Shown here: positions 1 through 32,000 of the stretch, in pieces
Numbering within the stretch: position 1 is the stretch's first letter
Layout of the letters: each line of letters begins with the position of its first letter
DNA from: Candidatus Saccharimonadota bacterium
Lineage (GTDB): Bacteria; Patescibacteriota; Gracilibacteria; BD1-5; UBA6164
Assembly: GCA_965229705.1 (NCBI GenBank)
Contig: OZ245922.1
Span: 900,001-932,000 of the forward strand
Direction: 5' to 3'
Length of the DNA: 32,000 bases
Program-made: the position numbers and the translations under genes
Notes under the pieces: model-generated
Databases searched by the model: none
Told to the model about the DNA's origin: nothing
What the model saw: only the letters and a program-made list of their open reading frames with translations

Positions 1-7
1 ACTATTT

Positions 8-83
8 GGGTCTGTAGCTCAGGGGTTAGAGCAGTCGGCTCATAACCGATTGGCCGTTGGTTCAATTCCAACCAGGCCCACCA
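8..83 (+). tRNA. tRNA with CAU anticodon (elongator Met or lysidine-type Ile2), 3' CCA encoded
   Basis: Hand-folded cloverleaf: acceptor gggtctg/caggccc (one G-U), D arm gctc..gagc, anticodon stem gtcgg/ccgat with loop ctCATaa, T arm gttgg-ttcaatt-ccaac, discriminator A then CCA. The anticodon stem lacks the three consecutive G-C pairs of an initiator tRNA. Confidence 0.85.
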
Positions 84-264
84 TTCTTCATGTTACTATG
101 AGCTAGGAATGGTATGTCAGTATACCTTCTACAAGCTTTGTTATCGAAGAAACTACGTCATCTGAGTCTGAAGTGTATCCTATTAAATATTACGAGAGGA
201 TAAGCAAAAATACTCTTTACATAAATAAAGGAATACCTTTTTGAGAAAAAAGTAGTAAATTGTT

Positions 265-292
265 TTGACAAAGAGGCCTCGACTTATAGAAT
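265..292 (+). promoter_or_regulatory. sigma70-type promoter candidate for the rRNA operon
   Basis: TTGACA (265-270), 16-nt spacer, TAGAAT (287-292), about 140 nt upstream of the 16S 5' end. The rplC promoter at 14464-14491 has the same hexamers and spacing. Confidence 0.55.
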
Positions 293-430
293 GAGCCGGC
301 TTTCAAATCGGAAGGCGCAAAAATTGCTCTTTAAAATAAGCAGAATATTAGAAAAAAGTGACACTAAGTGCTTTGGAAAAAACTTAAAAAATCAAAGTCC
401 TATATTGTAGTATATAATGTAGGCATTACG

Positions 431-1905
<1,475 letters not shown>

Positions 1906-3138
1906 TATTTTTCCTGAAAAGCACAAAGTTCCTTTTTTCTAATATCTTGTTTATTTTGTTCCTTAGCATAATCTGATCAGTCAAAGTTAATTAACTTTAA
2001 AACTATATTATAAATTATAATATAAAAATTATTAAAATTTACTCATAGCATAAAGTGGATGCCTTGACTCGAGTATCCGATGAAGGACGTACAAGTCTGC
2101 GATAAGCTTGGAGAAGCTGACAAGAAGCGTTATTACTCCAAGATTTCCGAATGGGGGAACCTAAGAGAGCCAATCTCTCTTATCCACAAAGTGGATGGAC
2201 ACGTAGTGAACTGAAATATCTCAGTAGCTACGGAAAAGAAATCAAAAGAGATTCCCTGAGTAGTGACGAGCGAAACGGGATCAGCCCAAACCGTGATGTA
2301 TGTATAGGTAGCTTTTGTACGCACGGGGTTGTAGGAATAGTATTCGGGGAGGCTAATAAACCGGATATAGTATATTATAGTTAAGAGAAGCATGATGAAA
2401 CATGTGCCAGAGAGAGTGGAAGCCTCGTATCATAAAACTATTTTATATTGTATGTACTATTTCCTGAGTAGGATCAGGCACGTGGAACCTGGTTTGAATC
2501 TGGGGAGACCACTCTCCAAGGCTAAATAGTACTCGAGATCGATAGTGAACTAGTACCATGAGGGAAAGGTGAAAAGAACCCCGGGAGGGGAGTGAAAGAG
2601 AACCTGAAACTTTATGCTTTTAAAGAGATGGAGCCTACGGGTGACATCGTACTTTTTGTAGAACGGACCAACGAGTTAGTGAGTATGGCAAGGTTAAGAC
2701 AGTTTTAGTCGGAGCCGTAGTGAAAGCGAGCCTGAACAGGGCGTAGAGTCATACTTACTAGACCCGAAACTAGGTGAGCTTCCCATGAGCAGGCTGAAGC
2801 GGTGGTAAAACACCGTGGAGGGCCGAACCATTTGGAGCTGCAAGTCCATTGGATGACTTGTGGGAAGGAGTGAAAAGCTAATCGAACCTAGAGATAGCTG
2901 GTTCTCCGCGAAATAGCTTTAGGGCTAGCGTCGGTTAACTCTTATGGAGGGGTAGAGCTCTGATAGGGCTAGCGGGAGGCAACTCTTAGTAAACCCTGAT
3001 AAACTTCGAATACTCCATAAATTATTCCGGCAGTCAGACAGTGACAGATAAGTGCCATTGTCAAGAGGGAAACAGCCCAGACTACTATCTAAGGCCCCTA
3101 ATTCATAACTCAGTGGAAAAAGATGTGAGATTGCTGAG

Positions 3139-3169
<31 letters not shown>

Positions 3170-3170
3170 T

Positions 3171-3201
<31 letters not shown>

Positions 3202-3962
3202 TAGCGATTTTGCGCTGAAAATTCAACGGGGCTAAGTTATGAGCCGAAGATGTAGAATTATTTATAATTGGTAGCGGAGCGTTCCGTATGTTGATGAAGG
3301 TGAGTGGTGATGCTTGCTGGAGATATCGGAAGTGAAAATGTTGGTATGAGTAACGTAATGAAGATGAAAACTCTTCACACCGGATACCCAAGGTTTCCTA
3401 CGCAACGTCAGTCGACGTAGGGTGAGTCGGTCCTAAGGTGCAACCGAAAGGTGGAGCTGATGGATATCAGGTTAATATTCCTGAACTATGTATATCAGTG
3501 AAGGGGGGACATATCGGGATATAGAAGACTCTCAACGAATTGAGTTACGAAAACAAGTCTGAGAATGTAGGCAAATCCGCATTTTTAAGGACGAGTTTAG
3601 TTAAGGTAATTGTATTTGCTTGCAAATACATGACCCGGCTTCTACTATATTCGGGTATCAAGAAAAGCCTCTAAACTTATGGTATATGTAACCGTACCGA
3701 AAACGAACACTCGTGGGTTAGTGGAGAACACTCAGGTGGACGAGATAACTATGCTTAAGGAACTCGGCAAAACAGCGGTCGTAACTTCGGGATAAGACCT
3801 GCCTAGAGGGTATTTTACACTCTAGGCCGCAGCGAAAGAACTCAGGCGACTGTTTACCAAAAACACAGCTCTCTGCAAACTCGTAAGAGGATGTATAGGG
3901 GGTGATGCCTGCCCAGTGCCAGAAGGTTACGGGGATGTGTGCAAGCACTGAACTTAAGCCCT

Positions 3963-4739
<777 letters not shown>

Positions 4740-5254
4740 AAGTTCCGACCCGCACGAATGGCATAACGGTCTGAGTACTGTCTCAAGCATAGACTCGGTG
4801 AAATTGCAATGTCGGTAAAAATGCCGACTACCTGCAGCAAGACGGAAAGACCCTATGGAGCTTTACTACAGCTTGGTATTGGGTTATGTTTTAAGATGTG
4901 CAGAATAGGTGGGAGACTATGAGATATTACCGCTAGGTGATAAGGAGTCACCTTTGAGATACCACCCTTCTTACAATGTAACCCTCACCCGCAAAGCGGG
5001 GACAGTGCTTGGTGGGTAGTTTAACTGGGGCGGTTGCCTCCTAAAGAGTAACGGAGGCGCGCAATGGTTGACTATCTTCGGATGGAAATCGGAGAGATAG
5101 TGTATTCGCATAAGTCAGCCTGACTGAGAGACCTACAAGTCGATCAGACACGAAAGTGGGCGAAAGTGATCCGGCACTAACGCGTGGAAGTGGTGTCGCT
5201 CAACGGATAAAAGTTACCCTAGGGATAACAGGCTGATCGCGTCCAAGAGTTCAC

Positions 5255-5306
<52 letters not shown>

Positions 5307-5310
5307 GAGA

Positions 5311-5382
<72 letters not shown>

Positions 5383-5780
5383 TGGCCCCTATCTGCTGTA
5401 GGCGTTTAGGAATTTGAGGAGACCTGCTCCTAGTACGAGAGGACCGGAGTGGACGAACCTCTGGTGTATCGGTTGTCTGGTCTACAGGCACTGCCGAGTA
5501 GCTAAGTTCGGAATGGATAACCACTGAAAGCATCTAAGTGGGAAGCCAACTTCAAGATAAGATTCCTCTGGCCTTGAGCCAATAAGACCCCTTGAAGACT
5601 ACAAGGTTGATAGGTTTCAAGTGTAAGAGTAGTGATACTCTCAGCTGAGAAATACTAATAGGTCGAAAGAGTTTTAATATTTTTATGTAATAATTTATAT
5701 GGTGTTTTTTTTGTTAATTAACTTTGATAGGTCAGTTTATGCCTGGTTAAAATACATGTTCTTCTTGTTTAATGCTAGTA

Positions 5781-5898
5781 TCTTGGTGATTATAACGGTT
5801 GGGGTACACCTGTTCCCATTTCGAACACAGTAGTTAAGTCAATTTGTGCCGATGGTAGTGCATCTCGTAGATGTGTGAGAGTAGGTAGTCGCCAAGAT
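5781..5898 (+). rRNA. rrf: 5S rRNA
   Basis: tcttggtga...tcgccaaga terminal helix. Conserved CCTGTTCCCATTTCGAACACAGTAGTTAAG and GAGAGTAGGTAGTCGCCAAGA segments. About 118 nt. Confidence 0.93.
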
Positions 5899-5974
5899 TC
5901 TGATATTAAGCATGTGTAATAAAAACAGAGCCTTTTCTCAGGCGAGCTTATACGAGTATCACAGCGTGCTATAT

Positions 5975-6050
5975 GCACGAGTAGCTCAGTTGGAAGAGCA
6001 GCGCCCTTCTAAGGCGAAGGTCACAGGTTCGAGCCCTGTCTCGTGTACCA
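5975..6050 (+). tRNA. tRNA-Arg (anticodon UCU), CCA encoded
   Basis: Acceptor gcacgag/ctcgtgt, D arm gctc-agttggaa-gagc, anticodon loop ctTCTaa, T arm acagg-ttcgagc-cctgt, discriminator A then CCA. Confidence 0.88.
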
Positions 6051-6063
6051 TTTTACATATTTC

Positions 6064-6140
6064 GGGTGATTAGCTCAGATGGCGAGAGCATCTGCCTTAC
6101 AAGCAGAGGGTCGGGAGTTCGAGTCTCTCATCACCCACCA
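6064..6140 (+). tRNA. tRNA-Val (anticodon UAC), CCA encoded
   Basis: Acceptor gggtgat/atcaccc, D arm gctc-agatggcga-gagc, anticodon stem tctgc/gcaga with loop ctTACaa, T arm cggga-gttcgag-tctc(t), discriminator A then CCA. Confidence 0.88.
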
Positions 6141-6145
6141 TAAAA

Positions 6146-6192
6146 ATCCTTCGTGTTACTATAATATTTATGGTAGTAGGAAGGATTTTTTT
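6146..6192 (+). terminator. Rho-independent terminator candidate closing the rRNA/tRNA operon
   Basis: atccttc (6146-6152) pairs with gaaggat (6180-6186), with partial pairing in the intervening segment, followed by a run of 7 T. Confidence 0.55.
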
Positions 6193-6217
6193 ATTATTTT
6201 ATTCATCAGGAATATAT

Positions 6218-7804
6218 ATGATTATATTATGGATTTGGCCACTTATTTTTACCTTTTATATATTTGGTTGTTTTATGCTCTGATGGGAGCATCCTTTGGT
6301 ATCAAGCCTTGTTATCACCCTTGCCTTGGTTGCATTTCTAGGACTCATGAATCATCATGAAACAGTAGCTCGATTTGCAAAACCAAAGAAAAACCAAATA
6401 AACGCTTTTCAAATATATTGGAAAATACTCAAAACTTTTTCAGATTCTACGGAGTTTATGGCTATTTTTATACTTCTCCCACTGTTATTTGGATGAGCAT
6501 ATGTTTTTAGTGAACTTGGATTTTTTACCTATCTTCCCCACTTTCATATACCTTGGGCTCCAGTACTTACTATCATAGGAATAATGTCTGCTGCAAATAA
6601 TGCGATGTCTGAGATACTTGAGAAAATTTATCTTCTTGAAAAAAAAGTATGAAAGTATGGGACATTGGTATGTATGTCACTTCTTTCTTCACTGACAGGT
6701 GAACCAGCAAATGCAGCAATACAAAATAAATATCTTCTTCCACGACTACCAAAAAATAAAAAACACCGTACAGAAGTAGGAGTAGGTATTGCAGCGTCAA
6801 TTTGATCAGGATGAGGACTGACTTTTTTCTCTCCCCCTGCTGTTATCATTATATGGAGCATCATGACAACAGTTTTTGGCTGGTCACTGTGAACGCTTTT
6901 ACTATGAGTATGAGGAATCGTTATTTTTCATGTACTTGTGTGTGTGGCAATATATGGAAAACATATTCAGGCTCTTCCTGAGAAAGATATGAAAAAAAAT
7001 GATTATCTCAATAAACAGGTATCAGGAGACTATACTCGGAGCCAAACATCGCTTTTTATTCTCGCATTTATTATTATAGGACATATTTTTATTTCTCTTC
7101 CTTTTTCAGACCCTTTTCAGCCATTTGCAAAATATATAGTATTTTGAGCAGATATTCTTTTGGGATTTTATACTTTTGGTGTTGCGCTTTTATGACAACA
7201 AGATAAAGCTTTTGATTTTCATCGTTTTGAAAGAGATTTGCAGCCACTTTTGATAGGAGGACTACTAATTGCTATTGATAATATTGGGATACTCGCAGAA
7301 CCAAGTATTATTTGGTTTGGACAAAACTTACCCCTAGCATGGATTCCACTTGCCATACTTCCAGTAATGCTCGCACTGGTATTGTTTGTTATTACATGAG
7401 TGATATCAGCACTTGCGGATAACGCTTTGGCGACAAAGGTGTTTATTAGTCTTCCGATCACTATAGCGTGAAGTATGCTTGCTGCTGGAAGCATTGATAC
7501 TTCACAGGCAGCACTTATTGCTAATGCAGGGGCTTTATGAGTTATTGTATGAGCGCTAACGTTTTGATGGATTACGGTACAAGGAAATCTTCCAAATTTT
7601 CCGATTCGTTCAGCTTTTGATATTGATCCTGTTGATTGGGTCAAGCGGGGATTTCCAAAATATGCTTATACTCTTTTTGCTCCCGTTATTGGTCTGGTAG
7701 TGGTGGTACTCTTTATACTTCCGTATATTATTTCACCATTAAATCTTGATGCTGCTTCTTCAAATAAAGCAGAAGCTCATTATAGCGAAGAATATCATTA
7801 CTAA
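6218..7804 (+). CDS. Polytopic membrane permease (528 aa), family unassigned; possibly an ion-transporter-superfamily or Na+/H+ antiporter-like protein
   Basis: I checked this codon by codon: 1587 nt with no TAA or TAG and about 16 in-frame TGA. Strongly hydrophobic throughout (MIILWIWPLIFTFYIFGCFMLGW..., ...GSGGGLTFFSPPAVIIIWSIMTTVFGW..., ...VITGVISALADNALATKVFISLPITIAGSMLAAG...). Start chosen at the first ATG after the terminator. Function is not established. Confidence 0.75.
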
Positions 7805-7890
7805 AAACAAAAGATCTCTCATCCACTCTGGCTCTACTGAGTCATCTCTCTTTTAAAAAAGGAGAAAAAAAGGACTTTTTCAGAGCTTTC

Positions 7891-8172
7891 TTAAATAATA
7901 CTCTCTCATTCAAATAACATTTCAGGTTGCCCATCCATATAAGGAAATGCTTGCTCTACGAGTGCCCAAACCTCGGGAATTTTCATACTTGCCTGGTGCG
8001 CTTCTTTTGATTCCCATTCTTCATATCCAAAGATAGTATCTCCAGAAATCGCCATGTTATATTTGATATTGCCAGGCATATGTATTTCTGATACCTGTCG
8101 TAATAAATCAGCGATTTTTTCTCCATTTCACTTTGTTGCTTGCATTTTAAATGCTCATACCCAGTTTGCCAT
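7891..8172 (-). CDS. Small ABM-domain-like protein (antibiotic biosynthesis monooxygenase/YgiN-like fold), 93 aa
   Basis: MANWVGAFKMQATKGNGEKIADLLRQVSEIHMPGNIKYNMAISGDTIFGYEEWESKEAHQASMKIPEVWALVEQAFPYMDGQPEMLFEGESII. The pattern xxE.W.s.eAhqaH...p resembles ABM domains. 3 UGA-Gly codons. Confidence 0.5.
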
Positions 8173-8232
8173 AAATATATTGTTATAGAGCTAATCAGTC
8201 ATATAGTATTTACTAATATATAAATTACAAAT

Positions 8233-9342
8233 ATGCAAAACTATAACTACCTCCTCACATCCTCTCTCTGACTCGAAGCTCTTGTGAAAAAAGAAGTCCA
8301 AAAACAAGACTATACTATTACCCAGGTACAGGATAAAGCTGTATATTTTGAGTGATGAGTCGAGGGAATAGCGCGCATGAACCTCTGGAGTCGATGTGGA
8401 AATATTCTATATCTTGTTCTCGAAAAACAGAAAAATATTACGGACTTTAATACATATTTTAATACTTTATATTCTATAGAATGGAAAAAATATATTCCAG
8501 ATGAGTATGAAATTCTTGTAAAAGCTACGAGTATTAAGTCAGATCTATGATCACTTTCGAGTCTTCAGAGTCTTGCAAAAAAGGCAATAGTGAAGAAACT
8601 GGTAGGAGAAAATACTCTCAAAGAAGATTCATCGCGTGGCATGATAGAAGTTCGAGTTCTCATGGAAAATAATACTCTCAAAGTTCTCCTGAATACCTCG
8701 TGAGACTGACTGCATAAAAGGGGTTATCGTGAGATGGCGTGAGATGCTCCACTCAAAGAAAATCTCGCTGCAGCACTGGTAATGTTATCAGGCTGGAGGT
8801 ATACACAGGTTTTGTATGATCCTTTTTGTGGTTCAGGGACAATTGTTATTGAGTCAGCGATGATCGCACGAAATATGGCTCCATGACTGAAAAGATCTTT
8901 TGCTTTTGAAAACTGGGAATGGATAGATAGTGATATCATCACAGAAGAAAAAAAACGAGCAAAATCTCTCCAATACGATGGAGATTACACTATTTATGCT
9001 TCAGATATTGATGTTGGAGTGATAGAGAAAGCGAGGAGGAACGCTAAATTCGCATGAGTCGATTCAGATATCAATTTCTCTCCCCAAGATTATGAGCTCG
9101 TGTTATCTCAACCAATTCAGTGAACTCTTATTTCGAATCCTCCTTATGGGAAGAGGCTAGACGCTGAAATAGATCAAATACATACAGATATTGCATCGCT
9201 TTTGTCTCATGGAAATATGACGGGAGGGATTATTACAAGTTATCCGAATTTTGAGGGTATTATCCCTGAAGTAAAGTATAAAAAAAGAAAGCTCTACAAC
9301 GGATGAGAGCTTTGTTATTTTTATCGAAAGGTTGAGATGTAG
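8233..9342 (+). CDS. THUMP-domain class I SAM-dependent RNA methyltransferase (RlmL/YpsC-like), 369 aa
   Basis: Frame checked throughout. Motifs: [41 protein letters not shown] (motif I) and [11 protein letters not shown] (motif IV). Confidence 0.8.
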
Positions 9343-9345
9343 TTA

Positions 9346-10254
9346 TTATCCTTTCACCATGAGGCTTGTTATAAGAGGAGCTATGGTTTGAATTTTCATA
9401 TTTTCTAAGGCTTTTGCTCTTTTTATATTTTCAGGTATAGAGTCAGAAACGATGAGCGTATCAAACGCTTCAGCAACTTTCTTATGCGATTCTTCTGGAA
9501 AAACCCCATGAGTAGCATAGGCGTTTACAGAATTTGCTCACTGATCTTTTAGTAACACTCATGTTTCTATCGATGTTCATCAGGTCTGAATGAGATCATC
9601 GACAACAAGAATATTTTTATCTTGAGGATTTCATTCTTTTATAGTCACTCTGCGATCGTCTCCATCTCGAACTTTATCGCATATGATTATTTCTTTTCCT
9701 TTAAAAAATTCTGAGAACCTCTCAGCTGCACCTTTATCTGGGAAACAAATAGCATCATACTGGTCTGTTTCTACAAGATGCATACCGGTATGGAGCTCAA
9801 CATTAACATTATCATTAAAGAAGTCTTTAATACGGACATCATGAATATCAAAGATGTGTATAGATGTTTTTCATTTTCTTCATTGAGGAATTGTAGAAAG
9901 GATTTTTGCAAAAGTTTTTGCGGTGACCACTTCTCCTCTTTTCTTTGCTCTTTCCATAGTTCATACGGGAAAAAAAGGAAGAATAAGTCTTACTTTATCA
10001 GCAGTATTATCGATGATAGAGTGAATAAGAGACATATTTCTTAATAAAAATTTAGGTTTTGAAAAATCCATAACCATGGTCACTTCTCTGTGTTCTATAA
10101 TATCTTCAACTTGATGTACAAATATATTTGGCCATCAGTCTCGAAAATTATTAAATTCAACTCTACAAGAATTGATTCATTCTCGTAACCAATGTTGAGT
10201 GACTCTTTCTAATTCTTGAAATTCAGGACTAAAAATAAGGGTTTGGCGTGACAT
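9346..10254 (-). CDS. prs: Ribose-phosphate pyrophosphokinase (PRPP synthetase), 302 aa
   Basis: MSRQTLIFSPEFQELERV...RLILPFFPVGTMERAKKRGEVVTAKTFAKIL...IHIFDIHD...ILVVDDLIQTGGTSIETGVLLKDQGANSVNAYATHGVF. The PRPP-binding loop VDDLIxTGGT is present. The 3' end was checked codon by codon. Confidence 0.8.
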
Positions 10255-10265
10255 TATTTATGCAA

Positions 10266-10303
10266 ATAAAAAAATAATAAACACTTAATAAGTATTTATT
10301 ATT
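10266..10303 (-). terminator. Rho-independent terminator candidate downstream of pheS
   Basis: aataataaacactt / aagtatttattatt hairpin (14 bp, one mismatch, loop aat) at 10273-10303. On the minus strand it is followed by a T run, seen as the A run at about 10268-10274 on the plus strand. Confidence 0.5.
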
Positions 10304-10324
10304 ATATGTCAAATTTTTTTTATT

Positions 10325-11392
<1,068 letters not shown>

Positions 11393-11597
11393 ACTATATG
11401 TTACTGATTATAACGAAACAGATGATAGGAAATGTCGCGAAATTTGCAAGAAAAGTCAGATATTTGAGTGATTTTCAAAAGTTATGAGGTAAGTAAATAA
11501 TCCTCATGTAAGAAGTATTTCAAAGGAGGAAGTTTTTTATTTTTACTTTTTTTATGTATAGTAAGAACAGTTACAACCAATTCAAACCATACACTAA

Positions 11598-12380
11598 ATG
11601 CCAAATTTTAATGACTTAGATTTGAAAAAATGGAAGAATATCGACCTAGATATGAATAGTCTATGGGTAATATCAGAGAGGAAAAAAGGATGAAAACACA
11701 ATAATTTTTATCATTGAAATTTTATTCCTCAAATTCCTGAACACTTCATAAAAAGGTATACAAAAAAATGAGGTTGGGTATTAGATCCATTTTTATGAAG
11801 CGCAACTACTGCTATAGAATGTGAAGAATTATGAAGAAATGTTATTTGAATAGATATTCAAAAAGAATTAGTAGATAGAGCAAAAAAATTAATAGATTCT
11901 AAAAAAATACATGCTCATTTTTGAGTATGAGATAGTTCCTCAAAAGAAACAAGACATGATATTGAGAAAATATTAAAGCATAGGAAGCTAGATGGTGTTG
12001 ATTTAGCTTTACTTCATCCTCCTTATGCTGATATAATAAGATTTACAGATAAGAAGGAGGATCTTTCAAATAGTGGTAGTATTGAAAACTTTTTACTGGA
12101 TTTTTGAAAAGTTTTAAAAAATACATATAAACTTTTAAAAAATAAATGATATATGGTTATAGTTATGTGAGATAAATATGAGAATTCTGAATGGATACCA
12201 CTATGATTTATGTGCATGGCTGAGGCTCAAAAAGTATGATTTAAATTAAAATGAGTAATTGTTAAAAATATGGAGTGAAATAGATGAAAGGCAGGAAGTT
12301 GATGAATTTGGAAGTATAGAGCATTAAATAGTGATTACTATTTATTTAAACATGAGTATATTTTAGTTTTTAAAAAGTAA
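11598..12380 (+). CDS. DNA methyltransferase (N4-C/N6-A family, motif I before motif IV), 260 aa, 18 UGA-Gly codons
   Basis: Frame checked codon by codon. YHGNFIPQIPEHFIKRYTKKGGWVLDPFLGSATTAIECEELGRNVIGIDI matches the HxAxFPxxL...VLDPFxGSGTT...GIEI signature of N4/N6 DNA methylases. It is followed by LALLHPPYADII, a (D/N/S)PPY-type motif IV with an unusual His. Confidence 0.75.
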
Positions 12381-12402
12381 AGTAATTAACCTAGTATTAA
12401 GC

Positions 12403-13074
12403 ATGAATCAGAATCCATTTAAAAAATGATCAAAGGCTTACGATGACTTCCAGACAATGAGTGATTTATTATGGCATTGTTCTAAGTGTGAGCTAAAATC
12501 AGGTCAAGCAAAAACTTGGCAAGTTTGGAAGGATGAGAAGGGAATACAACTATGACAGGATGATAATTGAAATTATTATAATATTAAGTTATGTGAGAAT
12601 TGTTGAGTTAAAACTCATCATAGGAAGATCATTTCAACACAAATCTTAAAAGCTCTAAAACCTAGATCTTGAATTTCTACTAAGGTTGCTAAAAAGGTTA
12701 AAGATCTTTATAAAAATCAGGAAGCATTTTTTTTGAGATATTTTTCTCCAAATCAGTTAGAAGTTGATCATAAATTTCCTCAAATTAGATGGAACAGTAT
12801 AGAAAATAATAATAATGATTTATCTGATGAAGAACTTATGTGAAAGTTTATACTATTATCTAGATCGAATAACTTATGGAAGTCTAGACAATGTGAAAAG
12901 TGTTATAAAACAGGAAAAAGGTGAAACTTTCCTTGAATTTATTTTTGGTGGAAGTGAAATAATTTGTGGGATAATGAGATTAATAAATATGATGAAAAAG
13001 GATGTATATGATGTTTCTGGCATGATCCATATAAATGGAGAAAAGAACTTAATAATAAAATAAATAATTCATAA
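12403..13074 (+). CDS. Candidate HNH (beta-beta-alpha-Me) restriction endonuclease with two Cys4 zinc sites, 223 aa
   Basis: Frame checked codon by codon: no TAA or TAG, 10 TGA. WHCSKCEL...LCENCG (CxxC...CxxC), LEVDHKFPQIRWN...LLSRSNNLWKSRQCEKCYKTGKRG...GCIGCFWHDPYKW (DH...N...N core plus CxxC...CxxC). Lies between two DNA methyltransferase genes. Confidence 0.6.
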
Positions 13075-13105
13075 AATATTTTGAAAAAGTTCATAAAATA
13101 TTTGA
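13067..13105. promoter_or_regulatory. Tandem imperfect palindromes; candidate operator (C-box-like) upstream of the HTH gene
   Basis: attcataaaatattttga (13067-13084) and gttcataaaatatttga (13089-13105). The two copies are 22 bp apart. Each has a TCA-N9/10-TGA outline around an AAAATATTT(T) core. They span the last codons of the nuclease gene and the 53-nt gap before the HTH gene. Confidence 0.4.
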
Positions 13106-13127
13106 TTTTTAATTTAAAATTATCACA

Positions 13128-13331
13128 ATGTCTAAGCTAGATAAGAATTTAATAAAAAAACTTATGTTACATAAAGATATAAATACTCTTTGAGAACTTG
13201 CCAAAGCTTTAAATATCTCTAAAAGCCAACTCTCAAATTTACTCTCTAATAAGTTTAATCCTATAAAGAGTAACATTCAGGAAATTGCTGATTTTTTTCA
13301 GGTTGATCCAATTGATTTACTAAAAAAATAA
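13128..13331 (+). CDS. XRE-family helix-turn-helix protein (R-M controller-like), 67 aa
   Basis: MSKLDKNLIKKLMLHKDINTLGELAKALNISKSQLSNLLSNKFNPIKSNIQEIADFFQVDPIDLLKK. Shows the typical HTH_3 pattern (ELAxxxxISxSxLSxxxxxK..P....L.xIAxxLxV). Its stop is 2 nt before the next methyltransferase ATG. Confidence 0.8.
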
Positions 13332-13333
13332 AT

Positions 13334-14401
13334 ATGAACTATATTTGATCAAAAAAATCCTTATTAGAATTTATAGAAAGTTCTATAGCAAAAGTGGTGA
13401 AAGAGAAAGATTATAAATTTTCTGATCTTTTTGCTGGTACTTGAATAGTATGAAGATATTTTAAAGAAAAATGACATAGCGTTATAGCTAATGACTTACA
13501 GTATTATAGCTATGTGATAAATAAAAACTATATAGAAAATCACAAACCCTTAGAGTTTAAAGGTTTATTTGATATTATTGAGTGATTAAAAGATACTGAA
13601 ATACTAGAAAGAAATAATTTAGTACTAAATTATTTAGATTTATTAAAATGAAAAAAGGGATTTATTTATAAAAACTATTCTATTTGATGAACTAAATGAC
13701 AAGAACATGAAAGAATGTATTTCAGTGATGAAAATGCAATGAAGTGTGATGCTATTAGAACGCAAATAGAAAATTGGAAAAAATTAAAATCAATAGATGA
13801 AAATGAATACTATTTTTTACTAGCTAGCTTATTAGAAAATATAGATAAAGTAGCAAACACGGCTTCCGTTTATGGAGCTTTTTTAAAGAAATTAAAAAGG
13901 TCTGCACAAGCTTTAATGAGTTTAAAACCAGCTAATTTCTTCTTAAATGATCATGAACATCTAGTTTATAATTCTGATGTAAATGAGTTAGTAAAAAACA
14001 CATCTCATGATGTTGTATATTTAGATCCTCCATACAATGAAAGGCAGTATAGTGCAAACTATCATTTACTTGAAACAATTGCAAAATACGATAATCCTCA
14101 AATAAAGTGAAAAACTTGAATAAGAGATTATAAGGAACAAAAATCACTATATTGTAAAAAAGTAGAAGTAAAAAAATCATTTAGAGATTTAATTCAAAAT
14201 ATAGATGCTAAGTATGTGTTTTTAAGTTATAACTGCGAGGGGCTAATGAGTTTTGACGACATTAAGAAGATCATGTCAGAAAGATGAAAATATTGAGTAT
14301 TTACAAAAAAGTACAGAAGGTTTAAAGCCGATAAAACAGAATCAAGAAGCCATAAGAAAGATAGTGTAATCGAGTATTTGCATTATATTATTATCAGCTA
14401 A
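13334..14401 (+). CDS. Dam-family (D12 class, alpha) N6-adenine DNA methyltransferase, 355 aa, 13 UGA-Gly codons
   Basis: Frame checked codon by codon. MNYIGSKKSLLEFIE (YxGxK), DLFAGTGIVG (motif I), VVYLDPPYNERQYSANYH (DPPY motif IV), and the C-terminal YVFLSYNCEGLMS typical of this family. Confidence 0.85.
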
Positions 14402-14418
14402 TCTTATGTTAGCCTCAA

Positions 14419-14450
14419 AATAATCCCCTCTTTTGGAGGGGATTATTTTT
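14419..14450 (+). terminator. Rho-independent terminator ending the R-M island
   Basis: Perfect 12-bp stem aataatcccctc / gaggggattatt, loop ttttg, followed by additional T residues. Confidence 0.8.
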
Positions 14451-14463
14451 GCTAAAAATTCTT

Positions 14464-14491
14464 TTGACAATCAATAATTATTTCATAGAAT
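14464..14491 (+). promoter_or_regulatory. sigma70-type promoter for the ribosomal-protein operon
   Basis: TTGACA (14464-14469), 16-nt spacer, TAGAAT (14486-14491). It would give a leader of about 115 nt before the rplC ATG. Confidence 0.6.
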
Positions 14492-14533
14492 CTCCGAGCT
14501 TTAAAAACTTCCCCTCAAATTAGCGGGAAACTC

Positions 14534-14597
14534 AGAGGTTACGTTAAACTGTTTCATTAAAACTATGGAAATAAGTTTAACCTCTAACTTTATTTTT
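14534..14597 (+). promoter_or_regulatory. Structured 5' leader hairpin plus U-run upstream of rplC (possible attenuator or autoregulatory element)
   Basis: agagg (14534-38) pairs with cctct (14581-85). ttaaact (14544-50) pairs with agtttaa (14574-80). gtttc (14551-55) pairs with ggaaat (14667-region equivalent 14568-72). There is a 5-nt bulge. The stem is followed by aacTTTATTTTTg. Confidence 0.35.
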
Positions 14598-14613
14598 GTA
14601 AGAAAACTCGAAT

Positions 14614-15216
14614 ATGGCAGGAATGCTCGCTCGAAAAATCGAGATGACACGAGTAATAAAGAACGATAAATTTGTTCCTATAACACTCTTAGAAATACCA
14701 AGTATGCAAGTACTTGGTTATAAAACACAAGAAAAAGATGGATACTCAGCTATGATTGTAGGTATCTCAGGAGAAACAGAGGCAAAACTCAAAAAAGGGA
14801 AAAAAGCCCTTTCGGCTCGTGATTTTTCTGTGGTAAAAGAATTTACAATTCAGCCAGCTGAAGAAAACGAAAAAGCAGTAGGAGCGACAATTGGTTTTAC
14901 GGATTTAGAATGAGTGGAAAGCGTTGGTATTACATGAGTATCAAAAGGACGCGGATTTGCAGGAGCTATGAAAAGGCATAATTTTCACGGTGGTCCTGCT
15001 GGTCATGGTTCAAAATTCCACAGAGCCCTTGGTTCTATAGGGAACAGGAAACCAACACGAACACATAAAGGAAAAAAGATGCATGGGCATTACGGAGTTG
15101 ACCAAGTATCACTTCGAAGTGTCCCTCTAGAGCTTGTCAATGAAAATGCTGGTATTATCGGAGTACGAGGACCAGTTCCAGGTGGAAGACATTCACTTGT
15201 TCAATTATTTTTTTAA
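14614..15216 (+). CDS. rplC: 50S ribosomal protein L3 (200 aa, 2 UGA-Gly)
   Basis: MAGMLARKIEMTRVI...GVSKGRGFAGAMKRHNFHGGPAGHGSKFHRALGSIGNRKPTRTHKGKKMHGHYG. Joins track ORFs 14614-14913 and 14968-15216, which are in the same frame. Confidence 0.95.
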
Positions 15217-15225
15217 TGAGAGGTG

Positions 15226-15855
15226 ATGATGAAAGTAAAAGTATATGATCTTACAGGAAAAGAAGCTGGAGAAGCTTCTCTCGATACAGGAGTCTTTGGT
15301 GTTGAATTAAATGAGGGACTTGTGCATCGAGCACTTCTTATGCAATTGGCAAATGCTCGAGTTGCTGTTGCTCATACCAAAACGCGATGAGAGAGAAGAG
15401 GTTCAACACGAAAACTTTTTAGGCAAAAATGAACAGGAAGGGCTCGAGCTTGAGCATCGAGATCTCCTATCAGAAAAAAAGGATGAGTTGTTTTTGGTCC
15501 AAGAAACAATAGGAATTTTACACTTTCTATGAATAAGAAAGAGCGTCAAAAGGCTCTCTTTTGTGTACTTTCTCAAAAAGCAACATCTAACGCTCTTGTT
15601 GTAGTGCGTAAGATGGAACTCAAAGAGATAAAAACAAAAACGATGAATACCGTTATGCAATCTCTTCCTGTAGGAAAGTCTTCTCTTATAGCTCTTGAGG
15701 ATAGAAATGAAAATGTAGAAAAATCAGCATCAAACCTCAAGAATGTGAAAACAATTTCTATACAGTATTTGAACATTGCTGATCTACTCAAGTATGAATC
15801 ACTTGTTGTTTCCGAACAGTGAGTGAAAGCCCTGAACGCTCTTGTAGCGAAATAA
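15226..15855 (+). CDS. rplD: 50S ribosomal protein L4 (209 aa, 5 UGA-Gly)
   Basis: MMKVKVYDLTGKEAGE...[41 protein letters not shown]. The start could instead be the second ATG at 15229. Confidence 0.93.
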
Positions 15856-15877
15856 TTTTATCTAAAAAACGAGAACT

Positions 15878-16174
15878 ATGAGACTTTTGAAAATTTTACT
15901 CAAACCGATTATCACAGAGAAAACATCTACTCTCACAGGGAAAAGTGCTTCTTATGCTTTTGAGGTTCATTCTGATGCAACTAAGATTGATGTAAAAAAT
16001 GCTATCAAAGAACTCTATGGAGTAGAAGTAGCCCGAGTAAATATGCTCCACACCCGTCAAAAATTTAAGTATGGAAGAAAGAGAGGGATGCAAATACGAA
16101 AACGTGAAACAAAAAAAGCGTATATCACACTAAAAAAGGAGAAAGATGTTATAGATGTGACTCTCGTAAAATAA
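15878..16174 (+). CDS. rplW: 50S ribosomal protein L23 (98 aa)
   Basis: Intact track ORF. ILLKPIITEKTS...KIDVKNAIKELYGVEVARVNML, positioned between L4 and L2. Confidence 0.93.
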   Translation: MRLLKILLKPIITEKTSTLTGKSASYAFEVHSDATKIDVKNAIKELYGVEVARVNMLHTRQKFKYGRKRGMQIRKRETKKAYITLKKEKDVIDVTLVK

Positions 16175-16192
16175 TATTCAAAACGGGTAATG

Positions 16193-16217
16193 TATTATTT
16201 GTAATTTGTAATTTGTA
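16193..16217. repeat. tattatttgtaattt motif with three tandem atttgta heptamers
   Basis: atttgta occurs at 16197-16203, 16204-16210 and 16211-16217, immediately upstream of rplB. The 15-nt string tattatttgtaattt recurs exactly at 17075-17089. Confidence 0.7.
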
Positions 16218-16225
16218 AGAAAGCT

Positions 16226-17071
16226 ATGTGACTGAAAAAATTTAATCCTACGACAAATGGTCGACGATGAATGTCGGGTCTTGATTATGCAGAGATCACG
16301 ACAACAAGTCCTTATAAAGCGTTGACTCTCAATATAAAAAAGCACGCAGGAAGAAATAATACTGGGCGTATTACTATTAGGCATCAAGGAAGTGGGCATG
16401 CAAAAAAATACAGACTTGTAGATTTCTACATGACAGATAAGAAATCTATCCCAGCAAGAGTAGAGACAGTAGAATATGATCCGTATCGATCAGCGTTTAT
16501 TTCTCTTGTATGTTATAAGGATGGTGAGAGAAGATATATTCTCTCGCACAGTGAAATATCTGTTGGAGATGAAATTATAACAGAGGAAAAAGCAGCTTTA
16601 AAATCAGGAAATAGAATGGAGATAGGGAATATCCCAGTTGGCCTCAGTGTATATAATGTGGAACTTATTGTAGGACAGTGAGCAACAAGTGTTCGATCAG
16701 CAGGATCAAGTGCGCAAATTGTTTCTCAAGAAGGTCAGTTGACACAGCTTAAGATGCCTTCAGGGGAAATCAGATTTGTACACAAAAAGTGCTACGCGAG
16801 TCTCGGAAAAGTATCTAATGCTGATCATAACCAGGTAGTTATTGGAAAAGCCGGGAGAAGTAGATGGATGTGAAAAAGACCGACAGTTCGAGGAAAAGCA
16901 ATGAACCCTGTAGATCATCCACACGGGGGTGGTGAAGGACGATCTCCTATTGGTATGAAAGCACCAAAAACCCCTTGGGGAAAAGTTGCTCTTGGTCGCA
17001 AGACTCGAAACAAAAAGAATCCATCATCAAGATGGATACTCAAAACTAGAAAAGGAAAACTCCTTGTATAA
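16226..17071 (+). CDS. rplB: 50S ribosomal protein L2 (281 aa, 4 UGA-Gly)
   Basis: [25 protein letters not shown]...[37 protein letters not shown] falls on the conserved Gly of W-x-G-x-RP. Confidence 0.96.
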
Positions 17072-17074
17072 ATA

Positions 17075-17107
17075 TATTATTTGTAATTTTGAGACTCATA
17101 ATTTGTA
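17075..17107. repeat. Second copy of tattatttgtaattt plus a further atttgta heptamer
   Basis: tattatttgtaatttt at 17075-17090 and atttgta at 17101-17107, in the rplB-rpsS spacer. A related gtaatttgca lies at about 19531 upstream of rplN. Confidence 0.65.
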
Positions 17108-17123
17108 ACTTTATATTGAACCT

Positions 17124-17390
17124 ATGACACGAAGTTTAAAAAAATGACCATACATATATGATAGACTGGTAAGAAAGGTGGAAAAACTTAACGAGACCGG
17201 AAAAAAATCAGTAATAAAAACATGGTCAAGAGATTGTACTATCATTCCAGAATTTGTAGGACATACTTTTGGTGTTCATAACGGAAAGGCTCATACTCCA
17301 GTATTTGTTACAGAAGATATGGTAGGACACAAGTTAGGTGAGTTTTCTCTTACGCGCACCTTTCGATGACATTCTGGAAACAGAAAATAG
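17124..17390 (+). CDS. rpsS: 30S ribosomal protein S19 (88 aa, 2 UGA-Gly)
   Basis: [23 protein letters not shown]...[61 protein letters not shown] sits on the Gly of KKGP. Confidence 0.95.
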
Positions 17391-17423
17391 ATATAGATTA
17401 CTTTCGACTTTTAACTTTTTATT

Positions 17424-17750
17424 ATGAAAGCTTACGCAAAAAATATTCGAATTTCTCCGAAAAAACTCAGAGTTGTTGCTGAAGTTGTAAGAAATATGGA
17501 TGCTGGAGAAGCAATGAATTTTCTCAAGTTCGCACCAAAGAAATGAGCATGAATTCTCCATAAAGTTCTAAACTCTGCAGTCTCTAACGCAGTACATAAT
17601 GATAATCAAAAAAAAGAAAATCTTTCAGTTGAGACACTCATTATCACTAAAGGAGTAGTATATAAGAGAGGAAGACCTGTCTCAAGAGGACGAATGCATC
17701 CAATACTTAAAAGAACATCGAATGTATATCTAGAACTCCAAGTAAGATAA
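17424..17750 (+). CDS. rplV: 50S ribosomal protein L22 (108 aa, 2 UGA-Gly)
   Basis: MKAYAKNIRISPKKLRVVAEVVRNMDAGEAMNFLKFAPKKGAGILHKVLNSAVSNAVHN... Confidence 0.93.
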
Positions 17751-17836
17751 CAACCACATTATAGCAGAGAGTTATCCGTCAACGAGAAAGTTGCTAGACC
17801 TCTATAAAGATTTATTACCCTATAATACATAAAACT

Positions 17837-18487
17837 ATGTGACATAAAGTACACCCAATAGCATTTAGAATCCCCTATATCTTACCGTGGAAATCATCAT
17901 GGTATAAAGATAAGAAATGATATAGAGATTCTTTGAATACTGATATGAAGATACGAGAACTTCTTCAGTCTCAACTTACAGGTATTCCACTATGAGATAT
18001 TCTTATTTCACAGACGCAAGAAAGTGTGATTATTGATATTTTTACTTCCAAGGCTTCTCTGATATTATGAAAGACAGGAGAAAATGTAGAGAACATAAAA
18101 ACAAAACTCAGTAATACTTTTGGAGGAGTGTTTGTTATAAATGTAAAAGAAATCAAACAACCAGATCTCAATGCAAAAATAGTTGCTTTTAGTATTGCGA
18201 ATCAAATTGAGAAAAGAATGCCATATAAGAGAGCTATTAAGCAAGCTCTTTCCAAGGCAATGGAAAAGGGTGTCGGAGGAATCAAGATTAAGATTGGTGG
18301 AAGACTCAATGGAGCAGAAATAGCCCGCAAAGAAACATTTAAGGAGTGAAACATTCCAACACAAACAATGAGAGCAAATATTGATTATTGTACGCAGAGA
18401 GCAGAAACTATTTATGGAACTATAGGTCTAAAAGTTTGGGTTTATAAGTGAGATGTATTTAAGAAACATAAAAAGACGGATGCGTAA
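17837..18487 (+). CDS. rpsC: 30S ribosomal protein S3 (216 aa, 6 UGA-Gly)
   Basis: [23 protein letters not shown]...[39 protein letters not shown] is the second codon (MGxKxHP). Confidence 0.95.
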
Positions 18488-18584
18488 TATAATATCCTAA
18501 AAAATCTCTCAAAAAGAAGAAAAACGAGAAAACAAAAAATAAACTTGATTATAACAAAATCTTTATATACTTACTTCGCTTACA

Positions 18585-18989
18585 ATGCTACAACCAAAAA
18601 AAACAAAATATAGAAAACCAATGCGAGGTCGACTCAAGGGTTCTGCTCAGAGAGGATCTGATATCGCTTTTGGTGAATATGCAATAAAAGCAACTACGAG
18701 AGGTTTTATTACTTCTCGTCAGATAGAGTCAGCTAGGCGAGCAATGGTTCGTTATATTAAAAGAGGAGGAAAAATATGGATTCGTATATTTCCTGATAAG
18801 GCATTTACTGCCAAACCTCTTGAAGTTCCGATGGGTTGAGGAAAATGATCTGTGGAAATGTACAGAGCTCCAGTAAAACCTGGGAGAATACTCTTTGAAA
18901 TGACATGAGTATCCCCAGAAGTTGCTAGGGAAGCTTTTACGCTTGCTTCTTATAAGCTTCCAGTAAAGACAAAGATAATAGTTGACTAG
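18585..18989 (+). CDS. rplP: 50S ribosomal protein L16 (134 aa, 3 UGA-Gly)
   Basis: [24 protein letters not shown]...[44 protein letters not shown] falls on glycines of the MGxGKG motif. Confidence 0.96.
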
Positions 18990-19087
18990 TATCGATGACA
19001 GTTTAGTAAGAAAAGAAGTCTAAGAGTATAAAAGAGATACTCTAAAAAAGAAAAGTTTTCTCCTTTTACACGATAAACTTAAGAAAA

Positions 19088-19303
19088 ATGAAAGAAATAA
19101 AAGATCTGAAAATGCAAAAAGTAGCAGCTCTTGAAAAGATGGATGCAAATGCCCTCACTCAAGAACTCAAATCTGCAGAGAAGAATATGTATGTTTTGAA
19201 AATGAAACTTGCTATGGGAGAACTCAAACAGACACACCTAGTAAAGATTCTCCGAAGATATATAGCAATAATTCATACACGCCTTACTACTGTAAAAAAC
19301 TAA
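19088..19303 (+). CDS. rpmC: 50S ribosomal protein L29 (71 aa)
   Basis: Intact track [56 protein letters not shown], positioned between L16 and S17. Confidence 0.9.
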
Positions 19304-19307
19304 TTCT

Positions 19308-19529
19308 ATGAGAACGATAACAGGAACAGTGACAAGTATAAAAATGGATAAGACTATTGTAGTATCTGTTGATACTCGTAAGCGTCATCCAAAGTACAAA
19401 AAAGAGTATAAAGTCACAAAAAAGTTTTATGCTCACGATGAGAGTAATGCATGTAAGATCTGAGATACTATAAGTATTGTTGAGACAAAACCTCTCTCAA
19501 AACTGAAGAGATGGAAAACGGTCGCATAA
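19308..19529 (+). CDS. rpsQ: 30S ribosomal protein S17 (73 aa, 1 UGA-Gly)
   Basis: [73 protein letters not shown]. Confidence 0.94.
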
Positions 19530-19563
19530 TGTAATTTGCAAAAGATATTTATAAATAGAAATT

Positions 19564-19932
19564 ATGATACAAACAGAAACAAGACTGGTCGTAACAGATA
19601 ACTCATGAGCAAAAGAAGTTCTATGTATTAAAGTCCTTTGAGGATCTCATAGAAGATATGCTTCTATATGAGATATTATCGTTTGCTCTGTAAAAAAGGC
19701 AAGTCCAGATGGAAATATAAAAAAGAAAAAAGTAGTCAAAGCAGTCGTGGTAAGAACGTCGAAAGAAATACGAAGAGAAGATGGGAGTTATCTTCGCTTT
19801 GATGATAATGCTTGCGTGATTATTGGTGATGATGGAAACCCTAAAGGGACTCGTATTTTTTGACCAGTAGCAAGAGAATTAAAAGCAAAAGGATATAATA
19901 AAATTGTATCACTTGCTCCAGAAGTTTTATAA
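19564..19932 (+). CDS. rplN: 50S ribosomal protein L14 (122 aa, 4 UGA-Gly)
   Basis: [46 protein letters not shown]... TGA at 19606-19608 encodes the Gly of the invariant DNSGA motif. Other TGAs fall in VLGGS and IGDII. Confidence 0.97.
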
Positions 19933-19969
19933 CAAACAAAAGTTAAGATAATTTTATATAGTATATATT

Positions 19970-20320
19970 ATGAAAATTCGAACGTGAGACAATGTTGTGA
20001 TTATCTCTGGAAAAAGAGAATATAAGTGAAAAACTGCAAAAGTACTCCGTACTTTTCCGCAGTCACATAAGGTGTTGGTAGAAGGAGTAAATGTTGTAAC
20101 GCGACATATAAAAAAACAAGGAACACAAGCAGGACAAATTGTAAAAATGGAAAAAGCAATTGATGTTTCTAATGTGATGCTTGAGTGCCCAATAACACAA
20201 AAACCTACTCGTATAGGATATGTGATGGTAACAGAAAAATGAAATACAAAAAAGTTTCGTTACTCAAAGAAAGCCGTAAAAGAAAACAAGAAAGCTCCTC
20301 AAGACTGTATTATTAAATAA
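19970..20320 (+). CDS. rplX: 50S ribosomal protein L24 (116 aa, 3 UGA-Gly)
   Basis: MKIRTGDNVVIISGKREYKGKTAKVLRTFPQSHKVLVEGVNVVTRHIKK... Confidence 0.93.
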
Positions 20321-20336
20321 TTCTCAAAAAACGAAG

Positions 20337-20876
20337 ATGAATATGCAAGAAACATACAAAAAAGAGATGGTTCCAGCTCTTATGAAAGAACTTAATATTT
20401 CAAATATTATGGAAGTTCCAAAAATAGAAAAAATAGTTCTCAATATGGGTATTGGTACATATATCAGAAGCGGAAATAAAGATTACTCTATTCTTTTAGA
20501 GCATCTTGCGCTTATCTCTGGTCAAGCTCCAGTTGTCAAGAATGCACGAAAAGCAATATCAAACTTTAAGCTTCGAGCAGGTATGCCAGTAGGTTTAACA
20601 GTCACTTTGAGAGGAGAGAATATGTATGCTTTTTTAGAAAAACTTGTTCATATAGTTCTCCCTCGTGTAAGAGATTTTCGTGGTATATCTCCAAAGTCTT
20701 TTGATGGAGAAGGAAACTATAACTTTGGGATTAAGGAACATACTATTTTCCCAGAAGTTCCACAGGATGATGTCGTAAAAAATCACGGTATTCAAATTAC
20801 CGTTAAAACGACAGCAAAAAATAAAGATGCTGGAAAAGCACTTTTAGATCAAATGGGATTTCCATTTGCAAAATAA
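20337..20876 (+). CDS. rplE: 50S ribosomal protein L5 (179 aa)
   Basis: Intact track ORF. ...VPKIEKIVLNMGIG...NARKAISNFKLRAGMPVGLTVTLRGENMYAFLEKLVHIVLPRVRDFRG... Confidence 0.96.
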   Translation: MNMQETYKKEMVPALMKELNISNIMEVPKIEKIVLNMGIGTYIRSGNKDYSILLEHLALISGQAPVVKNARKAISNFKLRAGMPVGLTVTLRGENMYAFLEKLVHIVLPRVRDFRGISPKSFDGEGNYNFGIKEHTIFPEVPQDDVVKNHGIQITVKTTAKNKDAGKALLDQMGFPFAK

Positions 20877-20901
20877 TATTTTATTTATAAGAGAAACCAG
20901 T

Positions 20902-21126
20902 ATGGCAAGAAAATCAAAAATTGCAAAAGCGAAAAGACTCAAAAAAGAGTATCTTCATGCACTTTCTTTAGGGAAAAAACCAAAGTTTGCTACAAAAGTA
21001 TTTAATTGTTGTAGTGTTACGTGAAGAACTCGATGATATCTTGGAAAGTTTGGTATTTCGAGAATCGTTTTTCGAGAAAAAGCTAATGCTGGGGAACTCC
21101 CATGAGTTCGAAAATCAAGCTGGTAA
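20902..21126 (+). CDS. rpsN: 30S ribosomal protein S14 (74 aa, 3 UGA-Gly)
   Basis: MARKSKIAKAKRLKKEY...[40 protein letters not shown]. The C-terminus is diagnostic. Confidence 0.92.
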
Positions 21127-21163
21127 AAAGAGATACGTTTTAGTTTTATAATTATTGAATAGT

Positions 21164-21553
21164 ATGATTATGGATCCGATAGGAGATTTACTCACTCGAA
21201 TACGAAATGCATATCTTGCTCGCATGTCACAAGTGCATATTCCATACTCACGAATGAAAGCTGATATATTAAAGATTTTGAAAAAAAATAAATATATTGC
21301 TGATTATAGTGAGGTGCAAGGAACAAAGAGAGAATTGGTAGTAACACTCAATAATGTTCGAAAAACGCTGAGTATTCCAAATTTTAAAAGAATATCTCGC
21401 CCAGGGCAGAGAATCTATCTTGGAAGTAAGGATATTAAAAAATCTCGTAATGGGAGTGGGATATATATTGTGTCTACGCCAAAAGGAGTTATTACAGGAT
21501 ATGAGGCAAGGAGTCTGAACGTTGGTTGAGAGCTTTTGTGTGAAGTATTCTAG
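21164..21553 (+). CDS. rpsH: 30S ribosomal protein S8 (129 aa, 1 UGA-Gly)
   Basis: MIMDPIGDLLTRIRNAYLARMSQVHIPYSRMKADILKILKKNKYIADY...[30 protein letters not shown]. ATG 21164 is preferred to the TTG at 21155 used by the ORF track. Confidence 0.94.
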
Positions 21554-21604
21554 CAGTGAAGATACAATAAAAATACGAAATCTATATATTTATAATTGAT
21601 TAAT

Positions 21605-22144
21605 ATGTCTAGAGTAGGAAAACTTCCGATAGAAATACCAAACTCCACTGAGGTCAGTGTAAAAGATGGAGTTGTTCATGTAAAAGGACCAAAAGGATCT
21701 CTTGATTTTTCCTTTTCTGCTAAGATTGAAGTACAGGTAGAAGAAACACAAGTAGTTGTAAGCCCAAAAGATGATGAAGCAAAGGCTCTTTGGGGAACGA
21801 CGCGATCTATTATTGCAAATATGTTGAAAGGGGTTTCTGAATGATTTACCAAAAGCTTAGAGATACAAGGTGTTGGGTATAAGTTTGAAATGCAAGGAAA
21901 AAAACTCATTCTCTCTATCGGTTATTCTCACAAAGTTGATATGAATATCCCTGAAGATCTGACGGTCTCAATGGATGAAAAACTCAAAAATACCATTCAT
22001 ATAACAGGAATCGATAAACAGCGAGTAGGGCAATTTGCATCAAAGGTAAAGGCAAAGAAAAAACCAGAACCATATAAGGGAAAGGGTATTCGTTATCTTG
22101 GAGAACATGTACGCAGAAAGGCTGGTAAAACAGGAGCGAAATAA
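21605..22144 (+). CDS. rplF: 50S ribosomal protein L6 (179 aa, 1 UGA-Gly)
   Basis: MSRVGKLPIEIPNSTEVSVKDGVVHVKGPKGSL...[36 protein letters not shown]...KPEPYKGKGIRYLGEHVRRKAGK. Joins two same-frame track ORFs. Confidence 0.95.
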
Positions 22145-22195
22145 ACAGGGGCTTCAAGAGAGTAGAAACTAAATTTTAAACTTTAAATTGTGAAA

Positions 22196-22537
22196 ATGTT
22201 ACAAAAACAAGTAAATAGAATCCGAAGAAAAAAAAGGGTACGATCACAAATTGTTGGAACGAGTGTAAAACCGCGTCTTTCAGTGTTTCGAAGTACTAGT
22301 CATATTTATGCTCAAGTTGTAGATGATATTTCATGAAAAACGCTTCTCAGTGCGAGTGATATAAAGATGGCAAAATGAACAAAGATAGAAAAAGCAGCAA
22401 GTGTGTGATCAGAGATAGCGAAAAAAGCTACATGACTCAAAATTACGACTCTTGTTTTTGATAGATGAGGTTTTGCCTATCATGGCAGAGTAAAGGCTCT
22501 TGCAGAAGCTGCAAGACAGTGAGGATTACAATTTTAA
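22196..22537 (+). CDS. rplR: 50S ribosomal protein L18 (113 aa, 6 UGA-Gly)
   Basis: [54 protein letters not shown]...[28 protein letters not shown]. An in-frame GTG at 22190 is an alternative start. Confidence 0.93.
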
Positions 22538-22557
22538 TTTCTATTACTTTTTAGCAT

Positions 22558-23043
22558 ATGTCAGGAGAAGAGAACAGAACTCCAAGGAAAGGAGGAAGAA
22601 AAGATTCTTTTAAACCAAAAAAAGAATTTCATGAAGAGCTTCTTTCAATAGATAGAGTAACAAGAGTGACTGCAGGTGGTCGCCAACTTCGTTTTCGCGC
22701 AGTCATGGTTATTGGTGATGGAAAAGGACAAGTAGGTCTATGAACAGGAAAGAGCTGGGAAGTAGTAGACGCGATTGCAAAAGCGATTGCAAACGCAAAA
22801 AAACACCTTACACATGTCAAGATTGAAAACGGAAGTATTCCATATAATGTTGAGGCAAAGTTTAAGGCAGCAAAAATCATGCTTCATCCAGCATCAAAAG
22901 GTACGGGAGTTATTGCTGGGGGGTCTGCTCGTAAAGTTCTTGCCGTAGCGGGATACAGCGATATTTTAGCAAAGAGATATGGTTCTTCAAATCTTTTGAA
23001 TAACGCAAAAGCGACACTAAAAGCACTGAGTTCTTTTAAGTAA
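22558..23043 (+). CDS. rpsE: 30S ribosomal protein S5 (161 aa, 1 UGA-Gly)
   Basis: ...LLSIDRVTRVTAGGRQLRFRAVMVIGDGKGQVGLGTGKSWEVVDAIAKAIANAKKHL...ASKGTGVIAGGSARKVLAVAGYSDILAKRYGSSN. Confidence 0.95.
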
Positions 23044-23111
23044 CTCAGCTTTCCTCTAGTCTGTAATTTCTAATAAGAGGAAAAACACAAGAATATAAAT
23101 AAATTCGTATT

Positions 23112-23594
23112 ATGTTAAACTTACAAACACTCAAGGCAAACTCTGGATCTCGTAGAAAGTCAAAAAGGCTTGGTCGAGGAAATTCTTCGGGAAAAGGAAC
23201 ATATGCTGGAAGATGAATGAATGGTCAAAACTCACGATCATGAGGATGAGTACCGGATTGGTTTGAGGGTGGTCAAACACCTCTTTTTCGCAGAATGCCA
23301 AAACTCAAAGGGTTTTCTAATGCTCGATTTAAAAAACATTTTTCAGTGATTAATCTTTCAGATATTGATACTGCCGTAAAAAAGGGAGCAAAAGAAATTA
23401 CAAAAGAAACACTTCTTGAAGCAGGAATCGTTACAAGAAAGAACCTACCAGTAAAACTTCTTGGAAAATGAGAAATAAACTCGAAAGTACATATTTCAAT
23501 AGATGCTGCCTCTGCTTCGGCTATTTCGGCAGTAGAAAAAGTAGGTGCAAGTATTACACTCCTTTCACAAAACACAGCTCCTCAGAATGTATAA
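23112..23594 (+). CDS. rplO: 50S ribosomal protein L15 (160 aa, 4 UGA-Gly)
   Basis: [68 protein letters not shown]... It directly follows S5, with only 68 nt between them and no L30 gene. Confidence 0.94.
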
Positions 23595-23706
23595 TCCAAG
23601 GGAAAACTTGGATTTTTTCCTCTATATTTTTATAATATACTCAAATACATCTTTTCTTCTTTTTTTACCGAAGAAGTCAGAGTATAAATAGCTTTTAAAA
23701 ACATAT

Positions 23707-24975
23707 ATGATAGCTCAAATATTTACATCAATATTTTCTATAAAAGATTTACGAAAGAAAATTATTGCAACACTTCTTTTGGTTCTCGTGTACAAGTTTC
23801 TCTCAGTTATCCCTATTCCGGGAGTAAATACAGAAGGACTTGGGGCAATTATTGATTCTCAGAGAGGTCTTTCTTTTTTTTCGGCTCTTATGGGTGGATG
23901 ACTGCAAAACTTTTCTATTATACTTATGGGTCTTTCTCCTTATATCAATGCGGTGATTATTATACAGCTTCTCGGAGTTATTATCCCGCAATTGTGAGAC
24001 TTACAAAAGCAGTGAGAACAATGACAAAGAAAAGTTACAAGAATGACAAGGTGGCTTACACTACCTATCGCTTTTCTTCAAAGTTATGGAATGATTGTAC
24101 TCTTAAACTCACTCGCGGGAGGAACGATTATTGATATTACTAATATGTCAGTAGTCCTTATGGCAATGGTTATTGCAACTTGTGGAACGATATTTCTTAT
24201 GTGGCTTGGTGAAGTAATGACGGAGTATGGTATTTCTAATGGTATTTCTATTATTATTATGGCAGGAGTTCTTTCTACAACACCTGGTATTGTTATGGGA
24301 TTTCTTACTGGTTCTCAATATGTTCTCTTTGCAGGGCTTTTGGTCGCAACACTTATTATTATTTATATCATTATTAAGTTTACTGAGGGGCATAGAAGAA
24401 TACCAATTATTTACGCGAAGACAGGAGGAGAAGAAAAATCATTTTTTCCTATTAAAATAAATCAAGCAGGGATGATTCCTATCATATTTGCTGTTTCTAT
24501 TGTGACATTTCCTGCAATACTTGGTCAGATACTTGCAAATTCTAATGGTGAAAGAGCGTCAAGTGTATGAGAAACTTTGATACAGTATTTTAGCCTTCAA
24601 AATCCATCGTGGGTTTTCATAGCGATATACTTTGCCTTGGTTCTCGCATTTTCTTTTTTCTATGTTTCTATTACCTTTAATACTCAAGATATTGCTGAAA
24701 ATATTCAAAAAAGAGGAGGATATATTCCAGGAATTAGACCAGGAGAGGATACGGCTAATTATCTGCAAAAAGTATCAAACCACCTAAATCTCTTTGGAGG
24801 ATCGTTTCTTGCATTTATAGCGGTTCTTCCATATATCCTTGGGAAATTTTTAGGACAAACGGTTGATCTGATTATCTCTGGAGCTGGGCTGATCATCATC
24901 GTTTCAGTGCTCTTGGATATCATTCGTCGAGTAGACGGAGAAATGAAAATGTTTGATTATTCAAAGTATAAGTAA
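23707..24975 (+). CDS. secY: Preprotein translocase subunit SecY (422 aa, 5 UGA-Gly)
   Basis: ...FFSALMGGGLQNFSIILMGLSPYINAVIIIQLLGVIIPQLGDLQKQGEQGQRKVTRMTRWLTLPIAFLQSYG...INQAGMIPIIFA...GGYIPGIRPGEDTANYL... Four same-frame track ORFs joined. Confidence 0.96.
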
Positions 24976-24979
24976 GCCT

Positions 24980-25534
24980 CTATACCTCTATCCTCATAAT
25001 TCCATCATCCTCATCAATCTGGATAACTTCATAGTGTAAGTCAGAGTTTTCAAGGTATTCATAGAGATCCTTCATCTTATGGCGAAACTTGATCACATCA
25101 TCGATGATAATAGTTCCTCATGGTGCTAATTTTGGAAGACAAAGCTGCAGAAAAGAGAGGCTTGCCTTTTTGAGTCCGTCGATAAAGATAAAGTCATATA
25201 TTTCCTCTAAAAGAGGAATGATTTCTCGAGCATCTCAAAAATAGTGTTCAATAAGAGAATCTACCTCTGCTTTTGTAAAGTTCTCCTGAGCATCCTCATA
25301 CGCAAGCTGAGAAAACTCAATACTCGTAATCTTTCATCATCATAAATGTTTTTCTAACTCGTCAGCAAAATGAATGGTTGAATAACCATTTGCGCTTCCT
25401 ATCTCTAATATGTTCTTGTAGCCTTTTTCTCGTAAAATATTTCGCAGATACTGAGCATTTGAGGAAGAAATATTGGGAATATGATTCTTTTCCCCATGCC
25501 TTTCGAGCTCTTTTAGGAATAACTTTCGGTTCAT
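24980..25534 (-). CDS. Class I SAM-dependent O-methyltransferase (family 3, YrrM/caffeoyl-CoA-OMT-like), 184 aa
   Basis: MNRKLFLKELERHGEKNHIPNISSSNAQYLRNILREKGYKNILEIGSANGYSTIHFADEL...YDFIFIDGLKKASLSFLQLCLPKLAPGGTIIIDDVI... Convergent with secY, with 4 nt between the two stop codons. Confidence 0.75.
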
Positions 25535-25590
25535 AAGAAGAATATTTTATTATTTGTAGAGTATATTTTGTTTTAAAAAAAGTAAAAACA

Positions 25591-25619
25591 AGAAAAAAAC
25601 TTGCCTTTTCCTCTGCTCC
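25591..25619 (+). promoter_or_regulatory. sigma70-type promoter candidate
   Basis: TTGCCT (25591-96), 17-nt spacer, TATAAT (25614-19), 46 nt upstream of the ATG at 25666. Confidence 0.6.
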
Positions 25620-25665
25620 TTTGTATAATCACGCCCGTAACTTAATTATTTACTCATAATACATT

Positions 25666-26019
25666 ATGAAAAAGCTTATACACACAGGAATTGCCTCTCT
25701 TCTAGCGCTTCATGCAAGCTACGCTTCAGCGGCAATTGATTATGGAACAGGAAGAGTTGACTCTAACCTCCAATGATCATGAAACGATGTCAGCGTTGCG
25801 GCTCAACAGATAGTGAATAATCTCATGGGATTTCTTGCGCTTATTGCTGTTTTTTACGGATTATGGGGAGGATTTAATATTCTCACTGCAGGAGGCGATG
25901 AAGAAAAAGTGAAAAAAGGAAAAACAGTTCTCATACAGGTTTCTATAGGTCTTGTAATTATTTTCCTTGCATACTCTATTGTTACTTGGGTGATTGGAGC
26001 TATTCTTGGTACAAGCTAG
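25666..26019 (+). CDS. Small secreted two-TM protein resembling the TrbC/VirB2-type T4SS pilin family common in CPR (117 aa)
   Basis: MKKLIHTGIASLLALHASYASA (signal peptide), then ...AAQQIVNNLMGFLALIAVFYGLWGGFNILTAGGDEEKVKKGKTVLIQVSIGLVIIFLAYSIVTWVIGAIL. This is a helix, G-G-F-x-x-x-T/S-A-G-(D/G)-x-x-K-x-x-x-(G/A)-K loop, helix layout. 2 UGA-Gly codons. Confidence 0.55.
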
Positions 26020-26040
26020 ACATATATACAAAAAAGAAAA

Positions 26041-26072
26041 AAAGACTTTTTCCACAGAAAAGGTCTTTTTTT
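26041..26072. terminator. Bidirectional rho-independent terminator
   Basis: aaagacttttc(c) / gaaaaggtcttt hairpin (26041-26068) with an A run upstream and a T run downstream. It lies between two convergent genes. Confidence 0.7.
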
Positions 26073-26089
26073 GATAAGCAAAAAACTCT

Positions 26090-26311
26090 CTAAAAATCAA
26101 AATGTTCTTCTTCAGTTTTTGATCATTCGGTTAATTTCGCATGAATCCCGTATCCAAACACTATTCACACAATAATGGAAATCAGTGAAAGCTGCCATGC
26201 AGGACCTTGTCATACAAGGACAATAGCGGTATAAGACTGTGTCATATTTCCTAAGACAAGGATACATGAGAATAATATCCCAAGAAGGATCAGAATAGTA
26301 TTAAAATTCAT
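26090..26311 (-). CDS. Hypothetical small membrane protein (73 aa)
   Basis: MNFNTILILLGILFSCILVLGNMTQSYTAIVLVGQGPAWQLSLISIIVGIVFGYGIHAKLTEGSKTEEEHFDF. Two hydrophobic segments, 3 UGA-Gly, length divisible by 3. No family recognised. Confidence 0.4.
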
Positions 26312-26448
26312 AAAAAATATTTAAAAAACAGAGTTCTTTTCTATTATAAAATGAGAAAGCATATTTCCAAATTTTTCATCTTTACTTTGCCCTTCTATTT
26401 CGTAACATAGCTGTGATTTTCACAAAATATTCTTCAAAAAGCAAAAAA

Positions 26449-29400
26449 ATGTACCCTCATCAAAAAATAGAAAAAAAATGGCAAGAGTACTGGAAAGAAC
26501 ACAATACCTTTCAAACACCAAACTTTTCACTCAAACCAAAGTACTATGTACTTGATATGTTTCCCTATCCAAGCGGAGCAGGCCTTCATGTTGGTCATCC
26601 AGAGTGATATACCGCAAATGATATTATTGCGAGATATAAGCACGCAAAAGGCTATAATGTCCTGCATCCTATGGGTTGGGATGCTTTTGGTTTACCTGCA
26701 GAAAACTATGCAATTAAAACGGGAACACACCCGAGTATTACTACTAAAGAGAATATTGCTACTTTTAAGAGACAGATAGAGTCACTGGGGTTTTCATATG
26801 ATTGGGAAAGAGAGATAGATACGACGGATCCTGATTTTTTTCAGTGGACGCAGTGGATATTTCTCAAGCTTTTTGAACATGGCCTTGCCTATGAACAAGA
26901 CATCCCTATTAATTATTGCCCAAGCTGCGCGACAGGCCTGGCAAATGAGGAGGTTTTATGAGACTTTAGTTGTGAACGCTGTGGGGATCAAGTCGTGAAA
27001 AAAAAGATTCGCCAGTGGGTACTCGCTATTACCCAGTACGCTGAAAGACTTCTCCAAGATGTAGATGATCTTGACTGGCCCGAAGGTATCAAGGATATGC
27101 AAAGAAATTGGATAGGAAAATCGGAAGGATGCGAGTTTGAGATGAAAAAAAGAGATAATAAGAATCACTCTATTCGAGTCTATACTACCCGAGTAGATAC
27201 GGTTTTTGGGATGACTTATGCCGTGATTGCTCCTGATCATCCAGATATACAAAACTTTATTAGTGATGAGTATAGGACGGATTGTGAAACCTATATTGAT
27301 AGAGCAAATAAGCAATCAGATCAAAACAGAACTGCAGATGGAAAAGAGAAAACAGGAGTGTTTACGGGAAGCTTTGTACTAAACCCCTACAATGACGAAT
27401 CAGTTCCACTTTGGATAGCAGACTATGTTCTTGGAAACTATGGAACAGGAGCGGTTATGGCAGTTCCAGCTCATGATGTGCGAGACTTTGAGTTTGCGAA
27501 AAAATATGATTTGCCAATAAAACAGAGTATTGAGTCTCAATTTGAGTGGGATTGAGAAAAGGCAACAACTAATTATGGAACTCTCGTAAACTCTTGAGAG
27601 TATAACTGACTTACATCACAGCAAGCAAAAGAACAATTAACAGCTCTTGCGCAGGAAAAATGATTTGGAGCAAAAAAAGTAAACTATAAGCTGAGAGATT
27701 GGCTTTTTTCTCGCCAAAGATACTGGTGAGAGCCGATTCCTCTGATACATATTGAAGAAGAAGATATTGCAAAACTTCCAAGAGAGTTTTCTGAAGATGC
27801 CTGGCTGAAAGATGATATCCTTATGATAGGAGAGGAAAAAATCTCAAAAATCTATAATGGACTCTACACAAAAATCATATGTGATTATGATCTCCCTGTG
27901 AAACTTCCAGAAGTTCAAGAATATAAACCAGCAGGAGATGGAAACTCTCCACTCATCAATGTTCCAGATTTTGTAAATGTTCAAATAGCAAAAAACCTTG
28001 CAGGAAAAAGAGAGACAAACACTATGCCTCAGTGGGGATGATCGTGTTGGTATTACTTGCGTTTTATGGACCCAAAAAACAAAAACGTCTTAGTATGAAA
28101 AAACGTAGAGGAATATTGGGGAAATGTTGACTCATACGTATGAGGAGCAGAACATGCTGTCCTACATTTGCTTTATGCTCGTTTTTGGCACAAATTTCTC
28201 TATGATATAGGAGTAGTATCGACACATGAACCATTTTATAGACTCAGAAATCAGTGAATGATACTGGGTATGAGTTATAAAAATAGTAAGGGAAAGCTGA
28301 TTGCGGGCGATTTTGTTGAAGAGAGGGACGGAAAGTATTTTGATATCGAGACAGGAGATGAGCTCGAAAAAGTTCCTGCAAAGATGAGTAAATCTTTGAA
28401 AAATGTTATCAATCCTGATGATATCGTAAAAGAGTATGGGGCCGATACTCTTCGCATGTATGAGATGTATATGGCAGATTTTAAAGATGCTGCGCCGTGG
28501 GATACCAGCTCTATAGTTGGGCTACGAAGGTTTCTGGATAAGGTGTATGTTCTCTTTGTTGAAGGAAAAGAAAAGTTTGCCAGCTCAGACGAAGAAGCAT
28601 TAAAAGTCCTTCATAAAGCCATTAAAAAAATAGGAGAAGATATTGAGAACTATAAGTTTAATACGGCCATAGCCCAGCTCATGATTCTTATGAATACGGG
28701 TATACCAAAGTCTTGAGAATGACAGCGTCAGTGGAAAAAATCATTTTTGATACTTCTGCATCCATTTGCTCCTCATATGGCAGAAGAATGCTGGAAAAAA
28801 CTCAAAGAGAGTGAAAAATGAAAGAATACAGAATACAAGAAAGTATATTTTGCTACGAGCAATGCAGGAAAAATAGAGAGAGCACAAAAGTGTCTCAAGG
28901 TTCTTGATGAAAGTGTACAACTACTCTCATATCCTGATGTGCAGAAAGTTGAAGAAACATGAAACACTCCTCTTGAATGCGCTTTGCAAAAACTCGAACC
29001 ATATATATGAAAAGGTATCGAAGTTCCAGTTATTTCTGCAGATACGGCAGTATATTTTGAGTGACAAGACTTTGATCCAACTCATGTGAGACGCATAGTA
29101 CTTGAGAGTATATGAAAATCAGAAGACGATCTCAGCGCGGAAGAAATGGCAAGAGAGATGGTAGAGTTTTATAAGAAAAAAGCACAAGATGCAGGCGGAG
29201 AGCTTGAATTTTATTATCAAGATGCTTTTGCAGTACTCTTTCCAAATGGGGAGATAAAAAATTATGCCTACAATAGATACTACAAGCTGACAGATCAGCA
29301 TGAGGGGGATATACATATCCATGTTCCCATGAGATGACTGTATTATTCTTGTATTACAGGAAAAAGAGCAGCAGAAACAAGTGAAGATGATTACCTTAAA

Positions 29401-29697
29401 GAGTTTGCGTCTCAAGTAGATGCTTTTAGAGAACTTTTTGGCTATGAGAGAGAATCTATATTTTTTGAGTCTTGGCCAGAGTATGATGAACAAATTATTA
29501 TAGATAATGAGCTAACTATAGGAGTGCAAGTTTTGTGAAAGCTTCGAGGTGAGATACAGATATCAAAAAACGAAGACCAGTCTGCTGTTCTGGAAAAAGC
29601 AAAAAATAATGAAAATGTTGCGAAATGGCTTGAGGAAAAACAAATCATAAAAGAGATTTATGTTCCAGGCAAGATTGTGAATATTGTTGTGAAGTAA
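26449..29697 (+). CDS. leuS: Leucyl-tRNA synthetase with an in-frame Ham1/ITPase-like domain of about 220 aa inserted before the C-terminal domain (1082 aa, about 20 UGA-Gly)
   Basis: [15 protein letters not shown]..., LHVGHPEGYTAND (HIGH), TTRVDTVFG and [12 protein letters not shown] (CP1 editing), [58 protein letters not shown], and C-terminal VQVLGKLRGEI...[14 protein letters not shown] checked codon by codon from 28711 to 29697 that no TAA or TAG interrupts the frame. Start ATG 26449 is preferred to the GTG at 26413. Confidence 0.93.
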
Positions 29698-29757
29698 TAG
29701 AGTGAGTTATTCTTTGAATTGTGGAAATACGAAAAAGAACATACTTTTCCCCTATGA

Positions 29758-30276
29758 CTATTTTACGGCGTGATTCTTTTCTCAGCAATATGGGCATACA
29801 ACCCAACTTATTCGTATTTTCTTTCGGCAACTTTTGCATGACGTTTTGAGAGGGACTTCACAATAGGGACAAATACTAAAATTTTGCTGTACCTGATGAT
29901 GACATTCAGGGCAATAGATATATTTTTTTGAGTCTCCTTGTCATATTCTTTCTGCAACAATATTACTGAGAGTTTCAAGATCATGATCTATATCATCATG
30001 ATATTGTGTTGAAAGTGTTTTTTGAGGACGAATCATAAGATATACGATAACCCCTACAGGAGTTGAGATAATCATGAAAATCACACAAAAAAATTGAAAA
30101 AAGAAATTACTGCTGCGAGATGAAACATCCTGAGCCACCCATACAATCAGAGAAATCCAAATAACAAAAAAGTAGAGAAGTAAGAACTTGAGAGCAAACT
30201 CAAAAGTAAAGAGATCCCAAAGAACCACTGTGTAATACTCTAGAAAGGTATTTATCTGAGATGAGATATTTTCCAT
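29758..30276 (-). CDS. Membrane protein with a PLD-nuclease-N-like small TM domain and a C-terminal double zinc ribbon (172 aa)
   Basis: MENISSQINTFLEYYTVVLWDLFTFEFALKFLLLYFFVIWISLIVWVAQDVSSRSSNFFFQFFCVIFMIISTPVGVIVYLMIRP...YCPECHHQV...ICPYCEVPL...CKSCRKKI...CPYCGEK (four CxxC pairs). Extension past TGA 29941-43 was checked codon by codon to TAG 29758-60. Confidence 0.6.
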
Positions 30277-30953
30277 TGGTCGATTTTTTTATGATTACCA
30301 CTCAAGAGGACTGAAGGAATAGAAAGTCATTCAAAAACTTCTGGTTTAGTATACACAGGATATTCTTTTTGTCGAGAAAACTTTTTTGAAAAACTTTCTT
30401 CTTCATGGGATATTTGCTTTCCCAGAACTCAAGGCAACAAACGAGTGATACCATCTATAAAGACTTGAGCTGGAAGTTCTCATCCGGTAAGAATAAAGTC
30501 TCATAGTGATATTTGATAATCAACATAGAGATCAATGATTCGTTCATCAATTCATTCGTAGTGACCACATATGACAATGTATTCCGTATTATAGTTTTTC
30601 TCCTGCTGAATAAGTGTTGTTTTTCCCTCATTTGAGGTGGAGTATGAAGAAATAAAGCTCTCAAACAGTTCTTGTGACATTTTTTGTCATTGAGGAGTGA
30701 AGTATATTGTTGGAACCTTGCCTCGCTGCTGATATATATAGTTGATAGCCTTGGCAAGTGGTTCTGCTCTGAGTACCTGTCAGTGCATTCAGTATGCCTT
30801 ATCATCAATATGTCCAGAAGTTTCAGGCGAGAAATCGTTGAGTTTATAGAGTGATAGTTCCAAGAGTCATTTTTTTATTGCGTTTCAGATGATACTTGTT
30901 TTTGAGAAACTGCTGAAAGAATCAGGAAATATAGTGATAATATGAAAATGCAT
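30252..30953 (-). CDS. trmD: tRNA (guanine37-N1)-methyltransferase TrmD (233 aa)
   Basis: MHFHIITIFPDSFSSFSKTSIIGNAIKKGLLELSLYKLNDFS...IDDKAYGMHGQVLRAEPLAKAI...[54 protein letters not shown]...[31 protein letters not shown]. Its start overlaps the cmk stop (TAATG). Its 3' end overlaps the next gene by 25 nt. Confidence 0.9.
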
Positions 30954-31474
30954 TATGAAATCTGAGAGATAATATTATTGATGATTTCATCAGGAGATAG
31001 GTACTCAGCATCAATGATGATATCAAAACATGATTCTTGAGGAGGAAATCATATTTTTGGATAAATACGCTTATATCGAGTAATAAGTTCTTGTTCACGA
31101 ATACGATTCTTTTTTTCTATTTCTTGGATATCTCATCATTCTCTTTCTTGGATTCTTGTATAGCGGATTTTTTCATCACATTTGAGATATATTTTGATAC
31201 TGTCACTGATAAAATGCCAGGCAAGACGACTTTCAAAAATAAAATGATTATGAGTTTCTCCATATTCTTTTGTAGACTGATCGAGCTGTATATCAAAGTT
31301 GGTATTATTTTTTCCTATCGTTTTTTCAAACTCATAGACGCTCATTCATGCGTCAGCAGCAAATTGTCTATACATATTTCCCGTGGACATAAATGTGTAT
31401 GAGAGTTTTTCAGCCAGGAGTTTTCAAATAGTTGATGTTCCACTCCCTGCAAGTCAGAAGATGGTTATTTTCAC
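30953..31474 (-). CDS. cmk: Cytidylate kinase, short (archaeal/Cytidylate_kin2-like) type, 173 aa
   Basis: (V/M)KITIFGLAGSGTSTIGKLLAEKLSYTFMSTGNMYRQFAADAGMSVYEFEKTIGKNN...FIFESRLAWHFI... P-loop GxxGSGKS/T-like. GTG start at 31474, with no in-frame ATG nearby. Confidence 0.7.
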
Positions 31475-31569
31475 GAAAATGATTCTAAAAAATATATGAG
31501 AGGATTATAGAGAAAAAATTGGAAAAATATAGATATTTTTAGACTCTGAGAAAAATTCTTAAAAAATAC

Positions 31570-31598
31570 TTGACAATAAAATAAATATATTATATACT
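31570..31598 (+). promoter_or_regulatory. sigma70-type promoter candidate
   Basis: TTGACA (31570-75), 17-nt spacer, TATACT (31593-98), 23 nt upstream of the ATG at 31622. Confidence 0.6.
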
Positions 31599-31621
31599 AT
31601 ATATTCTCTAATAAGCTATGT

Positions 31622-32000
31622 ATGAACAATCCATCTTATTCTGGAAATCTTGAAAATTCTCACTCAGAAACAAATAGGTATCCTTCTCGTGAAGAAAGAG
31701 AGCATCAATGGCATATTATTGCTGAGGCTGCAAATGTAGATGAGTCTCAAGTGATTATTACTTCGGATAGTATTACTATAGCGGAAGTATGAACTTTTTG
31801 TTTTAATGATGAAGCAGGGACATATAATTATGCAGAAGCTTTAGAATACAAATATCTTCCTGATATCACCGTATGGGAGAATCTCATAAAGTTTATGACC
31901 GATTGGAATCCTGAACATAAAATAACCTTTCTTAAAGAAGTTATGAATATGAATATCATGTTCAAAAATGATATTTGGAGCTTTTATTGTGCTTCTAATG
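31622..32000 (+). CDS. Hypothetical protein, 5' part only (runs off the window)
   Basis: MNNPSYSGNLENSHSETNRYPSREEREHQWHIIAEAANVDESQVIITSDSITIAEVGTFCFNDEAGTYNYAEALEYKYLPDITVWENLIKFMTDWNPEHKITFLKEVMNMNIMFKNDIWSFYCASN... Open to the window end with 1 UGA-Gly. The ATG at 31618 is in a frame that stops after 19 codons. No family recognised. Confidence 0.5.

What the first reader, a model, noticed from the sequence alone, without database searches (positions are those of the whole stretch)
11598..14401. Recoded four-gene restriction-modification island (MTase, HNH nuclease, HTH, Dam-like MTase) at the head of the ribosomal-protein operon
Between divergent pheS and rplC lies a co-directional block with gaps of 2 to 53 nt. 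It is closed by a perfect terminator at 14419-14450. Its genes are:
- an N4/N6-family DNA methyltransferase (260 aa)
- a 223-aa protein with a DH...N...N HNH-type core flanked by four CxxC pairs, the layout of zinc-dependent beta-beta-alpha-Me restriction enzymes
- a 67-aa XRE HTH protein
- a Dam-class DPPY methyltransferase (355 aa)

Two methyltransferases of different classes with one nuclease is the pattern of type IIS or other asymmetric-site systems, where each methyltransferase protects one strand. The specificity cannot be read from the sequence.

All four genes are dense in UGA-Gly (18, 10, 1 and 13 codons), including motif I glycines, so the system is not expressible in standard-code hosts. 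The block looks more AT-rich than its neighbours by eye; I did not compute this. It occupies the position where rpsJ normally precedes rplC.
Basis: partly seen in the sequence, partly recalled or inferred. Interest (0 to 1): 0.7.

Follow-up and report, generated by a model that had tools for sequence, protein, structure and literature searches.

The report
Recoded CATG-type restriction-modification cassette
This is a real but fairly ordinary bacterial restriction-modification gene cassette, probably targeting CATG and common across many phyla; here it sits in a bacterium that reads UGA as glycine and was evidently picked up from another bacterium with the same unusual code.

Summary
Four co-directional genes lie at the stated coordinates with the stated in-frame TGA counts (18, 10, 1, 13), a perfect terminator, and 26% GC against 35% in the flanks.

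The block is one copy of a widespread cassette, M1-R-C-M2, found in at least ten phyla in several gene orders. Its two methyltransferases are full-length orthologues (46% and 48% identity) of those in Campylobacter jejuni "cluster X". Published PacBio methylomes of that cluster show one attributable motif, C(m6A)TG, assigned to the D12 enzyme.

Among 52 well-flanked loci, 6 keep an intact nuclease with M2 alone and none with M1 alone. This argues against a type IIS system with one methyltransferase per strand. It favours a palindromic, NlaIII/IceA1-like CATG system with an accessory second methyltransferase.

The HTH gene is a controller protein. Two conserved boxes 22 nt apart sit upstream of it, and they co-occur with the gene across phyla (p = 6.5e-14).

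The nuclease joins an N-terminal zinc ribbon to an IceA1/NlaIII-like HNH domain.

TGA supplies 75% of the island's glycine codons against 26% in host genes, which matches low-GC code-25 relatives. So the cassette moved laterally within the recoded lineage. It is a new member of a known kind.

The parts
11598..12380 (+). M1: 260-aa accessory DNA methyltransferase. It has PF01555-type sequence but a linear motif order, with motif I (DPFLGS) ahead of motif IV (LHPPY). 18 TGA-Gly codons.
   Evidence: Pfam PF01555, E 1.8e-30. PADLOC MTase_II PDLC03351, E 2e-89. 4066 homologues. LHPPY and motif I are invariant, and TGA falls on conserved Gly. Motif I aligns to the C-terminal part and motif IV to the N-terminal part of the beta-class enzyme 2zie.
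12403..13074 (+). R: 223-aa restriction endonuclease. Residues ~16-76 form an N-terminal CxxC...CxxC zinc ribbon. Residues ~79-221 form an IceA1/NlaIII-like HNH (His-Me finger) domain with a second CxxC...CxxC site. 10 TGA-Gly codons.
   Evidence: Pfam ICEA 40.3 bits, on residues 79-221 only. PADLOC REase_II PDLC03537, E 1e-28, full length. Invariant Cys pairs and D122-H123...N157. 27% identity to the C. jejuni IceA1-type nuclease over R 82-215, and 28% to a separate 73-aa zinc-ribbon protein over R 16-76. Weak Foldseek hits are nearly all HNH domains.
13068..13082 (+). Distal controller-protein box (TTCATAAAATATTTT). It overlaps the R stop codon.
   Evidence: One mismatch to the consensus TT[AC]ATAAAATA[CT]TTG. 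It lies exactly 22 nt upstream of the proximal box, as in all 21 loci that have two boxes.
13090..13104 (+). Proximal controller-protein box (TTCATAAAATATTTG), 38 nt upstream of the C start codon.
   Evidence: Perfect match. Present in 55 of 57 R-C intergenic regions across phyla. Present in 53 of 60 cassettes with a C gene against 1 of 25 without (Fisher p 6.5e-14), with only 5 hits in 1.19 Mb outside the cassettes.
13128..13331 (+). C: 67-aa XRE-type HTH controller protein, in an operon with M2 (2-nt gap).
   Evidence: HTH_26 E 1.9e-9 and HTH_3 E 1.3e-7. It also matches the N-terminal HTH of a PADLOC MTase model. It is conserved next to M2 in most cassettes. N-terminal residues are conserved at the protein level.
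13334..14401 (+). M2: 355-aa D12-class (alpha) N6-adenine DNA methyltransferase with motif IV DPPY. Predicted to make C(m6A)TG and to be the essential protecting enzyme. 13 TGA-Gly codons.
   Evidence: PF02086 174.9 bits. PADLOC PDLC03257, E 7e-117. 47.6% identical over its full length to the C. jejuni cluster X D12 enzyme, which REBASE and PacBio assign to CATG (PMC8743553). It is retained in every single-MTase variant that has an intact R.
14417..14456 (+). Intrinsic terminator closing the cassette; it belongs to the island side of the right junction.
   Evidence: 14-nt arms 100% complementary. Called by the terminator scan. Homology with the island-free strain L006 begins at 14428, inside the hairpin's first arm, and the hairpin is not conserved in L006; the rplC-operon promoter TTGACA-16-TAGAAT at 14464-14491 is shared with L006.
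11393..11597 (.). Intergenic region between the pheS start and the M1 start. It is not shared with the L001 copy, so it is local sequence and must hold the promoters of pheS and of M1-R. No promoter is established.
   Evidence: L001 homology starts at 11596, 2 nt before the M1 ATG. The L001 upstream sequence is unrelated. Only weak promoter-like matches were found. No flanking direct or inverted repeats.

Best explanation
The block is a laterally acquired Type II restriction-modification cassette of a widespread family with the layout M1-R-C-M2.

Shown:
- All four genes are intact, with their catalytic motifs.
- R, M1 and M2 travel together in many phyla, in several gene orders.
- The HTH gene is accompanied by two conserved boxes 22 nt apart just upstream of it.
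- The cassette's GC content and its 75% use of TGA for glycine match low-GC UGA=Gly relatives and not the present host.
- The same cassette lies at other sites in relatives.

Inferred mechanism:
- M2, a D12-class adenine methyltransferase, methylates both strands of the palindrome CATG (giving C-m6A-TG) and is the enzyme that protects the chromosome.
- R is a zinc-dependent HNH nuclease whose catalytic half is related to IceA1/NlaIII. It cuts unmethylated CATG in incoming DNA.
- C binds the two boxes and autoregulates the C-M2 operon. M2 would then be made quickly in a new host and held in check afterwards.
- M1, co-transcribed ahead of R, is an accessory second methyltransferase acting on the same site. 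It may act on a substrate form that M2 handles poorly, such as single-stranded or hemimethylated DNA, as DpnA does in the DpnII system. It is not a partner that protects the opposite strand.
- The M1...M2 pair behaves as a conserved methylation module into which different nucleases have been slotted.
For: Anatomy and motifs.

Linkage: in 80 reference-genome loci the gene orders are M1-R-C-M2 (47), M2-R-M1 (13), R-M1-M2 (5) and R-C-M1-M2 (3).

M2 essential, M1 dispensable: of 52 loci with at least 3.5 kb on both sides of R, 45 have both MTases, 6 have M2 only with an intact R (two still show M1 remnants), and 0 have M1 only.

Link to experiment:
- L088 (C. jejuni CP010482) has flgE-queF-M1type-IceA1type R-73 aa-379 aa-D12 M2. 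This matches the published ST-677 / HS:19 'cluster X' (PMC4202330; PMC8743553).
- The window's M1 and M2 are 46% and 47.6% identical to its MTases over their full length.
- PacBio methylomes of two HS:19 strains show only RAATTY, C(m6A)TG (>99% methylated) and AGTN6RTTG. CATG is assigned to the D12 enzyme.
- L031's M2 is 80% identical to the cluster X enzyme yet sits beside a window-type R.
- H. typhlonius, which has an M2 orthologue, also carries m6A at CATG.

Interchangeable nucleases: the M1/M2 pair occurs with the window-type R, with the IceA1-type (Pfam ICEA 406.8 bits), and with an unclassified 299-aa protein.

Controller.

Lateral origin within the code-25 clade:
- GC is 26.1% in the cassette against 35.3% in the flanks.
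- TGA supplies 42 of 56 Gly codons in the island against 98 of 382 in host genes, p 1.4e-12.
- Donor-type genomes use TGA for 64% and 86% of Gly codons.
- L001 carries a 91.6%-identical copy at another locus, in a 25.8% GC genome.
- L006 is 99.2% identical from window position 14428 onwards and unrelated upstream of it.
- M1, M2 and C of recoded cassettes each form an exclusive split with 40/40 bootstraps.
Against: - Specificity is inferred by orthology at 46-48% identity, not measured.
- The window's nuclease is only distantly related to the proven CATG nucleases: 27% identity over the HNH half and a different N-terminal domain.
- The window shows no CATG depletion (O/E 0.89). The pooled depletion in carriers (0.54) is no stronger than for GGCC or GATC.
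- The role of M1 is unknown. Its best fold match is a tRNA amino-methyltransferase, and the C. jejuni methylomes show no motif for it. That is equally compatible with M1 being inactive on duplex DNA.
- C lies upstream of M2 rather than of R, which is not the classical controller arrangement. The promoter could not be placed: the -10-like element abuts the C start codon.
- Intact R genes in M2-only loci might be inactive, or protected by an M1 elsewhere in those genomes.
- The clustering of recoded sequences could be inflated by shared low-GC amino-acid composition.
Confidence: 0.68

Rival explanations
1. One reading: a type IIS or otherwise asymmetric-site system in which M1 and M2 each methylate one strand, and both are needed for protection.
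For: Two methyltransferases of different classes with one small HNH nuclease is the layout of several type IIS systems, such as MboII, MnlI and HphI (from general knowledge; HNH membership is listed in PMC2441816). M1 and M2 co-occur in 45 of 52 well-flanked loci.
Against: - Six loci keep an intact R with M2 alone, and none keep R with M1 alone.
- The orthologous C. jejuni cluster gives one palindromic motif, CATG, assigned to the D12 enzyme, and no extra asymmetric motif.
- IceA1-HpyIM in H. pylori is described in the literature as one nuclease gene with one CATG methyltransferase gene. That NlaIII is likewise a one-methyltransferase CATG system is from memory.
Confidence: 0.08
2. The architecture and logic are as in the best explanation, but the window's system recognises a different sequence from CATG, because its nuclease subfamily and methyltransferases have diverged in specificity.
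For: - R shares only the HNH half with IceA1/NlaIII, and its N-terminal domain is different.
- M2 is 48% identical to the proven CATG enzyme, a level at which specificity is usually but not always kept.
- There is no CATG avoidance in the window.
Against: - L031 pairs a window-type R with an M2 that is 80% identical to the CATG enzyme.
- M1 and M2 orthology is full-length and syntenic across all carriers.
- The lack of avoidance is expected for a recently acquired island.
Confidence: 0.17
3. M1 is not a protective DNA methyltransferase at all. It would be an RNA or other amino-methyltransferase, or an enzyme that is silent or purely regulatory, that merely hitch-hikes with the cassette.
For: - Some sources label homologues 'TRM11 family' or 'RsmD family'.
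- The best fold match is archaeal Trm11.
- No separate methylation motif appears in C. jejuni strains carrying the orthologue.
- M1 is dispensable.
Against: - Sequence profiles place it with DNA N6/N4 methyltransferases (PF01555, E 1.8e-30; PADLOC type II MTase, E 2e-89).
- It stays linked to a nuclease and M2 across phyla and across three nuclease types. This is hard to explain for a housekeeping RNA enzyme.
Confidence: 0.12
4. The cassette is present but not functional in this host: a decaying passenger.
For: It looks recently acquired. Its composition has not ameliorated and the host shows no CATG avoidance. No promoter for M1-R could be identified.
Against: All four ORFs are full-length with every invariant catalytic and zinc-binding residue retained. 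The operator boxes are intact. The terminator is perfect.
Confidence: 0.08

Closest known systems
C. jejuni ST-677 / HS:19 'IceA1/NlaIII gene cluster' (cluster X, CjjRM3420_1717-1722; cjj5070_14910c-14950c)
   Same: The same two methyltransferases flank the nuclease gene in the same order. The N6_N4-type M1 and the D12 M2 are 46% and 48% identical over their full length. The cluster is accessory and inserted into a housekeeping region. Methylome data give C(m6A)TG (PMC8743553).
   Different: Its nuclease is a true IceA1/NlaIII family member (ICEA 406.8 bits) with a different N-terminal domain. A separate 73-aa zinc-ribbon protein and a 379-aa protein take the place of the HTH controller. It uses the standard genetic code.
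NlaIII (N. lactamica) and IceA1-HpyIM (H. pylori) CATG systems
   Same: An HNH (His-Me finger) nuclease of the PF05315 clade (PMC5714182) is paired with a D12-class CATG adenine methyltransferase. The window's R matches the family's catalytic domain above Pfam's threshold.
   Different: - Those systems are described with one methyltransferase and no controller gene.
- The window's R matches only profile positions 68-206 of 218 and carries a zinc-ribbon N-terminal domain.
- CATG specificity has not been demonstrated for the window's R subfamily.
DpnII / MboI-type systems (two methyltransferases for one palindromic site)
   Same: One nuclease is paired with a D12/Dam-class duplex methyltransferase and a second PF01555-type methyltransferase for a 4-bp palindrome. 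This is a precedent for a non-type-IIS system with two methyltransferases (from established knowledge of DpnM/DpnA; not tested here).
   Different: - The site (GATC) and the nuclease fold are different.
- DpnA is a classical beta-class enzyme, whereas M1 has a linear motif order.
- A single-strand role for M1 is only a hypothesis.
Controller (C) protein-regulated Type II systems (e.g. PvuII, AhdI, Esp1396I; Kpn2I for control of M)
   Same: A small XRE-type HTH protein is encoded inside the cassette. A pair of conserved operator boxes lies two helical turns apart just upstream of its own gene.
   Different: - Here C precedes M2, not R, so it would control the methyltransferase operon rather than delay the nuclease.
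- The box sequence (TT[AC]ATAAAATA[CT]TTG) is AT-rich and without clear dyad symmetry. It is unlike the GACT...AGTC-type C-boxes, which I recall from memory.
- C is absent from about 30% of cassettes.

Membership tests
Type II restriction-modification system | Adjacent, separately encoded endonuclease and DNA methyltransferase genes | tested here: met
   R lies between M1 and M2 with gaps of 2 to 53 nt. PADLOC classifies them as REase_II and MTase_II. The linkage is conserved in 80 loci.
Type II restriction-modification system | The methyltransferase protects the nuclease's own recognition site, and the nuclease cuts unmodified sites | not testable with these tools
   This needs enzymology or a methylome. 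Only orthology to a system with a measured CATG methylome is available.
HNH / His-Me finger nucleases | A beta-beta-alpha-metal motif with a catalytic His preceded by Asp, plus downstream Asn residues | tested here: met
   D122-H123 and N157 are invariant, and N137 is at least 90% conserved, in 30 homologues. PF05315 is clade 27 of the His-Me finger superfamily (PMC5714182).
HNH / His-Me finger nucleases | Fold similarity to solved HNH structures | tested here: inconclusive
   Homologue model with pLDDT 82. The best Foldseek E-value is 0.1, but the weak hits are almost all HNH domains: TagI, Cas9 HNH, Cap5 and Gme HNH.
IceA1/NlaIII family (Pfam PF05315 ICEA) | Profile match above the gathering score | tested here: met
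   40.3 bits against a cutoff of 24.
IceA1/NlaIII family (Pfam PF05315 ICEA) | Full-length architecture like IceA1/NlaIII | tested here: not met
   The match covers only R 79-221, profile positions 68-206 of 218. A true member scores 406.8 bits over positions 1-217. R's N-terminal domain resembles a separate zinc-ribbon protein instead.
IceA1/NlaIII family (Pfam PF05315 ICEA) | CATG recognition | not testable with these tools
   Inferred only, from the shared methyltransferases. The site-avoidance test was uninformative.
D12-class (alpha) N6-adenine DNA methyltransferases | PF02086 profile, motif I FxGxG near the N-terminus and motif IV DPPY | tested here: met
   174.9 bits over residues 3-306. 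FAGTGIVG and YLDPPYN are visible in the translation.
Dam (GATC) orthologues | TIGR00571 above its cutoff | tested here: not met
   24.6 bits against a cutoff of 114.85. M2 is D12-class but is not a Dam orthologue.
Type IIS / asymmetric-site systems with one methyltransferase per strand | Both methyltransferases are indispensable and give two strand-specific motifs | tested here: not met
   M2-only variants with an intact R exist (6 of 52), and M1-only variants do not. The orthologous cluster gives a single palindromic motif (PMC8743553). This evidence is indirect, not from the window's organism.
Controller (C) protein systems | A small HTH protein encoded in the cassette, with conserved operator boxes upstream of its own gene | tested here: met
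   HTH_26 / HTH_3. The proximal box is in 55 of 57 loci, and the distal box is exactly 22 nt upstream in 21 loci. Co-occurrence with the C gene gives p 6.5e-14.
Controller (C) protein systems | C is co-transcribed with R and activates it | tested here: not met
   C lies downstream of R and 2 nt upstream of M2. The same holds in the 47 M1-R-C-M2 loci.

The most novel reading that the evidence does not exclude
The UGA=Gly code has created a private pool of defence genes. In this reading the cassette's methyltransferase and controller genes entered the code-25 lineage once. They became densely recoded (about 40 in-frame TGA codons each) and have since been exchanged only among code-25 bacteria, including between coexisting species of different GC content, while the nuclease gene was swapped independently. 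This would be direct gene-level evidence that codon reassignment compartmentalises horizontal transfer of defence systems.
Probability: 0.4. Interest if true: 0.55.

Novelty: new member of a known kind. Interest (0 to 1): 0.3.

Why it matters
On its own this is one more Type II restriction-modification system, and R-M systems in UGA=Gly bacteria have already been catalogued (PMC8080830).

Modest value comes from four by-products:
1. A testable specificity prediction (CATG, m6A) for an uncultivated code-25 bacterium. This would help anyone trying to transform or culture such organisms.
2. Recognition that the M1...M2 pair is a conserved two-methyltransferase module combined with at least three unrelated nucleases. 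The function of M1 is still unexplained, even in Campylobacter.
3. A cross-phylum operator motif for the cassette's controller protein.
4. A clean example of lateral transfer within the recoded lineage that can be read from TGA-Gly usage. This bears on the idea that recoding isolates these bacteria genetically.

Tried and rejected
1. Site avoidance as a read-out of specificity. Pooled over 84 carrier loci, CATG has O/E 0.54, but GGCC (0.32) and GATC (0.47) are lower, and I had no non-carrier controls. In the window CATG is 0.89 and ACGT 0.32. Uninformative.

2. Sequence search of the PDB. Nothing for R or M2, and only motif-level hits for M1.

3. Foldseek. The R model has no significant match. 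The M1 model gives only generic class I methyltransferases.

4. Plasmid and phage collections with R. One weak archaeal hit and no phage hits.

5. Source names of homologue clusters. None were informative.

6. Flanking direct or inverted repeats that would mark a transposon or integration site. None found.

7. A sigma-70 promoter for the C-M2 operon. A TTGnnn-17-TAnaAT arrangement looked convincing, but the -10-like hexamer abuts or overlaps the C start codon, and residues 1-12 of C are conserved as protein. I do not claim it.

8. L031 as the published ST-677 locus. Rejected, because metA and metB are intact there. L088 is the right one.

9. The Xu et al. 2002 IceA1 paper (PMC137426) is not held.

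10. Structure prediction refuses code-25 translations, so homologues were modelled instead.

12. The idea that the island displaced rpsJ. Rejected.
Full report
**Observation**

| Gene | Coordinates | Length | In-frame TGA |
|---|---|---|---|
| M1 | 11598-12380 | 260 aa | 18 |
| R | 12403-13074 | 223 aa | 10 |
| C | 13128-13331 | 67 aa | 1 |
| M2 | 13334-14401 | 355 aa | 13 |

- The block lies between pheS on the minus strand (PF01409, E 2.8e-91) and rplC.
- It ends in a hairpin with 14-nt perfectly complementary arms (14417-14430 and 14436-14449) followed by a T run.
- GC content is 26.1% in the block and 35.3% in the non-rRNA remainder of the window.
- Pfam assigns PF01555 to M1, PF05315 (ICEA) to R, HTH_26/HTH_3 to C and PF02086 (D12 class) to M2. 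PADLOC calls them type II methyltransferases and a type II restriction enzyme.
- That TGA means glycine is shown inside the island itself. In alignments with standard-code homologues, the window's TGA codons fall on invariant or near-invariant Gly columns. In R these are G90, G174, G178, G185 and G203. In M1 they are G32, G40, G67 in motif I, G84, G203 and G227.
- The four CxxC pairs and the D122-H123...N157 core of R are invariant.

**A widespread cassette, not a one-off**

R has 451 detectable homologues, all of about 220 aa; the 120 best listed are 57-88% identical. M1 has more than 4000. A scan of species-representative genomes returned 80 loci. They come from Saccharibacteria, Paceibacterota, Peregrinibacteria, Gracilibacteria, Campylobacterota, Acidobacteriota, Clostridia, Bacteroidota, Elusimicrobia, Alphaproteobacteria and others.

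tblastn of the four window proteins against these loci shows that R, M1 and M2 travel together in several gene orders. C is optional.

| Gene order | Loci |
|---|---|
| M1-R-C-M2 | 47 |
| M2-R-M1 | 13 |
| R-M1-M2 | 5 |
| R-C-M1-M2 | 3 |

**Specificity and the two methyltransferases**

[quoted passage not shown] The same cluster appears as "cluster X" in HS:19/ST-22 strains (PMC8743553). I recovered this locus as L088. Its layout is flgE, queF, N6_N4 methyltransferase, ICEA nuclease, a 73-aa protein, a 379-aa protein, then the D12 methyltransferase.

- The window's M1 and M2 are 46% and 47.6% identical to its two methyltransferases over their full length.
- PacBio methylomes of two HS:19 strains show only three motifs: RAATTY, C(m6A)TG (over 99% methylated) and AGTN6RTTG.
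- The authors assign CATG to the D12 enzyme through REBASE, and RAATTY to a Cj0208 homologue elsewhere in the genome. REBASE could not assign AGTN6RTTG to a gene.
- The M1-type enzyme therefore adds no recognisable asymmetric motif.
- H. typhlonius, which has an M2 orthologue, also has m6A at CATG (PMC4705304).

Natural variation gives independent support. Among 52 loci with at least 3.5 kb on both sides of R:

| MTases present | Loci |
|---|---|
| M1 and M2 | 45 |
| M2 only, intact R | 6 (two still show decayed M1 remnants) |
| M1 only | 0 |
| Neither | 1 |

M2 is thus sufficient and M1 dispensable. That is the opposite of what a one-methyltransferase-per-strand system predicts. In the closest studied relative, that is what is seen.

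**The nuclease**

The window's R is not a straightforward IceA1/NlaIII orthologue.

- It scores 40.3 bits against the ICEA profile, on residues 79-221 only. The C. jejuni cluster X nuclease scores 406.8 bits end to end.
- BLASTP gives 27% identity between the two over the HNH half. The window R's residues 16-76, the first CxxC...CxxC unit, instead resemble the separate 73-aa zinc-ribbon protein of cluster X (28% identity, E 3.6e-6).
- PADLOC shows the reverse pattern. It has a full-length model for the window type (PDLC03537, E 1e-28) and none for the IceA1 type.
- No sequence relative is in the PDB. A homologue model (pLDDT 82) finds no significant structural neighbour, although the weak hits are nearly all HNH domains.

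Because the C. jejuni isolate L031 combines a window-type R with an M2 that is 80% identical to the CATG enzyme, the two nuclease types most likely recognise the same site. This is inference.

The M1...M2 pair also brackets a third, unclassified 299-aa protein in L091-L094. The two methyltransferases therefore look like a conserved module with exchangeable nucleases.

**The HTH gene is a controller protein**

The R-C intergenic regions of distant phyla share the motif TT[AC]ATAAAATA[CT]TTG.

- The proximal copy is present in 55 of 57 loci. A distal copy lies exactly 22 nt upstream in all 21 loci that have two copies.
- The motif occurs in 53 of 60 cassettes with a C gene and in 1 of 25 without (p 6.5e-14). 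Outside the cassettes there are only 5 hits in 1.19 Mb.
- In the window the boxes are at 13068-13082 and 13090-13104. Nothing as good occurs elsewhere in the 32 kb.
- C starts at a fixed 36-45 nt after the proximal box.
- A TTGnnn-17-TAnaAT arrangement is present, but its -10-like element abuts the start codon, so I leave the promoter unassigned.
- Because C precedes M2 (2-nt gap) rather than R, it most likely autoregulates the C-M2 operon. This is inferred.

**Origin**

- A contig from another metagenome (L006) is 99.2% identical to the window from position 14428 onwards. That point lies inside the terminator hairpin's first arm, and the hairpin is not conserved in L006. Upstream of it L006 has an unrelated 136-aa ORF.
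- In the same sample, L001 carries a 91.6%-identical copy of the whole cassette. The homology runs from 2 nt before the M1 start to 15 nt before the M2 stop. L001 places it between ybeY/T4SS-like genes and a tRNA gene plus rnr.
- L001's flanks are 25.8% GC, so it is a different, lower-GC organism in which the cassette's composition is native.
- In the window, TGA encodes 75% of the island's glycines (42 of 56) against 26% in host genes (98 of 382), p 1.4e-12. The flanking genes of L001 and L002 use TGA for 64% and 86% of their glycines.
- Five cassettes are recoded, with 38-43 in-frame TGA codons each, about 90% of them aligned to Gly.
- Their M1, M2 and C sequences each form an exclusive split in neighbour-joining trees, with 40/40 bootstraps. 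R does not, at 0-1/40.
- The window's M1 is closest to L002, whereas its R and M2 are closest to L001. The cassette is therefore mosaic.

Together this indicates lateral transfer from a low-GC UGA=Gly donor and circulation of the cassette within the recoded lineage. Shared amino-acid composition could inflate that clustering.

No flanking repeats mark the insertion. No rpsJ is present in the window or upstream of rplC in L006, so the island did not replace it.

**What remains open**

- Specificity is not measured.
- M1's function is unknown. Its motif IV is an invariant, unusual LHPPY. Its motif order is linear rather than beta-class. Its fold is generic, with aTrm11 as the top hit.
- A DpnA-like role on single-stranded or hemimethylated DNA is a reasonable hypothesis with no direct support.
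- Site-avoidance tests were uninformative.

**Verdict**

The finding is real, and the R-M reading is correct. The type IIS inference is not supported. The system is a new, recoded member of a known and widespread CATG-type family. R-M systems in UGA=Gly bacteria have been noted before (PMC8080830). Interest is modest.

Noticed in passing
window 2032-5679 (insertion about 4009-4727; ORF 4239-4703): The 23S rRNA gene is about 720 nt longer than the bacterial model. Two sub-threshold group I intron matches (E 6e-5 and 8e-5) flank a 154-aa ORF with a LAGLIDADG-like motif (ITGFVDGEGCF) and 6 in-frame TGA codons. This looks like a recoded intron homing endonuclease.
   Followed up: partly
window 6150-32000: ACGT is the most depleted 4-bp palindrome (O/E 0.32, z -5.9), while CATG is not depleted (0.89). 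This may reflect a different, longer-resident ACGT-specific system elsewhere in this genome.
   Followed up: no
window 26413-29697: The leucyl-tRNA-synthetase-like ORF is 1094 aa, roughly 200 aa longer than usual. By eye the extra segment contains a Ham1/ITPase-like stretch ([13 protein letters not shown]). Not tested.
   Followed up: no
L002 8788-12206; L031 4297-5992: A DUF262/GmrSD-type gene plus a partner gene is inserted between M1 and R in a Gracilibacteria genome and in C. jejuni isolate_W1. Several other loci have a 1.7-kb gap between M1 and R. The cassette interior seems to be a recurrent landing site for other defence genes.
   Followed up: partly
L091-L094 (e.g. L091 5786-6685): The same M1 and M2 flank a 299-aa protein with no convincing Pfam or PADLOC family (only a marginal PADLOC JetA hit, E 0.008, 12.8 bits). 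It is a candidate for an undescribed restriction endonuclease working with the same methylation module.
   Followed up: partly
L088 5639-5860 and 5862-7001: In C. jejuni cluster X, a free-standing 73-aa zinc-ribbon protein is homologous to the N-terminal domain of the window's nuclease. It is followed by a 379-aa protein of unknown function with weak PADLOC PDC-S02 hits. Their role in that CATG system is unexplained.
   Followed up: partly
window 14451-14613; L006 1-735: rpsJ is not upstream of rplC in the window or in the island-free near-identical strain, and it was not found anywhere in the 32 kb. In this lineage the operon starts at rplC, behind a near-consensus TTGACA-16-TAGAAT promoter at 14464-14491.
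   Followed up: partly
L001 10080-10165 and 14252-15888: In the low-GC relative the cassette lies next to a tRNA gene on the opposite strand, a few kb from two transposase genes (DDE_Tnp_1 and Y1_Tnp). This hints at how it moves. No such features flank the window's copy.
   Followed up: no
window 11598-14401 versus L001 and L002: The cassette is mosaic. The window's M1 is closest to the L002 copy (93% aa identity to P0121), but its R and M2 are closest to the L001 copy. This indicates recombination between cassette variants.
   Followed up: partly

What the first reader, a model, noticed from the sequence alone, without database searches (positions are those of the whole stretch)
28804..29466. 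Ham1/ITPase-like domain inserted in frame inside leucyl-tRNA synthetase
leuS reads uninterrupted from 26449 to 29697 (1082 codons, no TAA or TAG). Bacterial LeuS proteins I know are about 800-860 aa.

Every canonical LeuS element is present: HIGH, the CP1 editing motifs, RQRYWG, KMSKS and the C-terminal VQVxGKxRG...YVPGKxxNxV domain.

The extra length lies between [15 protein letters not shown] (ends 28803) and ESWPEYDEQ (starts 29467). E. coli LeuS, as I recall it, has fewer than 10 residues there. This gene has about 221 codons.

The insert contains, in order:
- [19 protein letters not shown]
- [18 protein letters not shown]
- [14 protein letters not shown]
- [18 protein letters not shown]

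This parallels the RdgB/Ham1 order (vlATgNxGKxxE ... EETGxTFxENAxxKA ... PxlADDSGL ... a beta strand of the type fhcvlv). The N-x-x-K, EETG and one Asp are kept. DDSGL is degraded to ADTAV, and the distal GFGYDP and SHR motifs are not recognisable. The domain may therefore be divergent or repurposed, for example for nucleotide or tRNA-end binding.

It sits exactly at the hinge before the tRNA-binding C-terminal domain. I know of no described LeuS with this architecture.
Basis: partly seen in the sequence, partly recalled or inferred. Interest (0 to 1): 0.86.

Follow-up and report, generated by a model that had tools for sequence, protein, structure and literature searches.

The report
Ham1-like enzyme domain nested in LeuRS
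The leucyl-tRNA synthetase gene of this Gracilibacteria-type genome (TGA read as glycine) really does carry a complete, conserved Ham1/ITPase-fold domain looped into it, and the same divergent module turns up nested in LeuRS at other sites and in other essential enzymes of CPR bacteria and at least one archaeal-type host, a pattern I found described in no paper.

Summary
leuS (26449-29697, +) is one open frame of 1082 codons with 20 in-frame TGA codons, several at glycines that are conserved in solved LeuRS (code 25). About 216 residues (aa 786-1001, nt 28804-29451) replace a 4-residue loop of T. thermophilus LeuRS.

The insert passes Pfam Ham1p_like (34.7 bits, cut-off 22.5). A confident model of a 57%-identical homologue superposes over its full length on ITPase/Ham1 structures. 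The phosphate/Mg2+ residues of ITPases (T, N, K, Glu44, Lys56, Asp72 equivalents) are kept. The base-specificity motifs (SHR/Arg178, FGYDP/Phe149) are absent. It scores far below the RdgB equivalog cut-offs, so it is a divergent subfamily and not an RdgB orthologue.

The insert is specific to one clade. Eight further Gracilibacteria MAGs carry it at this site, whereas 53 near relatives have the plain loop.

The same subfamily occurs free-standing, once immediately downstream of leuS. It also occurs at two other LeuRS sites and nested in TopA, Cbf5, a class II aaRS and a disulphide oxidoreductase, often together with Nudix or HAD domains.

The most likely function is an autonomous house-cleaning nucleotide pyrophosphatase that uses LeuRS as a scaffold. 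This is inferred, not shown. I found no prior description.

The parts
26449..29697 (+). leuS coding sequence. 1082 codons plus TAA stop, code 25, 20 in-frame TGA read as Gly.
   Evidence: Pfam finds tRNA-synt_1, the LeuRS editing domain and Anticodon_1. E=4e-201 to T. thermophilus LeuRS.
26449..28803 (+). LeuRS body before the insert (aa 1-785): HIGH (HVGH), CP1 editing domain, RQRYWG, KMSKS, anticodon-binding helical domain ending in [15 protein letters not shown].
   Evidence: 60-88% identical to Gracilibacteria LeuS.
28804..29451 (+). The inserted segment proper (aa 786-1001, 216 residues). It replaces a loop that is 4 residues in Tt LeuRS. In near relatives the whole HPFAPH-to-WPxYD stretch is about 19 residues.
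28804..28839 (+). N-terminal tether (aa 786-797, KESEKGKNTEYK).
   Evidence: Lies outside the folded core in the model of the homologue. Variable among relatives.
28840..29439 (+). Folded Ham1/ITPase-like domain (aa 798-997).
   Evidence: Pfam PF01725, 34.7 bits against a cut-off of 22.5. AF2 model of the 57%-identical P0001 domain: pLDDT 91.4, pTM 0.84. Foldseek ranks 1-28 are Ham1/ITPase-type entries, including KomBC complexes: E 1e-10 to 1e-7, 200-220 aligned columns.
28855..28872 (+). ATSNAGK motif. T803, N805 and K808 are the equivalents of human ITPA T14, N16 and K19.
   Evidence: Alignments. At least 80% conserved across 104 family domains.
28954..28992 (+). EETG...ECALQK. E836 is the equivalent of ITPA Glu44 and K848 of ITPA Lys56. 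G838 is encoded by TGA.
29041..29043 (+). D865, the Asp of 'SADTAVYF'. It is the equivalent of ITPA Asp72. It is Asp in 103 of 104 family domains and in all 9 copies at this site.
   Evidence: PMC9016069 lists Glu44 and Asp72 among the crucial residues of human ITPA.
29362..29364 (+). K972 of the 'TGK' motif, conserved across the family. I judged its correspondence to the late 'GK' of canonical RdgB by eye, using a sequence recalled from memory. That correspondence is not tool-verified.
   Evidence: Conservation. The correspondence itself is inference.
29440..29451 (+). C-terminal tether (aa 998-1001, GYER).
29452..29694 (+). LeuRS resumes (aa 1002-1082): [13 protein letters not shown], then the C-terminal tRNA-binding domain (VQVLGKLRG...[12 protein letters not shown]).
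   Evidence: Aligns to Tt LeuRS 797-877.

Best explanation
The segment is a real, translated domain nested in LeuRS. It has a complete Ham1/ITPase-fold and belongs to a divergent subfamily found in CPR bacteria and in at least one archaeal-type contig. It is looped out on short tethers from the last surface loop of the LeuRS anticodon-binding domain, just before the C-terminal tRNA-binding domain. One ancestor of a Gracilibacteria subclade acquired it, and it has been kept under purifying selection since.

LeuRS itself is intact and presumably still charges tRNA-Leu.

The nested domain keeps the residues that bind triphosphate and Mg2+ in ITPases. It lacks the residues that select hypoxanthine or xanthine. 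It most likely works on its own as a nucleoside-triphosphate pyrophosphohydrolase (NTP -> NMP + PPi) for some non-canonical nucleotide other than ITP/XTP. On this reading it forms part of a nucleotide house-cleaning toolkit together with the Nudix and HAD modules that accompany it elsewhere. LeuRS would serve only as a constitutively expressed, insertion-tolerant scaffold.

Shown here: the domain's existence, its fold, residue conservation, clade distribution and promiscuous nesting.

Inferred: catalytic activity, the type of substrate and independence from LeuRS function.
For: Identity of the domain:
- Pfam Ham1p_like above its cut-off.
- Confident model of a same-site homologue.
- The 28 best PDB fold matches are Ham1/ITPase-type entries, aligned over the full length.

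Catalytic set retained:
- T/N/K, the Glu44, Lys56 and Asp72 equivalents and a late Lys are conserved in at least 80% of 104 domains and in essentially all 9 copies at this site.
- The roles of Glu44 and Asp72 come from PMC9016069.

Purifying selection:
- 49-57% identity across 9 lineages with no TAA/TAG codon.
- GC content like the rest of the gene.

Not an artefact:
- The same junction occurs in 8 independent MAGs and in dozens of metagenome fragments.

The domain is autonomous and independent of its host:
- 62 free-standing ~200-aa homologues.
- The same module is nested at the CP1 junction and at a post-RQRYWG site of LeuRS.
- It is also nested in TopA, Cbf5, a class II aaRS and a Pyr_redox enzyme.
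- Nested copies are as close to free-standing genes (up to 57%) as to each other (median 34%).

House-cleaning guild:
- It recurs with NUDIX, HAD and Ser_hydrolase, whether nested, fused or as neighbouring genes.

Loosely tethered:
- The context model has pLDDT 87.9 but pTM 0.54.

Acidic (pI 4.9), as expected for an enzyme and not for an RNA binder.

aaRSs are generally preferred hosts for domain insertion (PMC13114784).
Against: - No activity has been measured for any member of this subfamily.
- The C-terminal half is related to ITPases by fold only. Sequence profiles align just the first ~75-100 residues.
- The SHR/Arg178 and FGYDP/Phe149 elements are missing. The first acidic residue of the DD/ED pair is Ala here. 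The nucleotide pocket is therefore remodelled and could have lost catalysis.
- KomB of the Kongming system shows that a HAM1-like protein can act by binding dITP as a signal (PMC13454610).
- LeuRS is by far the commonest host, at three sites. In one complete genome the free-standing gene lies 57 nt downstream of leuS. This hints at a LeuRS-specific link that the scaffold model does not explain.
- The structure was modelled on a 57%-identical proxy.
Confidence: 0.6

Rival explanations
1. Nucleotide sensor. The Ham1-like domain binds a nucleotide, perhaps a damaged or signalling one, without necessarily turning it over. Because it sits next to the mobile C-terminal tRNA-binding domain, it modulates LeuRS aminoacylation or editing in response. 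This would couple translation to the state of the nucleotide pool.
For: Fold matches include the KomBC complexes. Binding of dITP to the HAM1-like KomB activates that system (PMC13454610). The base-recognition motifs are remodelled while the phosphate-binding residues are kept. LeuRS is the preferred host, at three sites, and leuS adjacency is seen in L009. The insertion point lies just upstream of the C-terminal domain.
Against: The same module is nested in TopA, Cbf5, a disulphide oxidoreductase and a class II aaRS, and is mostly free-standing. That is hard to reconcile with LeuRS-specific allostery. The Asp72 and Glu44 equivalents are strictly kept, which a pure binder would not need. Low pTM suggests no fixed interface with the LeuRS body.
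Confidence: 0.2
2. LeuRS-directed chemistry. The domain acts on a product or by-product of the synthetase, for example by hydrolysing mis-activated aminoacyl-adenylates, Ap4A-type dinucleotides or a LeuRS-targeting nucleotide antibiotic. Or it binds the tRNA.
For: LeuRS is strongly preferred as host, at three independent loops. It co-occurs in LeuRS with Nudix, a family that hydrolyses nucleoside-diphosphate-X compounds; that property is from my own knowledge. Gene adjacency to leuS in L009.
Against: The domain is acidic (pI 4.9), which is unfavourable for tRNA binding. The module also occurs in hosts with no adenylate chemistry, such as TopA, Cbf5 and Pyr_redox. Most free-standing copies examined are not near leuS. 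The insertion site is far from the synthetic and editing active sites in solved LeuRS; this rests on my knowledge of LeuRS architecture and was not computed.
Confidence: 0.12
3. Inert structural relic. A once-captured Ham1 domain has lost ligand binding and persists only as a tolerated spacer in a length-variable loop.
For: The same loop carries unrelated 33-52-residue expansions, some visibly low-complexity, in eight other relatives, so it tolerates filler. The insert evolves faster than the LeuRS body.
Against: The active-site-type residues are the most conserved positions across 9 lineages, and across nested and free-standing copies alike. The fold is predicted with high confidence. There is no decay by frameshift or deletion in any of 9 lineages.
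Confidence: 0.06
4. Artefact or untranslated element: an assembly chimera, an intron or IS, or an intein that is removed from the mature protein.
For: The window comes from a metagenome-type assembly and I could not map reads. A group I intron with a homing endonuclease does sit in the 23S gene of the same window. One TopA host of the module also carries an intein.
Against: The identical architecture occurs in 8 MAGs from different projects and in many independent fragments spanning both junctions. The frame is open against odds of 4e-6. Conservation is at the protein level. Pfam finds no intein or HINT match. The residue after the insert is Glu, not the Cys/Ser/Thr that inteins require; that requirement is from my own knowledge. 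No Rfam intron match reached the gathering score in leuS.
Confidence: 0.02

Closest known systems
Ham1/ITPase (RdgB, human ITPA, Mj0226, PH1917; Pfam PF01725): house-cleaning non-canonical purine NTP pyrophosphatases
   Same: Same fold over the whole domain: Foldseek E about 1e-10, target-normalised TM 0.6-0.75. Same N-terminal T-x-N-x-x-K motif, and the Glu44, Lys56 and Asp72 equivalents are kept. Passes the Pfam gathering score.
   Different: Only 13-21% identical. Sequence profiles match the N-terminal half only. It lacks SHR/Arg178 and FGYDP/Phe149, the substrate-discrimination elements. It scores 27.5 bits against the 145-bit cut-off of the RdgB/HAM1 equivalog model. It has family-specific conserved positions (PTxVRR, Y908, GG916-917, P960). 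It is nested inside another enzyme, whereas canonical ITPases are free-standing; that they form homodimers is from my own knowledge.
Lineage-specific insertion domains of class I aaRSs (for example the CP1 editing domain and the leucine-specific domain of LeuRS)
   Same: A discrete folded module looped into a surface loop of the synthetase, with the host fold continuing on either side. aaRSs are known to be preferred insertion hosts (PMC13114784).
   Different: Known LeuRS insertions serve aminoacylation or editing and are specific to synthetases. This module is a member of an unrelated enzyme superfamily that also lives free-standing and in non-synthetase hosts. I found no paper describing Ham1, Nudix or HAD modules nested in LeuRS.
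KomB of the Kongming anti-phage system (a HAM1-like protein that binds dITP)
   Same: Ham1 fold. It appears among the fold matches (9xvc, 9v0g, 8zsg). It is a precedent for a Ham1-like protein working by nucleotide binding within a larger assembly (PMC13454610).
   Different: No SIR2 partner or KomA deaminase was identified in the part of the window I annotated; the annotation was partial. No PADLOC match, although that library dates from 2023 and may lack Kongming. The context is core-genome (rRNA operon, ribosomal proteins, secY, trmD) and not a defence island.
Ham1-like domains embedded in potyvirid polyproteins (CBSV/UCBSV HAM1)
   Same: A Ham1-family pyrophosphatase carried inside a larger translated polypeptide of unrelated function (PMC6640186 and PMC8893687, titles and abstracts).
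   Different: There the domain is released or acts within a viral polyprotein and keeps canonical ITPase motifs. Here it is nested within a single cellular enzyme, with no sign of processing.
Maf nucleotide pyrophosphatases (YhdE, YceF)
   Same: Related fold of the ITPase/Maf superfamily. House-cleaning of modified nucleotides (PMC3899018, abstract).
   Different: Clearly weaker structural match: E 1e-6 to 1e-4, TM 0.36-0.46, against 0.6-0.75 for Ham1. No Pfam Maf hit.

Membership tests
Ham1/ITPase superfamily (Pfam PF01725 Ham1p_like) | Scores above Pfam's gathering cut-off | tested here: met
   Insert alone: 34.7 bits against 22.5, E=2.2e-8, but only profile positions 1-103 of 186. Relatives score 26.5-89 bits.
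Ham1/ITPase superfamily (Pfam PF01725 Ham1p_like) | ITPase fold over the whole domain | tested here: met
   Tested on a 57%-identical same-site proxy (P0001), not on the window's own sequence. Model pLDDT 91.4. The top 28 PDB hits are all Ham1/ITPase-type entries with 200-220 aligned columns.
Ham1/ITPase superfamily (Pfam PF01725 Ham1p_like) | Phosphate/metal-binding residues (ITPA T14, N16, K19, E44, K56, D72) | tested here: met
   The equivalents are T803, N805, K808, E836, K848 and D865 (alignments). They are conserved in at least 80% of 104 domains.
RdgB/ITPA orthologues (XTP/dITP diphosphatase; NCBIfam TIGR00042 and PRK148xx equivalogs) | Scores above the curated equivalog cut-off | tested here: not met
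   Best scores are 29.3 bits against a cut-off of 267 (NF011399) and 27.5 against 145.35 (TIGR00042). Free-standing relatives are also far below.
RdgB/ITPA orthologues (XTP/dITP diphosphatase; NCBIfam TIGR00042 and PRK148xx equivalogs) | Base-discriminating elements: SHR motif (Arg178) and FGYDP/FGWDP (Phe149) | tested here: not met
   The pattern search found SHR in 1 of 72 free-standing relatives and FGYDP in none. Neither motif is present in the window insert (sequence), and neither appears in the family conservation table. [quoted passage not shown]
RdgB/ITPA orthologues (XTP/dITP diphosphatase; NCBIfam TIGR00042 and PRK148xx equivalogs) | ITP/XTP/dITP pyrophosphohydrolase activity | not testable with these tools
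   Needs an enzyme assay.
Bacterial leucyl-tRNA synthetase | HIGH and KMSKS signatures, CP1 editing domain, anticodon-binding domain, C-terminal domain, all in order | tested here: met
   HVGH and KMSKS are present. Pfam finds tRNA-synt_1, tRNA-synt_1_2 (211 bits) and Anticodon_1. Four collinear blocks align to Tt LeuRS, E=3.9e-201.
Maf family | Best fold or profile match is to Maf | tested here: not met
   Maf structures rank 29th and below with TM 0.36-0.46. No Pfam Maf hit at E<=10.
Intein | Hint/intein splicing domain, with a nucleophile (C/S/T) after the insert | tested here: not met
   No intein Pfam hit in the window's LeuS. The residue after the insert is Glu1002. The whole insert is accounted for by the Ham1 fold.
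Kongming KomB | HAM1-like protein encoded with a SIR2 effector (KomC) and a deaminase (KomA) | tested here: inconclusive
   No PADLOC hit, but the library is from 2023. The neighbours I annotated are housekeeping genes. Only part of the 32 kb window was annotated.

The most novel reading that the evidence does not exclude
The window shows one instance of a broader, undescribed habit of CPR bacteria and at least one archaeal-type lineage. A small guild of nucleotide house-cleaning modules is repeatedly nested in frame, singly or as cassettes, into permissive loops of essential information-processing enzymes. The guild comprises this divergent Ham1-like domain, Nudix, HAD, Ser-hydrolase and sometimes GNAT or nucleotidyltransferase. 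The hosts are LeuRS at three or more sites, topoisomerase I, Cbf5, a class II aaRS and a disulphide oxidoreductase. The modules switch back and forth between free-standing, adjacent-gene, fused and nested states. This could be a streamlining strategy, with expression piggy-backing in regulator-poor genomes. It could be domain-level hitch-hiking on genes that cannot be lost. Or it could be a true functional coupling of nucleotide-pool quality control to translation and DNA topology.
Probability: 0.4. Interest if true: 0.8.

Novelty: new variant of a known kind. Interest (0 to 1): 0.68.

Why it matters
aaRSs are the textbook case of proteins that gain function by accreting domains. In bacteria, however, the known LeuRS insertions all serve aminoacylation or proofreading.

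Here a complete module of an unrelated enzyme superfamily sits inside LeuRS. It keeps its catalytic-type residues under selection. The same module is nested in several other essential enzymes and travels with Nudix and HAD hydrolases.

If the domain is active, it defines a new specificity class within the ITPase superfamily. It would also show how ultra-small, salvage-dependent CPR cells (salvage dependence is general knowledge about CPR and was not tested here) package nucleotide sanitation.

If the domain regulates LeuRS, it would be a direct link between nucleotide-pool quality and translation.

There is also a practical point. These genes are systematically shredded by code-11 or code-4 gene calling. 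Database hits were 44-473-residue fragments, some with Trp at Gly positions. The architecture is therefore nearly invisible in standard annotation.

Tried and rejected
I used the closest complete same-site homologue, P0001 (57% identity), instead.
- Sequence-only comparison to solved ITPases (phmmer, profile hmmsearch, hhalign against a verified human ITPA sequence) aligns only the N-terminal ~75-100 residues. The residue correspondences I suggest for the C-terminal half (the 'TGK' motif against the late GK of RdgB) rest on eye alignment and recalled sequence, and are marked as such.
- PADLOC gave nothing.
- Seven literature searches gave no description of Ham1 or Nudix in LeuRS or in CPR housekeeping proteins.
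- I looked for a target-site-duplication-like repeat at the two junctions. 'KES' occurs before the insert and 'ES' after it in the window, but relatives show no consistent duplication. I dropped the idea.
- I tested whether free-standing copies are generally next to leuS. This is true in L009 only. P0018 lies in an archaeal-type context, and P0030 lies next to a Ser_hydrolase gene.
- I looked for tRNA-Gly(UCA) in the window as direct support for code 25. It is not present; the tRNAs are Met, Arg and Val.
- The tRNA-binding idea is weakened by the acidic pI.
- The NJ tree uses p-distances at about 30% identity. I use it only to say that the C-hinge copies group together and that nested and free copies interleave.
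- I did not attempt dN/dS, because at 50-57% amino-acid identity synonymous sites are saturated.
Full report
**1. The observation**

Translating 26449-29700 gives 1082 sense codons followed by TAA and TAG. All 20 internal stops are TGA. In the alignment to T. thermophilus LeuRS, TGA codons fall on glycines that are identical in the solved enzyme: RQRYW-G, I/V-G-G-x-EH and Q-G-M. TGA is therefore read as Gly (code 25).

With the gene's base composition, 221 consecutive codons free of TAA/TAG are expected with probability about 4e-6. Every other frame of the insert is closed.

The LeuRS body is complete. It has HVGH, the CP1 editing domain (Pfam 211 bits), RQRYWG, KMSKS, the anticodon-binding domain and the C-terminal domain.

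Query residue 783 aligns with Tt 792, and query 1002 with Tt 797. About 218 residues therefore stand where the solved enzyme has four. A relative with an uninterrupted loop reads ...[31 protein letters not shown]. 'ESIFF' is therefore LeuRS sequence, and the insert proper is aa 786-1001 (nt 28804-29451).

**2. What the insert is**

Pfam's Ham1p_like model hits the insert alone at 34.7 bits (gathering score 22.5, E 2e-8). It covers only the first ~100 of 186 profile positions. Sequence comparison with solved ITPases is weak and also limited to the N-terminal half.

I therefore modelled the closest complete homologue, which sits at the same LeuRS site (P0001 domain, 57% identical), using a 14-sequence alignment. 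The model has pLDDT 91.4 and pTM 0.84. Foldseek against the PDB returned Ham1/ITPase-type entries as ranks 1-28: S. aureus Ham1, human ITPA, PH1917, Mj0226, TM0159, RdgB and the KomBC complexes. E values run from 1e-10 to 1e-7, with 200-220 aligned columns and target-normalised TM of 0.55-0.75. Maf proteins came only afterwards, with TM 0.36-0.46. The entire insert, not just its first half, therefore has the ITPase fold.

**3. Residues**

Profile alignments to human ITPA pair the family's ATxNxxK with T14/N16/K19. They pair the second Glu of 'EET' with Glu44, 'QK' with Lys56, and the Asp of 'ADTAVYF' with Asp72. I checked my recalled ITPA sequence and it is identical to 2CAR. ITPA itself reads VEDTCLCF at the Asp72 position, so 'ADT' is not a decayed DDSGL.

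I aligned 104 domains to the family HMM: 9 at this site, 15 at the LeuRS CP1 junction, 1 at a third LeuRS site, 62 free-standing and 17 other fusions. The positions conserved in at least 80% of them are exactly these residues plus G838, E843, A845, Y852, P877, R882, Y908, G916, G917, P960 and K972. The Asp is Asp in 103 of the 104. [quoted passage not shown]

The SHR (Arg178) and FGYDP (Phe149) elements are absent from the insert, and a motif search finds them in almost none of the free-standing relatives. The curated RdgB/HAM1 equivalog models score 27.5 bits against a cut-off of 145. I therefore file the domain in the Ham1 superfamily, as a distinct subfamily and not as an RdgB/ITPA orthologue.

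One change is specific to this clade: the family's E-N-A motif reads E-C-A in 8 of the 9 copies at this site.

**4. Is it real, and how widespread is it?**

A scan of one genome per GTDB species found the same insert at the same site in eight Gracilibacteria MAGs from different projects. They are 49-57% identical in the insert and 60-88% identical in the LeuRS body. Protein searches found dozens of fragments that span one or both junctions.

The insert's GC content (0.365) is close to the rest of the gene (0.387).

I then searched with the insert deleted. Among the nearest LeuS relatives that span the junction, 53 have the plain loop (typically 19 residues between HPFAPH and WPxYD). Eight have unrelated 33-52-residue expansions at the same spot. 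Only the window's clade has about 230 residues.

The loop is therefore a permissive, length-variable site. The Ham1 insert marks one subclade, which is consistent with a single acquisition. The C-hinge copies group together in a crude NJ tree.

**5. The wider family**

A profile search of 1.84 billion representative proteins found 463 relatives at E<=1e-3.

- Many are free-standing proteins of about 200-215 residues. One (P0018) lies in an archaeal-type context, next to ribosomal protein S17e and tRNA-intron endonuclease genes.
- Many are nested in LeuRS at a different site. That site lies between NWIGKSEG...F and I-x-V-[YF]-TTR, at the N-terminal junction of CP1. Examples are L010, L011, P0062, P0063, P0070, P0071, P0077-79 and P0098. 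P0101 carries the module after RQRYWG.
- The module is also nested in DNA topoisomerase I between Toprim and the core (P0065, P0069).
- It is nested in a Cbf5/TruB pseudouridine synthase before PUA (P0064), in a pyridine-nucleotide disulphide oxidoreductase (P0119) and in a class II aaRS (P0147).
- It is fused end-to-end with NUDIX, HAD, Ser_hydrolase, RNase PH and a DNA-alkylation-repair domain.

LeuRS hosts often carry further modules:

| LeuRS host | Inserted modules |
|---|---|
| L001 | GNAT + NUDIX + Ham1 |
| L011 | HAD + Ham1 + NUDIX + nucleotidyltransferase |
| P0150 | NUDIX + Ham1 + HAD |
| P0079 | Ham1 + NUDIX + Ser_hydrolase |

In the complete genome CP060226 (L009), LeuRS has NUDIX in CP1 and a ~30-residue filler at the window's insertion loop. 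A free-standing Ham1-like gene follows 57 nt after the leuS stop, on the same strand. Another free-standing copy is followed by a Ser_hydrolase gene.

Nested copies are as similar to free-standing genes (up to 57%) as to other nested copies (median 34% within the CP1-junction group). Transitions between the two states have therefore happened repeatedly.

**6. How it most likely works**

Shown:
- The domain is folded and under selection, and it retains the triphosphate/Mg2+-binding constellation of ITPases.
- It is attached by short tethers. The context model has confident domains but pTM 0.54, meaning no fixed inter-domain geometry.
- It is acidic, with pI 4.9.
- It exists autonomously and in hosts that share no chemistry with LeuRS.

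Inferred:
- It is an autonomous nucleotide pyrophosphohydrolase whose base pocket differs from ITP/XTP enzymes.
- It works alongside Nudix and HAD modules in nucleotide sanitation.
- LeuRS acts as a tolerant, constitutively expressed scaffold. aaRSs are generally preferred insertion hosts (PMC13114784).

I put about 0.95 on the identity of the domain (a nested Ham1-fold domain, clade-specific) and about 0.55-0.6 on this functional reading.

The main rival (0.2) is a nucleotide sensor that modulates LeuRS. The precedent is KomB, a HAM1-like protein that acts by binding dITP (PMC13454610). This rival is favoured by LeuRS's striking over-representation as host and by the leuS adjacency in L009. 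A LeuRS-directed chemistry such as adenylate or ApnA hydrolysis (0.12), an inert relic (0.06) and an artefact or intein (0.02) are less likely, for the reasons given under each rival.

**7. Novelty**

Domain insertion into aaRSs is a known kind of event, and the Ham1 superfamily is known. What appears to be new:
- this architecture (LeuRS::Ham1-like);
- the divergent subfamily itself;
- its promiscuous nesting in several essential enzymes together with Nudix and HAD modules.

Seven searches of the open literature and bioRxiv found no description. Subscription journals and automatic domain-architecture databases were not searchable, so prior notice cannot be excluded.

The genes are badly fragmented in public gene calls. 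They were translated with TGA as stop or as Trp. That may explain why the architecture has gone unnoticed.

**8. Context in the window**

The surroundings are core genome: an rRNA operon, the ribosomal-protein cluster, secY, an O-methyltransferase, leuS and trmD. Nothing suggests a mobile or defence island around leuS.

Noticed in passing
window 4009-4727 (inside the 23S rRNA gene, 2032-5679): The 23S gene spans 3648 nt against a 2925-nt model. Two sub-threshold group I intron half-matches (4009-4310 and 4614-4727) flank a 154-aa ORF (4239-4703) that is a LAGLIDADG_1 homing endonuclease (95 bits). The ORF itself contains 6 in-frame TGA codons.
   Followed up: partly
window 11598-14401: Low-GC block (0.25 against about 0.35). 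It encodes an N6_N4 DNA methylase, an IceA-like protein (a putative restriction endonuclease) and a D12-class adenine methylase. This is probably a horizontally acquired type II restriction-modification cassette, lying between pheS-like and prs-like genes and the ribosomal-protein cluster.
   Followed up: partly
L009 815-4624 (CP060226.1, complete genome labelled Candidatus Peribacteria): leuS has 11 in-frame TGA codons, so this 'Peribacteria' genome reads TGA as sense. Its LeuRS has a NUDIX insert in CP1 and a ~30-aa low-complexity filler at the window's insertion loop. A free-standing Ham1-like gene follows 57 nt downstream on the same strand.
   Followed up: partly
L011 2651-8035 (DYJS01000001.1, labelled Candidatus Methylomirabilis): A 1795-aa LeuRS carrying HAD, Ham1-like, NUDIX, a weak second Ham1-like segment and an aminoglycoside-nucleotidyltransferase-like domain. 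Its closest domain relative is a CPR-type LeuRS (76% to P0063), so the contig may be mis-binned.
   Followed up: no
L001 (DINU01000003.1, UBA5532), LeuS 1452 aa: The same C-hinge Ham1 insert as the window, plus a GNAT acetyltransferase domain at the CP1 junction and a NUDIX domain inside CP1. That makes three foreign enzyme modules in one LeuRS.
   Followed up: partly
P0065 (1621 aa) and P0069 (982 aa), DNA topoisomerase I: The Ham1-like module is nested between Toprim and the topoisomerase core. P0065 additionally has a NUDIX domain next to it and a LAGLIDADG intein further on.
   Followed up: no
P0064, P0119, P0147: The same module is nested in a Cbf5/TruB-type pseudouridine synthase (before PUA), in a pyridine-nucleotide disulphide oxidoreductase and in a class II aaRS (tRNA-synt_2b + HGTP_anticodon).
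   Followed up: no
L010 (CAYUZH010000077.1, labelled Peribacteria), LeuS 1272 aa: A close relative (80% identical in the catalytic N-terminal part; 15 in-frame TGA codons). It lacks the C-hinge insert but has a Ham1-like domain at the CP1 junction. The nearest relatives of that copy are the C-hinge copies (51% to L007). This could be relocation within the gene or a second capture from the same source.
   Followed up: partly
window 28978-28980 (C844); HMM column 50: The family-wide E-N-A motif is E-C-A in 8 of 9 copies at this site. It is a clade-specific Asn-to-Cys change next to the conserved Lys. Its significance is unknown.
   Followed up: no
P0204, P0207, P0226, P0227, P0244, P0272, P0277, P0279: Other Gracilibacteria LeuS fragments have 33-52-residue, mostly low-complexity expansions at exactly the loop where the window has its Ham1 insert. 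The loop is a general hotspot for length variation.
   Followed up: no
P0008, P0028, P0030, P0031 and many short hits: Public gene calls for these organisms are fragmented at TGA, or translated with TGA=Trp (W at conserved Gly positions). This hides multi-domain architectures such as this one.
   Followed up: no
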